This document shows positions 1 to 64,000 of a stretch of 64,000 bases of DNA, piece after piece; within the stretch, counting starts at the first letter, position 1, and every line of letters starts with the position of its first letter. The DNA is from Parcubacteria group bacterium. GTDB taxonomy: Bacteria; Patescibacteriota; Minisyncoccia; UBA6257; JACRHW01. The position numbers and the translations under genes are program-made. A model generated the notes under the pieces. It made no database searches and was not told the DNA's origin. It worked only from the letters and a program-made list of their open reading frames with translations. Where the stretch lies: contig JACRHW010000017.1 of the NCBI GenBank assembly GCA_016217555.1, positions 5,093 to 69,092 of the forward strand. The letters are read 5' to 3'.

Positions 1-1279
1 CGAGTCGGGATTGTTAAAAATAAAAGCGACACGGGTGGGAAGAGACTCTACACTCGAACGAATGGCAGAGCTTTTACGGCAGGCATCGATGCATAAGTCT
101 CATAGCGAAAAGCTTGCCGATCGGTTTGCGGGAATTTTTCTTCCTTTTGTTATCGTATTGGGAATTGTTACCTATTGGATAACGCACAATGTTTTTATGG
201 TTGCCTCATTGTTTCTTGTAGCATGCGCGGATGATATGGCAGTTGCTATTCCGCTTGCGATGACGGCCTCACTTGGATATGCAGCAAAACGTGGGGTCAT
301 TATAAAAGGCGGAGAGTGGCTTGGTGTACTTGGAAAGATAAAGACACTTGTGCTCGATAAAACAGGGACGCTTACGTATGGAGTGTTCGCAATTCAAGCG
401 GTGGATATTGAAAAGCATATTTCTGAGGAGCGATTTTTGCGTTTGGTGGGTAGGGCCGAAAAGTTTTCTGATCATCCTGTTGGCAAGACTATTTTTCGGT
501 CTGCTCTTCAAAAAATAGGTTCTCTTCCTGATCCAGAAGAAGTTAAAGCATACAAGGGGGGTGGAGTTTGGGCGCGTGTTGATGGTGTTGAAGTGGTGAT
601 AGGAAATGAGGCGATTCTTGAAGAACGAGGCATTGTTCTTCCCCACGGCGTCAAAACAAAACTGGAGGTGAGTCGTGAACGTTTCGGAGATACGGTGGTT
701 CTTATTTTCTTTGATGGCGAGTTTGCTGGTATGATCGCTGTTGCAGATGAACCTCGCGATGAAGCAAAAAGAAGTCTCTTGGCACTTAGGGAGATGGGAA
801 TTAGGAGCATCATGTTTACAGGAGACAATGAGCATGTAGCTTCACGAATTACAAACGCGCTTGGTGTGGATTCTTTTAAAGCATCTCTTTTTCCAGAAGA
901 TAAGGTGAGGGAGGTAGAATCTCTTGCAAAACAGGGGGTTGTCGCGATGGTAGGAGATGGAATAAATGATGCCCCATCGCTTGCCAGGGCAGATGTGGGT
1001 ATTGCGATGGGGAGCATAGGTACCGCTATTACTGTTGAAGCGGCAGATGTTGTTCTTCTCTCAGACAATCTTTCTCATATTCCCGAGTTAGTTCGGTTGG
1101 GGAAGAGAACTTCATCGGTCATTAAAGGAGATATGATCATTTGGCTTGTAACAAACTGTTTTGGTTTTATTATGGTGTTTACTGGCATTTTTGGTCCTAC
1201 TTTTGCGGCGCTCTATAATTTTCTTACTGATTTTCTTCCTCTCATAAATTCTGCACGACTGTTTCGTGACAAAGTATGA
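1..1279 (+). CDS. P1B-like P-type ATPase, C-terminal ~420 aa (5' end outside window)
   Basis: ORF open to window edge; DKTGTLT phosphorylation site, SDHP (SEHPL-type) motif, TGDN, GDGINDAP hinge; only two TM helices after the ATP-binding domain. Confidence 0.9.
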   Translation, partial: ESGLLKIKATRVGRDSTLERMAELLRQASMHKSHSEKLADRFAGIFLPFVIVLGIVTYWITHNVFMVASLFLVACADDMAVAIPLAMTASLGYAAKRGVIIKGGEWLGVLGKIKTLVLDKTGTLTYGVFAIQAVDIEKHISEERFLRLVGRAEKFSDHPVGKTIFRSALQKIGSLPDPEEVKAYKGGGVWARVDGVEVVIGNEAILEERGIVLPHGVKTKLEVSRERFGDTVVLIFFDGEFAGMIAVADEPRDEAKRSLLALREMGIRSIMFTGDNEHVASRITNALGVDSFKASLFPEDKVREVESLAKQGVVAMVGDGINDAPSLARADVGIAMGSIGTAITVEAADVVLLSDNLSHIPELVRLGKRTSSVIKGDMIIWLVTNCFGFIMVFTGIFGPTFAALYNFLTDFLPLINSARLFRDKV

Positions 1280-1323
1280 TATACTATAGATATGATAGAT
1301 ATGAGTAATAATAAAAAATAATT

Positions 1324-1800
1324 ATGTCATTTTTTCAAAAATTATTTTTGTTTTCAACCCGTGTAATAATGGGGTGGATGTTTTTTTATGCGGGATATAC
1401 AAAACTTGTTGATCCAAAATGGTCGGCTGAGGGGTATATCAAGGGGGCAAAGACATTTCATGGGTTTTATCAGATGCTTTTGTCTCCATCCCTACTCCCT
1501 GCTATCAATTTTATGAACGAATGGGGGCTTACCCTTCTCGGTGTTTCTCTTGTGTTGGGTGTCGGAGTCCGACTTAGTTCTTATTGCGGGGTATTACTAT
1601 TGGCACTTTATTATCTGGCGATTCTTCAGTTCCCATATCCAAATCCCCACGCCTATATTGTAGATGAGCACATCATTTATATAAGCGCTCTTTTGTTGCT
1701 TGCAAGTATGAAGGCGGGAAGGGTGTGGGGGCTTGAGACGTGGTGTTCAAAACTTCCCATTTGTAGGCGGTTTCCTCGTTTACGCGAATGGCTTGGATAG
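1324..1800 (+). CDS. DoxX-family small membrane protein
   Basis: 158 aa, about 4 TM helices, N-terminal MGWMFFYAGYTKL pattern typical of DoxX. Confidence 0.65.
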   Translation: MSFFQKLFLFSTRVIMGWMFFYAGYTKLVDPKWSAEGYIKGAKTFHGFYQMLLSPSLLPAINFMNEWGLTLLGVSLVLGVGVRLSSYCGVLLLALYYLAILQFPYPNPHAYIVDEHIIYISALLLLASMKAGRVWGLETWCSKLPICRRFPRLREWLG

Positions 1801-1825
1801 GGGATATGTAGCAGGGAGTAATTTA

Positions 1826-1850
1826 AAAACCACGCGTTGCGTGGTTTTTG
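1826..1850 (+). terminator. rho-independent terminator after DoxX gene
   Basis: aaccacgc-gttg-cgtggtt hairpin followed by T run. Confidence 0.7.
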
Positions 1851-1975
1851 TGTTTTATGATTTTTTAGGTGTTATACCATCCCTAACTAACCGGTTCCCT
1901 TTCCATGTCATTCTCACTTACGTCAGGAATGACAGAGAGACAAATGGAAAGAGAATGGGTTAATTGGAAATGGTA

Positions 1976-2908
1976 TTAGTGATGGGGGAGTTTTGGAACG
2001 AGTATATACATGAAATAGATAAGCCCTCCTGTGAGGCTGAAATAGTAGACGAGCCATTTTATTCTTGTGCTTCCGGAAATGATGTGGATTGGTTTTTCTT
2101 CTTTTTTGGGTAGTGTTTCGTGTCGGGTGTACTTAAATATCATGTAAAACAGGAAGTTAAGTAAGGTGACAAGTCCAATATCAAAGTTGTTTAGCCATGT
2201 GGGTTGGTTTCCGAAGCCCATAGACATGAGAACAATCATAATACATTCGCATACTATCCCAAGGATGAGCTTTGTGCGCGGGTGTATGTTAAAATCCGAT
2301 AATACAAGGACCCAGATGAGGAGCATCGATGGTTGCTTAAGAAGAACGGTAATACCAAGAAGTGTGAGCACGCCGATCCATTTAAACCATAGACCAATAA
2401 CCTTAGTAATTCTTCCGCCGTCGAGTGGGCTGAGTGGAATAAGGTTAAAGAGGTTAAGAAAGGCGGCAACATAGCTTAGGGCGAGGAAAAAGAGGTTTGT
2501 TGTCGGATTAAGGAGATATATTCCGTATGCCCCAAGAGCGGCGAGTGACCCCAAAAGTGGGCCACCATAGCCTACGAATGCTTCATCTTCTGGATGTTCG
2601 AAGGGTGGGGTGAAGATTGCTGCACCAAGAAAGGGGATAAAAATAGGTGCCGAGGTAGGAAGTCCTTTGATTTTGAGAGCAATAACATGCCCCATTTCGT
2701 GGATAAAAAGCATAACGACGAATCCAAGCGCAAACCACCATCCCCAGATAAAAGAATAGGAAAATACTGATACTATCATCGAAAGAATAAGCCAGAGAAC
2801 CTTCGTGAACTTAAGGAATTTCAACGCCTGAAGCGCCTTGAGGAGTTTTCCACCCTTGAAGACGATTGCAATAAAGGATCCAATAGGGGATCGTTTTTCT
2901 TGCATCAT
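1976..2908 (-). CDS. M50 (site-2 protease-like) membrane metalloprotease
   Basis: HEMGH (HExxH) in a TM helix plus NLFNLIPLSPLDGG (NxxPxxxLDG) motif; polytopic. Confidence 0.8.
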   Translation of the reverse strand: MMQEKRSPIGSFIAIVFKGGKLLKALQALKFLKFTKVLWLILSMIVSVFSYSFIWGWWFALGFVVMLFIHEMGHVIALKIKGLPTSAPIFIPFLGAAIFTPPFEHPEDEAFVGYGGPLLGSLAALGAYGIYLLNPTTNLFFLALSYVAAFLNLFNLIPLSPLDGGRITKVIGLWFKWIGVLTLLGITVLLKQPSMLLIWVLVLSDFNIHPRTKLILGIVCECIMIVLMSMGFGNQPTWLNNFDIGLVTLLNFLFYMIFKYTRHETLPKKEEKPIHIISGSTRIKWLVYYFSLTGGLIYFMYILVPKLPHH

Positions 2909-3058
2909 TTTGCCTCCATTTTTGTTTTCAAGAATCTAAGATAGGTGTACATGAAATCCTATGTGTTGTCAAAAACAGGAAGTGTGTAGATTTTTCCTTG
3001 TTTCGTGTGTTTCCTTTTGGTAAGATGAAGATATTATTAACAATAAGTATAATAGTAT

Positions 3059-3832
3059 ATGGAACAAAATATTAAAAATTATTTAGGTGTTGCAGGAATC
3101 ATTGCCATTCTTGCTGTGGCATATTCTAGTTATTCATATGTTGGGTCGTATGCGAGGTCAACAGATGTGAGGAGTTTTACGGTTTCAGCTGAAGGAAAAG
3201 CGATTGTATTGCCTGACGTAGCAAAATTTTCATTTAGTGTTATTACCGAAGGCGATAAGAACGTTGCTGACCTTCAGGGAGAAAATACAAAAAAAGTGAA
3301 CGACGCAATCAATTTTGTAATAGCGAAACACGTTGATAAAAAGGATATCAAAACCACAAATTATAATGTAACTCCTCGTTATCAGTATTCAAACTGTCCG
3401 CTTATGCAAAGCTCAAAACCATGTCCACCCCCATCAATCGCTGGATATACTATTTCCCAAGACGTTGAAGTTAGGGTTCGTGATTTCAGTGCAGTAGGGG
3501 ATATTCTTTCTGGTGTCGTGAGCAAGGGGGCTAATTCCGCTTCTGGGCTCTCTTTTACCGTAGATGATCAGACAAAGTATACGAATGAAGCACGTGCCGA
3601 GGCAATCCAAAAAGCGAAAGATCAGGCGAAGAGTATTGCACAGGCGGGTGGATTTCGATTGGGTCGTTTGGTATCGATACAAGAGGCGGGAGGGCAACAA
3701 CCATATGCGTATGATTCCTATGCTCCTAGTGGAATGATGAAGAGTTTTGCGGAGGTTGCGCCATCTCCTCGTATCGAGGCTGGTTCTAATGAAATAAAAA
3801 CATCCGTAACTCTTACCTACGAGATCGAGTAA
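3059..3832 (+). CDS. SIMPL (DUF541-like) secreted/periplasmic protein
   Basis: N-terminal TM/signal anchor, then FTVSAEGKAIVLPDVAKFSFSV... and C-terminal IEAGSNEIKTSVTLTYEI pattern typical of SIMPL/BP26-like proteins. Confidence 0.7.
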   Translation: MEQNIKNYLGVAGIIAILAVAYSSYSYVGSYARSTDVRSFTVSAEGKAIVLPDVAKFSFSVITEGDKNVADLQGENTKKVNDAINFVIAKHVDKKDIKTTNYNVTPRYQYSNCPLMQSSKPCPPPSIAGYTISQDVEVRVRDFSAVGDILSGVVSKGANSASGLSFTVDDQTKYTNEARAEAIQKAKDQAKSIAQAGGFRLGRLVSIQEAGGQQPYAYDSYAPSGMMKSFAEVAPSPRIEAGSNEIKTSVTLTYEIE

Positions 3833-4052
3833 CATCTATCTATTTTACGCATAGCTTTGTCAGAAACTACGTTTTTTATTCGCTGTACTGTCTTGTACAG
3901 CTCACAAAAAGCCTCGTTTCTTTCGCGCTCTGCATCAAAATATATAGATGTTATAGTATTTCCTGAGCTCGCCTGTGGTGAGTTTATCGAATCCATCGAG
4001 GACCCACTACTATTGTCCTATAAGCTATCAGCTAACACCTAAAAGCTAAACT

Positions 4053-4493
4053 ATGTTGAAACGACTTGCATTTGGGGCCACTCAATGGGTAGGCACCCCG
4101 CTTTCCATTCTTATACACACGCTGTTTTTTGTGGGTATTTTTGGTTTACGTTTTATTGGGATTGGTATTGATAGTATTCTCCTTATTCTCACGACGCTCG
4201 TCTCTCTTGAGGCTATCTATCTCGCTATTTTTATTCAGATGACGGTTAATCGGAGCATGGAGAGTCTGGCGGAGGTAGAGGACGATATCGAGAGTATCGA
4301 GGAGGAGGTGAAAGAGCTTGGTGATGACGTCGAGGATATTTCGGAGGATGTAAAGGGGCTTGAAAAGGATATGGATAAAATCCAGGAAGATGACGATGAT
4401 GATGAGAGTGCAACAAAAATGACACTCGAAAAGATTGAGGCAGGTCTCCAAAAGCTTCTCGCCGATATTGAACATCTCAAGAGTAAGCAATAA
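4053..4493 (+). CDS. small membrane protein (DUF1003 / low-affinity iron permease-like core) with acidic coiled-coil tail
   Basis: two TM helices ending in LAIFIQMTVNR (IQxxQNR-like) followed by a D/E-rich C-terminus. Confidence 0.4.
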   Translation: MLKRLAFGATQWVGTPLSILIHTLFFVGIFGLRFIGIGIDSILLILTTLVSLEAIYLAIFIQMTVNRSMESLAEVEDDIESIEEEVKELGDDVEDISEDVKGLEKDMDKIQEDDDDDESATKMTLEKIEAGLQKLLADIEHLKSKQ

Positions 4494-4497
4494 GGAT

Positions 4498-5100
4498 ATG
4501 GACATTACGCATTTCCTTCAGACGTTTGGATATATAGGTGTCACCAGTCTCCTTATTACAGAGACTGGTTTGCTTGTTGGGTTCTTTTTGCCAGGAGACA
4601 CCTTGTTGTTTGCGATGGGGATTCTTATTTCACAACATATTTTTAATTTTCCTACTGCATTTCTCTCGATTATTGCTGGGGCACTTATTGGAGATACACT
4701 GGGATATATTATTGGTCGCGTGGCGGGGCCAATGGTATTCGCTCGCAAGGATTCTTTGTTTTTTGATCGTACGCACATTGAGGCGACACGTGAGTTTTAT
4801 AAAAAGCATGGATCACTCGCTGCGCTTATTGGCCATTTTTTTCCTATCGTACGTACTGCAGTGCCTACTTTTGCAGGGATAGGGCGTATGCATTTCCCCC
4901 GTTTCTTTCTCTGTGATTGTGTAGGAATAATAGTATGGGCATTTTCTTTTGTCTCACTTGGCTATTATTTTGGTGCAGCCATTCCTCATCTTGATAAATA
5001 TCTCGAAAAGGTGCTTCTTGGTATCTTTTTCATCTCCCTTTTGCCGGGTATTGTGCATTTTGTAATCCACAAATCAAAACTGAAGAAGACGCAACTTTGA
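4498..5100 (+). CDS. DedA-family membrane protein
   Basis: FLPGDTLLFAMGIL and G(x)IxGDxxGYxxGR motifs; ATG at 4498 preferred over the upstream overlapping start in the ORF track. Confidence 0.85.
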   Translation: MDITHFLQTFGYIGVTSLLITETGLLVGFFLPGDTLLFAMGILISQHIFNFPTAFLSIIAGALIGDTLGYIIGRVAGPMVFARKDSLFFDRTHIEATREFYKKHGSLAALIGHFFPIVRTAVPTFAGIGRMHFPRFFLCDCVGIIVWAFSFVSLGYYFGAAIPHLDKYLEKVLLGIFFISLLPGIVHFVIHKSKLKKTQL

Positions 5101-5266
5101 CACAGCGTATTCAACTAGTTTAAAATAAGGACAATATCAATTTTTACATAATTTAGAAATAAATTAATTTTTAAAATTTATAGCAGAAGCATCAAAGGGC
5201 ATAGAAAAACCAAAAGAATCTCTCGTAGAAAAGGGCTTTAGTTGGCTTCTTAAGAAATTAAAATTA

Positions 5267-7744
5267 TTGTCTGAGAGTGATCTGAAATCAGAAGAGCGTG
5301 ATAATGAAGTACGAAAAGAAGGAGTTGTTTTTCAAGAAAAATTACGCGAACGAAATGAGTATGATGAAAAGCCTGATAGGGTTTTTGTTGTTTCTCGTGG
5401 CACGTTTGGGGAGTTTGAGGGGGCTATTACCAATCCAGAAGTATCATTGAAGGTTGGCGATCCAATCTTGTTAAAGAATCAAGAGGGAACAACGGTTGAT
5501 AGGCTAGTGACAGCGGAAGATGTTGAAAAACAACGCCTGATTAATAGCAATCGAGATTATCTTGGGGCTAAGGGTGGAGATCCTTTGCTTTGGGGCAGTG
5601 TTCAGGCTGAAGCCTGTAGTAAAAGAGCAGATGACATAAGCTCTAAATTATTAGAACTCCCTTCTTACAAAGGGGCTAATGCCAAGGAGCAAGTTGAATT
5701 AAGACAGATTTTTGGAGAGACTTCATCGCATATAGATAAGATGAAAGAGGACATGAAAGCTGAAAATGTTGAGAAGATGATTTCCGAGAAAATATTTTTT
5801 GGAAATGGGTCCGAAGAGGACGTTAAGAAATATAATTCTCTTCCGGAGGATCAAAAGAAGGCATTTAGAGAAGACAAGGTTAAGGATGTATTTTCTGGAA
5901 TAGCTGCGAAAGAAGTTGGAAAAATGAAACTTTCTGAAGAAGAGGCAATCCAAAAAATGGTAATAGAAGATATGGCAAAGCAGGGGAAGAATCCTACCAA
6001 AGAGGAGGTGTTGGATATTTTGAATGCTGGTGGTGGGGCTGGGAGGGTAGAGGCATTCGCTGAATTTAAGAGGAGGCAGCTGGAAGCAACAGAAAAAGAA
6101 AATATGTTTTGTGCGAATCAAGGAGATATTAAGGCGCTTGATCAGGCCCTCAAGGATTTAAATAATCCCGAGCTCAGTAAGGATAAAATTAAAGATGTTT
6201 TGCGCAAAATTAGTGGAAATTCTTTAAATGCTGCTGTTGATATTTCTTTCGCAAGGCAGGCAAAAAGAGATGGTTTTGATCGTGTATCAACTAAAGCTGC
6301 TGACCCGGAAATAATAGTACCACCAGTTGGTACGGATGGTACTTCTTCGTCGTGGATGCCGGGTGGGTATCCTGGAGAAAGGCATACTGTATCACCACTA
6401 CCACCCGAAGGGACACCGCCTCCATCATGGACTCCTGGTGGATATCCAGGAACTCGATATGATGTAAAGCCATTACCACCAGGAGGCCCAGGCCCTGGTC
6501 CGGATGGTCCTATTGGCCCAACGGGACCCGAAACCCCCCCCATTGGACCTCGTGGGCCAGAGAGAGTGGTATTTGTGCAGGATCTAAAAAATGAATACGA
6601 CCGATTGCGCGATGTATATATTATGGATCGTCGCGCAACGCGTGGAGCTGGTTTGGAGCGTGGAATTCTTGAGAGGGATAGAGCTGATATGGAACGCGCC
6701 AAGGAGGCGTATCTTGGTGCGCAGATGAGAGCTGCCATGGAGTCGGTGAGAAGCGCTACGGCAGGGATGGAGGGTGAGGAGGCCGCAAGGGCACAGACTG
6801 AGGCGCTTACAGCAATTGGACTTGATTTGAATACGCGACTTGATGCGCAATTCCTTCAAAGTGAACGCGAGCGTGAACCAAACGGATGGTATGCAAAATT
6901 TAATCGTTTTTGGATGAGTAAGGCGGGGAGTGCCGTGAAGGTGGTTGGTGGTGTTGGTTTAACCACAATCGGAGGATTCACGGGGTTGTTGCCGCTTGTT
7001 GGTCTTGGGACCACCATGGCTGCCTCTGGAATTGGGTGGGAGGCTGGTAAGGTTTGGAGCTTGGGAAGAAAAAACTGGGGAATGAATAAAATTAGGACGC
7101 CAGAAGAAATTGAACGCATGGCGCCAGAACAGGTAGATGTGGTGCTCAATTCTCAACGTGAACTTATGCGTAGGCAGGGTCGTGTGGATCCTGAACGCGT
7201 TGCTACGATACAAGCACTTGAGGCGCGACGTGATCAAATTCTACAAGAACGCATGAGGGAGCGTGTGCAACGCATGATTCTCGAGGAGGGCGGATTGTCG
7301 TCAGAGAATATCACACGAGCAACGACAGACGCGTTAAATCTTGAAAATGGTTCATTTCTAAGAACTGGTGAGGCGACAGATGAACGTGCTAGAGCTTGGG
7401 AGATACGAAGAAGGAAGATCGCTGGTATCGCGGGTGGTATAGGTGTCGGGCTTGCAAATTTGGCGGCTCAATGGGGTGCAGCCAGCGTCAATTTTGTAAA
7501 CGATGCGGCGACGCGTACTGCGATGAGAGCCGATTATAACAAGGATGGTGTTTGGAATTGGGTGAGAAATAATGGAAAAGAATATTGGGATACTGCGAGA
7601 CAAACATGGCATTCCACTGGTGGGACTGGTGGATTCTCTGGCGCAAAAGAAGTCATTCTCAATGTTCCAAATGAGGGCTTTGCATCATACTCATACCCTA
7701 GTCATCAATACCCGGCAGGATTCACCGAGGGTGTAACATTCTAA
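5267..7744 (+). CDS. hypothetical 825-aa protein: charged N-terminal half, tandem Pro-rich repeat, two Gly-rich hydrophobic segments
   Basis: long uninterrupted ORF (TTG start uncertain); repeat W-x-PGGYPG-x-R-x-x-V-x-PLPP twice; no family recognised. Confidence 0.6.
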   Translation: MSESDLKSEERDNEVRKEGVVFQEKLRERNEYDEKPDRVFVVSRGTFGEFEGAITNPEVSLKVGDPILLKNQEGTTVDRLVTAEDVEKQRLINSNRDYLGAKGGDPLLWGSVQAEACSKRADDISSKLLELPSYKGANAKEQVELRQIFGETSSHIDKMKEDMKAENVEKMISEKIFFGNGSEEDVKKYNSLPEDQKKAFREDKVKDVFSGIAAKEVGKMKLSEEEAIQKMVIEDMAKQGKNPTKEEVLDILNAGGGAGRVEAFAEFKRRQLEATEKENMFCANQGDIKALDQALKDLNNPELSKDKIKDVLRKISGNSLNAAVDISFARQAKRDGFDRVSTKAADPEIIVPPVGTDGTSSSWMPGGYPGERHTVSPLPPEGTPPPSWTPGGYPGTRYDVKPLPPGGPGPGPDGPIGPTGPETPPIGPRGPERVVFVQDLKNEYDRLRDVYIMDRRATRGAGLERGILERDRADMERAKEAYLGAQMRAAMESVRSATAGMEGEEAARAQTEALTAIGLDLNTRLDAQFLQSEREREPNGWYAKFNRFWMSKAGSAVKVVGGVGLTTIGGFTGLLPLVGLGTTMAASGIGWEAGKVWSLGRKNWGMNKIRTPEEIERMAPEQVDVVLNSQRELMRRQGRVDPERVATIQALEARRDQILQERMRERVQRMILEEGGLSSENITRATTDALNLENGSFLRTGEATDERARAWEIRRRKIAGIAGGIGVGLANLAAQWGAASVNFVNDAATRTAMRADYNKDGVWNWVRNNGKEYWDTARQTWHSTGGTGGFSGAKEVILNVPNEGFASYSYPSHQYPAGFTEGVTF

Positions 7745-7791
7745 GATAAAAATAGTCGAATATTATTATAATTTAATTTAAACTTTTAAAT

Positions 7792-8286
7792 ATGGCACAA
7801 CTAGTATTAAAAGAACTTATTGCGCGTTATCCGGAATTAAACCAAGATTTTTTCAAGGAGCTTGAGCTTGAAAATGTTCCTGAGGAGCAGAAAACTACAC
7901 TCATGGAGGCGTATTACGAAAATGTCGGAAGTCGTTTTATGGACACGGTTCTCACAGCACACTTAACTGATGAGCAAAAGAGTACATTGAGTGAAATTTT
8001 AGATCAGGAAAATGTAGACCAGGCTCCTGTCATTGATTTCTTGAATGAAAATGTTCCTGATTGGACAGAAATTCTGCAGGTACAAATGGCGCAGGCGAAG
8101 CTTGATTTGATGAATACCACAAAGCGTATTCAGGAGATGGCAAAACAGATTGTTGAGCAGCAGGCTCCAGCACAGCCCGCAGAGGCACCAATGCCAGTAG
8201 AGCCACAGCCTGTTGCTGTAGCGCCAGAGGAACCAAAACCAGCGGCCCCAGAACAGTCAGCACAGGAGCCAACACCGCTGCAGTAA
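7792..8286 (+). CDS. hypothetical acidic protein with Pro/Ala-rich tail
   Basis: 164-aa ORF directly after the 825-aa gene; no family recognised. Confidence 0.55.
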   Translation: MAQLVLKELIARYPELNQDFFKELELENVPEEQKTTLMEAYYENVGSRFMDTVLTAHLTDEQKSTLSEILDQENVDQAPVIDFLNENVPDWTEILQVQMAQAKLDLMNTTKRIQEMAKQIVEQQAPAQPAEAPMPVEPQPVAVAPEEPKPAAPEQSAQEPTPLQ

Positions 8287-8349
8287 CATTATTTGATTTG
8301 AATAGACAACAAAGCCCTTTTTCTAGGGTTTTGTGTTTTTGAGCTTAAA

Positions 8350-8404
8350 CTATGGGAGTTGAATTTCCATAGTTTTTGAATTTTGGTAATAGTTGTGATA
8401 GCAT
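8350..8404 (+). promoter_or_regulatory. conserved hairpin + promoter module, copy 1 (-35 TTGAAT 8376-8381, TGnTAGCAT extended -10 ending 8404)
   Basis: about 40 nt nearly identical to 11770-11823; 8-bp hairpin ctatggga/tttccatag; 17-nt spacer. Confidence 0.5.
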
Positions 8405-8441
8405 ATAACAATATGACGGTAGAAGATGTACAAAAAAAATA

Positions 8442-8699
8442 GTGCCTATTCTTGAGGAACATCGTGTAACTTACGCGGCTGTTTTTGGTAGTGTTGCACG
8501 TAATGAAGATACTCCCGAGAGCGATGTTGATTTGCTTGTTTGTTTACCTAGTCTAATGGGCATGTTTTCTTATATGCGTCTTATTCATGATCTTGAAACT
8601 TGTCTTAATAGAAAGGTAGATGTGGTAACGGAACAAAGTCTTAATAAATTTGTGAAGCCATACATAAAAGCCGATCTCAAAGTAATTTATGAAGGATGA
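8442..8699 (+). CDS. MNT-type nucleotidyltransferase (antitoxin of HepT/MNT pairs)
   Basis: FGSVARNEDTPESDVDLLV = GSxxRG..x..SDxD nucleotidyltransferase motif; GTG start. The better ATG at 8413 is out of frame by one base at an A8 run. Confidence 0.8.
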   Translation: MPILEEHRVTYAAVFGSVARNEDTPESDVDLLVCLPSLMGMFSYMRLIHDLETCLNRKVDVVTEQSLNKFVKPYIKADLKVIYEG

Positions 8700-8845
8700 T
8701 AGGGTATATATTGAACAGATATTAGAGGCAGTTGGTAAGATAAGGCAGTTTACCGAAGGAATAAACATGGAAGGATATTGCTGGTTTTCGTGATCGAGCA
8801 ATCCATGATTATTATCAAATCTTCCCGTCCTCGCAGATCATTTGA
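8699..8845 (+). pseudogene. HepT (DUF86) toxin remnant with internal deletion/frameshift
   Basis: N-terminal DRVYIEQILEAVGKIRQFTEGI (frame 1) then, in another frame, DIAGFRDRAIHDYYQI (Rx4HxY active-site motif); about 70 codons between them are missing. Confidence 0.7.
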
Positions 8846-8885
8846 GTAGGCAATATTATTTTTAGTACAGGGTGTTTGGGTCAAC

Positions 8886-10061
8886 CTATTTTATATTTTT
8901 TGCGATTTCTACATCTCTTATTTTGTACATTCTTTTCATTGCAATCGATTTCATTGCGCGATTTGTGGTGTAGCCTATGATGGCGAGTGCGAGGAAATAC
9001 ATCATTCCAAATAGAGTAAATGTAGGGGGTTTTTGCGCAAATAGGCTGAGAATGCTTGCCCCTACCCCCATAGAGGTTACTACGGTGAGGCTTTGTATGG
9101 AGTTGTTCGTGCTCTGTGCTTGGAGGGTTTCAAAGAGTTTTATGGCCGAGGCAACATAATTTTTAGTCATTGTCCACAAATCCTTAATATATTCTAATGT
9201 GTCGCTCAATGCCTCATAGCGGAATTGTAAGACGTTGGCAAAATGACGAAGTGATTCTTTGTTTTTAAAGATTGTTTCGCGTGTATGAATGTAGGTACCC
9301 ATTTGGTTAATGCGCGCTTCGATAAAATTGATTGTCTTATTGTAACTCTCTATTTCATTTTTGAAGGTGCCTATATCTTTTCCGCGTATTTCACCGCGTT
9401 CTTTGACCTCTGCAATTTTTTCCCAGATAAGACGATGAAGATTTAAATAACGATGTACTTGTCCTTTGAATTCGCGTATAAATATCTGCTCATTAATAAA
9501 TTGTCCTATATTTGAAAATGGTTCTGAGAGGCTGTTAATAATATAAAGAATATCTCCTCTATAGATTTCAAACGAATCTGCTTTGATTTCAAAATACTTT
9601 TTCTGATGAAAATCCTTAAGAAGTTGTTCTATATCTTCTTTTGTCGCATTGTCGAGTACCACAAAATAAGGATAAATCGTTTTTATGTTCGCCAACTCTT
9701 TTGGTACAGGTGCTCCAAGGCTAAAAATGTAGCTTAACGCGGGGGAGAGCTTTTCTTCGTAGTAGGAGGTAAGTGCCTTAATATCTTTCTCAAGTTTTGA
9801 TTCGGGGTTCTTGTTAAGGACAATCAGGCCATCTTCATAAATAGTGATTTCAATCCCTTGTTTTTCGATGAGTTTTACATATTCAAAATCTTCTATGTTC
9901 ATCTCAAGAGAGTGGATTCCGAGCGCTTTTTGAAGGGTTTTTAGTTTTTCTTTGTCCAAATCCAAAGGCGATTCCGCATCGCGAAGAAAATCATATATTT
10001 CCGAGAGGTGTAGGGTCGTTCTCTGAAACCAACCCCTAATATATATTTTTTGTATAGTCAC
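8886..10061 (-). CDS. hypothetical protein, soluble N-terminal domain + coiled coil + two C-terminal TM helices (CorA/DUF155-like architecture, no GMN motif)
   Basis: 391-aa ORF; architecture only. Confidence 0.6.
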   Translation of the reverse strand: MTIQKIYIRGWFQRTTLHLSEIYDFLRDAESPLDLDKEKLKTLQKALGIHSLEMNIEDFEYVKLIEKQGIEITIYEDGLIVLNKNPESKLEKDIKALTSYYEEKLSPALSYIFSLGAPVPKELANIKTIYPYFVVLDNATKEDIEQLLKDFHQKKYFEIKADSFEIYRGDILYIINSLSEPFSNIGQFINEQIFIREFKGQVHRYLNLHRLIWEKIAEVKERGEIRGKDIGTFKNEIESYNKTINFIEARINQMGTYIHTRETIFKNKESLRHFANVLQFRYEALSDTLEYIKDLWTMTKNYVASAIKLFETLQAQSTNNSIQSLTVVTSMGVGASILSLFAQKPPTFTLFGMMYFLALAIIGYTTNRAMKSIAMKRMYKIRDVEIAKNIK

Positions 10062-10168
10062 ACGTGTAGAGCTTTTATTATATTTACATTATACCATACT
10101 GAAAGAATGTTAATTCACAACAAATCAAAAATCTGACGATCGTCATGAATTTGATTACATAAAGATAA

Positions 10169-10210
10169 CCAAACATGAGTGGTATGATGTATCATACCAC
10201 TCATGTTTGG
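10169..10210. repeat. perfect 42-nt palindrome (20-bp arms, 2-nt centre) in divergent promoter region
   Basis: ccaaacatgagtggtatgat gt atcataccactcatgtttgg. Confidence 0.9.
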
Positions 10211-10232
10211 AGACAGGTAGGTTTTTAAAAAT

Positions 10233-10261
10233 TTGACATCATTGTTGGGGGGGGGTATTAT
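10233..10261 (+). promoter_or_regulatory. sigma70-type promoter TTGACA-17-TATTAT with G9 tract in the spacer
   Basis: TTGACA 10233-10238, spacer tcattgtt+ggggggggg (17 nt), TATTAT 10256-10261; 22 nt upstream of ATG 10284. Confidence 0.7.
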
Positions 10262-10283
10262 AAGAAAAAAGATTTAATATTTT

Positions 10284-11264
10284 ATGAAAGAAACACCTTC
10301 TCAAGAGAAACCAATAAATGTTGTTATAGATAAAAATGGTAATGCTGTTGGTACGACCGAAGATCTAAAGAGATATACAGAGCAACGAAGAAGGGAACAA
10401 GAGGCTTCAGGATTTGCGGCGCCAGAGAACAGTAGAGAAGATAGATTGAAGGAAAAAGAAATTGCGTTCGGGGCTGGGGCAGAAAAATTTAAACAATCTG
10501 CGAGTGCGCTTTGGCGTCGCTTAAAAGGTGGTGTAAAAAGCACGTTTGATATGATTAAAAAAGTTCCTGGCAAAATATATGCACACGTAGCAGTGGGGGC
10601 AGAAGATATTGGCACGCGATGGAAAGAAGAGATGAAAACAACGCAAGATGCATGGAAACAGGATAAGGAAAATCTTGGAAAGGGGCGGAGACAAATTGGG
10701 TCATTTATAAAAAAAGATTGGGAACATACAAAGGGTGATTGGGAAAACGTGAAAACGGGTGTTGTTGAGCGAGCTAACGATGCAGGTAGATTTATGGTTG
10801 AGATAAAAGATGGTTTTGTTGATGGATATAAAAACGTGCGAGACGGTGCAATAAAAGGATGTGGACGGATTTTGGAGGGTATCCGCTCTATGGTCAGCTC
10901 AAAAGCGCTCGAAGGATTAAGCGCAACCATCGATTTTTTAAACACCAAAAGGCAGGCAATAGAAAACGCACAGGGCATATTAAAAACACAAGCTGAGAAG
11001 CAGGATTTGCCAGGTAATTTTGAGAAAATTGTGGCAATGCAGACCGTGGGGGCAGTATATGACCCAAAACAAGAGGCGTTTTTGGAAGCACTTGCAGGAG
11101 GTGATAAAAAAACGTGGGAAGATTTTCGTAATAATAAAGCCTCTCAGAGCGCCAAAGATCGTGGCGATGATAATGATGGTTTGTTTTTGGGATGGGAACA
11201 AAAAGATTTTCAGGAACTTCTTAGAAGAAAAATGCGACATATAATAGATAGTCAACGTAAGTAG
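10284..11264 (+). CDS. hypothetical K/E/D-rich protein
   Basis: 326-aa ORF behind a canonical promoter; no family recognised. Confidence 0.6.
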   Translation: MKETPSQEKPINVVIDKNGNAVGTTEDLKRYTEQRRREQEASGFAAPENSREDRLKEKEIAFGAGAEKFKQSASALWRRLKGGVKSTFDMIKKVPGKIYAHVAVGAEDIGTRWKEEMKTTQDAWKQDKENLGKGRRQIGSFIKKDWEHTKGDWENVKTGVVERANDAGRFMVEIKDGFVDGYKNVRDGAIKGCGRILEGIRSMVSSKALEGLSATIDFLNTKRQAIENAQGILKTQAEKQDLPGNFEKIVAMQTVGAVYDPKQEAFLEALAGGDKKTWEDFRNNKASQSAKDRGDDNDGLFLGWEQKDFQELLRRKMRHIIDSQRK

Positions 11265-11274
11265 ATTTTAATTT

Positions 11275-11703
11275 ATGATTTCAAAAGAAGAATTAGTACA
11301 ACTCGTTATTGAATTAAAAGCAAAGAGGGTTCTTAATGAAGAAGAGGCTGATCAATACCTTGTTTTGGCACAAGGGGACGATATTATTGGAGTGGCGATG
11401 AATCTCTCTTTATTGCTCGATGAAAAATCAGTACAGGTAGATACGGAAATTCTTGATGTTACCTCAGAATTAGTAGACACTGCGAAAAAGATTGCAGAAG
11501 AATCAAAAGACGATGCAGTGATTAGTGAAGTCAATCGCCTTGAGGATGAATTTTCCGGTGTTTTAGAACAGCTTCAAAAAGATACAAAAGAGATGAGGGA
11601 TGATTATGCAAGTCTTGCTCCTGTTTTTGCAGAGGCTGAGGAGATAATAAGGGAGGGTGCTATCGAGGAGCAACGACAGAAAATTCAAGGTTCCGGTGCA
11701 TAA
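11275..11703 (+). CDS. hypothetical acidic coiled-coil protein
   Basis: 142-aa ORF 10 nt after the previous gene. Confidence 0.55.
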   Translation: MISKEELVQLVIELKAKRVLNEEEADQYLVLAQGDDIIGVAMNLSLLLDEKSVQVDTEILDVTSELVDTAKKIAEESKDDAVISEVNRLEDEFSGVLEQLQKDTKEMRDDYASLAPVFAEAEEIIREGAIEEQRQKIQGSGA

Positions 11704-11731
11704 TAACTATATTGTCGTAACTATTCTGTTG

Positions 11732-11759
11732 CAAACCTCAACAATGAGGTTTGTTTTTT
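11732..11759 (+). terminator. rho-independent terminator
   Basis: caaacctca-acaa-tgaggtttg + T6. Confidence 0.8.
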
Positions 11760-11769
11760 GATTTCCGAA

Positions 11770-11823
11770 TTATGGGAATTCAACTTCCATAGTTTTTGAG
11801 TTTTTGGAGGAGTGTGGTAGATT
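11770..11823 (+). promoter_or_regulatory. conserved hairpin + promoter module, copy 2 (-35 TTGAGT 11796-11801, TGnTAGATT extended -10 ending 11823)
   Basis: near-identical to 8350-8404; sits 13 nt upstream of glyA ATG. Confidence 0.5.
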
Positions 11824-11836
11824 TAAAAAATAAAAT

Positions 11837-13048
11837 ATGCGAGATACACAAATAGAGAATCTAATTAAAAAGGAGACACAGCGACAAAACGAAACGTTGG
11901 ATTTAATTCCCTCTGAGAATTTTGTTTCATCAGAGGTGCTTAAGGCGCTTGGCTCAGTACTTACTAATAAATATGCTGAAGGGTATTCTGGGAAGCGGTA
12001 CTATGGTGGAAATGAGTATGTCGATCAGATAGAAACATTATGTATTGATCGCGCACTCAAGGTGTTCAAGCTCTCACCTAAAAAATGGCATGTGAACGTG
12101 CAACCCTACTCTGGTTCTCCTGCAAACTTGGCAGTGTATGCTGGTCTTGTTCCACTTGGAGAAAAGATAATGGGGATGCAACTTGATATGGGAGGGCATC
12201 TTACCCATGGGCATAAGGTAAGTTTTACGGGGAGTGCGTGGAAACAGATTCCTTATGGCGTAGATCAGAAGACTGAGGTGTTGGATTATCATGCGCTCAT
12301 GGTGCTTGCCGAAGCGGAGAAGCCAAAGCTTATTGTTGTTGGATATACGGCGTATCCCCGAAAAATAGATTTTGCAAAATTTAGAGCGATTGCAGATAAA
12401 ATTGGTGCTTATCTCATGGTGGATATGTCGCACTTCTCAGGGCTTGTTGCTGGTGGCGCACTACCGAGTCCATTTAAGTATGCAGATGTAGTAACCACTA
12501 CAACACACAAGACATTGCGTGGGCCACGAGGGGCGATGATTTTTTGTAAAGCTGATCTTGCGAGGTCTATTGATCGTGCAGTGTTCCCTGGCCTTCAGGG
12601 GGGGCCTCATGTAAATCAGATTGCGGCTACTGCAGTTGCATTACTCGAAGCTGGTCAGCCAACTTTTAAATCTTATGCAAAGCAGGTGATTCTTAACGCG
12701 AAGGCACTTTCAAATGAGCTAAAGAAAATGGGTTGGAGAATTGTTTCGGGGGGGACGGATACGCATTTATTATTAGTAGATACTTTTGCACGAGGGATCC
12801 CTGGCAAGGAGGCGAGCGACTTACTACAAGAAAATGGTATAATAGTAAATAAGAACACCATTCCCTTTGATGCACGTTCTCCTATGGATCCTTCGGGGAT
12901 TCGCTTGGGAACTCCAGCGCTTACGACGCGAGGTATGAAGGAAAAAGAGATGGTGCTTATTGCACAGATGATTCACGAGGTGCTTTTAGAGAAAAAGAAC
13001 GTGTTGGCTCAAATCAAAATTCTCTGCAGAAGATTTCCAATAAAATAA
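11837..13048 (+). CDS. glyA: serine hydroxymethyltransferase
   Basis: full-length SHMT-like sequence; GGHLTHGH and PLP-lysine motif TTTTHKTLRGPRG. Confidence 0.97.
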   Translation: MRDTQIENLIKKETQRQNETLDLIPSENFVSSEVLKALGSVLTNKYAEGYSGKRYYGGNEYVDQIETLCIDRALKVFKLSPKKWHVNVQPYSGSPANLAVYAGLVPLGEKIMGMQLDMGGHLTHGHKVSFTGSAWKQIPYGVDQKTEVLDYHALMVLAEAEKPKLIVVGYTAYPRKIDFAKFRAIADKIGAYLMVDMSHFSGLVAGGALPSPFKYADVVTTTTHKTLRGPRGAMIFCKADLARSIDRAVFPGLQGGPHVNQIAATAVALLEAGQPTFKSYAKQVILNAKALSNELKKMGWRIVSGGTDTHLLLVDTFARGIPGKEASDLLQENGIIVNKNTIPFDARSPMDPSGIRLGTPALTTRGMKEKEMVLIAQMIHEVLLEKKNVLAQIKILCRRFPIK

Positions 13049-13055
13049 TAGCTTA

Positions 13056-13172
13056 AGAAATCAAAACGCAAAACGCAAAATTACAGCTCAAAACTAAAAA
13101 CTATCTTACTATTTTTTAAGTTTTAATTTTTTTGGTTGTAGTTTTGCCTTTTGACTTTTAAGTTTTGAATTT
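13056..13172. repeat. 'caaaa-word' long palindromic intergenic element, copy A1
   Basis: arms built of caaaac/caaaat words (aaatcaaaacgcaaaacgcaaaa ... ttttgccttttgacttttaagttttga); related to 14887-14986 and 37034-37135. Confidence 0.8.
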
Positions 13173-13231
13173 CTACTGTGCTTAACTACAACTTTAATTC
13201 ACGGTTTCGTTTTGTGAAAGCGTCTACGATT

Positions 13232-14878
13232 ATGGATTTTAAAACCCAGCTTAGTTATGTCGTGCAAGGCGAAGTTGATGATACACAAGAAACGTGTGAG
13301 AAGTATAGTCACGACGCAAGCATATTCGAGGTAGTACCCCATACAATAGTATATCCAAAAGACAGTGTTGATATCACGCGTCTTGTTGCTTTTGTGAACC
13401 AATCTTCTCACGAGGCGCTTTCTTTGACTCCGCGTTCGGGGGGGACTGATATGGGGGGCGGGTCAATTAATGAGTCTATTATTATTGATATGACACGCCA
13501 TATCAATCGTTTAAAGCGAATAGAGAAAGGCATTGATGAAGGAAATGCGATTGTTGAGCCAGGAATGTTTTATCGTGATTTTGATAAGGAGACGCAGAAA
13601 CAGGATCTTTTTATGCCCTCATATCCTGCATCGCGTGAGATTTGCACGGTGGGGGGTATGGTGGCAAATAATTCAGGAGGCGAAAAGACGCTTGTGTATG
13701 GGCAGACAATTCGTTATGTGAATTCCTTGAAGGTAGTACTTCAGGATGGAAATGAATATGCCTTTCGTGCTGTAAATAAAGACGAGCTTGAGGGAAAGAT
13801 GCAGCTGCATACATTTGAGGGTAAGATCTATCGAGATGTATACGAACTTCTTAAAAAGAACGACGACATGATCAAGGCGGCTCGTCCGGCGGTTACTAAA
13901 AATTCTGCGGGGTATCAGATATGGGATGTATGGGATAAGGAGAAGGGCGTGTTTGATCTTACAAAACTTTTTGTAGGGTCTCAGGGGACGCTTGGTATTA
14001 TTACCGAGATTGGGTTTCGATTGGTGGCACCAAAGAAGCACTCGACGCTTCTTGTTATATTTTTGAAGAATCTCAACGAACTTCCAGAAATTATTAAGCG
14101 AGTGCTCGAGCATCATCCTGAAAGTTTTGAATCGTATGACGATCATACCCTTGGGCTTGCGATTAAGTTTTTTCCCGATGTGATGAAATTTTTTAAGGCA
14201 GGTATTTTTAGGATTGCGTTTCAGTTTCTCCCCGAAGCGTGGATGTTTTTGACAGGGGGCATGCCAAAGCTTGTGTTGATGGCAGAGTTTACGGGAGAAA
14301 CTTCGGAAGAGGTTCAAAGGAAAGCGGCCGAAGCGATAAAGAGTCTCAAGGGACTACATCTTAAGGCGCGTGTTACAAAATCGGAGGAGGAGGCGCAAAA
14401 ATATTGGGTAATTCGAAGAGAGAGCTTTAGTCTTTTGCGTAAACATATTCAAGGTAAGCACACTGCACCTTTTATTGATGACATGGTGGTGCATCCGAAG
14501 GATCTTCCCGAGTTTCTTCCTAAGCTTGAGGCGATTTTAAAACCTTACAACCTTACGTATACCATTGCGGGCCACGCAGGCGACGCAAATTTTCATATTA
14601 TCCCTCTCATGGATTTTTGTGATCCTCATATGCGTGAAATTGTGACCGAACTTTCAAAAAAGGTGTATGATCTTGTCTTTGCATTTAAGGGTTCTATGAC
14701 GGGGGAGCATAATGACGGCATGGTGCGTGGACCATTTTTACGCGATATGTATGGAGATCGAATTTATGCGATTTTCCAAGAAATCAAAACCATTTTTGAC
14801 CCTAAGAATATTTTTAATCCCCATAAAAAAACAGACGCCACCCTTGAATACTCGATGCAACATTTGAGGAAAGATTAA
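13232..14878 (+). CDS. FAD-linked oxidase (GlcD / D-lactate dehydrogenase family)
   Basis: FAD-binding PCMH-type N-terminal region (PRSGGTDMGGGS), C-terminal GEHNDG motif; ATG 13232 preferred over the repeat-derived upstream start. Confidence 0.85.
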   Translation: MDFKTQLSYVVQGEVDDTQETCEKYSHDASIFEVVPHTIVYPKDSVDITRLVAFVNQSSHEALSLTPRSGGTDMGGGSINESIIIDMTRHINRLKRIEKGIDEGNAIVEPGMFYRDFDKETQKQDLFMPSYPASREICTVGGMVANNSGGEKTLVYGQTIRYVNSLKVVLQDGNEYAFRAVNKDELEGKMQLHTFEGKIYRDVYELLKKNDDMIKAARPAVTKNSAGYQIWDVWDKEKGVFDLTKLFVGSQGTLGIITEIGFRLVAPKKHSTLLVIFLKNLNELPEIIKRVLEHHPESFESYDDHTLGLAIKFFPDVMKFFKAGIFRIAFQFLPEAWMFLTGGMPKLVLMAEFTGETSEEVQRKAAEAIKSLKGLHLKARVTKSEEEAQKYWVIRRESFSLLRKHIQGKHTAPFIDDMVVHPKDLPEFLPKLEAILKPYNLTYTIAGHAGDANFHIIPLMDFCDPHMREIVTELSKKVYDLVFAFKGSMTGEHNDGMVRGPFLRDMYGDRIYAIFQEIKTIFDPKNIFNPHKKTDATLEYSMQHLRKD

Positions 14879-14886
14879 CCTCGGTA

Positions 14887-14986
14887 AAATAAAAACTCAA
14901 AACGCAAAAGTCAAAACTACAACTAAAAACGTAAAACTTTTGATTTTTGAGTTGAAGTTTTGTGTTTTGACCTTTACGTTTTGAAT
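14887..14986. repeat. 'caaaa-word' palindromic element, copy A2
   Basis: aaaactcaaaacgcaaaagtcaaaactacaactaaaaac ... tttttgagttgaagttttgtgttttgac. Confidence 0.8.
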
Positions 14987-14993
14987 TTATACT

Positions 14994-15248
14994 ATGTATC
15001 GTTCCTTTAAGGACATTGCTTTAAAAAAATATGGGCGTATTCTCTCGAGAAACGTAGTAACAAAGATGTGTAATCAGCTTATTTTTGATATTGTGGGGGA
15101 TGATGCGCGTATTGAACGTCATTTTGGAAATACGGTCGTAGTAAAATGCAACAATGCTTCAGCCGCCGCGTTTTTGAGGGCACGAGAGCAGGGGATATTA
15201 GGCGCAGTAAAGAAGTTGGGAATCACAACAATACATTACAGGACGTAA
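14994..15248 (+). CDS. small protein, DUF721-like
   Basis: 84 aa; IVGDDARIERHFGNTVVVKCNNASAAAFL pattern resembles DUF721; weak. Confidence 0.4.
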   Translation: MYRSFKDIALKKYGRILSRNVVTKMCNQLIFDIVGDDARIERHFGNTVVVKCNNASAAAFLRAREQGILGAVKKLGITTIHYRT

Positions 15249-15384
15249 CATCTTATAGTATTATTCCTCACGTCCTTCTGTGCAACTCCCACCTTCGTTA
15301 TGTCGTTTATATGTATTGAGATTCTATTTGTTCACAGTGTAAAAATAAAACTCTCTGGGCGTTGCTAGAGAGTTGTTGACTTTT

Positions 15385-15636
15385 CTATTCGTTGAATGCG
15401 GCCATCATTGCGGCAGCTCCAGGGATGATGAGAACCGTCGCGGAGATAAAACCGGCAATACTTGCGCCAAAGATTTTCGCAAGTCCGATTGCAACACTCA
15501 GTGCTTCGACACCACCAGGTGCCTTGACTGCTTCGATGAGCTGTACGATTCCACCAATGAAACAAAGCCATACTCCTACATAGAGACCAAGAGCGATACC
15601 GCCCAAAAGCATAAGAAGTCCAAGCACTAGTTTCAT
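15385..15636 (-). CDS. small hydrophobic membrane protein
   Basis: 83 aa, three G/A-rich TM segments; the overlapping + strand ORFs look like mirror artefacts. Confidence 0.5.
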   Translation of the reverse strand: MKLVLGLLMLLGGIALGLYVGVWLCFIGGIVQLIEAVKAPGGVEALSVAIGLAKIFGASIAGFISATVLIIPGAAAMMAAFNE

Positions 15637-15767
15637 AACTGCACCCTCCTGTTTGTTTTTTGTCGCTGATAGGATTACTCCTACCTAAGGGTAATTTAGA
15701 ACATTATTATTATTATGTCAATAGTTCCTATTTGGTTGGTTTGGGTTATCATGTTTGAGTATTGAGT

Positions 15768-16613
15768 ATGAAAAATGCGTATCAGAACAATAAAATAGAG
15801 GGCAAAGGAATCGCGCGGGAGATTATTGAGGAGCTAAAGAAGCGTGAGGCGCCAGAGAAGTTTTTGGCTGCGTTTTTGGTGGGCGAGGATCCTGCTTCAT
15901 TGAGTTTTTTGAAGAAAAAGGAGGAGGTGGCCGATGAGCTTGGGATAGAGTTTCGTTTGTATCAATTGGTTCCTTCTGCGGGGGTGGTTCAGGTACGCGA
16001 AGAAATTATGCGCGTGCAGGAAGAGGAGGATTGTGGTGGGGTTTTGGTACAGCTTCCTCTTGCAACGCATTTAGGCGCTCATGACATTTTAAATGCAATT
16101 GATGTTACAAAAGATGTCGATGTTTTGGGGGAGTCGGCGCGTGGGCTATTTTATAACGGTGATAGTTTAATTCTCCCTCCAGCCGTGTCTGTTGTAGAAG
16201 GAATTTGCATGCGTCAAAATAGAGAACTTGCAAAAGCTCGCGTGGTGGTCTTGGGGGTTGGGTTTTTGATTGGAAAACCGATTGCAACTTGGCTTATGGG
16301 GAGGGTAAAGGAGCTTACTGTGCTTACTCGCAAAAGTGATTTGCTTGATCCTGCGTGTGGACTTCACTCAGCTGATCTGGTAATTACTGGCACAGGAAGT
16401 TCTGGTGTTATTCAACCAAGCATGCTTAAAGAAGGTGCGGGCGTCATAGATTTTGGAACAAGTTTTGTGGAGAAAAAACTTAAAGGAGATTTAGATACTT
16501 CCTATAATGAGGTTTCAAAATTATCATTTTATACTCCCACACCAGGAGGGACGGGGCCAATATTAGTCGCGAAACTTTTCGAAAACTTTTATAAGTTAAA
16601 TGAAAAATACTAA
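15768..16613 (+). CDS. folD: bifunctional methylene-THF dehydrogenase / methenyl-THF cyclohydrolase
   Basis: full-length FolD similarity, C-terminal TPTPGGTGP motif. Confidence 0.92.
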   Translation: MKNAYQNNKIEGKGIAREIIEELKKREAPEKFLAAFLVGEDPASLSFLKKKEEVADELGIEFRLYQLVPSAGVVQVREEIMRVQEEEDCGGVLVQLPLATHLGAHDILNAIDVTKDVDVLGESARGLFYNGDSLILPPAVSVVEGICMRQNRELAKARVVVLGVGFLIGKPIATWLMGRVKELTVLTRKSDLLDPACGLHSADLVITGTGSSGVIQPSMLKEGAGVIDFGTSFVEKKLKGDLDTSYNEVSKLSFYTPTPGGTGPILVAKLFENFYKLNEKY

Positions 16614-16712
16614 TATACGAATCCATACAAATGATACGAATGGTTACGAATACGTACGATATTCGTATTGATTTGTAGTATTAGTATCATTCGTATATTG
16701 GTATGGTTAATT
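16614..16712. repeat. 'tacgaat-word' palindromic intergenic element
   Basis: tatacgaatccatacaaatgatacgaatgg ... cattcgtata; fills the whole folD-tatD gap. Confidence 0.75.
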
Positions 16713-17540
16713 ATGTTGTTTGATTCTCATACTCATCTACAATTTGCGGGATATGATGAAGACCGCGATGCGGTGATTGCTCGTGCAAAAGCAGTGGGTG
16801 TTTCTATGGTTAATGTGGGGACTGATGTACAGAGCTCTCTTTTTGCTCTTGAGCTGGCGAAACAGTATAAGTTTGATGGCATGTATGCAACGCTTGGCTT
16901 TCATCCCACCAACATAGAGAGACGTCACGATATTCAGGAGAAGAAGGAGGCGTATTATGAGGAGTTTGATAAAAAGCGATTTTTTGAGCTCGCAAAAGAT
17001 GACGGATTTTCCATGATTGGGGAGTGTGGACTAGATTATTTTCACATAGAAGACGAAGCGCTACGAAACAGGGAGAAGGAGATATTTTTAGATCAATTTG
17101 AGGTTGCTGTTACCTACAAAAAACCTCTTATGATTCACTGTAGGCCTAGAGTTGGCAATGATGCTTATGATGATCTTTACAAGCTTTTAAAATTAGAGGT
17201 TGGTGGATTGCCCGCGAATCCTGGAATTCTTCATTTTTTCGTGGGGGATAATGAGATAGCTAAAAAGTTTCTTGATCTTGGATTTTATCTTAGTTTTGGT
17301 GGTGCAATTACGTTTAAGAATGCAGAAGTTAATAGGGAGCGTGTGCGGTATGTGCCCCTTGATCGTATTGTGCTTGAGACGGATGCGCCCTATGTGACTC
17401 CAGAGCCTTACCGGGGAAAGCGAAACGAGCCCTTGTATGTAAAATATGTGGCAGAGATATTAGCCGGGATTAAGGGTCTCCCGCTTTCTAAGATTGAGAC
17501 GCAGACGTTTCAGAATACTAAGACTGTTTTGGGGATTTAA
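16713..17540 (+). CDS. tatD: TatD-family metal-dependent hydrolase
   Basis: MLFDSHTHL start, GECGLDY, ETDAPY motifs. Confidence 0.9.
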   Translation: MLFDSHTHLQFAGYDEDRDAVIARAKAVGVSMVNVGTDVQSSLFALELAKQYKFDGMYATLGFHPTNIERRHDIQEKKEAYYEEFDKKRFFELAKDDGFSMIGECGLDYFHIEDEALRNREKEIFLDQFEVAVTYKKPLMIHCRPRVGNDAYDDLYKLLKLEVGGLPANPGILHFFVGDNEIAKKFLDLGFYLSFGGAITFKNAEVNRERVRYVPLDRIVLETDAPYVTPEPYRGKRNEPLYVKYVAEILAGIKGLPLSKIETQTFQNTKTVLGI

Positions 17541-17601
17541 GAAAACATTGCATATTTTTTATAGTTGTGGCATAGGATAGTTAGTATATCTTGAAAATGG
17601 G

Positions 17602-18273
17602 GTGTTTCTAGTGAAGAAGATTTCTAGGGGCGTTAGGGATGCTGTGTTTTATGGTGCGTGGATTCTTTTTATGTTTTTATTGCTTGGAAACTGGAATCTT
17701 TTTTATGGTGTGAGTAGGGCCTCATTTTTTCTCTTGAGTTATGTACGTACTGTGCATGTGGCTCGAGTGTCGTGTGGTGAACTCACCGTTGATATCTATC
17801 GCGAGAAGGATATTGGACTTCGGCACGAAGACGCGTTGCAAACCACGGTTGTGGATGCATATAATGAACTACCTCGGTATCTCAAAATCTACTATTCATA
17901 TTTTTCAGATTCGGAAGAACCAATGTTTAAACGAGTACCGAGTCGGGTTAAGATCGTTATCTTGAGTGAGGCTACGTATGCTCTTTATGATCAGACGCTT
18001 GCGATAGATGGAAAAGCACACAATGAGAAGAAGAAACACCAAAAACAAACCATTAATACAGATATAATAACTCTGGGAATGCATTCTGGACCCCTGAAGA
18101 CTATTTACGTAAGGGGTAGTGGTAATGAATTTGATGCTATCGAAATGGAAAACGAACGAACGGTGCGCCACGAACTCTTTCATCATTTTTATTATGCCTA
18201 TGATCTTGGTGCGGTGATCAATGAGTGGGACGCCTATGAATTTGGTGATGAGGCGCGGGTTGAGAGGCGTTAG
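17602..18273 (+). CDS. membrane-anchored hypothetical protein with C-terminal HExxH (paralog 1)
   Basis: N-terminal TM; TVRHELFHH motif shared with the next gene. Confidence 0.6.
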   Translation: MFLVKKISRGVRDAVFYGAWILFMFLLLGNWNLFYGVSRASFFLLSYVRTVHVARVSCGELTVDIYREKDIGLRHEDALQTTVVDAYNELPRYLKIYYSYFSDSEEPMFKRVPSRVKIVILSEATYALYDQTLAIDGKAHNEKKKHQKQTINTDIITLGMHSGPLKTIYVRGSGNEFDAIEMENERTVRHELFHHFYYAYDLGAVINEWDAYEFGDEARVERR

Positions 18274-18286
18274 CTATAAAGCGGAT

Positions 18287-18310
18287 GCTCTACACAGGTA
18301 GAGCTTTTTT
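18287..18310 (+). terminator. rho-independent terminator
   Basis: gctctac-acag-gtagagc + T6. Confidence 0.75.
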
Positions 18311-18369
18311 ATTTCTTTTTTTATGGTAGGACTAAAGAAGGAGCTTGAAAAGTGAAGAGGTGAACCGAC

Positions 18370-18975
18370 GTGGAGGATTGGGAAATGTTATTGGTGGAAT
18401 GGTTTGGGATACTTTTTGCAATTGTGTGGATTGCGTGGGTGGTACGTGAGTATCTCTATGTATATAAACTTGCTTTGGTTTTTTGGGTGCAGTATTATGC
18501 GGTTACTACGTTTGCAAGAAAACGATGTGTATATGACGAGTCTGTATTAGGAGCACGTGTTTTGATATATGTAGAGGATGGTGTCGTGCTTCGCGACCTT
18601 GAATTGTTGCCACAGTGCATTGAGGAGATATATGAAGATTTTAATTTATTTGTCGTTTTCTTTAAACTTGAGGAGTTCCTCTCTGATAAAGACCCACACG
18701 ACGTAACCGCTGTTTTTTATAAAGAAAACACGTATAATATCCTTGATCGATTGTGTCATATGAATACACGTGGATTTTATCTGCCAGCTTTAAGAAAAAT
18801 GTCGCTCAGGACAAATGCAATACTTTGTGATCTTGACGGTATGCTTGGAAAAACGGTGCGCCACGAGTTTTTTCACTACTTGGTACATGCATTTTTTGTG
18901 AAGGGTGCACTTACGTATGAACAAGAGGAGGGGTGTGCGCGTGTGTTTGAGGAGTGGCGGTCGATGGCAAAATAA
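18370..18975 (+). CDS. membrane-anchored hypothetical protein with C-terminal HExxH (paralog 2)
   Basis: N-terminal TM; TVRHEFFHY motif. Confidence 0.6.
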   Translation: MEDWEMLLVEWFGILFAIVWIAWVVREYLYVYKLALVFWVQYYAVTTFARKRCVYDESVLGARVLIYVEDGVVLRDLELLPQCIEEIYEDFNLFVVFFKLEEFLSDKDPHDVTAVFYKENTYNILDRLCHMNTRGFYLPALRKMSLRTNAILCDLDGMLGKTVRHEFFHYLVHAFFVKGALTYEQEEGCARVFEEWRSMAK

Positions 18976-19061
18976 TTTTCATTATAATGACCCCATGTAG
19001 ATGGGGCTTTGTTTTTTCTTTGGTTTTATGACATAGTTACAATAATATCTTGAATTAAGAA

Positions 19062-19203
19062 GTGTGTATTTCGAACCATTCCGCAGACGCGAAGCTGGGT
19101 GTTGTCAACCCCGAGTGGAAACGAGTTGGGTTGACAACGGAGCGTCTGCGGGTGGAGTGAGTCGCCGCGGGAGTGACGAACGCGTGAGAAACACACATTT
19201 CGT
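19062..19203. repeat. structured ~140-nt repeat, family F copy 1 (opposite orientation to copies 2 and 3)
   Basis: ccgcagacgc...gttgtcaacccc...gggttgacaac...gcgtctgcgg nested hairpin bracketed by gtgtgt/acacac. Confidence 0.85.
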
Positions 19204-19296
19204 AATTCAAGGAATAATATGTCTTCGAGTATTTTTTTATTTATCGTATTCATCTCCCTATTTTATATAGGTGTTCTTTCAATTTTTATCTAAGAT

Positions 19297-21804
19297 ATGC
19301 AGAAATATAACCATGAAAAAATAGAGAAGAAGTGGCAGAAGGAGTGGGCGAATGATAATTTTGCTGCCTGGCGTGTAGAGGAGGGGGGTAAGAAAAAAAA
19401 GAAGTATGTTCTTGATATGTTTCCGTATCCTTCGGGGGATGGGTTGCATGTAGGACATATTGAGGGATATACCGCTTCCGACATTGTGAGTCGTTTTTCT
19501 CGGATGAGAGGATACAATGTACTTCACCCTATGGGATGGGATGCTTTTGGGTTGCCTACTGAAAATTATGCTATCAAACACAAGGTGCACCCTGCGAAGG
19601 TAACTGAAAAAAATGTTAATAATTTTCGCGCTCAGTTACAGCGTATGGGGTTTAGCTATGATTGGTCGCGTGAGGTAAATACTACAGACCCCGAATATTA
19701 TAAATGGACACAATGGATTTTTTTAGAACTTTTTAAACGCGGGCTTGCTTATGAGGCGGAGGTACCAGTCAACTGGTGTCCCAGCTGCAAAACAGTGCTT
19801 GCAAATGAGGAGGTGATTGATGGAACGTGTGATAGGTGCCACTCCGAAGTTATTCATAAAAATTTAAAACAATGGATTCTTAAAATTACTGCTTATGCAG
19901 ATAGGCTTCTTTCTGACCTTGATGATCTCGATTGGCCAGAACGTATTAAGGAGATGCAGAGGAATTGGATTGGAAAATCTTATGGGGCGCTTATAAAATT
20001 TCCTCTAGCGAATTTCAAATTTCCGCTTTCAGTTTTTACGACCAGACCCGATACGTTATTTGGTGTAACCTATGTGGTTCTTGCTCCAGAACACATACTC
20101 ATACAAGAGTTAAAAGATTATATTACGAATTGGGATGAGATCGTGGAATACGTAGGTGTAGCACGAAATAGGAGCGAACGTGAGCGGCAAGAGAAGAAGG
20201 AAAAAACAGGAATTGAACTTAGGGGTATAAGTGTTATCAATCCTGCAAATCAAAAAGAAGTTCCCGTGTGGATTGCTGACTATGTACTTATGGGGTATGG
20301 CACAGGGGCGGTAATGGCAGTACCCGCGCACGATGAGCGTGATTTTGCTTTTGCTAAGAAATATAGACTTCCTATAACAACGGTTATCCAGCCACTTTCT
20401 TATGAATGGGATGTTACGGTAGCGGCATACACCGACGAGGGGAGAATGGTTAATTCGGGAGAGTTTGACGGATTAGGTTCGGAAGAGGCGAAAAGGGCAA
20501 TTGTTGTAAAACTTCGGGAGCAAGGTTTCGCAGAAAATACGGTAAAATATAAACTTCGTGATTGGGTGTTCTCGAGACAAAGATATTGGGGAGAACCCAT
20601 TCCGCTTGTATTTTGTGAGGCGTGTGCGGAAAGAGTGAGAAAACAGAAAACAGAAAACAGAAAACAGAATGTGAACTTGGGAGAGATATTAAACCCCGGA
20701 TGGATGGCGGTGTCGGAGGGAGATTTGCCGGTTACCTTACCAAACGTAAAAAATTATGAGCCGACGGGAAACGCGGAGTCACCACTTGCTGGGATAACAA
20801 CATGGGTGAAAACGACATGTCCAAGGTGTGGAGGGGTTGCGCGACGGGAGACAAACACAATGCCACAGTGGGCGGGATCAAGCTGGTACTACCTCGCTTA
20901 CGTTATGCGAGGGAATTCAAAATTCAAAATTCAAAATTCAAAATTGTTTCAGTACTGGTTGCCTGTCGATATGTATATCGGGGGAGCAGAACATGCGGTG
21001 TTGCACCTTCTCTATGCGCGTTTTTGGCACAAGGTGTTGTATGATGCAAAAATCGTTTCTACCAAGGAGCCTTTTTATGCATTACGAAATCAGGGTCTTA
21101 TTCTTGGTCCCGATGGGGTAAAAATGTCTAAATCACGTGGAAATGTGATTAACCCCGATGCGGTGGTAAGGGAGTATGGTGCTGATACTCTTCGTATGTT
21201 CGAGATGTTCATGGGCCCACTTGAGGATTCAAAACCATGGGATATACGTAGTATTGTTGGCGTGCGAAGATTCTTAGAGAGGGTTTGGGGGTTACAAATA
21301 AAAATTAAAGATCAAAAATTAAAGATCAAAAATGACGGTGAAGACATAAGGAGACTTATGCATCGGACAATAAAGAAGGTGACGAAAGATATCGAGGAGA
21401 TGCGTTTTAATACTGCAATTTCTGCGCTTATGGTATATGTAAACGCGCTTGGAGGACAGGAGGATATTTCAAGGGAATCTTACACAACACTTCTTGTTTT
21501 GCTTGCGCCATTTGCCCCACATATCACTGAAGAATTGTGGCAATTGATGGAAAACAAAAATTCAATTCACTTTGAAAAATGGCCTATCTATGATCCGAAA
21601 CGTATCATAGAGGAGTATGGTATTCTTGTGGTACAGGTAAATGGGAAAACAAGAGATTCCATTGAGGTGGCAAAAGGTGTTTCTGAGGAAAATGCTTTGG
21701 AAATTGCCACCAAAAGGGATCGTATTGCTTTTTGCCTTAAGGGGAAAGAAATTATACGTGTGGTGTATGTGCAGAACAAACTTATCAATATTGTAGTAAA
21801 ATAA
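19297..21804 (+). CDS. leuS: leucyl-tRNA synthetase
   Basis: HVGH (HIGH) and KMSKS motifs, CP1 editing domain, full-length similarity. Confidence 0.98.
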   Translation: MQKYNHEKIEKKWQKEWANDNFAAWRVEEGGKKKKKYVLDMFPYPSGDGLHVGHIEGYTASDIVSRFSRMRGYNVLHPMGWDAFGLPTENYAIKHKVHPAKVTEKNVNNFRAQLQRMGFSYDWSREVNTTDPEYYKWTQWIFLELFKRGLAYEAEVPVNWCPSCKTVLANEEVIDGTCDRCHSEVIHKNLKQWILKITAYADRLLSDLDDLDWPERIKEMQRNWIGKSYGALIKFPLANFKFPLSVFTTRPDTLFGVTYVVLAPEHILIQELKDYITNWDEIVEYVGVARNRSERERQEKKEKTGIELRGISVINPANQKEVPVWIADYVLMGYGTGAVMAVPAHDERDFAFAKKYRLPITTVIQPLSYEWDVTVAAYTDEGRMVNSGEFDGLGSEEAKRAIVVKLREQGFAENTVKYKLRDWVFSRQRYWGEPIPLVFCEACAERVRKQKTENRKQNVNLGEILNPGWMAVSEGDLPVTLPNVKNYEPTGNAESPLAGITTWVKTTCPRCGGVARRETNTMPQWAGSSWYYLAYVMRGNSKFKIQNSKLFQYWLPVDMYIGGAEHAVLHLLYARFWHKVLYDAKIVSTKEPFYALRNQGLILGPDGVKMSKSRGNVINPDAVVREYGADTLRMFEMFMGPLEDSKPWDIRSIVGVRRFLERVWGLQIKIKDQKLKIKNDGEDIRRLMHRTIKKVTKDIEEMRFNTAISALMVYVNALGGQEDISRESYTTLLVLLAPFAPHITEELWQLMENKNSIHFEKWPIYDPKRIIEEYGILVVQVNGKTRDSIEVAKGVSEENALEIATKRDRIAFCLKGKEIIRVVYVQNKLINIVVK

Positions 21805-21811
21805 TCGTAGT

Positions 21812-22339
21812 ATGTCTTTTGATGCTCGGGTTGTTGTGATGTTAAACAAGATGATTGTTTATTCACCGTGGTTTAGTTTTCTGTGGGTGTTTATAACCAG
21901 TTATTTTGGATATCTCCTCATCGTAGGTACGGTGGTATATTGGATTCTGCAGAAAAAGAGTGATCAGGAAGCCTATCGAAATCTTCTTTTTATTTTTTGT
22001 GTTATGGTACTTTCAACTCTTGTGTTTACTGAAGGGATTCGCTATTTTTGGTATCGTCCGAGACCCTTCCTTGCATTATCTGGTATCCATGTTCCCTATG
22101 TTCAGGCGGGATCATCATCCTTTCCCTCGGGACACACCGCGACATATTTTGCTCTCGCTTTCGCAATGTACTACTTCAACAAAAAGATAGGGGTTTGGTA
22201 TCTTGTTGGTGCGGGACTCATTGCGCTTTCGCGTATCATTCTCGGTGTTCATTATCCGAGCGATATTGTTGGGGGAATCGCTATTGCTTGGGTTTCACTG
22301 GTGATTATTAAGCATTTATTTACATATCGTTTTGAATAG
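21812..22339 (+). CDS. PAP2-family phosphatase (undecaprenyl-diphosphatase-like)
   Basis: RPRP ... PSGH ... SRIILGVHYPSD motifs. Confidence 0.85.
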   Translation: MSFDARVVVMLNKMIVYSPWFSFLWVFITSYFGYLLIVGTVVYWILQKKSDQEAYRNLLFIFCVMVLSTLVFTEGIRYFWYRPRPFLALSGIHVPYVQAGSSSFPSGHTATYFALAFAMYYFNKKIGVWYLVGAGLIALSRIILGVHYPSDIVGGIAIAWVSLVIIKHLFTYRFE

Positions 22340-22352
22340 ATAAAACAAAGTC

Positions 22353-22432
22353 TTTGTATCTAGTATCTTGTATCTGGTATGTGTTCATAGGGGCAGATAA
22401 ATACTAAATACAAGATACTATATACTAACTAC
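22353..22432. repeat. 'gtatct-word' palindromic element, copy C1
   Basis: tttgtatctagtatcttgtatctggtat ... atactaaatacaagatactatatac. Confidence 0.75.
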
Positions 22433-22441
22433 TAAGTAATT

Positions 22442-23152
22442 ATGATTACTTTTCATATTATTACTATCTTTCCTGAAGCACTTGAGGGATATTGTAATGC
22501 ATCTATATTGAAGCGTGCGCAGGTGAAAAAGCGTATCAAAATCATTCTTCATAACCTTCGTGATTTTTCGAAGGACAATCACAAATCTGTTGATGATCGT
22601 CCCTTCGGTGGAGGGCCCGGTATGGTACTCATGGTAGATCTTCTCGTGGGGGCGCTGAAGCATATCCTCAAAAAAGATTTCAAGTTAGATGCAGGAGGAA
22701 AACTTGTGGTGGATTCAACAAAATATCGTATTGTACTTTTCGACACCCGCGGAGAACCATTTACCCAAGAAATTGCCCGTTCATTTTTGCCCAACCCTAT
22801 AAGCCATAAGCTAAAAGCTAAAAGCTCTCACATTATTCTTATCTGCGGTCATTACGAAGGGGTCGATGAACGTATCAAGGAATTTTGTACAACGGATGTT
22901 ATTTCTATTGGTAATTATGTTCTTTCGGGAGGAGAGGTGCCTGCCATGGTGGTAGTAGATGCTGTTACACGCCTTATCCCTGGTGTTTTAGGAAATGAAG
23001 AATCTATTGAAGAGACAAGGGTAGTTAAGGGATATGCAGTATACACCCGCCCGCGCGACTATTCTCCCAAAAGGAACATTGTATGGAAGGTACCAGACCC
23101 TCTTTTTTCGGGAGACCCTAAAAAGATAGATGAGTGGAGAAGAGAGCATTGA
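22442..23152 (+). CDS. trmD: tRNA (guanine37-N1)-methyltransferase
   Basis: full-length TrmD similarity (DDRPFGGGPGMV, SIGNYVLSGGE). Confidence 0.95.
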   Translation: MITFHIITIFPEALEGYCNASILKRAQVKKRIKIILHNLRDFSKDNHKSVDDRPFGGGPGMVLMVDLLVGALKHILKKDFKLDAGGKLVVDSTKYRIVLFDTRGEPFTQEIARSFLPNPISHKLKAKSSHIILICGHYEGVDERIKEFCTTDVISIGNYVLSGGEVPAMVVVDAVTRLIPGVLGNEESIEETRVVKGYAVYTRPRDYSPKRNIVWKVPDPLFSGDPKKIDEWRREH

Positions 23153-23292
23153 TTTTGACTTATTTCCTGTTTTGGGATACGCTAGTAGTACTTAGTTCTT
23201 TGGAATTAGGGTAAAGGTCATAACTAGTTCCCAATGTAAAAAAAGAGAACCGTAGTTTCGTTTCGTTTTTTGAATATTGTGAGAACACAATA

Positions 23293-23481
23293 ATGTACTC
23301 CGATAATAATGGTGGTGGTCAATTCGGTGGTCCACGTCAGATGTATGACATCAAGTGCGCGGATTGCGGAAAGGACGCTCAAGTTCCTTTCGAGCCACGA
23401 GGAGATCGACCTGTGTACTGCAGAGATTGCTTTTCAAAGCATGCTCCTGCACGTCCTCCACGTCGTGATTTCCGAAGATAA
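23293..23481 (+). CDS. CxxC-x17-CxxC zinc-ribbon protein
   Basis: CADC-(17 aa incl. VPFEP..RPVY)-CRDC, basic tail; strong terminator follows. Confidence 0.75.
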   Translation: MYSDNNGGGQFGGPRQMYDIKCADCGKDAQVPFEPRGDRPVYCRDCFSKHAPARPPRRDFRR

Positions 23482-23482
23482 T

Positions 23483-23512
23483 ATAAAATCCCCCGAAAGG
23501 GGGATTTTATAT
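23483..23512 (+). terminator. rho-independent terminator
   Basis: aaaatccccc-gaaa-gggggatttt. Confidence 0.85.
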
Positions 23513-23543
23513 TGTAAACCATAGTATGCCCTCCAAGTGATAT

Positions 23544-23680
23544 AGCGCTGTTCGGTAACCTCATACGTATTAGTGCCTGAGCTTGTCGAAGGCCCACCTT
23601 TCTCTAAGGAAACCCTTCGACTTCCTTCGACAAGCTCAAGACAAGTCGCTCGGGGAATACCATGTTTCCGAACAGCGTCG
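23544..23680. mobile_element. MITE-like element, family H copy 1 (outer TIR agcgctgttcggtaacctc; PELVEG-type palindrome inside)
   Basis: outer inverted repeats 23544-23562 / 23664-23680; inner gcctgagcttgtcgaaggc...cccttcgacttcc. Confidence 0.7.
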
Positions 23681-23797
23681 CTAGATGTTATTGACAGATT
23701 TATTGTGCGTGGTATATAAAAATACAAGTTCGTTGTATACAGAGTTTCTGCTTTGGTGCGGCGGATAGAGGTAAGAAAGAGAAGGAGAGTAAAGAAC

Positions 23798-24304
23798 ATG
23801 GGAGTTCTTTTTGATTCGTTGGAGAAGAGTGCTGTAGAAACAGTGAGAGATCGAACGATTGCTTTTGGAGAGTCCTTTGAAAATCAGAGAAGAAATTTTG
23901 GAAAGGGCTATCAGGCCCAGAATGATCTTATTTTGACATCAAAGGTTGGAGTAGGGGCGTTGAAGTCGGGAGATGCTGTTGAAGTTGAAAGATGTAAGCA
24001 AAGGATGTTTCGACTCTGGGACGATATTGATAATATCATTGTTCCTCTTGATACGTGGTGGCAGTTCTCAGGAAATGCTGGACAGGAGTTTGTTGAATTT
24101 CTTGGTGTTGCAGCCCTTTGGCCTTATGTGAGCGGAGTAGCACAAGAGGTAGATCTGATTCCTTCAGTCGATGAATTGCACATGTGTCCTCAGACGTGGC
24201 TTCGTGGTCTTGGTGATGTGCCTGGAGAGCTTGGAAAAATGGTGTTGGATAGGCTTCTTGAGATGGATTTTTCAAAAATAGAATGGGGAGGGGGTGGGGT
24301 GTGA
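23798..24304 (+). CDS. translin-family-like protein
   Basis: AGQEFVEFLG and WLRGLGDVPGELGKMVLDRL resemble translin motifs (YxxGLxDxxGEL); ATG 23798 has a GGAG upstream. Confidence 0.45.
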   Translation: MGVLFDSLEKSAVETVRDRTIAFGESFENQRRNFGKGYQAQNDLILTSKVGVGALKSGDAVEVERCKQRMFRLWDDIDNIIVPLDTWWQFSGNAGQEFVEFLGVAALWPYVSGVAQEVDLIPSVDELHMCPQTWLRGLGDVPGELGKMVLDRLLEMDFSKIEWGGGGV

Positions 24305-24453
24305 GGAGGAGATTGTGCATCATATTCGGGATTCTTGGCATTATTTGTTTCCTAGTCAGTGTGGTTTTTGAATACCTGGGGGTTACCAACCATCATATGG
24401 TTTCTGTTCTTGCTGTTTTTTTTCTGGCTTCAGCCATGGGTATGATGGAGTAG
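24301..24453 (+). CDS. possible 50-aa two-TM micro-protein
   Basis: GTG overlapping previous stop; hydrophobic LCIIFGILGIICFLVSVVF...; below ORF-track cutoff. Confidence 0.25.
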   Translation: MRRRLCIIFGILGIICFLVSVVFEYLGVTNHHMVSVLAVFFLASAMGMME

Positions 24454-24580
24454 TGTGTAAAACGCACATTTTTAACTCGCCTCTAAAATATTTGTCGCAT
24501 GGTATCTCTGTGCGACTTTTTATTTTTTCGGGATTGTAATTTTTTGAAATATTGCATAAAATTGGTAAATACGACAAAAT

Positions 24581-24653
24581 GCGCCCATAGCTCAGCTGGT
24601 AGAGCAGCTCCCTTTTAAGGAGATGGTCGTAGGTTCGAATCCTACTGGGCGCA
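24581..24653 (+). tRNA. tRNA-Lys(UUU)
   Basis: GCGCCCA acceptor / TGGGCGC, D arm GCTC-AGCTGGTA-GAGC, anticodon loop CTTTTAA, T arm GTAGG-TTCGAAT-CCTAC. Confidence 0.95.
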
Positions 24654-24655
24654 CT

Positions 24656-25990
24656 ATGAACAAAAAAAATATTTCTTTATTTATTGTTATTTTATCAATT
24701 GCTGCACTTGCGGCATTTTATGATTATCCTATGGGGTGGGATAGGGGGGCGGATTATCTTACGGGTAAAATTCACCAAGCTCCTTTTGCGTGGGCGCAGA
24801 AGGTTGCTATTCCACATTTTTTGAACAAGCCCTATGTGTTGGGGTTGGATGTCGCAGGGGGTGCACACCTTGTGTATAAGGCGGATGTGTCGAAAGTTCC
24901 TTCTGGAGACCAGGCGTCTACTATGAGTGGGCTTCAAAACGTAATTGAGCGGAGGGTAAACATCTTTGGAGTAAGCGAGCCACGGGTGGAGACGCAAAAG
25001 GTGGGGGATTCGTGGCGTCTTGTGGTGGAGCTTGCGGGGGTTAAAGACGTGGGTGCTGCAATTGCGGCAATCGGAAGTACCCCCTATCTTGAGTTTCGCG
25101 AGGAGGGGGTGGAGCCGAGCACGGTGAGTGCCTCTGGCACTGTTGAAATAAATGGTACACAGGGTTTTAAGGCAACCAATCTTACGGGTAAATACCTTTC
25201 ACGTGCATCACTTGATTTTGATAAGACGACGTTTCAGCCAACAGTGCAGTTGCAGTTTAATAATGAGGGTGCAAAACTTTTCGAGGATATTACCGCACGC
25301 AATGTAAAGAAGCGGGTTGCAATAGCTATTGATGGGGTTATTATTTCAGCTCCTGTGGTGAATGAGAAGATTGTGGGTGGGCAGGCGGTGATTTCAGGAA
25401 ATTTTAGCCTTGATGAGGCAAAAAAGCTTGTTGCTAATCTGAACGCTGGTGCACTGCCTGTTCCCATCGATCTCATTTCCCAGCAGACTGTTGGTGCAAG
25501 TTTGGGGGAGAGTGCCCTACGGCATAGTGTGAAGGCGGGGTTTATTGGGCTCATTGTAGTCTTTCTTTTTATGGTTTTGTATTATCGTTCGCTTGGGTTT
25601 TTTGCTTCGCTTGCGTTACTTATCTATACCGCGCTTGTTCTTGCAATATTTAAGACAATTCCTGTTACCATTACTCTTGCGGGTGTCGCTGGTTTTGTAC
25701 TCTCTATCGGTATGGCGGTTGATGCGAACATTCTTATTTTTGAACGTGTTAAGGAGGAGAGAAAAAGAGGGAAGGGTGGCAAACAGGCTATTGAGGAGGG
25801 GTTCTTGCGAGCGTGGACATCTATTCGCGACTCGAATGTTTCAACTATTATTACGAGTCTTGTGTTATATACGTTTACCACGTCCATTGTGCAGGGATTT
25901 GCCCTCACCCTTCTCATCGGGGTACTTATAAGTATGTTTACAGCAATTACCGTAACAAGGACGATGTTGCGAATATTTTTAAAAGCATAA
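24656..25990 (+). CDS. secD: protein translocase subunit SecD
   Basis: N-terminal TM, periplasmic domain, C-terminal 5-TM RND-like bundle; ATG 2 nt after the tRNA-Lys 3' end. Confidence 0.92.
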   Translation: MNKKNISLFIVILSIAALAAFYDYPMGWDRGADYLTGKIHQAPFAWAQKVAIPHFLNKPYVLGLDVAGGAHLVYKADVSKVPSGDQASTMSGLQNVIERRVNIFGVSEPRVETQKVGDSWRLVVELAGVKDVGAAIAAIGSTPYLEFREEGVEPSTVSASGTVEINGTQGFKATNLTGKYLSRASLDFDKTTFQPTVQLQFNNEGAKLFEDITARNVKKRVAIAIDGVIISAPVVNEKIVGGQAVISGNFSLDEAKKLVANLNAGALPVPIDLISQQTVGASLGESALRHSVKAGFIGLIVVFLFMVLYYRSLGFFASLALLIYTALVLAIFKTIPVTITLAGVAGFVLSIGMAVDANILIFERVKEERKRGKGGKQAIEEGFLRAWTSIRDSNVSTIITSLVLYTFTTSIVQGFALTLLIGVLISMFTAITVTRTMLRIFLKA

Positions 25991-25997
25991 TACTTCT

Positions 25998-26888
25998 ATG
26001 AACATTATTGGACACAGAAAATTATATTATAGTATCTCAGGCACTGTTATTATTATCTCCCTCGTTGCGCTTGCGTTGTGGGGGTTTAGGTCGGGGATAG
26101 ATTTTACAGGAGGGTCTTCGTGGCAGGTTCGTGCAAGTGGTATCGATGTTGTTGCGGTGACAAAACTTTTTAGCGAAAATGGAATAGAGCATGTGTTTAT
26201 TGAGCAGGGGGCTGGAGGTGAACGAACGCTTCGTTTCGAGGAGGTATCTGAGGGCAAGCACCAACAGCTTTCATCTCAACTCAAAAAAGTATATCCCGAT
26301 CTTGTCGAAGAACAGTTTTCGGTAATTGGACCTACGATCTCCGGCGAGCTTCGTCAAAAGGCAATGTTTGCTATTGTCTTTGTTTTGTTTGGTATCTCTC
26401 TTTATATAGCACTTGTTTTTCGTCAGGTTTCACGCCCACTTTCTTCTTGGGTGTATGGGATAGTAACCCTATTTACATTATTTCATGACGTAGTTGTGCC
26501 TGCGGGTGTTTTTGCCATCCTCGGGCATTTTTGGGGGGTGGAGATTGATTCAAATTTTGTAGTAGCTATGCTTGTAGTAATGGGGTTTTCTGTTCACGAC
26601 ACTATCGTTGTGTTTGATCGCGTACGCGAAAATTTGAAGCGTATTACAAGCAAGGTGTCGTTTGAAGAACTAGTAAATAAAAGTATGCTTGAGACGTTTG
26701 CGCGATCGGTGAACACGTCTCTTACGGTGGTACTTGTTCTTCTTGCTTTGCTTTTCTTCGGTGAACCTAACCTTAGATATTTCATTACGACCCTTCTTAT
26801 TGGTATTCTTACGGGAACATATTCTTCCATATTTATTGCGAGTCCTATTCTCGTTGATATTGCGCTTTTGAAGGCAAAGAGAAAATAG
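25998..26888 (+). CDS. secF: protein translocase subunit SecF
   Basis: GIDFTGG motif and SecF TM bundle, adjacent to secD. Confidence 0.92.
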   Translation: MNIIGHRKLYYSISGTVIIISLVALALWGFRSGIDFTGGSSWQVRASGIDVVAVTKLFSENGIEHVFIEQGAGGERTLRFEEVSEGKHQQLSSQLKKVYPDLVEEQFSVIGPTISGELRQKAMFAIVFVLFGISLYIALVFRQVSRPLSSWVYGIVTLFTLFHDVVVPAGVFAILGHFWGVEIDSNFVVAMLVVMGFSVHDTIVVFDRVRENLKRITSKVSFEELVNKSMLETFARSVNTSLTVVLVLLALLFFGEPNLRYFITTLLIGILTGTYSSIFIASPILVDIALLKAKRK

Positions 26889-26891
26889 ACT

Positions 26892-27004
26892 GGCGCTGTT
26901 TTGAAACACAATATTCCCTGAGCGAAGTCGAAGGGTTTCCTTAGAGAAAGGCAGGCCTTCGACAAGCTCAGGCACTAGTAATTATGAGGTTACCGAACAG
27001 TGCC
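26892..27004. mobile_element. MITE-like element, family H copy 2 (inverted relative to copy 1)
   Basis: ggcgctgttttgaaac ... gaggttaccgaacagtgcc around cctgagcgaagtcgaaggg...gccttcgacaagctcaggc. Confidence 0.7.
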
Positions 27005-27016
27005 AAATAGACTTGA

Positions 27017-27116
27017 CCCCGTTAGAAGTAGACAAAATGTGTTAAAATCTTTAGGCTAAAAATGTGGTATCTAGATGTATTGAATCTTAAAAACGTTTTC
27101 GCTACTTCTAACGGGG
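27017..27116. mobile_element. 100-bp MITE, family I copy 1, TIR ccccgttagaagtag, TSD TTGA
   Basis: TIRs at both ends; TTGA at 27013-27016 and 27117-27120. Confidence 0.75.
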
Positions 27117-27190
27117 TTGACTTAAAACAAAGAATATACCATAAAGAGGTAGAAACATTTTTATGGTATGCGAGGTAGTATACAAAGGGT

Positions 27191-27219
27191 TTGACTTCAA
27201 AATCACTCTGTGTTATATT
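27191..27219 (+). promoter_or_regulatory. sigma70-type promoter TTGACT-17-TATATT
   Basis: TTGACT 27191-27196, TATATT 27214-27219, 19 nt upstream of ATG 27239. Confidence 0.6.
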
Positions 27220-27238
27220 ATCAGCATATAACCACTCT

Positions 27239-28309
27239 ATGCAAAATAAAACTCTTATACAATTAATTCATGATGCGTTGGGGATTTTAAACAAGAGGTC
27301 GAGGATTATCATCGAAAAAAGATACGGTTTGAAAACCGGTAATTTTGTAACTCTTGAGGCGATCGGGCAGGAGTATGGCATTACACGAGAGCGCGTGCGT
27401 CAAATCGAGGCGGCGGCCCTTACCAATCTTAAGAAGCATCGCATGCTTGATGGTCTAGAAGAGCCCATCCAAAAAACCAAAAACCATCTTGCACAATTGG
27501 GGGGTGTCTCTAGAGAGGATGTCCTTCTCGCTGCCGCAGCTCCTTATTTTGGTGTCGAGGATTCTAAAAAATTAAAAGCTTTTTATCCTTACTTCTATTT
27601 TGTTATGGAGCAGTCAGGATTGAAGCACTTGCCAGAAAGTGAGGAGTTTCACTCCGCATGGTATTTAGATACTGCATCGTTTCATCGCGCCAAGGATACT
27701 ATCCAGAAGTTCGAAGCATATCTTGAGGAGGTGGAGCGTCCTTTGGCTGCACATCTCGTTTCAGAACATATCAATCTGTTTTCAAAAAGTGGTACGGCAG
27801 TGAGTGATGAGTATTTGCAGAATCTTATTTCACTTTCAAAATTGTTTGGAAACAATGTCTTTGGGGAATTTGGGCTTGTCTCATGGAAGGAGATTGCGCC
27901 ACGTGGTGCAAGAGACAAGGCATTTCTCGTTCTCAAAAAGCATACAAAGCCACTTCATTTTCGACTTATCACACAACACATTAATGAGGCCAAATTTGCT
28001 CCCAAAAAGAGCCATCCGCTTACCGTCCACAATGAGCTTATTAAGGATAACCGATTCGTGCTCGTGGGGCGTGGGGTATATGCCTTGAAGGAGCGGGGGT
28101 ATGAGGCGGGAACAGTGCGCGATGTACTCAAAAGCCTTCTTCGTAAGAATGGTCCTCTTCCTCTCGCTTCACTTACACAATTGGTAAGCGATCAGCGCTT
28201 AGTTAAAGAAAACACGATCTTACTTAATCTTCAAAATCGTCAACACTTTTTAAAAAGTTCTGATGGGGTGTATACTGTGAAGGGCGATAGTTCAAACAAA
28301 ACAAAATAG
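27239..28309 (+). CDS. DNA-binding protein: sigma-70 region-4 HTH fused to two HARE-HTH-like modules
   Basis: EKRYGL...TLEAIGQEYGITRERVRQIEAAAL (sigma r4); ...FGEFGLVSW and HNELIKDNRFVLVGRGVYAL (HARE-HTH pattern D-x-RF...G-x-Y/W-x-L). Confidence 0.65.
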   Translation: MQNKTLIQLIHDALGILNKRSRIIIEKRYGLKTGNFVTLEAIGQEYGITRERVRQIEAAALTNLKKHRMLDGLEEPIQKTKNHLAQLGGVSREDVLLAAAAPYFGVEDSKKLKAFYPYFYFVMEQSGLKHLPESEEFHSAWYLDTASFHRAKDTIQKFEAYLEEVERPLAAHLVSEHINLFSKSGTAVSDEYLQNLISLSKLFGNNVFGEFGLVSWKEIAPRGARDKAFLVLKKHTKPLHFRLITQHINEAKFAPKKSHPLTVHNELIKDNRFVLVGRGVYALKERGYEAGTVRDVLKSLLRKNGPLPLASLTQLVSDQRLVKENTILLNLQNRQHFLKSSDGVYTVKGDSSNKTK

Positions 28310-28452
28310 GATTTACGCGTTTGGCGCATTTTTTCGTCAGAAACTCCGGTACAGAACGCAGTATATTTTTAATATTGCTTATTCTGATGAATGAAACGAA
28401 TAGTTTCGTTCATCGTTTTCTCCTCGAACTGCATCCAAACGCGTAAATCCTA
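28307..28452. mobile_element. 146-bp MITE-like element (family J) with 18-nt perfect TIR
   Basis: taggatttacgcgtttgg ... ccaaacgcgtaaatccta; internal hairpin gatgaatgaaacga/tcgtttcgttcatc. Confidence 0.7.
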
Positions 28453-28461
28453 CAAAGATTA

Positions 28462-29715
28462 ATGCTTGAGGGAATTTGGTATAGCATACTTATTGTATGG
28501 GGATATGTATGGTGGCTGGCAACGCCACTCATACTTTTTTATGTTTTTTCTGATTTGTGGATGATGTATGTGGGGTTGGAGTATTTTAAGAGTATCGAAT
28601 GGGTTACTCTTGAGGTACGTATTCCTCGTGAAATTTTAAAGACTCCAAAGTCAATGGAGCAGATTTTTAGTGGAATGCATGCCATTCAGGCTTATATTTC
28701 AAACCTAGATAAGATTTTGAAGGGTAAGTTTCAGGAGTGGGTAAGTTTTGAGATAGCAGGGACGGGGGGAGGGGTAAATTTTTATATGCACACTCCTGTT
28801 CAGTTTAGGAATCTTATTGAATCACAAATTTATGCTCAGTATCCTGATGCCGAAGTGATGCCAGTTGATGATTATACACATCTCATTTCCCACAGTATTC
28901 CAAACGAAGAGTACGATATGTGGGGGGTTGATTATGTATTTACAAAACCTAGCCCTTATCCTATCAAAACATATCCACTTTTTGAGGATATAAAAGATGA
29001 GCGTCGTGTCGACCCTCTTTCAAGCGTGATTGAAACAATGAGCCAACTCAAAAGCAATGAGATGATGTGGATTCAGTTGCTTATTAAACCCGCCCCAAAG
29101 GAGTTTAAAGAGGAATCAGATGCAATTATTGATAAGCTTGTGGGTAAGGTGCCAAAGCCCAAGAAGGGTTCCTTTACGGCGTTCGTAGATGGGCTTCTCG
29201 AGTTTACATGGAATCTTGCAAAAGGGCTTGTTGAGTATCCAGAGTGGAAATCTCAGGCTGAGGCGCCAAAAGATGCTGATGCCGCAAAACTTACTCCGGG
29301 TAAAAAAGAAGTACTCGAGGCAGTAGAACACAAGGCATCTCACTTGGCATTTCAGACGGGGCTTCGATTGATCTATATCGATAAGAGGGATAGTTTTACG
29401 CGTGTGAATGTTGCGGCTTTGAGTGGAGGGTTTAAGATTTTTAATACTTCAAATATGAATTCCTTTATGCCAGATTTAATCACTATGCCAAATTCTCGAG
29501 GATGGTTTTGGTTGTTCAAGAAGCAGAAAGAATATATGATGAAGAGGAGTATTGTCGAAGCGTATCGATTGCGCTTGTTTCCCAAGGGAAGCATGGTAAT
29601 GTCGAGTGAAGAGCTTGCAACGATATATCATTATCCTAACTTAAACGTGGCCGCTCCATTTTTACGACGGCTTGAAACAAAGAAGGGGCAACCGCCACCT
29701 AATTTACCCATCTAA
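28462..29715 (+). CDS. hypothetical membrane protein (2 N-terminal TM) upstream of T4CP-like ATPase
   Basis: 417-aa ORF; no family recognised; same strand, 207 nt upstream of the ATPase gene. Confidence 0.65.
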   Translation: MLEGIWYSILIVWGYVWWLATPLILFYVFSDLWMMYVGLEYFKSIEWVTLEVRIPREILKTPKSMEQIFSGMHAIQAYISNLDKILKGKFQEWVSFEIAGTGGGVNFYMHTPVQFRNLIESQIYAQYPDAEVMPVDDYTHLISHSIPNEEYDMWGVDYVFTKPSPYPIKTYPLFEDIKDERRVDPLSSVIETMSQLKSNEMMWIQLLIKPAPKEFKEESDAIIDKLVGKVPKPKKGSFTAFVDGLLEFTWNLAKGLVEYPEWKSQAEAPKDADAAKLTPGKKEVLEAVEHKASHLAFQTGLRLIYIDKRDSFTRVNVAALSGGFKIFNTSNMNSFMPDLITMPNSRGWFWLFKKQKEYMMKRSIVEAYRLRLFPKGSMVMSSEELATIYHYPNLNVAAPFLRRLETKKGQPPPNLPI

Positions 29716-29922
29716 CGAGGGGTTAGGTTTTAGTGTGTTAGGTTCCAAGGGCTAGAAATATCATGATCGTGCCTCGTTTCCTAATAAATCCCGTTAAAGG
29801 TAGAAAAAATAGTTAGTATATATTATTATTCATGTGTTAAAAACTATGCAACTATCTAAAACAGTCGTTTGTACCTACCCCTAACGGGATAAACTAATTC
29901 CTAAAAGCTAGAAGCTAATACA

Positions 29923-31884
29923 ATGTCTGACGCACAATTTGATCTCGCTATTGGGGAGACGAACTTTCGCAACCAACGCGTGAGATTTGGTATTCGCCAA
30001 GACGATCGTAGGCGTCATACATATGTAATAGGTAAAAGCGGTATGGGAAAGAGCGTACTCCTTGAAAATATGGCCATCCAGGATATGGAGGCGGGGCGTG
30101 GTCTCGCATTTATTGATCCTCATGGAGATACCGCTGAGAAGCTTTTGGATTTTGTCCCAAAGTCTCGTATTAACGACGTTATTTACTTTGATCCTTCGGT
30201 GCTTGATCATGCAATCGCCCTTAACCCCATGGAAAATGTATCTATTGATCGGCGTCATCTTGTGGCATCGGGGCTTATGAGCGTGTTTAAGAAAATATGG
30301 CCTGATGTGTGGTCTGCGAGAATGGAATATATTTTGAATAATTGCCTCATGGCGCTTCTTGAGATTCCCGATGCAACACTTCTTGGTGTCATGCGTCTTC
30401 TAAACGACAAGGATTATAGAAAATATGTTATCGATCAGCTTACTGATCCTCTCGTGCGAGATTTTTGGACGAAGGAGTTTGCGCGTTATAAAGACCAGTT
30501 TCAGACGGAGGCAATTGCGCCTATTCAAAATAAGATTGGTCAGCTTACCATGAATCCTCTTATCCGTAATATTATTGGACAACCCAAATCGACCATTGAT
30601 ATTCGAAAAATAATGGATGAAGGAAAGATTTTTTTGGTAAATCTCTCTCGTGGGAGAATTGGAGAGGATAATAGCAGCATCCTTGGTTCTTTGCTCGCCA
30701 CAAAACTTCAGCTCGCAGCTATGAGTAGGATTGATATTCCACGCGAGGAGGACAGAAGAGATTTTTATTTGTATATTGATGAGTTTCAACATTTTGCGAC
30801 GCCGTCATTTGCTGCCATTCTTGCCGAGGCGCGCAAGTTTCATCTCAATCTCATCGTAGCTAATCAATACATGACTCAGATGGATGAGACGGTGCGAGAC
30901 GCCATAGTAGGAAACGTAGGGACTATGATGGTGTTTCGCATTGGTGCAGACGACGCCGAGTTTTTTGAAAAGGAGATGTTCCCTGTATTTCTTATGACTG
31001 ATTTGGTAAATCTTCCTCGTGCCCAAGTTATTATGAAGCTTATGATTGACGGGGCAACTTCTCCGCCTTTTTCCGCAGTGACACTTCCTCCGGCATCAAA
31101 ACCAGAGGTCAGTTTTCGTGATGAGATTTTGAAGGTTACCTACTCCACTTATTCTATTGCTCGTGAACGCGTAGATGAGATTATAAATGAATGGTTGAGT
31201 ACTAATTTTGTTTCTGACAAAGATGGTGGTGTCGATGGCGTCATTCCAGGAGGTGTAGCTCCCCGCGAAGGTGTTGGGGCAAGTCAAGACGTGGGTGTAC
31301 AACCTCAGCGTGAGATGTTTAACGCGGTGTGTTGGAATTGTACCGCAGAGACGCAGATTCCTTTTCAGCCCGATCCAAAGTGTGCAGTATATTGCAAAAA
31401 CTGTCTTAAACTTATTCAAGCCGGGAAGATTCTTCCACCGACGCGTCCAAGAGGTGGAGCACCTCTTCCGTCACAAGTACAACAGCAAAGCGCACCTCCT
31501 ATGCCGCCGTCACCACTACAAGCACAACAACCCGTCGTGAAACGGCAAGATGTTTCGTCTGTTCGCCAAGAAACTCCAATAGTAAAGGAATCACAGCAAG
31601 CACCTCGCCCACAATATGTTTCCGGGCAACATATGTCTTCCCAACCTCAAGCGCCGCAGTCTTCTGGGTCATCAGAGCAACCACCTATGCAACAATCGCA
31701 ACAAAACATTTCTTCGAGGTCACAACCTCTACAGGTACAACATTCATCTGCGACATCGTATCTCGACACTATGCTTAAGCAAGCTCCACCTCGCGAGGCG
31801 CGCAAGTTTGCTCCCCCAAAAAAGGAGGTAAATCTCGACGAGCTCAAAAAAGCGATTGAGGAATCTTTGAAGTCTGTGAAGTGA
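29923..31884 (+). CDS. VirD4/TraD (type IV coupling protein)-like P-loop ATPase fused to CxxC-x17-CxxC zinc ribbon and Q/P/S-rich tail
   Basis: Walker A GKSGMGKS, Walker B FYLYIDEFQHF, FIDPHGD; C-terminal CWNC-x17-CKNC; no TM segment. Confidence 0.8.
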   Translation: MSDAQFDLAIGETNFRNQRVRFGIRQDDRRRHTYVIGKSGMGKSVLLENMAIQDMEAGRGLAFIDPHGDTAEKLLDFVPKSRINDVIYFDPSVLDHAIALNPMENVSIDRRHLVASGLMSVFKKIWPDVWSARMEYILNNCLMALLEIPDATLLGVMRLLNDKDYRKYVIDQLTDPLVRDFWTKEFARYKDQFQTEAIAPIQNKIGQLTMNPLIRNIIGQPKSTIDIRKIMDEGKIFLVNLSRGRIGEDNSSILGSLLATKLQLAAMSRIDIPREEDRRDFYLYIDEFQHFATPSFAAILAEARKFHLNLIVANQYMTQMDETVRDAIVGNVGTMMVFRIGADDAEFFEKEMFPVFLMTDLVNLPRAQVIMKLMIDGATSPPFSAVTLPPASKPEVSFRDEILKVTYSTYSIARERVDEIINEWLSTNFVSDKDGGVDGVIPGGVAPREGVGASQDVGVQPQREMFNAVCWNCTAETQIPFQPDPKCAVYCKNCLKLIQAGKILPPTRPRGGAPLPSQVQQQSAPPMPPSPLQAQQPVVKRQDVSSVRQETPIVKESQQAPRPQYVSGQHMSSQPQAPQSSGSSEQPPMQQSQQNISSRSQPLQVQHSSATSYLDTMLKQAPPREARKFAPPKKEVNLDELKKAIEESLKSVK

Positions 31885-31885
31885 C

Positions 31886-31957
31886 CTTGTATTTAGTATA
31901 TCGTATCTTGTATAGTGTATGAATCCGCCGCAGGCGGATTATATCAGATACTATATG
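31886..31957. repeat. 'gtatct-word' element copy C2 with central aatccgcc/ggcggatt hairpin
   Basis: ccttgtatttagtatatcgtatcttgtatagtgtat gaatccgccgcaggcggatt atatcagatactata. Confidence 0.6.
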
Positions 31958-32524
31958 TTAACTATCAACGATCTTGAACCAAAATTAGTTGTGTCAATCG
32001 AGGGTGATCCCTATCAAATTCTCGAGGTGTCTCATCAGCACATTGGTCGCGGAGGATCAAACGTGCAGACGCGCATTAAAAACTTGAGAACAGGTGCTGT
32101 TTTGAGTAGAAATTTTAAACCTGCCGATAAATTCGAAGAGGTAGAAGTAGAGAAAAAACCAGTGAAGTTTTTGTATATGAATAAGGGGGAGTACTGGTTT
32201 TGTGAGGAGGATAAGCCTGCCAACCGATTTACCTTAGCGTCGGAGGCGTTGGGGGAGAGTGCTATTTTTTTAAAACCGAATACTCCAGTCGAGGCCATTA
32301 TGGCGGACGAGAAGCTTCTTAACATTGAACTTCCTGTCAAGATGGATCTTAAGGTTGTTGAAGCTCCACCAAGTATCCGTGGCAATACTGCTCAGGGGGG
32401 GACAAAAATCGTAAAACTCGAAACAGGGGCCGAGGTAGCCGTACCTCTTTTTATCAACGAGGGAGACACTGTGCGTGTAAATACGCAAACGAAACTCTAC
32501 GTAGAAAGAGTCGAGAAATTCTAA
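31955..32524 (+). CDS. efp: elongation factor P
   Basis: full-length EF-P fold pattern; ATG 31955 preferred (the upstream 12 codons are repeat-derived). Confidence 0.9.
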   Translation: MLTINDLEPKLVVSIEGDPYQILEVSHQHIGRGGSNVQTRIKNLRTGAVLSRNFKPADKFEEVEVEKKPVKFLYMNKGEYWFCEEDKPANRFTLASEALGESAIFLKPNTPVEAIMADEKLLNIELPVKMDLKVVEAPPSIRGNTAQGGTKIVKLETGAEVAVPLFINEGDTVRVNTQTKLYVERVEKF

Positions 32525-32564
32525 TATTCCTTGAGCGAGGTCGAAGGGCTATTATACTTGTTTG

Positions 32565-32592
32565 TCATTCCCGCGCAGGCGGGAATCCAGTG
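32565..32592. repeat. VIPAQAGIQ-type palindrome (family G)
   Basis: gtcattcccgcgcaggcgggaatccag. Confidence 0.7.
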
Positions 32593-32616
32593 TAAATAAA
32601 TCGCATCCTATATATT

Positions 32617-32748
32617 TCTCACCCATTCGCCACTCCAGCGTGCGGCTCACTCATCCACAGACGCTTCGTTGTCAACCCAACTCATTCTGATTCGGAGTTG
32701 ACAACACCCTGCTCCGCGTCTGCGGAATGGTTCGAAATACATGTGTTG
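32617..32748. repeat. structured repeat family F copy 2
   Basis: ccacagacgcttcgttgtcaaccc...ggagttgacaacaccctgctccgcgtctgcggaatggttcgaaatac. Confidence 0.85.
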
Positions 32749-32767
32749 TGATTCAGAAAATTTTATA

Positions 32768-32902
32768 CGTATCAGCTCACAAGACTGAGTGGAAAAATAA
32801 GATAGTGCCTGAGCTTGTCGAAGGCCTACCATAAGGAAACCCTTCGACTTCGCTCAGGGACTATAGATAAAGACTAACTTACTCAGAGTTGTGAGCTGAT
32901 AC
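32768..32902. mobile_element. nested palindromic element: outer TIR gtatcagctcacaagactgagt, inner PELVEG-type hairpin
   Basis: atcagctcacaagactgagt ... actcagagttgtgagctgat flanking gcctgagcttgtcgaaggc...cccttcgacttcgctcagg. Confidence 0.65.
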
Positions 32903-32975
32903 TTTTACACCTATTGACTAAACTACACCGTTTGTGGTATTTTTGTTTTAGCACATAGAAAAAGGAGGTAGTGAG

Positions 32976-33752
32976 ATGAAAACACGGCAGCGTGTATTTT
33001 GTGGGGAGATGCGCAGTAAAGCGCGGTTGGAGCATGGTCTTATTGAGATTCTTGAAAGTTATCAGGGAGAATTAGGGCACGTATCTGTCTTTTGTGTTCC
33101 GGTGAGGGTTAATCGAAGAGGCGTTGACATTGCCACGTGTATTTCAGGTCAAAGGGGGATAACCCCAAAGGATCTTGAGATATGTCTTGTTTCCGAAGAG
33201 GAAGATGATTTTATCGTTAATGGACAAAAAATTACGAAACCGGAAGGCTGGGGGCTTGTGGGTGGTGGTGTGGACATTGTCGATATTTTGAATGATGGTG
33301 GTGAAAAGGAACGCCCGCTTCCAAAAGAAAAGAAAAATGCCATTGTTCGTGAACTACTGAACAAAGCTACCACCGACGAACTTCTTGTGATTATTGAAAG
33401 TGCACTCTATCGAGAAGTTCGTGAAGAGGCTGGTCTCACTGTTGATCCTTTCTGGGGATTGTTCAAGATTGATCCGAAGGAAAATGATGATGGAACGGTG
33501 AATATTGTTGTTACTGTGCTTTGCGAAGTACTTAGTATGTCTGACGAGAGGGATGAGGAGGAGATTCGGGAAAAGCGTTTTTTCCTCACGGAACATATTG
33601 TTGAGGCAATCAAGACCGCACCGATTGTTCCAGGAAAACCGCGCTGGATGTATACTTCGCATGCAAGACGGCTTAGAAAGATTTTAACTTTTTTCGGAAG
33701 GGATTTTGAGGGTGTAATAACCGCCCTTCAACACATGTTTGGTAAATATTAA
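32976..33752 (+). CDS. Nudix-like hydrolase with a long insertion in the Nudix box
   Basis: REVREEAGL (REUxEExGU) present; upstream G/E spacing atypical. Confidence 0.5.
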   Translation: MKTRQRVFCGEMRSKARLEHGLIEILESYQGELGHVSVFCVPVRVNRRGVDIATCISGQRGITPKDLEICLVSEEEDDFIVNGQKITKPEGWGLVGGGVDIVDILNDGGEKERPLPKEKKNAIVRELLNKATTDELLVIIESALYREVREEAGLTVDPFWGLFKIDPKENDDGTVNIVVTVLCEVLSMSDERDEEEIREKRFFLTEHIVEAIKTAPIVPGKPRWMYTSHARRLRKILTFFGRDFEGVITALQHMFGKY

Positions 33753-33756
33753 CATA

Positions 33757-33790
33757 AAAAATACCCCCACCGATTGGGGGATTTTATTTA
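33757..33790 (+). terminator. rho-independent terminator
   Basis: ccccc-accgatt-ggggg + T run. Confidence 0.7.
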
Positions 33791-34185
33791 AGTGGGGATT
33801 TATAAGATTGAATGTATTGTACAATTTATGGACAAAGAGAACTCCGTGTGCTATTTTTACTTCAGCTCATTTTCGGAACACAAACGTACTCAACTTCCCG
33901 AAGAGGTGAATACCTTTTTCCGGTGAGGGAAGATCTCTCCAATTATTGCCTTGTTTTTGAAAGAGGAAAATGCTCGTGAGTGTTTCGACGCAAATGATCT
34001 TAAGCCTTGTGACGCGCGCTGGAAATTGCAGACACAGGAAGTCTTAGAAACAATTGGTTCCGATCACTCGGTCTTCATTCCTGCCAAGCCCCCCTTCGCA
34101 ATTTCATTTTAATATAATTTGTCGCCAAACCAATGGCGGCTTTTTCTTACTCCACGGACTCCTGCCCGCAGTTTTCGAGGGGTAA

Positions 34186-34211
34186 TAAAAAACCGCCCTA
34201 TGGCGATTTTC
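34186..34211 (-). terminator. terminator for the minus-strand Ntn-hydrolase gene (bidirectional hairpin)
   Basis: aaaaaaccgcc-ctat-ggcgatttt. Confidence 0.65.
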
Positions 34212-34215
34212 TGTG

Positions 34216-34779
34216 TTAACTCCCAAGTTTCACAAAAACAAATGGTTTTCGAACCCCAGTAGAAAACCTTTGTGCGGCCTCAAGTGCAATGTGTACCCTC
34301 CTTTTTAAATTTCTATCTTTCTGGGATGTATACAAAGAACCTTTGGCCGCGTCGGATCCGCAACCCACTGCACCGAATGGATCCATTGGTTCCTCGACCT
34401 GATAATCATTATAAATAACAAAAATCCTTCCAAGAAGTCCTATAATAAATGTACCTCCGCTTTCCCGTCCTTTTTCTCGTTCAGCCCAACCACCTTTTTT
34501 AAAACATTTTCTTAAACTAAAAATAAACTTCTTAACCATGAATCCGTAAAGATCTTTTCTCGCCCTTGCATCAACCTTTGGAAGCGTTAGTTCATACTGA
34601 ATTAATTCACCCATTCTAAAACTTGTCGTAAAGCCAAAGACCCATTTTGTTTTATCCAAACCAGTTCTCTGAAAAACTTTTCTATCTTTTCGAATTGTTA
34701 AATCGGAACCTCCGACACCTGCAGAATCTCCCCCCATCACAATATTTTCTCCGTCTGTCGCTATCGCAATGCATGTCAT
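34216..34779 (-). CDS. HslV/proteasome-beta-like N-terminal-nucleophile threonine peptidase (orphan)
   Basis: after Met removal Thr1, Asp17 (GGDSA) and Lys33 (RKDRKVF) fall exactly at HslV catalytic positions; AVGCGSD matches the GSG loop; strong SD. Confidence 0.75.
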   Translation of the reverse strand: MTCIAIATDGENIVMGGDSAGVGGSDLTIRKDRKVFQRTGLDKTKWVFGFTTSFRMGELIQYELTLPKVDARARKDLYGFMVKKFIFSLRKCFKKGGWAEREKGRESGGTFIIGLLGRIFVIYNDYQVEEPMDPFGAVGCGSDAAKGSLYTSQKDRNLKRRVHIALEAAQRFSTGVRKPFVFVKLGS

Positions 34780-34927
34780 TTGTCCGAACCTCCTAATGGA
34801 TTTTAAACGAACTATACATAAATTAACATGGATAGTTTGTATTGTCTACAAAACTCGGTTCGAACCATTCAAATCGCTAGTGTATTCAAGACAAAAGAGG
34901 CATTTCTGCCTCTTGAGTCTGCCAGAG

Positions 34928-35000
34928 TGGACCGGAGCGGACTCGAACCGCTTACCTCGTCATTGCAAATGACGCGTTCTACCAGGTGAACTACCGGCCC
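34928..35000 (-). tRNA. tRNA-Ala(UGC)
   Basis: GGGCCGG/CCGGTCC acceptor with G3:U70, anticodon loop TTTGCAA, T arm AGCGG-TTCGAGT-CCGCT. Confidence 0.95.
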
Positions 35001-35144
35001 GATTGTCTCTTATTAGATTATAGTATATCCGACATTTTTGAAATACGCTAGAGTGTGCGGAGTGTGAGGACAAGATAGACGTAATTCGATCAATCTGTTT
35101 AACTGAGGATAGGATATTGATAATGTAATAAAGGAGGTGATCGT

Positions 35145-35648
35145 GTGGTATTTTTAAAACGACTTGGCTATATCTTTTTTCTTGGAATTGCAACGTTTGT
35201 GCTTATTGGCGCATCGGTTGGGTTTATGACGTTTGCTTTGCGAACACCACTCATGCTTCTTGAGCTTGTAAGTCCCATCAAAAATGGTATGTTTCTTGTG
35301 TTTCTGGCTCTTGTCGTTCTTTTTTTGGCAGGCATGGGGATGGACTTAGCATTTCGGCACGGGTTTTCGTTTGGAAACAAGAGCATGCTTAACCAAACTC
35401 CTGCTTTGACTTCAGATGGAAGTGTCGTATTTGTGATGGGCGAGGAGGTTGCTTCGGATGGTCGGGTGTATGTAAAGGTACTGATGCCCATTGCGCACCC
35501 TATTCCGGGATTTCTCAAGATCATCCCAAGAGAGAAGATTATGTTACTTAATAATCCACCCACAGAAATGATTAAGGTAATTATGTCGAATGGTGTTATT
35601 CAACTTGGTGGGCTTGAGATCAAGGAAGTTGAAAAAAAAGAAGAATAG
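35145..35648 (+). CDS. DUF502-like membrane protein
   Basis: GTG start with AAGGAGGTG SD; two TM helices; MPIAHPIPGFLKIIPREKI resembles the DUF502 P-x-P-x-x-G motif. Confidence 0.5.
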   Translation: MVFLKRLGYIFFLGIATFVLIGASVGFMTFALRTPLMLLELVSPIKNGMFLVFLALVVLFLAGMGMDLAFRHGFSFGNKSMLNQTPALTSDGSVVFVMGEEVASDGRVYVKVLMPIAHPIPGFLKIIPREKIMLLNNPPTEMIKVIMSNGVIQLGGLEIKEVEKKEE

Positions 35649-35732
35649 TGTAACAAAAACAGCTTATCATAGCTGTTTTTTATATTGTGGAAGGGACGTT
35701 TTTTTTATATACTCAAGACATAATGTAAACAT

Positions 35733-37034
35733 ATGGTTAAAAAATCAATTTTGTTTTTATTAGGTTTTATTATCATATTTTTAGTAGTGTTTGGTGTCGT
35801 AAAGAAATATCATATTTTTTCACGGTTTGTATCTCTACGTGGTTCGTCGTTGTCTGAACTGTCTTTTGAGGATGCATTAAAACAGGGTTTTCAGAAGAAA
35901 ATTCAGAGAGAGGTCCTCCTTGCCACAACATCAGACAAAATAACACTAGAAAGGAAGGAGGAATATGTTGCCGTAGTAGACTACGAACAGAGAGTAATTC
36001 GTGCCATAGAGAAGTCGTCGCCTGCGGTAGTGAGTGTGATTATCTCTAAAGATGTGCCAGTACTCGAGCAGTATTACGCAACCCCTCTTAATAACGATCC
36101 ACTTTTCCAAGATTTTTTTGGGGGACAAGTACAGATTCCTCAGGTGCGTCAAGGGGGGGTAGAGCGTAAGGAGGTGGGAGGGGGCTCGGGGTTTATTATT
36201 TCTTCCGATGGTCTTATCGTGACTAATAAACACGTTGTTTCTGATCCGAATGCTTCGTATATTATATTGCTTAATGATGGGAAGAGATTTCCTGCAAAGG
36301 TGCTTGCGAAAGATGCACAGCAGGATATGGCAGTTCTTAAAATAGAGGCAAGTGGGCTTCCTACTCTTTCGTTGGGAGATTCTGATACGGTGAGAATCGG
36401 GCAAACGGCAATTGCAATCGGAAATTCATTGGGTGAATTCCGGAATACTGCTTCTACCGGAATAATTTCCGGATTGGCGCGTACTATTACCGCAGGAGGG
36501 GGTGGTATCGTGGAGACACTTCAGGGAGTTATTCAGACTGATGCGGCAATCAATCAGGGGAATTCGGGTGGGCCACTTCTTAATCTTCGTGGTGAGGTAA
36601 TTGGTGTTAATGCGGCAATAGCTCAGGGTGCTCAGAGTGTTGGATTTGCCATTCCTATCAACAAAGTAAAACGTGCTATTGAGGATGTGAAAGCTACCGG
36701 AAAGATCTCCGCTCCCTACCTTGGAATACGGTATGTTATTCTTGATGAGATAGTACAAAAAAAAGAGGGGCTAGGTGTTTCTTATGGTGCTTTCGTCCGT
36801 AGTGGTGAGAAGGGTGGCGTAGCCATTGTTCCCAATTCTCCTGCAAAGAAGGCGGGTATTAAAGAAAGGGATATTATACTCGAGGTTAATGGCAAGAAAG
36901 TGACCAAGGACGTTCCCTTGACCGATATAGTAAGCCAGTATAAGGTAGGGGATACGTTGACGCTTAAGGTCTTGCGTGGGAGCGAGACGATTGAAGTTAA
37001 AATAACCCTAGAACAAAGACCAACAAATCTTTAA
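35733..37034 (+). CDS. HtrA/DegP-family serine protease with PDZ domain
   Basis: catalytic triad context TNKHVV / DMAVLKI / GNSGGPLLN; C-terminal PDZ. Confidence 0.92.
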   Translation: MVKKSILFLLGFIIIFLVVFGVVKKYHIFSRFVSLRGSSLSELSFEDALKQGFQKKIQREVLLATTSDKITLERKEEYVAVVDYEQRVIRAIEKSSPAVVSVIISKDVPVLEQYYATPLNNDPLFQDFFGGQVQIPQVRQGGVERKEVGGGSGFIISSDGLIVTNKHVVSDPNASYIILLNDGKRFPAKVLAKDAQQDMAVLKIEASGLPTLSLGDSDTVRIGQTAIAIGNSLGEFRNTASTGIISGLARTITAGGGGIVETLQGVIQTDAAINQGNSGGPLLNLRGEVIGVNAAIAQGAQSVGFAIPINKVKRAIEDVKATGKISAPYLGIRYVILDEIVQKKEGLGVSYGAFVRSGEKGGVAIVPNSPAKKAGIKERDIILEVNGKKVTKDVPLTDIVSQYKVGDTLTLKVLRGSETIEVKITLEQRPTNL

Positions 37035-37135
37035 CTCAAAAATCAAAATGCAAAACTACAACTAAAAACTGAACGAACCAGCAAAAAAGTTTTATGGTTT
37101 TTAGTTGAAGTTTTGACTTTTGATTTTTAATTTTT
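37034..37135. repeat. 'caaaa-word' palindromic element, copy A3
   Basis: ctcaaaaatcaaaatgcaaaactacaactaaaaac ... gtttttagttgaagttttgacttttgattttt. Confidence 0.8.
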
Positions 37136-37141
37136 TACACC

Positions 37142-39754
37142 ATGTTTGCCCCATTTAATCGTTTTACATTGAAGGCTCAGGAGGCGATTCAGGCGGCGCA
37201 GGATCTTGCTCTTGAGCGGAATAATGCTGAGCTTAAATCACTCCATCTTTTGGTTGCCCTCCTTGATCAGGAGGAGTCTTTGGTATTTGTTGGGCTTGCA
37301 AAGTTGGGGGTAAATTTGAATTCATTGCGTGCCGCAGTTGAAGTCGAACTCAATCGCCTTCCTCGCGTCGCAGGAGGTGCGCAAAAGGCCCAGCTTTATA
37401 TTTCACAGGAGATGATGCAGATCCTCGAGATTGCGTCTCGAGAGGCGGCTAAAATGAAAGATGAGTTTATCTCGTGTGAACATCTCTTTCTTGGTGTGCT
37501 TGAGGTCGCATCAAGGAGTCGTGAGGTGTTGAAGAATTTTGGAATAAATTATGCAGAGTTTGTAAAAACCCTCCTTGATGTAAGGGGGGGTATGCAGGTG
37601 AACGACGAAACACCAGAGACGAAGTTTAAGACACTTGAAAAATACGCAATCAATCTTACTCAGCTTGCGCGTGAGGGGAAACTTGATCCCACTATTGGGA
37701 GGGACAATGAGCTGAGGCGATTAATACAAATTCTTTCGCGCAGGACAAAGAACAATCCTATTTTAATTGGTGAGCCAGGGGTGGGAAAGACGGCGATTGT
37801 TGAGGGGTTAGCGCAGCGCATTATATCGCAGGATGTACCTGATTTGCTTCAGGGAAAGGAGGTGATTTCACTTGATCTGGGGGCGCTTATTGCTGGTACT
37901 AAGTTTAGAGGTGAGTTTGAGGACCGTCTGAAGGCGTTTATCAAAGAACTTCAAAAGCAGCAGGGGAGGTACATTCTTTTTATCGATGAAATTCATATGA
38001 TTGTAGGGGCTGGTGCTGCAGAGGGGGCGGTTGATGCAGCAAATCTATTAAAATCTCCCCTTGCACGAGGAGAGCTACGTGCCATTGGAGCGACAACGCT
38101 CAAGGAGTATCAGCGACATATCGAGAAAGATGCGGCGCTCGAGCGTAGATTTCAACCTATTCTTGTGGAGGAGCCAAGTATCGAGGATAGTATCGCTATC
38201 CTCCGCGGTCTTAAAATTAAATATGAAATGCATCATGGTGTCAAAATTTCTGATGGTGCTATTGTCGCGGCGGTAAATTTAGGAAGTCGTTATATTTCTA
38301 ATCGCTTTTTGCCCGACAAGGCGGTTGATCTTATAGACGAAGCTTCATCAAGTGTAAAGATTGAGATGGGGTCTATGCCAGTAGAACTTGAGAAGGGTTC
38401 TCGCCTTATTACTCGGCTCGAGATAGAAAAAGAATCGCTTAAGAAAGAGTTGTCGATGGTAAGTAAGAAGCGTCTTCACGAGATAGAGATCGAGCTTACA
38501 AAACTCCATGGAGAAAAGGATGGCTTGATGGGGCAATGGAAAAGCGAAAAAGATGCAATAGAAAAGGTGAACGTATTGCACCGCTCTATTGACGAATTTA
38601 AGCAAGATGCCGAGCGCTACGAACGGGAGGGTGATCTTGAAAAGGTTGCCGAGCTTGTGTATGGAAAAATTCCGCATGCAGAGAAAACACTGACGAATCT
38701 CGAAAGAAAAACAGCAAAAGCACAGCAAAGTTTCCAATTTGTAAAGGAAAAAGTTACCGAGGAGGAGATCGCAAAGGTGGTTTCGCGATGGACGGGCATC
38801 CCTGTTCACAAAATGCTTGAGGGCGAATCTGAAAAACTAAGAACGATGGAGGAGGTGCTGCATAGGCGGGTGGTGGGGCAGGAGGAGGCGGTTACCGCCG
38901 TTTCCCGGGCTATTAAGAGAAGTCGTCTTGGACTTTCTGACGAAAATAAACCGATCGGCTCCTTCTTGTTTTTGGGGCCTACAGGAGTGGGAAAGACAGA
39001 GCTTGCAAAAACGCTTGCTGATTTTATGTTTAATGATGAAAATGCAATTATTCGTCTTGATATGTCTGAGTATATGGAACAGCATTCTATTGCGAAGCTT
39101 ATCGGTTCTCCTCCGGGATATGTCGGATATGATGAGGCGGGGCAACTTACTGAAATCGTAAAACACAGGCCATACTCTCTTATTCTTTTTGATGAAATCG
39201 AAAAGGCACATCCCGAGGTCTTTCATATTCTTCTTCAGGTTCTCGATAATGGGCGCCTTACCGATTCGAAAGGGAGAATGGTGAATTTCAAGAATACGAT
39301 TATTATTATGACCTCAAATATTGGAGGGGAGTTTATCCAGGAGGGAAATCTTGGATTTGCAATGGGAGATAGGTCGGTGGGAGAGGTAAATACCAAAATT
39401 AGAATTCAAGATGCGCTTAAGGGCTATTTCCGCCCCGAATTTCTTAATAGAATCGACGAAATTGTGATTTTTAATGCTTTGCGTGAAGAGGATTTGGAAA
39501 AAATTATTGATCTACAATTAACACAAGTGAGAGAGCGTCTTGCTAAAAAGAATATCGTTTTAAAGATAGACGAAAAAGCACGGAAATATCTTGTCGAGCA
39601 TGGCTATGATCGCGATTTTGGAGCGCGCCCCCTGAAGCGTCTTATACAAAAGCTTGTCGTAGATGCTGTTGCTCAAAAGCTTATTTCCGGAGAACTTAAG
39701 GAGGGCAGGGTGAATGTATCGATGAGGGGACAGGAACTTGTCTTTAGCCGGTAA
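37142..39754 (+). CDS. clpB: ATP-dependent chaperone ClpB
   Basis: Clp N domain, two AAA+ modules ([16 protein letters not shown]), long middle coiled coil. Confidence 0.97.
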
Positions 39755-39822
39755 CATTCATCATCGCCTTGTCATTCTGAAGCGTCATCCGTCAACTGGT
39801 GGAGAAGAATCTCCCGATATCT

Positions 39823-39936
39823 TACCCCACCCGAGACCAAAGCTCATCTCCAAAGGGGAGACCGTTACAACCCCCCTATTATAGCGATAACACCTGACTC
39901 CCCCTTGAGGATGATCATTTGGTCTCGGGTGGGGTA
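39823..39936. mobile_element. 114-bp MITE-like element (family K) with 19-nt perfect TIR
   Basis: taccccacccgagaccaaa ... tttggtctcgggtggggta. Confidence 0.7.
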
Positions 39937-39964
39937 CTTGAATGAGGCTTTATGAATTATTTAT

Positions 39965-40747
39965 ATGAAATTTCTTAGACGATATTACAATGAGCTTTTT
40001 TCTTTGTGCGTTTTTTCCCCCCTGGTGATACTTGGGATGCGGTCTGGTGTGGTTGGGGGGATAGGTATTGCGGGTTTTCTTACGTTTTTTGCGGCAATAA
40101 TATTCCGGAATAACTATATTACCGCTTTTTCCGTGTTGTTGCTCATACCCTTTTTGGTATTTGGAGATGTGAGTTCTTTTTTTGGAATCGGACCGACAGC
40201 CTTCGGCTCCCTTATTTCTTTAGTATTTTACCTCTTTTGTTCCTCTTTTTTACACAAAAAAAATTGGATATGGATGTGGTATATTCCGGTATGGCTTTTT
40301 GGTTTTGAGCTCTTAGGTAGTATTTCGTTTGATATATTGAAAGATAGTACTATTTTTGTTGCATTTTTCAGTCTCACACACCTTTTTCTTGCTTTATCTG
40401 TTCCGCGAATCCGTCAGCCGGCGGAGGGAATCCAGAAAACATCGATGTTACCACTGGATCCCCACCTTCGTGGGGATGACACCATTACTGTGGATAAGCC
40501 CGTCCTACTTCGTTTTTTTGCTTTTCTTTTTTCCACACTTTTGTTTGAGCTTTTTTGGGTCATACGGGTACTTCCTTTAGGAGTTTTTTTGGGTTCTCTG
40601 TTTATTGTGGTTTTCTTTTATTTCATTACCCACCTCTATCGTGGTTATATTTTAGAAAAGCCCATTCAGTATTATATTCGTCCTAGCGCGTTTACTTTTC
40701 TTTTATTGCTTGCTATCCTGATAACTGCAATTAAAACTCCTTTTTAA
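39965..40747 (+). CDS. polytopic membrane protein with a repeat element translated in frame
   Basis: 260-aa hydrophobic ORF; residues VPRIRQPAEGIQKTSMLPLDPHLRGDD are encoded by a family-G palindromic repeat. Confidence 0.6.
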   Translation: MKFLRRYYNELFSLCVFSPLVILGMRSGVVGGIGIAGFLTFFAAIIFRNNYITAFSVLLLIPFLVFGDVSSFFGIGPTAFGSLISLVFYLFCSSFLHKKNWIWMWYIPVWLFGFELLGSISFDILKDSTIFVAFFSLTHLFLALSVPRIRQPAEGIQKTSMLPLDPHLRGDDTITVDKPVLLRFFAFLFSTLLFELFWVIRVLPLGVFLGSLFIVVFFYFITHLYRGYILEKPIQYYIRPSAFTFLLLLAILITAIKTPF

Positions 40748-40751
40748 TAGT

Positions 40752-42728
40752 ATGCGTACACTTGTAAAAATCTTTCTTTTTCTTTCTATTTTTTCTTTAA
40801 TAATTTTTTCTACCGATTTATTTTTTCCCTATATTACGGGTAAGATTTTTGCATTTCGTTTTTTCATTGAATTTGCTTTTATCGCATGGATTCTTGATCT
40901 TTTTTTGCGAAAAACGTTACGGTTCCGTTTTTCCGAGCCAATAGTGAAGGCTCTTCTCATTTTTTCCGGCTCCCTAATTGTTTCTGCCTTTTTTGGAGTA
41001 AATCCTTCGTTTAGTTTTTGGTCTGATTTTGAACGTAGCGAGGGACTATTCTCCTTTTTTCATTATCTCGCGTTCTTTATTATGCTTCTTGATGTGTTTG
41101 TCATGGATGATTACTATCGTTTAATTAAAGCATTTCTTATTATTTCTCCTTTTATTGCCTATTATCAGTTTTCTAATTATGTAAATATTGAAAAACATGC
41201 TTTTGGAAGAATTAATGGACTTCTTGGAAATCCTTCCTATGTGGCAACATTTCTTCTTTTTGTTTTTGGTCTTGGTTTTTATCTTGTTCTTAAAAATAGA
41301 GAACTGTTTCGCTCAACAAAAGACGTCTTTGTGTTGTTTGAGAACTGGCTTTGGTGTTTAATTTTATTGATTGACATTCCTGCCTTTTTCTTTACACAAA
41401 CACGTGGAGCATATGTGGGCGTTTTTGTGGCATTGGTTGTTTATCTTATTATGCTTGGGCGATATGGGGTGGCAAAGGAAAAAAAGATGGCCCGGTACAG
41501 TCTTCTTTTTCTGAGCATTTTTATCGTTTTGGGCAGTGTGCTTATCTTAAAAACAAATGTACTCCCATCGAATTTAAAAGATCCGGGAAGTTTGGTTTCT
41601 CGTTTTTCTACATGGAAGGCCGCTTTGCGTGGATTTCTTGATCGTCCTTTGCTCGGATATGGTCCCGAAAATTTTAACATTGCTTTTGATAGACACTATG
41701 ACCCAGTCCATTCGGGACTAGAGACGTGGTTTGATCATGCACACAATCTTCCCGTTGAGCTTCTTGCGGTGACAGGCGTTGTCGGTTTTCTTGCGTATTT
41801 ATATATTTTTTATATTTTTTTTCGCTATTACTTCTCGATTATCCTTAAAAAACGTCCTATCTATGAAGCGGCTCTTTTCCTTGCAATCCCTGTAGCATAT
41901 TTCATTCAAAATCTTGCCCTATTTGATTCTCTTACCTCTTATGTTTTATTTTTTACATTTCTCGCCTTGGCACGCACCATCGTACTAAGGGAAACCAATA
42001 CATATAGTACCAATATAGTGTATTTTGGACGACCATTATTTATTGGGTTGTGTTGCATCATTCTTTTTTTTGCCCCCCTTTTTGGGATATATTCAAACAT
42101 ATTTGCACTACAAAAAAACATGCGCCTTCTCGCCACATTTTTACCACCACAACAATCGTTTTCTCCGAGCGCAAAAGTAAATGTATATAAGCAACTGTTT
42201 GATTTGCCGGGTTTTGTGGGGAGACGTGAGATTTCTACCGCTCTTGCAAAAGATATATTCGATTGGTCTTCTTCTCGTAATCTTAGTAAGTTTTCCAGAG
42301 AAGATTTTGATGCTTTGAATGAAGGAATAAATATGAGTGAAGAATATCTAACACATGACCCTTCTCATATTCGCAATTATTATTTGTTGGGATATGCTTA
42401 TTCATCAATTGGGGGTTATTTTAAAGACAGAAAGGCTCTGATTCGCGGAGAGGATATCCTCAAAAGAGCAGATAAGTTGAGTCCTGGTAGAATAGAATTT
42501 CTTGAAGTTCTGATTAAAAATCTTGGCGCGCAGAAGAAATATGACGAAGCTCTTAAGTATTCTTTAGAAATTATACGATTGCGCCCCGATATGGAGGCGG
42601 GTCACCGATTCGCCGGAGTCTTTTATCAAAAGATAGGAGAGACAAAGAAGGGGAAAGAAGAGCTTGGCAAAGCATTATTGATTAATCCATCTTCAACCGC
42701 ATCCATATTTTTAGAAGAGAACAAGTAG
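40752..42728 (+). CDS. O-antigen-ligase-like (Wzy_C-type) polytopic membrane protein with C-terminal TPR repeats, paralog 1
   Basis: FFFTQTRGAYVG loop motif, >10 TM, TPR-like tail; 658 aa. Confidence 0.75.
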   Translation: MRTLVKIFLFLSIFSLIIFSTDLFFPYITGKIFAFRFFIEFAFIAWILDLFLRKTLRFRFSEPIVKALLIFSGSLIVSAFFGVNPSFSFWSDFERSEGLFSFFHYLAFFIMLLDVFVMDDYYRLIKAFLIISPFIAYYQFSNYVNIEKHAFGRINGLLGNPSYVATFLLFVFGLGFYLVLKNRELFRSTKDVFVLFENWLWCLILLIDIPAFFFTQTRGAYVGVFVALVVYLIMLGRYGVAKEKKMARYSLLFLSIFIVLGSVLILKTNVLPSNLKDPGSLVSRFSTWKAALRGFLDRPLLGYGPENFNIAFDRHYDPVHSGLETWFDHAHNLPVELLAVTGVVGFLAYLYIFYIFFRYYFSIILKKRPIYEAALFLAIPVAYFIQNLALFDSLTSYVLFFTFLALARTIVLRETNTYSTNIVYFGRPLFIGLCCIILFFAPLFGIYSNIFALQKNMRLLATFLPPQQSFSPSAKVNVYKQLFDLPGFVGRREISTALAKDIFDWSSSRNLSKFSREDFDALNEGINMSEEYLTHDPSHIRNYYLLGYAYSSIGGYFKDRKALIRGEDILKRADKLSPGRIEFLEVLIKNLGAQKKYDEALKYSLEIIRLRPDMEAGHRFAGVFYQKIGETKKGKEELGKALLINPSSTASIFLEENK

Positions 42729-42776
42729 CGTGTTCAGGAGGCCAATAATTACAATCAAAACTTTTTTTAAAATTCC

Positions 42777-44753
42777 ATGCGTGTTCTTGTAAAAATCTTT
42801 CTTTTTCTTTCTATTTTTTCTTTAACGTTTTTTTTAGCTGACTATTATTTCCCCTATATTGTCAGCAAGGTATTTCCTTTTCGATTGTTTATCGAGCTTG
42901 CGACAATCTCGTGGCTCATCAATCTCTATTGGTTTCGTATAATACGTTTTAAGTTTTCTGAACCTATTGTAAAGGCTGTTCTTGTTTTTTCTGGGGCACT
43001 TCTTGCCTCCACTCTTTTTGGGGTGAACCCACTCTTTAGTTTTTGGTCTAATTTTGAACGGAGCGAGGGGCTTTTTTCTTTCTTGCATTATTTAGCATTT
43101 TTCATCCTCCTCATTGATGTATTTTCTGAAGATGACTACTATCGTCTTATTAAGTTTCTTCTTCTCCTCTCCCCGCTTATTTCTTATTATGGGTTTTCGA
43201 GTTTTCGGGATGCTAATACTTATCAGTATGGAAGAGTGTTTGGGGTTTTTGGAAATCCCTCATACCTTGCGGCATTTCTTATTTTTGTGTTTGGGTTTGG
43301 TGTGTTGTTGATTTTGAGAAATATAGAATTTGCTAAAGTTTTGAAGGATCCCTTGTTGATTGTCGAAAATATACTTTGGATAGTTCTTTTGTTGGGAGAT
43401 GTTCCAGCATTCATTCTTACACAGACAAGAGGTGCTTACATTGGACTTTTGGTTGGCGTGCTTGTTTTTCTTATCTTTCTTTTGCGGCAGGGAAAGGGGG
43501 TTCAGAAAAAATATGCTGTCGGAGGTCTCATTGTACTTCTTTCTCTTGTTGCGCTTGCGGGGTTTGTCATTTTAAAAACCAAAATAGCTCCGGCGAATCT
43601 TAAGGATCCATCCACACTTGTCTTTCGTTTTGCTACGTGGGGTTCAGCATGGAAATCATTTCTCGACCATCCTCTTTTCGGGTATGGTATGGAAAATTTT
43701 TCAGTTGGATTTGATAAGCACTATAACCCAATCCATTCGGGTGTTGAAGTCTGGTTTGATCACGCCCACAGTGTGATATTTGATGCACTTGCAAGCACGG
43801 GTCTCTTGGGACTTATTTCCTATATTGCTATTTTTGTAGTACTATTTCGTTTCTATCTTCCCGTGATCACAAAACGACGCCCGGTGTTGGAGGCTGGTGT
43901 ATTCTTTGCCCTTCCTATTGCATATTTTGTCCAAAACCTTGTTTTGTTTGATACCCTTTCTTCCTATATCCTTTTCTTTCTCTTTCTTGGTGTGGTGCGT
44001 TCAGTGTTTTTGAAGGAGACAAGCAAGAATAAAGAGAAAACTTTTTTTGCGGCACACCCCATACTACTAAGTTTTGTAGTGGTGATGCTTGTTATTGCTG
44101 TAGTTTTTGGTATTTATGCGAACTTTGTTGCTTATCAAAAAAATAGGGAGTTAAGGACCGCCTACACTCTTTCTCGCCAATCCCAACTTCCTCGTGGAGT
44201 GGAGGAGTATCGAGGATTACTTGATATGCCAGGATATTTAGGAAGAAGGGAGGTGATTAAGGATTTTGCCGCTTATTTGTATGAGTGGTCCGCAAAATCT
44301 GATTTGCGGTCTCTTTCCAAAGAGGATGGTGGTGCCCTGGGTGGGGGCTTGAGGACAGTAAACGATTTTCTTGACAAGGAAGATCCTCAATACCTTAATG
44401 GATATTATCTTTTTGCGAATACCTATAACGTGATTGCATTTAAATTGGGTGATGCTACCGTGTTTCAAAAGACGGAATCTACCCTAAAAGAAATGAATAC
44501 AAAGAGCCCAAATCGCATAGAAATAATCAATTTGCTTGCAGATAATCTTATTGCACAGAGAAAGTATGACGAGGCGCTTAGTTATGCGCTTCAAATTACA
44601 ACACTGCGTCCTGACATGGAGGTGGGGCATAGGCTTGTTGGGTTTGTATACAATAAGATAGGGAGGCGTGACGAAGCTAAAAAAAAGGGGGAGGAGGCTT
44701 TACGTATCAATCCAAGCTCTACCGCCGCAGAATATCTTAAAAAAATACGTTAA
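42777..44753 (+). CDS. O-antigen-ligase-like membrane protein with TPR repeats, paralog 2
   Basis: same architecture and same length (658 aa) as the upstream gene. Confidence 0.75.
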   Translation: MRVLVKIFLFLSIFSLTFFLADYYFPYIVSKVFPFRLFIELATISWLINLYWFRIIRFKFSEPIVKAVLVFSGALLASTLFGVNPLFSFWSNFERSEGLFSFLHYLAFFILLIDVFSEDDYYRLIKFLLLLSPLISYYGFSSFRDANTYQYGRVFGVFGNPSYLAAFLIFVFGFGVLLILRNIEFAKVLKDPLLIVENILWIVLLLGDVPAFILTQTRGAYIGLLVGVLVFLIFLLRQGKGVQKKYAVGGLIVLLSLVALAGFVILKTKIAPANLKDPSTLVFRFATWGSAWKSFLDHPLFGYGMENFSVGFDKHYNPIHSGVEVWFDHAHSVIFDALASTGLLGLISYIAIFVVLFRFYLPVITKRRPVLEAGVFFALPIAYFVQNLVLFDTLSSYILFFLFLGVVRSVFLKETSKNKEKTFFAAHPILLSFVVVMLVIAVVFGIYANFVAYQKNRELRTAYTLSRQSQLPRGVEEYRGLLDMPGYLGRREVIKDFAAYLYEWSAKSDLRSLSKEDGGALGGGLRTVNDFLDKEDPQYLNGYYLFANTYNVIAFKLGDATVFQKTESTLKEMNTKSPNRIEIINLLADNLIAQRKYDEALSYALQITTLRPDMEVGHRLVGFVYNKIGRRDEAKKKGEEALRINPSSTAAEYLKKIR

Positions 44754-44791
44754 TTATAGTATTGCCTGAGCTTGTCGAAGGCTTACCATTT

Positions 44792-45445
44792 ATGGAAGAT
44801 TTTTCTCAGATATTTCAGACTATCGTTCGTGCGCTTTACATGGTTGCAGGGGGTATTTCTGATGTTTCTTATAAGGAACATTTTAAGTCTGAAATTTTTC
44901 TTTTTGTAGAGGCATATTTTAGACGCGATGTGGAATTGTTTAAAGAACGTGGTTTTATTCTCGATTTCTTTTTGAAGACGGCTATGGATTTGCAGTTTAC
45001 GGCAGAAGAAAATTATATTGTTTTGCACAGGGAAATAAAATCCTTTACAGACAAGTTTGTGGCACATGCAAACGACAAACTTCTTGTTTCCGGTATTCTC
45101 GATTTCCGGAAACTGTTTCCGGAAAAACCAATGCCTGAAGGAGGAGAGGCGGAAGGGGTGGGAAGCCGTTTTGGGATCAATCTCCCTATCCGTGCACCAA
45201 AGATGCGATCGTTTTCTGGTAACAGGATTGTCGGGCTTACGGAACGTCAGCAGTCTATTCTGGAACTTCTCTGTGAAAAAGAAAGTATTCCGCTTATGGA
45301 TGTCCTTGCTCGTTTTCCGGAAATGAATGAGAAGACTATTCGGAATGATCTTCGACTATTGTGTGAGAAGGGGTATGTAAACCATATAGGAAGTGGCGGG
45401 CGGGGAAGTAGATACCAGTTTGTACGTGAAGTATCTAGTATTTAG
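44792..45445 (+). CDS. putative winged-helix transcriptional regulator
   Basis: C-terminal LTERQQSILELL...MNEKTIRNDLRLLCEKGYV (DeoR/MarR-like wHTH); ATG 44792 chosen because the upstream MPELVEGLPF is repeat-derived. Confidence 0.5.
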   Translation: MEDFSQIFQTIVRALYMVAGGISDVSYKEHFKSEIFLFVEAYFRRDVELFKERGFILDFFLKTAMDLQFTAEENYIVLHREIKSFTDKFVAHANDKLLVSGILDFRKLFPEKPMPEGGEAEGVGSRFGINLPIRAPKMRSFSGNRIVGLTERQQSILELLCEKESIPLMDVLARFPEMNEKTIRNDLRLLCEKGYVNHIGSGGRGSRYQFVREVSSI

Positions 45446-45553
45446 TATCGTGTATCTGGTATGACCAACCAATAAGAAAGAATTAATAGTAAGGAAAATC
45501 AAAGAATGTGCTTGTGGGGTATACTAACTACAAGATACTGGATACAAAATACA
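45431..45553. repeat. 'gtatct-word' palindromic element, copy C3
   Basis: gtatctagtatttagtatcgtgtatctggtat ... ggtatactaactacaagatactggatac. Confidence 0.7.
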
Positions 45554-46088
45554 CATTCTGTAACGTAATTTCTTATCGATTCGTTATAATTAACAAGGAA
45601 CACAGTGTTTTTTATTAGTTTTCCACAGTGAGATCTATTGCAAGGGGGTTGCTTTTTTTGCTAAAATAGAGTATACTAAGCAGGACTCAAGGAATGTAGG
45701 AAAACACTAGGTTTTTTCGCCAAACGGGCGGGCTTTTAGGGAGCGTTTTTCTTTTCACACCTGTTTTATCGCAATGTTGTGATACAATAGGTGTGAAAAG
45801 AAAAGGGACGTAACGATTGCAGTAGATAGACAGGAGGTGATGGACTGTTATTTGAAAACTGAATAAGGGCTAGATAAAAAATGGTAGCGCCTGAGCTTGT
45901 CGAAGGCTTACCAAATTAATTCTTTTTTTCTCGATGTAATGAGTCGTAATCAAGGTCGGTGATTCGTTTAACACGAATCATGCTCTCGGCTCTTCTAGAA
46001 ATGTGTATGTAAACAAATAATTAAGCGATTTGTTTTGTGGCGTCGAACCACAAAGGAATCGCGTAACAAAAATTAAATACAAAAAATT

Positions 46089-49000
46089 ATGGGTAATTCC
46101 AAATTTAAAAAAGTTGCGACGAAAGTTGTTGCAGTAAGCCTTTCGCTTACTACCGCAATTTGGCTTTCTGGCGCGGCTATGGCGCTTCCTTTGGCAGCGA
46201 AAGCGGCCACTGTTGATGAGCTCATGGCACAAATCACTGCACTTCAAGCGCAGGTTGCTAGTATGCAGGCTCCAGTAGCTTCAAGTGCGTATTCTTACAC
46301 ACGCAATCTTACGGTGGGATCGCGTGGAGCTGACGTAACAGCTCTTCAGGATACATTAATCTCTGGTGGATATCTCAAAGTATCTGCAACAGGATACTTT
46401 GGTGCTTTGACTAAGGTAGCTGTAAAGGCGTGGCAGGCAGCAGCCGGACTTCCTTCAACAGGATATTTCGGTCCTATGTCTCGCGCAAAGGTAGCAACCG
46501 TTGGTGGAACACCTACCTCAGGTACAACACCAACACCAGGCATAACACCTACCCCAGGTACAACACCAGTTCCAACTGGCACTGGCTTGGCCGTAGCAGT
46601 TGACGCATCAAATCCGGCAGCGGGTAGTTTTCCAGCTGGTGGAAGTCAGATTCCATTCTTGAAATTGAAGTTCACAGCAGGTTCAGCGGATACAACCGTA
46701 ACTGCAATGAATGTATATCGTGGAGGACTCTCTAGCGATAACGATATCTCGAATGTTTATTTGATGGATGGTTCATCGGTTTTGGCAACCAATCTTGGTT
46801 TGTCGAGCGGAAAAGCTTATTTCTCTCTCGCAACTGGATTATTTACAGTTAAGGCGGGAACAAGCAGGGTTGTTACTGTTGCTGCAGATATTTCTGCAAC
46901 AAACACAGCATCTCATGCTTATACATTTGGTGTAAATTCAGCAGCTGATATTACTCCATCTGCGGGTGTTACAGGTACATTCCCAATGACGGGTAATACC
47001 ATGACAGCCGTTTCAGTAACAAATCCGGGACTTGCAACACTTACAGTTGCCAGCGTTTCAACAGGTGGTTCTGTAAACGCAGGAACAACTGGTTTCTTAG
47101 CTGGCCAATTCTCTCTACAGTCCGCAAATAGTGCAGTAAGTGTAAAATCTGTTAAGTTGACAGATGTAGGAACCAATACTCATTCATCAGATATCTCAAA
47201 CATCAAATTGATGAACGGAGGAACACAGGTGGGTGCAACCATTGTGAATGCAAATTCAGATGGTACGGTTGTGTTTAATCTTTCAAGCAATCCTCTACGG
47301 GTTGCATCAGGTCAGACAATTAACCTTTCTGTATATGCTGATGTTGTAGGAGGTGTTAATCGAACACTTCGCTTCACAGTTCAGCACTCTTATGATGTTA
47401 CCGCTACCGACATGACATATAATGTTGGTGCTGGTCTTCTTGGAACATATCCAGTACAGGCTTCTTCTGTAAGTATCAGCTCTGGCTCTTTGGTGGTTAG
47501 CAAGAACGCAGCTTCTCCAACAAACTATATTGCTCGTGGTGCAACCAATGCAACATTGGCAAAGTTTGACTTTAATGCTTCTGGTGAAGCAGTGAGGATT
47601 ACTGCTATTACCTATCAGGTTGGTACTTATAGTGCTAATCAAGAAAATGCAGTATGGAATAACTTGAAGCTCGTTGATGATCAGGGTGTTCAAATTGGAA
47701 CAACCGCTACAGCCGTTTCTTCTGATAGCGTTTCCACAACACAACACTCAACGGCCCTTACTGGCTTGAACTACATTATTCCTGCAAATACAACTCGTTC
47801 GCTTTCTATTGTTCTTGATACTGTATCAACATACGCAGGAAGCATGACAGGAAGTATTACTTCAATAACAGCTCAGGGTTACACCTCGCTTACAGCTATT
47901 CCAAATCCTGGTCCAGATACTTCAACACACGCAGGGAATGCTCTTAGCGCATCTTCAAATCCATTCGTTGCTTCACTTAACAATGGTGTAGGTGCAATTA
48001 GTAGTGTTTCTGGTGCACAAGGTATCAAAATAGGATCTTTTGCCTTGGCAGCAGGTGCAGCAGAAGGAGTAAATGTTACAAGTCTTACCGTGAAAACCGG
48101 TTCGGCCGTTTCATCTCAATATCGTAACTTGAAAGTTATGGTGGGCAGTACTCAGCTAGGTAATACGAACTCAACGCTTACTGATAGTACTGAGTATTCA
48201 GTTTCAGCTTCTAATATCATGATCCCAGTAGGTGGACAGATTGTTGTAGATGTCTATGCTGACACCGTTTCTGGTGCAACATCGTCAGCTGCAGCCGTTC
48301 TTCTTTCTGGTGGTTCAGCAAATGGTGCTTCAACCAACACAACGAGGACTCTTACTAATTCTAGCGGCACAAAGCTTACGAGCTCTGTTACTGTAACTGG
48401 TCAGGTTGATACTATAACAGCATCAGGGAATCTTACAGACGCGTTAGCTCCCTCACCTGTAGTGTCCCAACAAGTTGCTATGGGTGTAACAGGCGTGGTT
48501 CTTGGAACGTTCAAACTTTCTGAGACAACCAATAGCGAGTCAATTGATGTTACGAGCATTGTTGTAAATTCAACTTCAACATCTGCCAACGACATCAAGA
48601 ACCTTAGGCTTATGAATGGAACAACTCCAGTTGGTTCATCTGTGGCAGGTCTTCCTGGTTCAGGTGCACAAGCAACTACCTTTACGATACCTATCGATCC
48701 TGTCACTGGTCACTCTGTCTTTATTGTTCCTCAGAATAACTATGTAACTTTGAGTGTTGTTGCTGATACTAATGATGCAACAGGTGGTGCCGCTTCTAAT
48801 GACACCATAACAGTTGGTCTTGGTGCAGTTACTGGTCAAGGACATTCCTCGGCAGCACCTGCAAATGCAACACCTACAAGCGTAGACAGTTCCGCAACCT
48901 TTACTCTTCATCGCGCAACAATGAGTGTTGCCGTTGCTTCCGGAAGTTATGTGGATAACAGCATTACGGACAACAAGATCGTGGCAAAGTTTAGCTTTAC

Positions 49001-49379
49001 TAATTCAGGGAATTATGATGCTACTATCGCTACATCTTCTATCCAACAGGTTGGTGCAGCGGTAACATCGACTGGTGTTACCTTCACCTTCTTTGATGGA
49101 GACACGAATGCTTCAATCGCAACAACTGGTGCAGTTACAGCAAGCACTTCTGCTGCTGTAGTAACATTTAGTACTGCGGTAACGGTTGCGAAGAATACAA
49201 CGAAGACTATTATAGTGAAAGCGAATCTTTCTACTGCAAGTTATACCTATAGCAATCCAGCTAAGTCATATGCAGTCAATCTTACGGGTTTTGCCTGGGG
49301 AGATGGCTCAGTGACAGGTATTTCTCCTGACACAAGCAAGATTACTTTCCCAATTTCTGGTCCTTCAATGTCCCTGTAA
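46089..49379 (+). CDS. large cell-surface protein: signal peptide, peptidoglycan-binding (PG_binding_1-like) domain, TP-rich linker, at least 6 S/T/A/G/V-rich beta-type repeats
   Basis: LTVGSRGADVTALQ...GYFGALT...AWQ...GLPSTGYFG pattern; repeated ...V.V.S+.L......D+.N+KLM.G.T.+G blocks. Confidence 0.8.
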   Translation: MGNSKFKKVATKVVAVSLSLTTAIWLSGAAMALPLAAKAATVDELMAQITALQAQVASMQAPVASSAYSYTRNLTVGSRGADVTALQDTLISGGYLKVSATGYFGALTKVAVKAWQAAAGLPSTGYFGPMSRAKVATVGGTPTSGTTPTPGITPTPGTTPVPTGTGLAVAVDASNPAAGSFPAGGSQIPFLKLKFTAGSADTTVTAMNVYRGGLSSDNDISNVYLMDGSSVLATNLGLSSGKAYFSLATGLFTVKAGTSRVVTVAADISATNTASHAYTFGVNSAADITPSAGVTGTFPMTGNTMTAVSVTNPGLATLTVASVSTGGSVNAGTTGFLAGQFSLQSANSAVSVKSVKLTDVGTNTHSSDISNIKLMNGGTQVGATIVNANSDGTVVFNLSSNPLRVASGQTINLSVYADVVGGVNRTLRFTVQHSYDVTATDMTYNVGAGLLGTYPVQASSVSISSGSLVVSKNAASPTNYIARGATNATLAKFDFNASGEAVRITAITYQVGTYSANQENAVWNNLKLVDDQGVQIGTTATAVSSDSVSTTQHSTALTGLNYIIPANTTRSLSIVLDTVSTYAGSMTGSITSITAQGYTSLTAIPNPGPDTSTHAGNALSASSNPFVASLNNGVGAISSVSGAQGIKIGSFALAAGAAEGVNVTSLTVKTGSAVSSQYRNLKVMVGSTQLGNTNSTLTDSTEYSVSASNIMIPVGGQIVVDVYADTVSGATSSAAAVLLSGGSANGASTNTTRTLTNSSGTKLTSSVTVTGQVDTITASGNLTDALAPSPVVSQQVAMGVTGVVLGTFKLSETTNSESIDVTSIVVNSTSTSANDIKNLRLMNGTTPVGSSVAGLPGSGAQATTFTIPIDPVTGHSVFIVPQNNYVTLSVVADTNDATGGAASNDTITVGLGAVTGQGHSSAAPANATPTSVDSSATFTLHRATMSVAVASGSYVDNSITDNKIVAKFSFTNSGNYDATIATSSIQQVGAAVTSTGVTFTFFDGDTNASIATTGAVTASTSAAVVTFSTAVTVAKNTTKTIIVKANLSTASYTYSNPAKSYAVNLTGFAWGDGSVTGISPDTSKITFPISGPSMSL

Positions 49380-49406
49380 TCAGTTTCTCGATAGCACACA
49401 ATCGTT

Positions 49407-49435
49407 TAAAAACCCCTCTTTTTGAGGGGTTTTTA
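49407..49435 (+). terminator. rho-independent terminator
   Basis: aaaaacccctc-ttttt-gaggggttttt. Confidence 0.85.
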
Positions 49436-49502
49436 ATTTTGTCTTCTTCCGTGTCATAAAAAAGTTGCGTAGGAAAATGTTTTATGTTAGTATCTCTACT
49501 AT

Positions 49503-49736
49503 ATGAAAAAGACTATTCACCCAGAGTATTTTGAGGCACATGTCTCTTGTGCGTGTGGAAACACATTTACGGTAGGTTCTACGCAGAAGGAGATACGTAC
49601 CGAAATTTGTGATAAATGCCATCCTTTTTATATTGGAAAGGAGCGCTTGCTTGATGTCGCAGGACAGGTTGAGAAATTTAAATCAAGGGCGGGGAAGGCG
49701 GTAACGAGAAAAAAGAAAACAGTAAGTAGAAAATAG
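49503..49736 (+). CDS. rpmE: 50S ribosomal protein L31 (Cys-containing form)
   Basis: MKKTIHPEY...CACGN...[11 protein letters not shown]. Confidence 0.95.
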
Positions 49737-49739
49737 AAC

Positions 49740-50498
49740 ATGAACAACACAAATACAACAATACCAACACCATCTGTTCCCGTTTCTGGGGAGGGGGTTT
49801 TAGATGTCCATACACGAGAGATGATGAAGGCGGGGGTGCATTATGGACATCGTACTTCACGAACACATCCCAAAATGAAGCCTTTTGTCGCTGGCGTCAA
49901 AAACAACATTGAGATTATTGATCTCGAGGCGACGCGTGATCAGCTAGAGAAGGCAATGACCTTTTTAAAAAGTTTGCCTAAGGATGCGCTTATTCTTTTT
50001 GTAGGGACCCTTCCTCCCTCTCAATCAATTGTACGTGAAATTGCTACGGAGCTTGGATGTCTTTCGGTGACAGAGCGTTGGCTGGGCGGGCTTCTTACCA
50101 ATTTCAAAATGGTATCAGGAAGAATCAAGAATATGATCGATCTCAAAAAGAAAAGATTGGCAGGAGAGTTTGAAAAATATACTAAAAAGGAACAACAGGG
50201 TATCAATCATGAAATTCAACGCGCAGAACGAGTTTTTAGTGGACATGACGCACTTATTCGTATTCCTGATGCATTAATCGTGGTAGGTGTAACCCCCCAC
50301 ATGACAGCTATTAACGAAGCGCGTATTAAAAATGTTCCTATTATTGCTCTTGTTGACACCGATGCAAGTCCTGTTCTTATCGATTATCCTATCGCAGCAA
50401 ACGACAATGCTCGTTCAAGTATTGCATACATCTTATCTCGACTTGCTACTGCTATCAAGGAAACACGTGGTACTACTACGCAGGAAGTATCTTCATAA
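49740..50498 (+). CDS. rpsB: 30S ribosomal protein S2
   Basis: MMKAGVHYGHRTSRTHPKM and full-length S2 similarity; about 25-aa N-terminal extension. Confidence 0.95.
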   Translation: MNNTNTTIPTPSVPVSGEGVLDVHTREMMKAGVHYGHRTSRTHPKMKPFVAGVKNNIEIIDLEATRDQLEKAMTFLKSLPKDALILFVGTLPPSQSIVREIATELGCLSVTERWLGGLLTNFKMVSGRIKNMIDLKKKRLAGEFEKYTKKEQQGINHEIQRAERVFSGHDALIRIPDALIVVGVTPHMTAINEARIKNVPIIALVDTDASPVLIDYPIAANDNARSSIAYILSRLATAIKETRGTTTQEVSS

Positions 50499-50529
50499 TC
50501 TGGTATAATCAGACTATAAAATTTAATTC

Positions 50530-51114
50530 ATGGAAAACTACGATCTTATTAAAAAACTTCGTGAGGCAACAGGCGTCTCTCTTATGGAGTGCAAAAATGC
50601 ACTTGAGGAAATGGGGGGTGATTTTGATAAAGCATTCGAGTTGATGAGAAAGAAGGGGATTGCCAAAGCAGAGAAGAAGGCAGAGCGAGCCACAGGGGTA
50701 GGAAGAATAGAGGCGTATGTTCACGCAGGTAATCGTGTGGGAGTGCTTCTTGATATTCGTTGTGAGACAGATTTTGTCGCTCGAAATGAAGTATTTATAG
50801 AGTTGGCGCACGAGGTTGCCATGCAGATAGCAGCACTTTCTCCAAGGTACGTGAATAGTGATGAGGTTCCTGCGGAGGTTATTGCAAGTGAGCGCGCTAT
50901 ATTTGAGGCAAGTATGGCAGACCAAAAGAAACCAAAAGAAATGCTCGATAAAATTATCGATGGTAAACTTGCAAAACGTTTTGAGGAGATGTGTCTTTTA
51001 GATCAGCCTTTTATTAAGGATCAGACGATGAAGGTGCGCGATATTATTAAAAATTATATTTCAAAGTTGGGTGAAAATATCGTGGTGGCACGCTTCACCC
51101 GTTTTGAGGCATAA
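50530..51114 (+). CDS. tsf: elongation factor Ts (short form)
   Basis: UBA-like N terminus LIKKLREATGVSLMECKNAL; follows rpsB. Confidence 0.92.
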   Translation: MENYDLIKKLREATGVSLMECKNALEEMGGDFDKAFELMRKKGIAKAEKKAERATGVGRIEAYVHAGNRVGVLLDIRCETDFVARNEVFIELAHEVAMQIAALSPRYVNSDEVPAEVIASERAIFEASMADQKKPKEMLDKIIDGKLAKRFEEMCLLDQPFIKDQTMKVRDIIKNYISKLGENIVVARFTRFEA

Positions 51115-51119
51115 TCTTC

Positions 51120-51476
51120 ATGTACGCGTTTTTCCCTTATTTCGGTATTTTCCTTGGGTTGGGTTTGGTGCTTTACGTAGTGATTAAAAATATCCCTGCA
51201 ACAGGAGACGAAGAGCTGATGCTTCTTTATGAGCGGTTTTCTATTCGGCGCTATGTTTCACATGCTACTATAGAGAAAATAGATGGATATGCTGCAGTGT
51301 ATTCAGAGAAGGTGTTAAGAAAGACGAGGGTATTTCTTCTTAAGGCAGAACGTTCTGTTTCAGGCGCTCTTCACCACATGAAAGAAATTGCCCACAGAAC
51401 TTCTCATGCAAAGAAGAATAGTATCGTAAGTTCGGTTGCAGAAGAGAAGAAAGAAGACGAGAAGTCTGCCAAGTAG
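51120..51476 (+). CDS. hypothetical protein with one N-terminal TM
   Basis: 118-aa ORF, stop 1 nt before the tRNA cluster. Confidence 0.45.
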   Translation: MYAFFPYFGIFLGLGLVLYVVIKNIPATGDEELMLLYERFSIRRYVSHATIEKIDGYAAVYSEKVLRKTRVFLLKAERSVSGALHHMKEIAHRTSHAKKNSIVSSVAEEKKEDEKSAK

Positions 51477-51512
51477 TGCCACCTTAGCTCAGCTGGCAGA
51501 GCAACACTTTTG

Positions 51513-51678
51513 CTCCGATATTGTATAAAATCATAAATTTTGTACAATATCGAGAGTCCTCGATTTTATAAAAAAAATTTGCCAGAGTAGCTCAGCTGGC
51601 AGAGCAACACTTTTGTAAAGTGAAGGTCGCGAGTTCGAATCTCGCCTCTGGCTCACGCAAATTTTTATAAAATCGGGA
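51513..51678 (+). mobile_element. 166-bp structured insert in the outer tRNA anticodon, carrying the inner tRNA-Thr
   Basis: 15-bp hairpin 51516-51552; 17-bp AT helix 51561-51580/51659-51675 enclosing the tRNA; short terminal inverted repeat tccgat/atcggga. Confidence 0.6.
51581..51653 (+). tRNA. tRNA-Thr(UGU) (inner, intact)
   Basis: GCCAGAG/CTCTGGC acceptor, anticodon loop TTTGTAA, T arm GCGAG-TTCGAAT-CTCGC. Confidence 0.93.
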
Positions 51679-51687
51679 TAAAGTGAA

Positions 51688-51786
51688 CCCCGTTAGAAGT
51701 AGGTAAAAACATTTGTTGTTCGTCTCGTGTATATCATAGATGGTACAATAATGTAGAAAAATTGTTTTTGTATACTTCTAACGGGG
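51688..51786. mobile_element. 99-bp MITE, family I copy 2, inserted in the outer tRNA-Thr 3' half; TSD TGAA
   Basis: TIR ccccgttagaagta / tacttctaacgggg; TGAA at 51684-51687 and 51787-51790. Confidence 0.75.
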
Positions 51787-51827
51787 TGAAGGTCCTCGGT
51801 TCGAATCCGAGAGGTGGCTCAGGTATT

Positions 51828-51910
51828 GGGTGCGTCGCATAGCGGCAATTGCATGTGGCTGTAAACCACACGTCCTCGTGACTACGGGGGTTCGAGTCCC
51901 TCCGCACCCA
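51828..51910 (+). tRNA. tRNA-Tyr(GUA), class II with long variable arm
   Basis: GGGTGCG/CGCACCC acceptor, anticodon loop CTGTAAA, variable arm cGTCctcgtGACtac, T arm GGGGG-TTCGAGT-CCCTC. Confidence 0.9.
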
Positions 51911-51926
51911 CTTAATGGTGTATAAG

Positions 51927-51956
51927 AAAAGCGCCATTGTGTGGGCGCTTTTTGTT
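51927..51956. terminator. bidirectional terminator between tRNA cluster and patatin-like gene
   Basis: aaaagcgcc-attgtgtg-ggcgcttttt. Confidence 0.75.
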
Positions 51957-51957
51957 T

Positions 51958-52821
51958 TTAGATTTGTTGGAGGGCTTGAATGGTGAGTTTGTATCCTTGA
52001 TCGATAGAGTCTGAAATCTCTCCTTTTGAGAAATTGACGACGGTAAGATTCTGATACGTCTTGATCGGCTTAATGATGAGGATTTTCTTTCTGCCCACGA
52101 TCATTTCAAGCATGCGTAAACTTTTCTTTAGATTGTCAAAATAGATATAGTTGGATCCCCCCAGAGACTTCCAGCTTCCGGCAGGCATAAGGATGGGCCT
52201 TAATGCAGGCGTAAAGGGGTCTATTTGATGTTCTGGGTCAATTACAATGATGAGGTCAAGCATCTTTTTTATATCTTCTAGGGCTTCGGGGATCCATACA
52301 AAACCATCACAATAATCCATACCATTTATATGAACAGGAGGCATAATACCCGGAATACTTGCAGAAGCAAGAATTAATTTAATCAGGTACTTTTCGTTAT
52401 TACCTTGTGTCTTTAAACTTTTTGAAGAGAATAATTCTGCTTCATTGGTATTAAGATTTCGGGCTATTATGTCTAGGCGGGCATGAGAGGCAATGATTTT
52501 TCCTGCATCTATTTTTTTGATCAGTTCTTCAACGCGTTTATTGGGTTTATTTCTTCCTGCCTGGTTTAAGATAATGGTAAGTAAATCAAATAACTGACCA
52601 ACCCCCATCCGTTCTACATCTTGCCAAACACGTATTAGGGGATCGGCTGTAAAGTCATCTGAAATAAATTTTGCACCGTTGAATGTTCCTCCTGATACGA
52701 CTTGTAGGTAGGGGATATTTTCCTTTGGAATGTATTCTGTGATTGCTTTAAGGGCACCCGCCTGGAAGGCACATTTACAACCTCCGCTGGGCAGTATAAT
52801 TCCGACTTTTTGATGTTTCAT
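51958..52821 (-). CDS. patatin-like phospholipase
   Basis: SGGCKCAFQAG (GGxK oxyanion-like), VVSGG (degenerate GxSxG), CDGF (DG dyad). Confidence 0.5.
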   Translation of the reverse strand: MKHQKVGIILPSGGCKCAFQAGALKAITEYIPKENIPYLQVVSGGTFNGAKFISDDFTADPLIRVWQDVERMGVGQLFDLLTIILNQAGRNKPNKRVEELIKKIDAGKIIASHARLDIIARNLNTNEAELFSSKSLKTQGNNEKYLIKLILASASIPGIMPPVHINGMDYCDGFVWIPEALEDIKKMLDLIIVIDPEHQIDPFTPALRPILMPAGSWKSLGGSNYIYFDNLKKSLRMLEMIVGRKKILIIKPIKTYQNLTVVNFSKGEISDSIDQGYKLTIQALQQI

Positions 52822-52957
52822 AGTTTTTCCTCCTTATTGTGTCAAAGTGCACACCTTACTACTATCTAGCGCGAATGAGCCTTTCTGTAAACCCATACAC
52901 TCTACTCTTCTCTTTTTTCTAAAACTTTGATAAAGTAAGTCTTAGTGTATAGATATC

Positions 52958-53029
52958 GCCGGACTAGCTCATTGGTAGAGCGCATCCCTGAAGAGGATGG
53001 CGTACCCAGTTCGATTCTGGGGTCCGGCA
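52958..53029 (+). tRNA. tRNA-Phe(GAA)
   Basis: GCCGGAC/GTCCGGC acceptor, anticodon loop CTGAAGA, T arm CCCAG-TTCGATT-CTGGG. Confidence 0.93.
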
Positions 53030-53094
53030 CAATAGAGCTCTATCTTCTAAAGAATAAGCTTTGCTACGGGCTTATTTTTTGTTATCATGAAAAT

Positions 53095-53679
53095 ATGATT
53101 AATAAAGAAAAGCTTTTTGAATTATATACGCATGAAGGTAAATCAATGCAAGAAATTGCAATACTTTTGGGTTGCTCTGTTCACACTGTGGTTTATTGGA
53201 TGCAAAAGTATGATATTAAAAGGCGTTCTATAAGTGAGGCGGTATATAGAAAATGTAATCCAGGCGGAGATCCTTTTGAATTTGTTTTTCCAACCAATCA
53301 AGAAGAAGCACAATTATTTGGTTTAGGGATTGGTCTTTATTGGGGAGAGGGAACAAAAGCAAACGAGAGTTCTGTCCGTTTAGCCAATACCAATCCCGAG
53401 CTAATTAAGAAATTTATAGAGTTTCTTATTACATTTTTTAATATTAAAAAAGGTGATCTTAGGTTTGGCTTACAGATTTTTACAGATATTGATCCTAAAA
53501 AAGCTATGGACTTTTGGATAAAAAAGCTTACAATAAACAGGGATCAATTTTATAAGACGATTATTACGAAATCTGGTTCACTGGGTACTTATAGAAAGAA
53601 AAGTGAATACGGAGTGATTAGTGTTATGTATCACAATACTAAGATGAGAAATGTGTTAGTTGGTCTTTTGCCAATGTAG
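53095..53679 (+). CDS. HTH + LAGLIDADG-like (homing-endonuclease-type) protein
   Basis: N-terminal HTH (SMQEIAILLGCSVHTVVYWMQKY); LFGLGIGLYWGEGTK resembles a LAGLIDADG motif; sits between two tRNA genes; last 10 nt overlap tRNA-Thr(GGU). Confidence 0.5.
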   Translation: MINKEKLFELYTHEGKSMQEIAILLGCSVHTVVYWMQKYDIKRRSISEAVYRKCNPGGDPFEFVFPTNQEEAQLFGLGIGLYWGEGTKANESSVRLANTNPELIKKFIEFLITFFNIKKGDLRFGLQIFTDIDPKKAMDFWIKKLTINRDQFYKTIITKSGSLGTYRKKSEYGVISVMYHNTKMRNVLVGLLPM

Positions 53680-53742
53680 CTCAGCTGGTAGAGCAACTCC
53701 ATGGTAAGGAGTAGGTCCGCGGTCCGAATCCGCGCATTGGCT
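53670..53742 (+). tRNA. tRNA-Thr(GGU)
   Basis: GCCAATG/CATTGGC acceptor, anticodon loop ATGGTAA, T arm CGCGG-TCCGAAT-CCGCG (C at position 55). Confidence 0.88.
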
Positions 53743-53813
53743 CTGGTCTGGTTTTCTTGAAAAGCTTGTTACTTTTTTGGAAGTGTGATATATATGTTTA
53801 TTACCTTATAATT

Positions 53814-53984
53814 ATGGCAACATCAAAATTTACTGCGAATTTGTTACGTCTTAAATGTACCGGCTGTGCCCGGATGAATTATTATACCCGCAAGAACAAA
53901 AAGACTGTTGAGCGCAAGCTTGATCTCAAAAAATATTGCAAGTGGTGTAAGATGAGGAAGTCTCACAAAGAAGTAAAGAAGTAA
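53814..53984 (+). CDS. rpmG: 50S ribosomal protein L33 (Cys-containing form)
   Basis: LKCTGC...NYYTRKNKK...KLDLKKYCKWCKMRKSHKE. Confidence 0.92.
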   Translation: MATSKFTANLLRLKCTGCARMNYYTRKNKKTVERKLDLKKYCKWCKMRKSHKEVKK

Positions 53985-54063
53985 TAGGATAGTTTTTCTT
54001 GAATTTCGGATACAATAAGTTACAATTGAAACACATCCCAAGAGATGTGTTTCTTTTAATAAT

Positions 54064-54134
54064 GGGGCTATAGTTCAATGGTAGAATGTTGGTCTCCAAA
54101 ACCAATGATCAAGGTTCGAATCCTTGTGGCCCCG
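54064..54134 (+). tRNA. tRNA-Trp(CCA)
   Basis: GGGGCTA/TGGCCCC acceptor, anticodon loop CTCCAAA, T arm CAAGG-TTCGAAT-CCTTG. Confidence 0.92.
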
Positions 54135-54300
54135 CAGTGAACGAAGTGAGCAAGGGGCCAAGCACGCCAACTGCTTGGCGTGCGTCAAGGATTCGAAAGC
54201 CGGAGCATGTCCCGAGTTTGTTGAGGGACGCGAGGCGGGGTCGACGGGCTTCCGAAGGAAGAACCGGTGACCGCATCTTTGTGGCGACTGAGTATATAAA
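54135..54300 (+). other. GC-rich, hairpin-dense segment after tRNA-Trp (candidate structured RNA, or N-terminal extension of the next CDS)
   Basis: much more G+C than surrounding intergenic DNA; hairpins gcacgcc/ggcgtgc, gtccc/gggac, cttcc-gaa-ggaag. Confidence 0.3.
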
Positions 54301-54307
54301 AAATATT

Positions 54308-54868
54308 ATGGATGAAATACAGCAGAGAAATATAATCCTCTACGGAGTTCCCGGTTCTGGTAAAACATCTCTTGGGCAGGCGCTAAGTGAAGAGCTAAAA
54401 CTTTTTTATATAGAGGCGGATGAAATAAGAAAAATTGGTAAACAAAATCGGTCTTTAGAAACCGATCCGTTTTTCTTTTTGCCTACCACAGAAGCGTATC
54501 AGGCTATTGGAGAATGTACTGGTGAAAATATAATAAAAGGGTTGTTTGGTGTGCGCGGTGCTTATAGGGATTTGGTTCATCGAGAGGTTATTTCGCATGA
54601 AGAACCATGTATTATTGAGGCTGCTTTCCTTGATCCCATCTTCTTAAAAAACGAGGGGTTAGAAATATTGGTTGTTGTATCTTCGGAGGAAAAACATCGA
54701 CAGCAGTTTTTTACACATCGCACAGAAGATGCTCTCACCGAGAGGCAGTTTAAGAACGCAAGAATTATTCAAGATTTTTTAATCAGGGAAGCAGGGCAAG
54801 TAGATACCACTATTCTCGAAAATGACGGTGATATAAAATCCTTGGTTGAAAAATTAAAAAAGTTGTGA
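54308..54868 (+). CDS. P-loop NTPase / small-molecule-kinase-like protein
   Basis: Walker A YGVPGSGKTS at the N terminus; 186 aa. Confidence 0.5.
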   Translation: MDEIQQRNIILYGVPGSGKTSLGQALSEELKLFYIEADEIRKIGKQNRSLETDPFFFLPTTEAYQAIGECTGENIIKGLFGVRGAYRDLVHREVISHEEPCIIEAAFLDPIFLKNEGLEILVVVSSEEKHRQQFFTHRTEDALTERQFKNARIIQDFLIREAGQVDTTILENDGDIKSLVEKLKKL

Positions 54869-54910
54869 CCGCATTTGGGTGGACTTGGAAAAGTTTAAAT
54901 ATTTTAGTTT

Positions 54911-55516
54911 ATGATAACGGCAATTATTTTTGATTTTTGGGAAACCCTTGGCACCAAGAATGTCGGTATTTCAAAGTCGCTACAGCAGCAATTTGATATT
55001 CCTAAGGGTGACGATTTTTCTGAAAAATATGAAAAGGCGGTGCAGTTGCACCCATGGGAAAATGAGGAACAAATGGCGAGGAATTTTCTTCTTGAATTTG
55101 GTGTAGACCAGATTGGAGAAAATATACAATTTGTAACTGAACTTTTCAAAAAAGGGGTGGATAATGCAAGTCTATTTGATGGCATTAAGGACCTTCTCGT
55201 TTCTTTGAAGGAAAAAGGTTTTAGATTAGGACTTCTTTCCAATACCACTATTTTTGAATCCACAGTTCTTAAAAACCTACAGATTGCTGATTTATTTGAT
55301 GCAGTTGTATTTTCTTGGCATAAAGGAAACCTGAAGCCGTCATTGGAATCTTTTGAGCATATTCTTTCTGAACTCAAGCTGTCAAAAGACCAGGTGATTT
55401 TTATTGATGATACCAAAAAGAATATCTCTGCTGCTGAACAGTATGGAATACGGTCCATTAGGTTCGAATCGGTTTTACAGCTTTTGGAAGAGTTGAAAAA
55501 AATAGGGATTTTATAA
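54911..55516 (+). CDS. HAD-superfamily hydrolase (motif I variant DFWET)
   Basis: IIFDFWETLG, LLSNT, K...FIDD motifs. Confidence 0.7.
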   Translation: MITAIIFDFWETLGTKNVGISKSLQQQFDIPKGDDFSEKYEKAVQLHPWENEEQMARNFLLEFGVDQIGENIQFVTELFKKGVDNASLFDGIKDLLVSLKEKGFRLGLLSNTTIFESTVLKNLQIADLFDAVVFSWHKGNLKPSLESFEHILSELKLSKDQVIFIDDTKKNISAAEQYGIRSIRFESVLQLLEELKKIGIL

Positions 55517-55540
55517 TATCTAAACAAAGGAATTATTAAT

Positions 55541-55562
55541 AAAACCCCTGTGTGGGGTTTTT
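55541..55562. terminator. bidirectional terminator
   Basis: aaaacccc-tgtg-tggggtttt between convergent genes. Confidence 0.75.
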
Positions 55563-55569
55563 GGTTTAA

Positions 55570-55821
55570 TTATCGGCATCCTTGGTGGTTTTCGCCATGT
55601 TCTTTGAGAAAGTCTTGGCGGAACTGTTCTATTACGCCGGGGCGTAGCTTTTTTGTTACTATATAAAGGTCTTCTAGTGTTTTCCAATCATCTTGACCTG
55701 AAGGAACAAGTTCTCCTTTTTCATCGATTGTGTCGGTTGTGTATTTCTTAAGGGCTTCGAGCACTTCTTCATCGGGAATAGTTTCATTTTCAATGAGCTT
55801 TTTGATATCTTGAACTTTCAT
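55570..55821 (-). CDS. hypothetical small acidic protein
   Basis: 83-aa ORF with terminator downstream. Confidence 0.5.
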   Translation of the reverse strand: MKVQDIKKLIENETIPDEEVLEALKKYTTDTIDEKGELVPSGQDDWKTLEDLYIVTKKLRPGVIEQFRQDFLKEHGENHQGCR

Positions 55822-55943
55822 TTTTTATCCCCCTATTAGTAGACAGTGTATTTATACAGTATCCATGAAGTTGATATTTGTCAAAGAAGGAAGCTTGAGA
55901 GTTCTTTGTTTTTTTGAATCTGTTACTATATAGCTATAAATAT

Positions 55944-57029
55944 ATGAACAGAGAAGGATTACAAAAAATAAATAATAAAGTTGTTTCTTCTGGTGATGTT
56001 GTGCCCGACAACGATGGGAGGGATTTTTTGTGGAATAATGTAGATTCTACTTTCAGCGAAAGAATTCGAGAGGTAAGAACATTTGATGAACTTATTGCTG
56101 CAATAGTAGAATCTCGCTTCTCGGTTAAAAATGAACACAAGGGAAATGATCACCCAGAGCATTTGATAAAACGTATTGAAATGGCGCGATTGTTTCATTA
56201 TGTAGAGATTATCCCTCCTGGCCTTGAATTACGAAAAAAAGTTGCAACGTGGATGAAGCAGGATGGTATTGTACTCGAGGATCATGTTTCGCTCGACGCA
56301 TATAAAAATTATCTCGCGCATAAACTATCTATTCTCACCACTGCCCTAAGTGATGAGGAGCTTGGAACTATTGCACAAAAAATTTCACCTGATATTTTTG
56401 CAACAATTGATACGCCCCTTGAGCGCACCATGCTTCTTTTGAATGCTCTTGCTGGGGTACAGACAAGATTTTCTTGTGCGGGACACGTTAGGGATTTGAA
56501 GAGTGACCTCGGTCTTTACTCTGGTTATATTTCGATTAATGGAATGCCCGATGAATTAGTGAAGCAAATTAAAGCCATTTTTTCTGATAAGAATTTTTTT
56601 GTTGAATGGGAGTCTGGTAATGTTTTGCGTTTTTATCAAATTCCTAATGAAACATATTGTAAAGAAAAGGGCTACCCATCTACAGAGGAAGTTTTACTTT
56701 TGGGAAAACACAAGATTGAGGCATTATTTGGTGGGGAAGTATTTTCATGGTGGCCTCTAAATGCTCAAGAACTCTTTTCATCTCATTATAGCTTTCGTGT
56801 TGAGCTACAAAAGATGTTACAACATTTTATGGAGACGAAAAAAATTGCTCAGAGTGAATACAAGGCTCTTTTTGATGTCACTGATGATTTGGAGCCAGGA
56901 AAGTTAATAAGAGGGGTTTATGGGGATTATTTTCATAGTCATGAAGCAGAAGCGGCAAGGGACAGATATATTAAAAAGCTTGAGGAGGTGCTTATACGTT
57001 ATCGTGAAAGTCTTACAAATGCTTTATAG
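55944..57029 (+). CDS. hypothetical protein
   Basis: about 361-aa ORF (ATG 55944; TTG 55914 alternative); no family recognised. Confidence 0.55.
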   Translation: MNREGLQKINNKVVSSGDVVPDNDGRDFLWNNVDSTFSERIREVRTFDELIAAIVESRFSVKNEHKGNDHPEHLIKRIEMARLFHYVEIIPPGLELRKKVATWMKQDGIVLEDHVSLDAYKNYLAHKLSILTTALSDEELGTIAQKISPDIFATIDTPLERTMLLLNALAGVQTRFSCAGHVRDLKSDLGLYSGYISINGMPDELVKQIKAIFSDKNFFVEWESGNVLRFYQIPNETYCKEKGYPSTEEVLLLGKHKIEALFGGEVFSWWPLNAQELFSSHYSFRVELQKMLQHFMETKKIAQSEYKALFDVTDDLEPGKLIRGVYGDYFHSHEAEAARDRYIKKLEEVLIRYRESLTNAL

Positions 57030-57120
57030 CATTATCCCCAGTATTTACTCGCAATATTGTATTATTGGGTTGGGGGAGGTATCGTAGGAAATACAGTACC
57101 TTGAAAAGGAGGGGATAAGA

Positions 57121-57522
57121 ATGCCGACGGGAGAGTTTCTGTTTTCTGACTTTTTGAAACACTTTTTGGAATATGCAGGAGATGAGAATGGGGTAATAAG
57201 TTTTTCGCCTCCCAACGCACGTCCTTGGCATCTATTTTTGTGGCATACGCGTTCTCTTTTTCTTGATGCGCATCTTCCTTATGGTTATTTCGGTGGTTTT
57301 TCTTTTGATAAGGGTACTCCTGAATCGATGGATGTTATGAGGGCAATGGAGGCGTTACGGTGGGTATTCCATGTGCGTCATCCCGATTGGCGAATTGTTC
57401 TTTATCCAAAGATGTACCGAGAACCTATCTCATCTCATTTTCCTAAGGACCCTACGCTTACTCGTTCTCTCGAGATTGCTTATGCGGTCGCAATAAGAAC
57501 AGATGGATTTCTTGAGCTTTAG
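57121..57522 (+). CDS. hypothetical protein
   Basis: 133-aa ORF with AAGGAGG SD. Confidence 0.55.
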   Translation: MPTGEFLFSDFLKHFLEYAGDENGVISFSPPNARPWHLFLWHTRSLFLDAHLPYGYFGGFSFDKGTPESMDVMRAMEALRWVFHVRHPDWRIVLYPKMYREPISSHFPKDPTLTRSLEIAYAVAIRTDGFLEL

Positions 57523-57574
57523 AAATATAATAATCAACGACTCACACGAGTCGTTTGCTTTTATTCTTACTATG

Positions 57575-57583
57575 TGATATAAT
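57575..57583 (+). promoter_or_regulatory. extended -10 promoter element TGaTATAAT
   Basis: perfect TGnTATAAT about 50 nt upstream of the 57634 gene, just after a terminator hairpin (caacgactc/gagtcgttg). Confidence 0.5.
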
Positions 57584-57633
57584 GTACAGTGATCGGAATA
57601 GATCATTGAAAATAGAGAAAGAGGTGATAATGA

Positions 57634-58251
57634 GTGCATAGGATCAAGTGTGTTTTATTTGATTGGGACGGGACACTACAGCGTGGTTCTCTCGTAAAGT
57701 ATTACGGATATTTAGTGCTTGGTGTTTTTTTGAGCAGGAGGATGAAGCAATTTGTTTTCGAATGTATCGAGCTTGTCGATTCTTTTTTTGCGCGACCACA
57801 TCTTGTTCTGTCTGAATTTGAGTTGTGGAAGTTAAAGAAGAAGTATCACATTGGTATTGTGACCAATAGAAGCAAGATGTTTATGGAGACGATGCTGAAA
57901 CGAGCTGAAATTAAAGAAGGTTTTTTTGAGGTGATTGGTGCAACGCGTGGGCTTTGGAACACGTGGGATAATGCTTCTCGAGGGTGGATTTTAATCGATC
58001 CAAAGCCTTCATTGTTTTTGTCTCAATTTCCTTTTCTCGCTTTTTTGAAGAAGCATAAGATAGATTTGTCAGAAATTCTTTTTGTGGGGGATGATGTGAG
58101 TGACTATCTGTCTGTGAAGGGAACGCAGGTTTATTTCGCAGGGATCGCCTGTACCGAGGCACAAAAGAAAAGTTTTCTTAATGCAGGACTTTCTCAGGAA
58201 TACATTTTCGAAAATCTTAAGGACGCACTTTCCTATTTTGGTATTTGTTAG
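57634..58251 (+). CDS. HAD-superfamily phosphatase
   Basis: LFDWDGTL (DxDGT), VTNR, VGDDVSD motifs; GTG start. Confidence 0.7.
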   Translation: MHRIKCVLFDWDGTLQRGSLVKYYGYLVLGVFLSRRMKQFVFECIELVDSFFARPHLVLSEFELWKLKKKYHIGIVTNRSKMFMETMLKRAEIKEGFFEVIGATRGLWNTWDNASRGWILIDPKPSLFLSQFPFLAFLKKHKIDLSEILFVGDDVSDYLSVKGTQVYFAGIACTEAQKKSFLNAGLSQEYIFENLKDALSYFGIC

Positions 58252-58259
58252 GTAACAAT

Positions 58260-58290
58260 AAAAACCGCTTGCATGGGCGGTCTTTTTTTT
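58260..58290. terminator. bidirectional terminator
   Basis: aaaaccgc-ttgcatg-ggcggt + T8. Confidence 0.75.
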
Positions 58291-58299
58291 ATCATGTCC

Positions 58300-58686
58300 T
58301 TATGCTAAGAAGAATCTTTTTAGAAAGGATACCTTTGGTGCAAAGATAAGCCATGCGATGACAAAGCTTCCAAGGGCAGCGATGAGCACGATGCCTGCCA
58401 TGAGGTCTTTGATGGCACCTACTTTATCATTATCTTCGGGGTAGAGGAGGTCAAGGAGGCGTTCTACAATACTATTAATAAGTTCAAGGACAAGTACGGA
58501 GAAAATCATGACCCATACCACCGCGCGTTCCGTACGAGAAAGGGGAAAGAAGGACATCGCAATGACACTTAAGACTGCAGCAAAGCCAATGATGCGAAAT
58601 GAAATCTCTTCCCGGAGAGCGATACCCAGGCCTTTAATAGATGCCTTAAGATTTTTTTGTATACTTCTTTTGTGGTTTGCGTGCAT
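58300..58686 (-). CDS. dgkA: diacylglycerol/undecaprenol kinase (DgkA family)
   Basis: three TM helices, LELINSIVERLLD (E-x-x-NS-x-x-E motif). Confidence 0.8.
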   Translation of the reverse strand: MHANHKRSIQKNLKASIKGLGIALREEISFRIIGFAAVLSVIAMSFFPLSRTERAVVWVMIFSVLVLELINSIVERLLDLLYPEDNDKVGAIKDLMAGIVLIAALGSFVIAWLIFAPKVSFLKRFFLA

Positions 58687-58738
58687 ATATAAAGAAGGTT
58701 AGAATATCTGTGGTTATTATACTTCAATTATTTTGATT

Positions 58739-60169
58739 ATGAAAGATCCTCTTATTGCATTAAGCTACGACGATGTGCTTCTTGTGCCTCGTTTTTCGCG
58801 TATTCGTTCGAGAAGAGAGCCGGTACTTAAAACACGATTTACAAAAAACATTGCACTTAATATCCCTATTGTGAGCGCTAATATGGATACCGTGACAGAG
58901 TCAAAGATGGCGATTGCGCTGGCGAGGTTTGGAGGCATTGGCGTAATACATCGTTTTCTCTCCATTGAGCGTGAAGTAGAAGAGGTTTCAAGAGTAAAGC
59001 GTGCAGAGGCATATGTGATCGATGACCCCTATACTGTTTCTTCTGAGATACTTCTCAAGGATGCAAAGCAGAGGATGTATACATTAGGAGCTGCGTTGTT
59101 GGTAATTGATGAGCATAGAAAACTTATTGGTATTCTTACTCACAGAGACGTAGAGTTTGTTGATAGTACTACCTTGCGTGTATCTGATGTAATGACGAAG
59201 GAGTTAATTACTGCATCACCTAAGATTTCTTTGGATGGGGCTAAAGAAGTATTTATGAAACAAAAAATAGAAAAACTCCCTCTTGTTGATGCGAAGGGAA
59301 TTTTGAAAGGGCTTATTACCAAAAAGGACATTCTTGCACGTATTCGGTATCCAGAAGCTGCAAAGGATAAGAAGGGAAGATTGCTTGTGGGTGCTGCTGT
59401 GGGGGTTGTGGGGGATTATAAAGAACGTACCAAGGCGCTCATCGAGGCTGGTGTAGACGTAATTGTAATCGATATCGCACATGGGCATTCGATCATGATG
59501 AAGGAAGCGATGGCGAGCATTAAAAAAATAACAGGAGAACACGTTGATATTATTGCGGGAAATGTTGCGACGAGAGATGGGATGCGCGACTTGGTGAGGT
59601 GGGGCGCTGATGCGGTAAAGGTGGGGATTGGCCCTGGGGCGGCATGTACTACACGTATTATGACGGGTGTTGGAGTACCTCAGTTTTCTGCGGTATATGA
59701 GTGTGCAGGAGAAGCTAAGAAACTTCGTGTCCCTGTAATTGCAGATGGGGGGGTTAAAAATTCTGGTGATGTGACGAAAGCGCTTGCCGCAGGTGCCGAG
59801 ACGGTGATGATAGGAAGTATGTTTGCCGGTACGGATGAAAGTCCGGGGCAGGAGATCGTAAAAAACGGGGCGCGGTATAAACTCTATCGTGGCATGGCAT
59901 CGATTGGTGCAAACGTCGCCAAAACAAATATCTCCGGATTACAAAAAGGTGTTAACTATGAACGTATTACACCAGAGGGGGTGGAGGCAGTAGTGCCCTA
60001 TAAGGGTAAGATTGACGCGACCATTTCGTTGCTTCTTGGGGGGCTTCGGTCGGGGATGAGTTACTTGGGTGCAAAGACTATTCCCGAGATGTCAAAGAAT
60101 GCTGAATTTATACAAATTACACAGGCGGGACTTAGAGAGAGTAATAGCCATGATATTGATGTGAAATAA
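58739..60169 (+). CDS. guaB: IMP dehydrogenase
   Basis: [10 protein letters not shown] start, CBS pair, catalytic [19 protein letters not shown]. Confidence 0.96.
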
Positions 60170-60189
60170 TTATTTTTGTAAATTATGAT

Positions 60190-60361
60190 TTACGAAACCT
60201 CTCTTCCTCACACGTTCGGATACCTAGCGGTATCCTCACTCATCCGCAAGCGCTTCGTTGTCAACCCAACTCTCCGCCATCCGCCAACTGGCTGAGGCGG
60301 ATCGGGGTTGACAACACCCTGCTTCTCACTTGCGGAATGGTTTGGAAGAGATGTTTCGTAA
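60190..60361. repeat. structured repeat family F copy 3 (with extra apical hairpin)
   Basis: tacgaaacctctcttcc ... ccgcaagcgcttcgttgtcaaccc ... ggggttgacaac ... cacttgcggaatgg ... ggaagagatgtttcgta. Confidence 0.85.
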
Positions 60362-60441
60362 GTCATCACTATAAAAGTACAATATACTTTTTAAGTCAAG
60401 TTCACTAATTATATAAAAGAGGTACACTGGGGCTAGTTACT

Positions 60442-62607
60442 TTGAAAAAAGAAAAAGGGAGTGTGACTGTCATGGAAAAGAAGAGGAAGGTTATTCCGAA
60501 GAAAGTTCCATTGAAGAAAAAGGTACAAGAAATCGAGAGTGATGTGCAGGTGAAACACGTTGATACTACCTATGAGTGGAGATTTGCTGCTATTTCTCAG
60601 CTCAATTTTCCCGAACTGAGTCGTGACTATTTGCCAGCCTTGCTTAAGGAAGTCGTTGTTGAGAGAAAGGTACAAACAGTGATTCTTGCGGGTGGTGTTC
60701 TTTCGGGGAGATTTTTGGAGAATCTTTTGAAGAGTGAGATTGCAGAAAATGGAATTAAGGGAAGCGAAGAGAAGGCAGAATATCGTGCAGAGTTTGCTGA
60801 TTATTGGGCGAGACAGTTGAGCGCCTTTTTGCCTGTACTTGGCGATGGTATTAACTACCATGTTATTACTTCTCCAACGATTGCTTATGATACAACGAAT
60901 GAGAAAGGTATTGGAAGGCAAATCCTTTCGCGTTTGTATGAAATTAGAGATGAAAAAGAAAAAGACATTCGGTTGTATCTTGATGACGCGGAACCGCGTG
61001 TGCCCGTTCAGTGGCCAAAGCCTACGGAGATTCGTGTTCTTGTTCCCCAGCATAAGCCTTGGTATTCGAAACTTGTGTCCAACCTCCTTCAGCGTCTCGT
61101 AAATCCATTTGTGGCACGAACATTTTCTGATCGACCCGCATTGATTCTTGCTGGATGCACAGGGTCGGGTGTTAACATTCCTGCCTACAAGGGTATTCCT
61201 GCTATTTCAGTTCCTGCGTTTTATAAGATTAACAAGGTACGTTCGACGGAGAGTATGGTGGGATGTATTGTTGTTACAATGCGTCAAAAGAAGGGGCGCA
61301 CTACGTATAATGTAGACACGTTTGATTTTCGTCCCTTTGTGGGTGCTGAGCGTCAGTCACTTATTCCCGAGGATATGCCTCCGGAAAAAAAGCGTGTGTT
61401 GTGGCATTTGAGCCAAAACAGCCAGGGGTTCGATACTCTTCATAGTCGTTTGTATGGGTTTCGTGCTGATACAAAGACGCCAGAGAAGATTGCTGAGGAG
61501 AAGGCTCAACTGCAAAAACACCTTGATGCACTTATTGCCAGAAATTATGTAGTGTTCAAGCCGGAGATTAATCGCTATGAGCTCTCCAAGAATCTCAAAT
61601 ATGATGTGAAGGGTAGCCTCGCAACTTCATTGGAACGAGCCAAGCGTATTCGTGTGGTAGCATATGCCTGTCTCCATGTGGGGGCACTTAAGACCTTGTA
61701 TGCGACGTTTGAGCATGATATTCCCACCGTTGCTGAAGATGCAGATGCACTTGTTGATTGTGGTGACACTATTCAGGGGCTTGCTCACAACTTTGAATAT
61801 AATGGTGAATTGGTTCCCACGCTTAATACGTATGATAAGCAGAGTTTGAAGGCGGCACAAATCCATGCAAATGTTCTCCTTCAAATTTTTGACAGAAGGT
61901 TTGCAAAATATGCATCCGAGAAAAAAAATCTTGAAGAATACGTTGAGAAATGCTTGATCAAATTCATTTATTGTCTTGGTAATCACGATACGTGGTTGCA
62001 TTACAGTAAGTTGGGGTTGCCACTGTGGGATTTTCATCGAGAGATAGCATCGCTTCTTATTGCTGGTGTTATGCAACGTGTTCCTGAAATGCCCTACGAG
62101 GTATTGAGCCGTCTCGTTAATGAGAAGATTGTGCGTGTTGGTGAGAAGGAGCTTGTTGAAATTAATGGCGTTGGTATTGGTGTTACTCATCCTCACAAGG
62201 GCGGAGCAGAGACAAAAAGTGCACGTATTCAGCAGGTCATTGAGAGTCACGTTGCGAAGAAACATCCTCTTGAGGTTGTGCTTGAGCTTGTAGGAAATTT
62301 CCATACTGCCGCAGCAATCCACTGTACGTTGTTCAATAAAACATACGTTGGTGTTATGCTCGGTGCCATGCTTTCTGATACTCAATTTGAACACAAGATC
62401 AACAAGGTTGTTGACCATGGCCCTGTTGTAGTAACAGTATGGGTTGATCCACGAACGGGTCACCTGTTGCGCGATGAAATAGAGTTCTTTGACGATATGG
62501 TTCATCCCATTGACCGGCGCGTTGTTGAGGCCGATAAGCTTACTGAATCAACTGTTGTGGATATCGCAAAGCGTCTTACTCGCTATGGTGTCATTCCCTT
62601 GAGATAA
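60442..62607 (+). CDS. large hypothetical protein with C-terminal calcineurin-like metallophosphoesterase domain
   Basis: DCGDTIQG (GD), CLGNHDTW (GNHD), THPHKGG, GNFH; motif I reads ACLH instead of DxH; start TTG 60442 or ATG 60472. Confidence 0.65.
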   Translation: MKKEKGSVTVMEKKRKVIPKKVPLKKKVQEIESDVQVKHVDTTYEWRFAAISQLNFPELSRDYLPALLKEVVVERKVQTVILAGGVLSGRFLENLLKSEIAENGIKGSEEKAEYRAEFADYWARQLSAFLPVLGDGINYHVITSPTIAYDTTNEKGIGRQILSRLYEIRDEKEKDIRLYLDDAEPRVPVQWPKPTEIRVLVPQHKPWYSKLVSNLLQRLVNPFVARTFSDRPALILAGCTGSGVNIPAYKGIPAISVPAFYKINKVRSTESMVGCIVVTMRQKKGRTTYNVDTFDFRPFVGAERQSLIPEDMPPEKKRVLWHLSQNSQGFDTLHSRLYGFRADTKTPEKIAEEKAQLQKHLDALIARNYVVFKPEINRYELSKNLKYDVKGSLATSLERAKRIRVVAYACLHVGALKTLYATFEHDIPTVAEDADALVDCGDTIQGLAHNFEYNGELVPTLNTYDKQSLKAAQIHANVLLQIFDRRFAKYASEKKNLEEYVEKCLIKFIYCLGNHDTWLHYSKLGLPLWDFHREIASLLIAGVMQRVPEMPYEVLSRLVNEKIVRVGEKELVEINGVGIGVTHPHKGGAETKSARIQQVIESHVAKKHPLEVVLELVGNFHTAAAIHCTLFNKTYVGVMLGAMLSDTQFEHKINKVVDHGPVVVTVWVDPRTGHLLRDEIEFFDDMVHPIDRRVVEADKLTESTVVDIAKRLTRYGVIPLR

Positions 62608-62620
62608 AATAGTATAGTTG

Positions 62621-62645
62621 CCCGCCCTCGTGCGGGTTTTTCTTT
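62621..62645 (+). terminator. rho-independent terminator
   Basis: cccgc-cctcgt-gcggg + T run. Confidence 0.7.
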
Positions 62646-62713
62646 TCTCGACTTTGTATGTGTTTTCTGTTATTTTTAACACAGTTCATTGTTAATATGA
62701 GGGGGAGAATGGT

Positions 62714-63568
62714 ATGCGACTAGATAGTTTTGAGAGTAAGTTAAAGAGTTTGGGAGAAAATCCTGAAAAAAGTTTGTTGATGGAGATCGCTTCTGATATT
62801 GGAGATGAATTACCTCGAAATAGGTGGGAAGTAGTACGAGAGGCGAGGTCTTTAATGGCGGCGTGTAGGGAGCATCTTGGTGATAGTGAGGAGGCATGGC
62901 TTGCTAGGGGATATTTGATGGCGTTGTGTAATGTATGTGCTTCTTTTGAGGCTTATGAAAGAGATCAAAAAGTGATTAAGACATACAAGCCGATTCTCTT
63001 CGTCGATTTTGACGGCACCTTGTGCCACGACAGATTTTGGAGGAGCATGCCTCCAAACGAGCAGAATGCAATTCAGAAATGGCTATTTCAGGAAAACAAA
63101 GATTTGGTTCGCATGTGGATGGTTGGTGGTTGTACAAGCGAAGAGATAAATCATTGTATTGCTGATCAGCTCAACATTCCTTTTGAGAGACTTTGGGAGG
63201 TGTTTGTGCGAGATTGTAAAAGTATGGTTGTCTCTTCTTCTGTTCTCGAAAATCTTGTACTACTGAGGTCACGATTTGAGCTCGTACTCCTTACTGATAA
63301 TATGGATTGTTTTACCCGGTTTGCAGTACCAGCCCTTAATTTGTGGAAGTATTTTGATAGGATTATAAATTCGTATAACGAAAGGATGTCAAAACGAGAA
63401 CTACTTCTTTGTCTTATTCCCGAGTCTTTAAGAAAATTAAGTATCATCATCGATGATTCCCACGGTATATGTGAGTTATTTGAACAATTGGGTGGCGTAT
63501 CTTGTTTGGTTACAGCTGGACAAGACATCGATTATCATATCGACATATTATTGCGTAGGGATAGGTAA
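62714..63568 (+). CDS. HAD-like hydrolase with about 90-aa N-terminal extension
   Basis: LFVDFDGTLCHD (DxDGT), LLTDN, IIIDDSHG. Confidence 0.6.
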   Translation: MRLDSFESKLKSLGENPEKSLLMEIASDIGDELPRNRWEVVREARSLMAACREHLGDSEEAWLARGYLMALCNVCASFEAYERDQKVIKTYKPILFVDFDGTLCHDRFWRSMPPNEQNAIQKWLFQENKDLVRMWMVGGCTSEEINHCIADQLNIPFERLWEVFVRDCKSMVVSSSVLENLVLLRSRFELVLLTDNMDCFTRFAVPALNLWKYFDRIINSYNERMSKRELLLCLIPESLRKLSIIIDDSHGICELFEQLGGVSCLVTAGQDIDYHIDILLRRDR

Positions 63569-63614
63569 AAATACAGAAGGGAGCTTAGCGGCTCTCTTTT
63601 TTTGCATTGCATCT

Positions 63615-63735
63615 AGCGCTGTTCGATAACCTCGCATTTGTCATTCCCGCGTAGGCGAGAATCCAGGTTTTTTCATACTCTGGATCCCCGGGTCAAGCCC
63701 GAGGATGACAGAATTGTGGAGTTATCAAACAGCGC
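63615..63735. mobile_element. MITE-like element, family H copy 3 (same outer TIR, family-G palindrome inside)
   Basis: agcgctgttcgataacctc ... ggagttatcaaacagcgc around gtcattcccgcgtaggcgagaatccag...ctggatccccgggtcaagcccgaggatgac. Confidence 0.7.
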
Positions 63736-63846
63736 CCGCCCTTAAGTATTGACAAATCCACAAAAACTGGTATTCTCAACCCAGTACACGATGCTAGTTT
63801 CTATTAATGAAAAAGCATCAAAAAACAAGAAAAAGGAGAACCAACA

Positions 63847-64000
63847 ATGAGTAACGAACGGTTGATGCTCGATGTTGGACAAGCCAATGAGTTGAAACTC
63901 GCCTTTCGGCGAGGCAACTGGACAAACAAGGAGATCAAGGTTCTTTTGGAAGGCGATATGCTTACTCGAGTGCGAGAGGTAATACTTGGTCGTTCAGAAA
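63847..64000 (+). CDS. hypothetical protein, 5' part (runs off window)
   Basis: ATG with AAAGGAG SD, TTGACA-type promoter about 90 nt upstream; open to window end. Confidence 0.5.
   Translation, partial: MSNERLMLDVGQANELKLAFRRGNWTNKEIKVLLEGDMLTRVREVILGRSE

Follow-up and report, generated by a model that had tools for sequence, protein, structure and literature searches.

How can a tRNA gene be interrupted within its own anticodon by a second, complete tRNA gene with the same anticodon, and which of the two serves the cell now? The question is raised by a locus in a 64-kb stretch of DNA from a Parcubacteria group bacterium, referred to here as the window, in which a first-pass annotation made from the letters alone had described a broken tRNA-Thr(UGU) gene enclosing an intact one. 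All of the coordinates and sequences that it gave proved correct, and it offered two readings: a small mobile insert that destroys the resident tRNA and supplies its own replacement, or a large intervening sequence. The features of the locus, and one further repeat copy elsewhere in the window, are as follows.

51478..51512, + strand: nt 1-35 of the outer tRNA, now a pseudogene fragment, identical to the intact gene in the loci L002, L005, L006 and L007
51513..51556, + strand: insert unit 1 (left end), a hairpin with a 16-bp inverted repeat, 94% complementary and fully paired in the minimum free energy (MFE) fold
51557..51678, + strand: insert unit 2 (right end), a 14-bp perfect inverted repeat forming an AT-rich helix with the inner tRNA in its loop
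51581..51653, + strand: inner tRNA-Thr(UGU), intact, the presumed working gene; Thr(tgt) by ARAGORN, 67.6 bits on Rfam RF00005
51679..51687, + strand: nt 36-44 of the outer tRNA, TAAAGTGAA, matching the intact gene of relatives
51688..51786, unstranded: 99-bp MITE with the terminal inverted repeat (TIR) CCCCGTTAGAAGT(AG) and a TGAA duplication at 51684-87 and 51787-90
51791..51819, + strand: nt 45-73 of the outer tRNA, the same as in relatives, which also share CAGGTA, the initial 6 nt of the 3' flank
51828..51911, + strand: tRNA-Tyr(GUA), 8 nt downstream of the outer tRNA-Thr, with a sequence that differs strongly from that of tRNA-Tyr in every relative
27017..27116, unstranded: a further MITE of this family, sharing the TIRs of the 99-bp copy and having TTGA as its duplication

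The resident tRNA-Thr(UGU) gene is broken by two independent insertions. When both are removed, the segments 51478-51512, 51679-51687 and 51791-51819 (35 + 9 + 29 nt) give a continuous sequence of 73 nt, identified by ARAGORN as tRNA-Thr(tgt), which agrees at 73 of 73 positions with an uninterrupted gene at the syntenic position in every relative reached, across three separate lineages (loci L002, L005, L012-L014, L006, L017 and L007). On the tRNA covariance model (Rfam RF00005) the intact gene of the relatives and the repaired outer sequence both score 65.3 bits. These identical intact copies at the same place identify the outer gene as the resident one; the empty site that the first-pass annotation had proposed to look for thus exists, and its claim that the outer pieces once formed a single gene holds. 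The first fragment covers the 5' strand of the acceptor stem, the D arm, the 5' strand of the anticodon stem and the loop through G35, and the last one covers the end of the variable loop, the T arm, the 3' acceptor strand and the discriminator. The gene lies directly 3' of rpsB-tsf and a 118-aa ORF, whose stop codon is separated from the start of the tRNA by 1 nt, as it also is in L007, and the neighbours of the site are rpmE, rpsB, tsf, the 118-aa ORF and a patatin gene. No closer relative in an intermediate state was present in the protein collection, where EF-Ts identity reaches 92% in the nearest ones and the outer gene is intact in every case.

The smaller insertion is the 99-bp element, which had been recognised from its TIRs and TGAA duplication. 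It splits the outer tRNA between nt 44 and 45, the final four bases of the 9-nt middle fragment being the left copy of its target duplication, and the corresponding site is empty in relatives. The second family member at 27017-27116 shows that the sequence inserted in the tRNA recurs and is of a mobile type; its TIRs, its target duplication and its presence in two copies are the features of a DDE-type MITE. The window also holds many intergenic segments of 100-150 bp with inverted repeats at their borders.

The larger insertion has a different character. It is 166 bp long, shares the orientation of the broken gene and, as first described, lies exactly between anticodon nucleotides 35 and 36, with clean junctions (TTTTG/CTCC and GGGA/TAAAG, the slash marking the boundary) at which zero bases were lost or duplicated. 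There is no target duplication, and no att-type direct repeat with a core of 2 bp or longer is present at either junction. The insert is made up of two related hairpin units and nothing else; they abut without a spacer (51513-51556 and 51557-51678) and fold into two self-contained helices, with an MFE of -62.8 kcal/mol and z = -8.8 relative to shuffled sequences. The first-pass description of self-contained helices therefore stands, although the helix lengths need correction: the first hairpin has 16 bp (19 bp with a bulged extension) rather than 15, and the AT helix has 14 perfect base pairs, or ~16 bp around the cloverleaf in the MFE fold, rather than 17. Unit 1 reads CTC-CGATATTGTATAAAAT, a CATAA loop, and ATTTTGTACAATATCG-A-GAG, and its arm is similar in sequence to that of unit 2, in which the closing helix pairs 51561-51574 with 51662-51675 and has TCC..GGA at its foot. 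The terminal inverted repeats, CCGAT(A)TT(G)TATAAAA, are imperfect (14/16 matched, with two 1-nt gaps), and 13 of 2000 shuffled sequences score as well. A search for further copies, suggested at the outset, returned no second copy of either the insert or its hairpin motif from the 64-kb window, the other fetched loci or IMG/VR. Among the 29 window ORFs scanned there was no transposase or integrase domain and no positive for a Y1 HUH TnpA, and a sigma-70 scan of 51100-52100 found no promoter-like site.

The inner tRNA is a mosaic, in which nt 8-48 equal the resident gene and the acceptor and T stems are foreign. It differs from the outer tRNA at 14 positions (5-7, 49-52 and 62-68), and a pair-by-pair comparison bears out the earlier observation that these amount to 3 acceptor and 4 T-stem pairs, every one of them compensated. 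The acceptor strands read GCCAGAG...CTCTGGC in the inner tRNA and GCCACCU...AGGUGGC in the outer one. The identical block of 28 nt noted before is correct for the native sequence but extends to 41 nt (nt 8-48) once the outer gene is repaired, and the mosaic nature of the inner tRNA had been missed. Changes affect 14 of the 24 nucleotides of the acceptor and T stems, as against 0 of the 18 in the D and anticodon stems (Fisher p = 4e-5). With 14 compensated stem changes in the inner tRNA and none in the 64 nt of the outer fragments, a recent local duplication can be rejected, in agreement with the first-pass view. The inner acceptor and T arms are identical to those of a tRNA-Thr(CGU) in L003 and L004, from an unrelated organism of 33% GC, while L010, a more distant relative, has kept arms of the outer type and has a different anticodon stem. 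A degenerate search of GTDB species representatives with the inner 5' half gave no match, the sole genome found carrying the outer type; the inner 3' half matched only the tRNA-Thr(CGU) of the unrelated organism in JGI metagenomes; and, as regards a phage source, INPHARED yielded only generic tRNA similarity of ~75% and three IMG/VR scans yielded nothing. The inner tRNA retains the G1-C72 and C2-G71 pairs and the UGU anticodon, which in E. coli are the identity elements for ThrRS. To the question of whether another tRNA-Thr(UGU) exists, ARAGORN returned the inner gene as the only one within the 64-kb window.

We compared the insert with known classes of element. Bacterial MITEs and palindromic elements (Correia, RPE, ERIC-type) form multi-copy families, usually with target duplications, and carry no gene. 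The insert resembles them in its small size, TIRs, self-folding transcript and non-coding nature, and a bona fide MITE lies 10 bp away in the same gene; it differs in being single-copy so far, in having no duplication and in bearing a tRNA with the anticodon of its target. DDE-type MITEs specifically make target duplications, and against these the insert has the TIRs but neither the duplication nor a single further copy in the 64-kb window or IMG/VR. Compared with a palindrome-associated element (PATE) of the IS200/IS605 type, it has no duplication and carries a hairpin at each end; these, however, start 3 nt from the ends, the right "hairpin" has a 90-nt loop that encloses the tRNA, and as there is only one copy no conserved target or cleavage motif can be defined. 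An integron cassette was rejected since the target, GTAAAGT, resembles GTTRRRY but the left junction is G/CTCC and not G/TT.

Elements with P4-like, SSV1 or pNOB8-type integrases insert into tRNA genes, often in the anticodon or T loop, and restore them. The insert shares with these the presence of foreign DNA in a tRNA gene, an incoming tRNA sequence that keeps the function and an old fragment left behind. Such elements, however, supply no more of the tRNA than its overlap with att, fused to the host part, together with direct repeats and an integrase gene, whereas here a whole tRNA is nested, with no att repeat, fusion or integrase, in only 166 bp. The insert does not fit an integrase-mediated, tRNA-targeting integrative element, in that the presumed working tRNA lies wholly within the insert, unfused to the host gene, and that none of the 29 ORFs scanned has an integrase domain; a serine or tyrosine integrase was rejected because the junctions have no duplicated core. 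A single or double crossover within the shared 41-nt block would give chimeric tRNAs, and homology-facilitated illegitimate recombination predicts chimeric tRNAs or a homologous junction, rather than a nest with two novel junctions. To our knowledge, in every described case of a tRNA gene serving as a landing site for an integrase or a group I intron, the host gene is restored by fusion or spliced.

Archaeal disrupted tRNA genes (bulge-helix-bulge (BHB) introns, split and permuted genes) are expressed by means of a splicing endonuclease that acts on a BHB motif. Here too the coding sequence is broken at or close to the anticodon loop, but neither a splicing endonuclease nor a BHB is evident in the 64 kb, and the MITE breaks the gene further. 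Inspection of the sequence and of the MFE fold showed that the two 3-nt bulges 4 bp apart are absent; the ends of the insert pair together or with themselves, which leaves an internal loop (UUUGC / AUAA) of roughly symmetric shape, and an archaeal-type intron or split tRNA was rejected.

Taken together, these results lead us to conclude, with a probability of roughly 0.8, that the insert inactivated the resident gene, that the outer pieces are a recent pseudogene, and that the inner tRNA has taken over their job. Judging from its sequence, the inner tRNA would now decode ACA and ACG in the cell. Since no sigma-70-like promoter was found in the insert, transcription probably reaches the inner tRNA from the upstream operon, as it did the old gene. 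RNase P and 3' processing would be expected to release the tRNA. The outer halves are probably inert. As the outer fragments have no substitution, both the insert and the MITE are probably recent; the insert, or a redundant tRNA copy, may have come first, with the MITE entering later into an already dispensable gene.

The origin of the insert is less certain. Our tentative preference, which falls short of even odds, is for a small non-autonomous cassette with imperfect TIRs and two hairpin units that enters without a target duplication and carries a converted foreign or paralogous tRNA. The inner tRNA would on this account be a foreign or paralogous Thr tRNA in which gene conversion from the resident gene overwrote nt 8-48 at a time when both tRNAs shared one genome, a redundancy that would explain how the disruption of an essential gene was tolerated. 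A stronger version, in which the 166-bp unit is a minimal, selfish, hairpin-bounded and protein-less "self-replacing" tRNA cassette that enters, without duplication, the anticodon of a gene for which it can substitute, disables the resident copy and thereby becomes indispensable, seems to us quite unlikely; under it, the target-like centre and remodelled stems could reflect targeting by, and escape from, a driving enzyme, for example a tRNA-gene-specific endonuclease. The first reading of the first-pass annotation has thus held as far as the disruption of the resident gene is concerned, but its addiction-like mobile device finds no second copy in the sequences searched, no duplication and no nearby transposase or integrase to support it.

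The tRNA genes around the site are also of interest. The adjacent tRNA-Tyr(GUA) is, as judged from its sequence, a second replaced tRNA at this locus; in the comparison with relatives, tRNA-Thr is 100% and tRNA-Phe 97% identical, as opposed to the strongly diverged tRNA-Tyr. The clade has free-standing ORFs with HTH and LAGLIDADG domains between its tRNA genes, among them a LAGLIDADG ORF at 3161-4021 on the minus strand of L002, between Thr and Tyr (Pfam LAGLIDADG_3, 8.6e-14). The window has an ORF with a weaker HTH signal, which lies at 53095-53676 and separates Phe from Thr(GGU). In L006 and L007, ~25-nt direct repeats of the 3' end of tRNA-Tyr flank inserts of 55 and about 190 nt.

These surroundings bear on two other accounts of how the insert arrived. 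It might not be a mobile element at all but a fragment captured once at a double-strand break, where a site-specific nuclease (e.g., a homing endonuclease with tRNA genes as its targets) cut in the anticodon and the foreign or paralogous fragment that was ligated in happened to bear a tRNA-Thr. We regard this as possible although doubtful. The insert is single-copy across everything searched, the neighbouring tRNA-Tyr was replaced as well, and the HTH and LAGLIDADG ORFs recall phage T4 SegB, a free-standing homing endonuclease whose action replaces the tRNA region of the recipient with the donor version and which is a precedent for the endonuclease-driven inheritance of such a region (PMC2330249). 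SegB-type replacement by homologous repair, however, does not nest genes, the 166-bp insert has no linked endonuclease gene, and the ORFs of the clade have no known cleavage activity or target. The junction is also perfectly clean, with zero bases lost, and random capture would not be expected to yield an insert that stops exactly at the base of two related hairpins and has TIRs. A deletion remnant of a larger element (a prophage, an integrative island, or an intron with its endonuclease gene) that bore its own tRNA-Thr is less probable again. Transfer RNA genes are classic integration sites, the repeat-flanked inserts beside tRNA-Tyr in L006 and L007 resemble shrunken integrations at the same locus, and at the archaeal tRNA-Thr(GGU) locus of Caldiarchaeum a tRNA fragment lies beside an element-borne tRNA (PMC3293823). 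Against this, the junctions carry no att-type direct repeat, integrase crossover within the shared 41-nt block would produce two chimeric tRNAs and not a nested one, and the insert, made up wholly of two complete hairpin units, contains no integrase remnant.

Two further accounts would deny that the resident gene has been lost. The second reading of the first-pass annotation, that the insert is a functional intervening sequence and the outer tRNA is expressed by splicing, or as halves paired through the acceptor stem after release by RNase P/Z, is in our judgement extremely improbable. In its favour, the whole insert folds on itself, the outer pieces show no decay, and group I introns are proven at the 35/36 position of Patescibacteria tRNA-Asn, tRNA-Asp and tRNA-Tyr (PMC13011429), so that phylum, position in the anticodon loop and precise entry without duplication all match. 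Those introns, however, are ribozyme-sized and self-splicing and follow U35, with a U required at the end of the exon and a G at the end of the intron (Nakagawa et al., 2026; PMC13011429), whereas here two hairpins and a tRNA follow G35. The exon ends in ...CTTTTG/, a boundary that cannot be shifted without altering the mature sequence, the insert ends in ...ATCGGGA/ and has no terminal G (omega G), and 166 nt that include a 73-nt tRNA leave no space for a ribozyme core. RF00028 gave no hit at the gathering threshold in the window or at E <= 10 in 51300-52000, although some divergent Patescibacteria tRNA introns escape this model (PMC13011429). The symmetric internal loop at the junctions is not a bulge-helix-bulge, the MITE also splits the gene at nt 44/45, and a split anticodon loop would be unable to decode. 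As a complete tRNA with the same anticodon lies within the insert, there is no selection to rescue the outer gene. An assembly artefact, in which the metagenome-assembled contig is a chimera of strains with different tRNA-Thr alleles, is likewise very unlikely. The region does contain a 28-nt exact repeat, and Logan contigs from run SRR12113407, reached via the flanking proteins, end at 51506 and resume at 51786, leaving the middle without an independent assembly; look-ups of small ORFs spanning the insert junctions found none on record. Nevertheless, both Logan contigs agree exactly with the window as far as the complex region, a de Bruijn mis-join within shared k-mers would create a chimeric tRNA rather than the new junctions TTTTG/CTCCGAT and ATCGGGA/TAAAGTG, and the outer pieces make up the gene without a gap or a surplus base.

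The arrangement is thus real and unusual, and has been seen only once: an essential and presumably single-copy tRNA gene has been replaced by a complete alternative nested in its anticodon, with the exact empty site preserved in relatives. It also has a practical consequence for annotation pipelines, which report the inner gene and miss the broken outer one. Even as a one-off, the locus would document how an essential tRNA can be exchanged with no lethal intermediate, the swapping of a tRNA's functional centre between paralogues by gene conversion, and a site of repeated tRNA turnover, at which Thr and Tyr have both been replaced and endonuclease ORFs lie among the tRNA genes. Should the insert prove mobile, no smaller element would be known that ensures its persistence by standing in for the gene that it destroys, and tRNA genes in the reduced Patescibacteria genomes could be turned over horizontally by this route.

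We read this locus as a tRNA-Thr(UGU) pseudogene plus its replacement, with a probability of about 0.8. The sequence agrees with the layout given by the first-pass annotation, and we divide the locus as follows:

51478-51512: first piece (35 nt) of the outer tRNA-Thr gene
51513-51556: insert unit 1, a 16-bp hairpin lengthened by CTC/GAG past a one-base bulge
51557-51678: insert unit 2, an AT-rich helix (14 bp perfect, TCC/GGA foot) that closes on the inner tRNA
51581-51653: inner tRNA, a complete tRNA-Thr(tgt) by ARAGORN
51679-51687: second outer piece (9 nt)
51688-51786: 99-nt element with perfect 13-nt termini CCCCGTTAGAAGT and TGAA at both flanks
51791-51819: third outer piece (29 nt)
51828-51911: tRNA-Tyr(GUA), 8 nt past the broken tRNA-Thr

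When joined, the outer pieces give a 73-nt sequence that ARAGORN also identifies as tRNA-Thr(tgt). The window belongs to a MAG of the Patescibacteria (CPR); NCBI names its proteins 'Parcubacteria group bacterium', and related genomes bear the label Saccharibacteria or Patescibacteria. When 185,579 species genomes were scanned with the 5' half, made degenerate for both acceptor types, one contig matched (L002); more contigs were reached through homologues of EF-Ts and of the 118-aa ORF next to the site. The relatives that extend to the site form three groups (L002/L005/L012-L014, L006/L017 and L007/L008), with EF-Ts 91-92% and the 118-aa ORF 79-82% identical to the window's. The order rpsB, tsf, 118-aa ORF is kept in all contigs retrieved, and in those that reach the site the next gene is, without exception, an uninterrupted tRNA-Thr identical at 73/73 positions to the repaired outer sequence, scoring 65.3 bits on RF00005. 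The outer pieces were thus once a single gene, as had been proposed, and the relatives speak against the refuting case named by the first-pass annotation, in which the pieces had always been separate. With an empty site in all three groups, the outer gene is resident and both insertions are derived. There are no substitutions across the 64 nt of outer fragments while flanking coding DNA is only ~81% identical to the relatives, so the disruption is much younger than the split from them.

The 99-bp element is an ordinary multi-copy MITE: the window has another at 27017-27116, of similar length, with identical termini and flanked by a TTGA duplication. The copy within the tRNA interrupts the outer gene between nt 44 and 45, independently of the 166-bp insert. 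That the whole arrangement is an assembly chimera is unlikely, since the junction sequences are novel and are not joins within shared k-mers. Two Logan contigs of run SRR12113407, found via the flanking proteins, match the window exactly, one ending at 51506 and the other beginning at 51786. The latter position is where MITE-bearing and MITE-free alleles of the outer 3' half would begin sharing k-mers, and the breakpoint is a possible sign of mixed alleles in the sample.

The insert (166 nt, 51513-51678) fills the gap between the first two outer pieces and consists of exactly two abutting stem-loops, with a folding energy of -62.8 kcal/mol against -31.2 ± 3.6 in shuffles (z = -8.8). The two units have arms of related sequence (CGAT(A)TT(G)TATAAAA), so that the insert ends form imperfect terminal inverted repeats, whose score was equalled in 13 of 2000 shuffles. 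The junctions are clean (TTTTG/CTCC and GGGA/TAAAG, the slash marking the boundary), with no tRNA bases lost or duplicated. As no promoter-like site was found in or near the insert, its orientation is that of the old tRNA gene, and that gene starts 1 nt past the upstream stop codon, the insert is likely to be co-transcribed with the upstream operon.

The claim that the insert holds a full tRNA-Thr is upheld by a score of 67.6 bits on RF00005. Inner and outer tRNAs are identical over nt 8-48 and differ at 14 positions, comprising three acceptor pairs (5-68, 6-67 and 7-66) and four T-stem pairs, every difference being compensated. Changes thus affect 14/24 acceptor and T-stem positions and 0/18 in the D and anticodon stems (Fisher p = 4e-5). 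A more distant relative (L010) has kept the outer-type acceptor and T arms with a different anticodon stem, which indicates that in this clade the arms are stable and the centre variable; the inner tRNA shows the reverse. Elsewhere in JGI metagenomes, its 3' half was found only in the tRNA-Thr(CGU) genes of two contigs:

L003 3940-4012: tRNA-Thr(CGU) with inner-type arms
L004 11554-11626: tRNA-Thr(CGU) with inner-type arms

These match the inner gene exactly at nt 1-16 and over the last 31 nt (acceptor and T arms) and differ from it in the centre (D loop and anticodon arm). Their organism is unrelated to that of the window (33% GC; the single shared gene 37% identical); the metagenomes are of the JGI series that also yielded relatives L006 and L017-L021. 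The simplest account of this mosaic would be that gene conversion copied a patch of the resident gene into a Thr tRNA of foreign or paralogous origin. The nt 8-48 tract would be structurally neutral, since the D and anticodon arms lie in it with both of their strands. If conversion is right, both tRNA genes were formerly intact together in one genome, which would remove the problem of a lethal intermediate.

The first-pass annotation had also considered a functional intervening sequence, and this we reject. Group I introns of Patescibacteria tRNA-Asn, Asp and Tyr do lie at exactly 35/36, after U and ending in G (PMC13011429), but at this locus the last base is G in the exon and A in the insert, 73 of the 166 nt are tRNA, and intron covariance models gave no match to the insert region even at E <= 10. 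The bulge-helix-bulge (BHB) geometry of BHB introns is absent, and given the MITE break and the split anticodon loop the outer gene could not be rescued for decoding. Integrase-type integration is not supported, as there is no att repeat or fusion tRNA and no integrase was found close to the site; the left junction does not fit an integron model; and recombination within the shared block predicts chimeric tRNAs rather than a nested gene.

How the insert arrived is a matter of weighing. A small mobile cassette, at somewhat less than even odds, would account for the terminal inverted repeats and for ends that fall exactly at hairpin feet; also in its favour, 100-150-bp segments bounded by inverted repeats occur in nearly every co-directional intergenic spacer checked. 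Many such spacers hold segments of 100-146 bp closed by often perfect repeats of 14-19 bp, with no Rfam match:

3830-3953: inverted-repeat-closed segment
16599-16712: inverted-repeat-closed segment
28307-28452: inverted-repeat-closed segment
37033-37133: inverted-repeat-closed segment
39823-39936: inverted-repeat-closed segment

The segments at 28307-28452 and 3830-3953, both bounded by TA, share interior motifs (CGCAT..TTNGTCAGAAACT and CTGCATC) and differ in their terminal repeats. Against a mobile cassette, the insert has no target duplication, no enzyme was found, and it is single copy: neither it nor its hairpin motif recurs in the window, the fetched loci or IMG/VR, a phage collection returned only generic tRNA similarity, and the two large collections (species genomes and JGI metagenomes) were queried with tRNA halves. 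The mobile replacement element of the first-pass annotation thus gained no further copies, and its addiction-type, selfish form is improbable. The rivals are a fragment captured at a nuclease-made break and the deletion remnant of a larger element, and the locus context is consistent with either:

L002 3161-4021 (-): free-standing LAGLIDADG_3 + HTH ORF (Pfam 8.6e-14), between tRNA-Thr and tRNA-Tyr
window 53095-53676 (+): 194-aa HTH ORF with LFGLGIGLYWGEG motif, weaker, between tRNA-Phe and tRNA-Thr(GGU)
L006 734-815: region with a 55-nt insert 3' of intact tRNA-Tyr
L007 4357-4575: region with a ~190-nt insert 3' of intact tRNA-Tyr

The two ORFs, only weakly similar to each other (BLASTP E = 0.002), could be tRNA-gene-associated homing endonucleases. 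Behind each insert the tRNA-Tyr 3' end recurs with its flank (ATTCCCTCTCTGCCCACCAATACAAA), an att-like direct repeat of ~25 nt that points to integrations at this locus which have since shrunk. The window tRNA-Tyr is strongly diverged from those of L002, L006 and L007, which are near-identical among themselves; in the same comparison tRNA-Thr is 100% and tRNA-Phe 97% identical. The terminator beside it is conserved, and nothing is left of the old Tyr gene. This is a second, clean tRNA replacement here. Together, the ORFs between tRNA genes, the repeat-flanked inserts and the diverged tRNA-Tyr make the locus a hot spot of tRNA turnover.

Other repeats are present as well. The core CCTGAGCTTGTCGAAGGCC occurs five times in the window at <=1 mismatch (0.01 expected), with a sixth, partial and inverted match at 3 mismatches:

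23546-23677: core copy
26900-27010 (-): core copy
32764-32907: core copy
44765-44783: core copy
45890-45908: core copy

Three copies sit in a ~130-nt structured unit (..GTCGAAGG..CCTTCGAC..GCTCAGG) with variable outer helices, which has no Rfam family and is absent from the fetched relatives. In L006-type relatives, a bAvd and reverse-transcriptase (RVT_1) pair, a combination characteristic of diversity-generating retroelements, lies directly upstream of rpmE:

L017 364-1938: bAvd + RVT_1
L018 713-2287: bAvd + RVT_1
L019 364-1938: bAvd + RVT_1

Among known systems, tRNA-targeting integrative elements are alike in outcome, as the gene is struck yet its function kept, but the insert arrangement departs from them in their defining features, as it does from group I introns, BHB introns and ordinary MITEs. 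The literature searched yielded no bacterial example in which the anticodon of a tRNA gene houses a second gene for the same isoacceptor. Closest comes tRNA-Thr(GGU) of the archaeon Caldiarchaeum, a locus with a recombinase gene and direct repeats (PMC3293823). Although this is a single instance and its mechanism a proposal, the arrangement is real and surprising and has a clean empty site, and the kind of event it represents is one in which incoming DNA disrupts a tRNA gene while supplying its function.

Follow-up and report, generated by a model that had tools for sequence, protein, structure and literature searches.

The DNA analyzed here, a stretch of 64,000 nucleotides referred to as the window, belongs to a Patescibacteria (CPR) genome and carries secDF, rpsB, tsf, efp, leuS and clpB among other genes. 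It contains three copies of a short element bounded by terminal inverted repeats (TIRs) and flanked by 4-bp target duplications (TSDs), and a tRNA-Thr(UGU) gene, tRNA-A, which is split by two insertions, one of them an element copy (Table 1). Copies 1 and 2 share identical 14-nt ends, starting with CCCCGTTAGAAGTA and finishing with TACTTCTAACGGGG, and the ends of copy 3 read TCCCGTTAAAGGTA and TACCCCTAACGGGA. With zero mismatches the 14-mer matched the window four times, at the four arms of copies 1 and 2 and nowhere else; with up to 3 mismatches it gave 10 matches, and the remaining six included both arms of copy 3. The inverted repeats reach 31 nt imperfectly, the arms of copy 1 being 84% complementary. 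The first-pass annotation had placed copies 1 and 2 correctly, with their lengths (100 and 99 bp, respectively), their common ends and their perfect direct repeats (TTGA/TTGA and TGAA/TGAA), but had overlooked copy 3. Its description of the interiors as largely different also held, as identity among the window copies was 54–62% in either orientation, no better than shuffled sequence (mean 52%, maximum 62%). Copy 1 lies between secF and a sigma-r4/HARE-HTH gene, in a TTGAC (−35-like) motif, and copy 3 has the ATG of a VirD4/HerA-like ATPase gene 33 nt downstream.

Table 1. Features of the tRNA-Thr locus and of the three element copies, in window coordinates.
Feature	Position	Strand	Size and type	Target duplication	Remark
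tRNA-Thr(UGU) A, 5′ half	51478..51512	+	nucleotides 1–35		ends at anticodon G35
Insertion in tRNA-A anticodon	51513..51678	+	166 bp	absent	
Hairpin of the insertion	51516–51531 / 51537–51552 (arms)		44 nt		
tRNA-Thr(UGU) B	51581–51654				intact
Inverted repeats flanking tRNA-B	51561–51574 / 51662–51675				
tRNA-Thr A, 3′ half	51679..51821	+	nucleotide 36 to 3′ end		contains copy 2
Putative MITE, copy 1	27017..27116	−	100 bp, C..G type	TTGA 27013–27016 and 27117–27120	
Putative MITE, copy 2	51688..51786	.	99 bp, C..G type	TGAA 51684–51687 and 51787–51790	
Putative MITE, copy 3	29789..29889	.	101 bp, T..A type	TAAA 29785–29788 and 29890–29893	

In the tRNA locus, the 5′ half of tRNA-A is identical to nucleotides 1–35 of the intact tRNA of two sibling contigs (L058 and L060) and is predicted by folding to base-pair with the 3′ half; tRNA-Tyr starts at 51828, directly 3′ of the second half. 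The 166-bp insertion consists of a hairpin followed by a second, intact tRNA-Thr(UGU), tRNA-B, between inverted repeats. Assignment of this cassette to the same TIR family was rejected, although its outer end reads TCCCGAT. tRNA-B, which had been described as a neighbour of the broken gene, is in fact nested inside it and separates its 5′ and 3′ halves. It shares nucleotides 8–48 with tRNA-A and differs in the acceptor stem (GCCAGAG, against GCCACCU in tRNA-A) and T stem, and its acceptor and T arms match tRNA-Thr(CGU) genes of other CPR metagenome contigs. A metagenome scan with these two arms of tRNA-B met them only in ordinary tRNA-Thr(CGU) and tRNA-Met genes and uncovered no other cassette; the cassette was also absent from the sibling contigs, no further copy was present in any related locus retrieved, and its inverted-repeat motif occurred nowhere else in the data examined.

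Copy 2 was inserted between nucleotides 44 and 45 of tRNA-A, and the duplicated TGAA corresponds to T41–A44. The earlier placement of this copy in the anticodon stem was right in that it lies inside the tRNA, but the exact spot is the boundary between the anticodon stem and the variable loop. Excising copy 2 and one TGAA gives AAAGTGAAGGTC, which matches intact tRNA-B, as had been claimed, and is identical to the uninterrupted sibling orthologue. A clean view of the site before and after insertion had also been claimed; the empty sites are indeed exact, but the tRNA locus represents two independent insertions rather than one clean event because of the nested tRNA cassette. Folding of the RNA of the whole locus predicted the tRNA-A cloverleaf with three extruded hairpins (−135 kcal/mol, z = −9.8), copy 2 being placed at the variable-arm position. 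The exons of tRNA-A differ from those of the siblings at 0 of 75 nt, while the flanking genes are only ~81% identical; the unchanged exons indicate either that the insertions are very recent or that tRNA-A is under continued constraint. A full substitute tRNA-Thr(UGU) comes with the cassette, so tRNA-A is most likely a redundant remnant in which the insertion of copy 2 was neutral, and the most economical reading is that tRNA-B supplies the function. A ‘tRNA-Stop’ called by ARAGORN in a related locus, L042, was dismissed as a register artefact; the gene is actually a tRNA-Lys.

Comparison with related loci revealed presence/absence polymorphism at two of the three window sites, a check that the first-pass annotation had proposed. 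L042 is syntenic with positions 24531–30672 of the window at ~80% nucleotide identity and lacks copy 3; its site, CTAATAAACTAA, is precisely what remains of the window sequence when the element and one TAAA are taken out. Copy 1 has an orthologue in L042 at the corresponding site, likewise flanked by duplicated TTGA, and between the two orthologues a TIR change of GAAG to GAGG is compensated on the opposite arm. Copy 1 is therefore old, as it is shared with L042 and predates the split from it. Sibling contigs (L058, L060 and L054/L055), whose EF-Ts is 91–92% identical to that of the window, carry one uninterrupted tRNA-Thr(UGU) immediately 5′ of tRNA-Tyr, and its 75 nt equal window positions 51478–51512 plus 51679–51821 without the MITE and one TGAA. 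Outside the window, groES relatives (L066–L070) lack the copy that is present at the groES locus L039. Judged from these sequence comparisons, copies 2 and 3 are younger, lineage-specific insertions. The family has been active over long periods.

To define the family, one genome per species (185,579 species) was scanned with the pattern CCCGTTANNNGTA-N55-85-TACNNNTAACGGG, which yielded 52 loci. Seven were excluded as unrelated palindromes from other phyla, and the other 45 belong to the MITE family and lie in 25 species-representative assemblies. By their taxon labels, taken as deposited, nearly all of these assemblies are Patescibacteria (Saccharibacteria, Yanofsky-, Zambryskii-, Staskawicz- and Moranii-bacteria and ‘Parcubacteria/Patescibacteria group’), the remaining labels being two ‘Bdellovibrionales’ MAGs and one unclassified ‘MAG: bacterium’. 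Relaxed matching inside the 45 loci raised the number to 64–65 copies of 48–125 nt, with up to 7 loci per assembly; the 64-kb window has 3 copies. Several copies sit at contig ends, where they break assemblies.

Analysis of the flanks revealed a perfect 4-bp TSD in 41 of 64 copies, compared with ~0.25 expected by chance, and a further 8 of the 64 had flanks agreeing at 3 of 4 positions. The form T-N-N-A (TNNA) accounted for 39 of the 41 perfect duplications, with TTCA (9), TGAA (9), TTGA (7), TCAA (4), TGGA (3), TCCA (3), TAAA (2) and TTAA (2) as the recurrent 4-mers, and 84 of 86 symmetrised target sites start with T and end with A. Models with a 5-bp or 6-bp TSD were rejected, as the outer bases agree in only ~57% of copies and the inner four fully. 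Further copies with consistent duplications had been anticipated in the first-pass annotation, and the 25 assemblies provide them; the opposing idea that the flanks belong to a longer conserved element failed, since the 4-mers vary between copies and every empty site keeps exactly one of them.

The family TIR of 14–15 nt reads YCCCGTTAGARGTAG, with YCCC ends. In 41 of 65 copies the two arms match each other perfectly. The terminal base pair is T:A in 40 copies, C:G in 24 and mismatched in 1, and TIR position 11 is A:T in 54 and G:C in 10, the arms co-varying almost perfectly. Positions 9–11 were left free by the search pattern, yet they co-vary between the arms; the invariance of positions 2–8 and 12–14 in the primary hits is uninformative because the pattern fixed them. 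The interiors group into subfamilies that are conserved between genomes, and many copies are singletons. One subfamily comprises 24 copies of 110–113 nt with labels mostly of Saccharibacteria, another five copies from groundwater Patescibacteria, and a third, of 100 nt, contains window copy 1 together with the copies of L017, L026 and L042, whose interiors are 71–77% identical to that of copy 1 and whose common orientation defines the strand given for it in Table 1. The copy at L047 has reverse-complementary flanks, and the L017 copy combines mixed end types with the absence of a TSD; both anomalies fit recombination between copies and are signs of repeat-mediated rearrangement.

In the analysis of insertion sites, 26 of the 64 copies (~40%) had a terminal A or G that, together with TG of the duplication, forms the ATG or GTG from which an ORF of ≥80 aa starts; these ORFs are mechanical predictions, and some of the sites are orthologous between assemblies. 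In the other two frames, used as a control, such ORF starts occurred at just 9 and 2 of 128 junctions. The insertion point of these copies is between A and TG of a genuine start codon. The N-termini behind them look genuine for DnaJ (MKDYYQILGV), GroES (MKIKPLHDRV) and DnaE (MKFTHLHTHTHYSLL), and likewise for L9, L2 and DnaN. GroES at L039 has 95 residues and agrees in length and start with the gene called by others; relatives that are 92–96% identical show CIRCE, then a −10 box, then ATGAAAAT and no element, and the L039 junction reads ATGAA[element]TGAAAAT. A TAnnnT hexamer ending 4–12 nt from the original start codon was found upstream at 16 of 25 start-codon sites, and an SD-like motif upstream of the original start codon at 0 of 25. 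From these upstream motifs, the genes with start-codon copies look like leaderless-type genes cut at +1/+2. The orientation of the element towards the gene was identical in 18 of 18 start-codon copies of the two larger subfamilies.

The base 5′ of the TSD tends to match the terminal purine of the element, being A in 32 of 56 for the T..A type and G in 17 of 30 for the C..G type (Fisher p ~1e-3 and ~1e-4, respectively). The excess of upstream A in the T..A type is due to ATG start codons, and C..G-type copies favour GTTGAC/GTCAAC, which is −35-like. In five copies, a TAG within the TIR terminates the upstream gene. Three intragenic copies are in frame and stop-free, adding 38 aa to ddl, 23 aa to an MBL-fold gene and 18 aa to smc in a search for ORF-spanning copies that could detect in-frame copies only; the encoded peptide is PVR(S/G)...SNG.

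The window encodes no recognizable transposase, in agreement with the first-pass annotation: essentially all ORFs of at least 120 aa were compared with Pfam, NCBIfam and PHROGs, and none matched a transposase model. The ORF at 28462–29715, between copies 1 and 3, was considered as a candidate and rejected, as it encodes a membrane protein beside the VirD4-like ATPase. Neither the window nor ~360 kb of related loci nor viral contigs yielded an autonomous partner with the same TIR, for which a search had been suggested. TIR pairs 135–6000 bp apart with matching TSDs in the related loci proved to be only pairs of separate MITEs, and at L050 and L009, two loci dense in MITEs, the ORFs (dnaN, dnaA, rnpA, yidC, jag and pilM/pilO) included no transposase. 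The paired TIR pattern gave 0 matches in viral contigs and no match in phage records. Rfam searches, run with the gathering threshold and again with E values up to 5, returned only tRNAs and noise, and scans for sigma-70 promoters and intrinsic terminators detected nothing inside the copies scanned. In the literature we found no published MITE family for Patescibacteria or Saccharibacteria, nor the TIR string in this context.

Among known systems, Correia elements (CREE/NEMIS) of Neisseria are the best functional analogue. They are non-coding, ~100–155 bp long, with TIRs, a fixed short TSD and many gene-adjacent copies, they form a hairpin when co-transcribed, and no cognate transposase is known for them. 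However, Correia elements have 26-bp TIRs, duplicate TA (2 bp) and are restricted to Neisseria, whereas the CPR family has an unrelated TIR sequence and a 4-bp TNNA TSD, occurs in many Patescibacteria lineages and has insertions placed precisely on start codons, always oriented the same way. Rickettsia palindromic elements (RPEs) are similar in being palindromic mini-elements that lie in frame within protein genes and add a peptide; they are not known to have a clear TIR/TSD signature, their sequence is unrelated, and in-frame intragenic copies are a small minority in the CPR family. The interrupted tRNA gene, with an intact tRNA of the same specificity supplied at the locus, resembles the situation at integrative elements. 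Integrases, however, restore the interrupted tRNA by means of a duplicated 3′ part, whereas here a complete second tRNA lies within the anticodon of the first and an integrase is absent.

Among transposase families, IS1380 and piggyBac share features with the CPR elements. The piggyBac TIR is CCCTAGAAAGATA, and IS1380 elements have ‘CC’ ends and 4–5-bp repeats. The target duplication of piggyBac is TTAA, of 4 bp (PMC7351741). The CPR family likewise has a 4-bp TSD with T first and A fourth and ends that start with CC(C), but its central two target bases are free. The inverted repeats of ISEcp1 were read as CCTAGATTCTACGT and CCTAAATTCCACGT and share only a loose CC..TAGA with CCCGTTAGAAGTA, so far as sequence goes a weak resemblance that could be due to chance. 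A tblastn search of all loci with the transposase of ISEcp1 (taken from an E. coli chromosome) as the IS1380 probe gave no match, and no IS1380- or piggyBac-type transposase with family TIRs was found in the loci searched; an enzyme of this kind as the mobiliser is a lead, not a result. Elements of the IS701 family have a TSD of exactly 4 bp and the end consensus ---YACT-Y--YR (PMC2266710, Table 1). Derivation from IS701 was rejected, as the TSD length fits but the end YCCCGTTAGAAG is unlike this consensus; an IS701-type transposase was not found.

The TIRs, the variable TNNA duplications, the exact empty sites, the mixture of old and young copies, the distribution and the statistics of site and orientation were all observed directly. 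The ~100-bp insert in tRNA-Thr is very probably a non-autonomous transposon (MITE), one member of a 48–125-bp non-coding family that is moved in trans. A possible alternative is that the element is palindrome-associated and moved as single-stranded DNA by an HUH enzyme, IS200/IS605 TnpA or REP/RAYT-type, with an apparent TSD composed of a target tetranucleotide and an element-borne cleavage tetranucleotide. In its favour, the element amounts to a single long hairpin, GTAG adjoins the interior as in REPs, and the orientation bias and the link to transcription starts would suit a single-strand mechanism. However, the flanking 4-mers are identical at each copy, yet they comprise TGAA, TGGA, TCAA, TTGA, TAAG and TAAA within one subfamily, and such variation among near-identical copies makes an element-borne tetranucleotide impossible. 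IS200/IS605 and REP/RAYT elements make no TSD, have a fixed tetra- or pentanucleotide neighbour and carry distinct subterminal hairpins at each end; membership of these groups was rejected, as the duplicated 4-mers vary, exactly one is retained at each empty site, and the ends are true TIRs and not subterminal hairpins that differ between left and right. We regard an HUH mechanism as highly improbable. Equally, conservation of the TIRs across phylum-level lineages, retention of an orthologous copy with compensated arms and the fixed orientation could suggest a repeat selected by the host for regulation or structure (an operator, a palindrome that binds a protein, or an RNA hairpin acting in stability or termination) and not actively mobile. 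This is extremely improbable in view of the presence/absence among close relatives with exact 4-bp duplications, the insertions within a tRNA and within the coding sequences of ddl, SMC and an MBL-fold gene, the unrelated interiors and the absence of predicted terminators or promoters in the elements scanned; moreover, host use after insertion would not account for the origin of the element.

The co-varying arms, the compensated change in the orthologous copy, the fixed orientation and the unchanged tRNA exons are not predicted by a passive MITE, and two further readings address them. A rather unlikely one is that the MITE is aimed, in a single orientation, at +1/+2 of leaderless genes, where it acts as a mobile hairpin 5′ leader. 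If so, the restored start codon would take its first base from the terminal A/G of the element, and bypass or trimming of the hairpin in the RNA would keep groES, dnaJ, dnaE, dnaN and the ribosomal protein genes expressed; by extension, the tRNA variable-loop hairpin and the tRNA-bearing hairpin in the anticodon could be processed and not be lethal. The other, which we consider improbable, is that the hairpins are RNA-level intervening sequences or removable 5′ leaders that still spread as DNA: the stem would join the 4-nt repeats, the transcript would be cut at the stem base, and the RNA would be re-joined or a leaderless AUG regenerated, so that interrupted genes, the tRNA included, stay functional. 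This reading deserves attention because SD-less genes lie behind a ~110-nt perfect hairpin of fixed orientation (18 of 18) whose arms change together, also in the orthologous copy. Consistent with it, copies lie exactly on the start codons of the essential genes dnaJ, groES, dnaE, dnaN, rplI and rplB; none of 25 sites has an SD-like motif, and scans of two loci predicted no sigma-70-type promoter across the elements; and the predicted fold of the tRNA locus (z = −9.8) forms the tRNA-A cloverleaf and extrudes three hairpins, the tRNA-A exons being identical to those of the siblings at 75 of 75 nt. However, there is no Rfam match to an intron or ribozyme, a group I intron would not fit into its 100 nt, bulge-helix-bulge (BHB) geometry is not evident, and we know of no bacterial splicing pathway for such hairpins. 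The three ORF-spanning copies, in frame and stop-free, fit translation, although the search detects in-frame copies only, and the complete replacement tRNA-Thr suggests that the interrupted tRNA is dispensable. Known tRNA introns have a ribozyme core or a BHB motif at the junctions and no duplicated exon bases. A tRNA intron of the group I or archaeal bulge-helix-bulge kind was rejected, as no Rfam match was obtained up to E of 5, a 4-nt exon duplication is present, and the same element is also found between genes and within protein-coding ones.

Under the preferred reading of a MITE moved in trans, the element carries no gene of its own, and a transposase encoded elsewhere would act on its ends. 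A DDE-type enzyme would cut a T-N-N-A target with a 4-bp stagger, and repair of the stagger would leave the flanking 4-bp direct repeat. Copy 2 would have landed in the ancestral tRNA-Thr(UGU), a gene also broken by the unrelated hairpin cassette. We infer that the pattern of sites is caused by selection, not targeting: copies would persist where the TSD and the terminal base rebuild the signal that was cut, as at start codons (A|TGNA giving ATG/GTG), −35-like TTGAC motifs and sites near stop codons, and other surviving sites would be occasionally in frame within genes, or in a redundant gene such as the tRNA.

The family is previously undescribed but of a known kind, and it occurs across ultra-small Patescibacteria (CPR) genomes; its link to start codons is unusual. 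It adds new mobile DNA to tiny, gene-dense genomes and is common to Saccharibacteria, several Parcubacteria lineages and a few other MAGs. The tRNA locus offers a dated series, from the intact gene of the siblings to the hairpin cassette with its replacement tRNA and the MITE. For annotation, gene callers face ~110-nt hairpins at start codons, TAG stops borne by the TIR and in-frame inserts of 18–38 residues. In ~40% of the copies, a perfect hairpin parts the promoter and original ATG of a leaderless-type gene from its coding sequence, and these start-codon copies provide a concrete system in which to ask how CPR organisms initiate translation.

In the window, a 166-bp insert interrupted the ancestral tRNA-Thr(UGU) between bases 35 and 36 of the anticodon. 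No target duplication surrounded this insert, and sibling contigs had the gene uninterrupted. The acceptor and T arms of the inner tRNA carried by this insert matched those of tRNA-Thr(CGU) from other CPR contigs, and its centre was identical to that of the host tRNA.

Coordinates of the tRNA-within-tRNA locus, selected family copies and other inverted repeats (L, loci fetched for comparison)
Feature	Position	Detail
tRNA-within-tRNA locus	window 51478-51821
166-bp insert	window 51513-51678	44-nt hairpin, plus a complete tRNA-Thr(UGU) that is itself flanked on both sides by inverted repeats
Inner tRNA-Thr(UGU)	window 51581-51654
Start-codon copies	L039:2398-2507; L011:7663-7775; L029:790-901; L035:5383-5494; L048:2041-2146; L050:1455-1569	examples
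In-frame intragenic copies	L014:6464-6573; L028:2456-2520; L045:3730-3779
Other inverted-repeat elements	window 19042-19218; 32615-32737; 32764-32907; 39823-39936; 28307-28452; 3830-3953; 60185-60366

One sibling lineage contained a free-standing LAGLIDADG_3 endonuclease gene (L054:6841-7686 and L055:1136-1981) between tRNA-Thr(UGU) and tRNA-Tyr; in the window, this locus is rearranged. In two other sibling contigs (L058:4330-4560 and L060:4180-4270), the tRNA-Tyr 3' end and downstream bases (~26 nt, ATTCCCTCTCTGCCCACCAATACAAA) were duplicated and enclosed a 60-190-bp insert, an arrangement resembling the scar that a further insertion would leave at the 3' end of a tRNA. One sibling lineage also carried a diversity-generating-retroelement-like pair (bAvd and reverse transcriptase; L060:364-1938, L061 and L062) just upstream of rpmE-rpsB-tsf; this pair was absent from the window.

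The window also contained several 110-180-bp intergenic inverted-repeat elements with ends unlike those of the MITE family. Positions 19069-19191 and 32615-32737 (reversed) each matched, at 87-89%, relatives of the other as well as L026:2291-2413, and 39839-39926 had a match in L060-L063. Several hairpin-repeat families seem to be present in this genome.

As for the MITE family itself, a tRNA-Ala(CGC) gene (L019:5716-5902) was immediately preceded by a solo left TIR, and its 3' end was the insertion site of a full MITE with TSD TCCA; this arrangement is a second link of the family to tRNA genes. A 67-nt copy with TSD TTTA was located ~70 nt upstream of a tRNA-Met (L071). One copy had reverse-complement flanks (TTCA/TGAA; L047:762-874), and another had differing end types (C../..A) without duplication (L017:563-662); recombination between two copies, by inversion or deletion, would be expected to produce both. 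The dnaN-dnaA/rnpA-yidC-jag origin region of a Saccharibacteria MAG (L050:1-8000) harbored five or six copies. One of these was at the start codon of dnaN, another occupied the spacer separating dnaA from rnpA, and two formed a nested pair between rnpA and yidC.

Among the loci from the species-genome scan for paired TIRs (L002-L052), ~40% of family copies lay between the A and TG of genuine start codons, including those of groES, dnaJ, dnaE, rplI, rplB and dnaN, and the last base of the MITE rebuilt ATG or GTG. These genes were mostly of the leaderless type, lacking an SD and having a -10 box at a distance of 4-12 nt upstream, and all 18 of 18 copies, from two subfamilies, shared one orientation towards the gene. 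Other copies were in frame within coding sequences, adding 38 residues to ddl, 23 to an MBL-fold protein and 18 to SMC; the added residues read PVR(S/G)...SNG. In adding residues to proteins, these in-frame copies resemble the Rickettsia palindromic elements.
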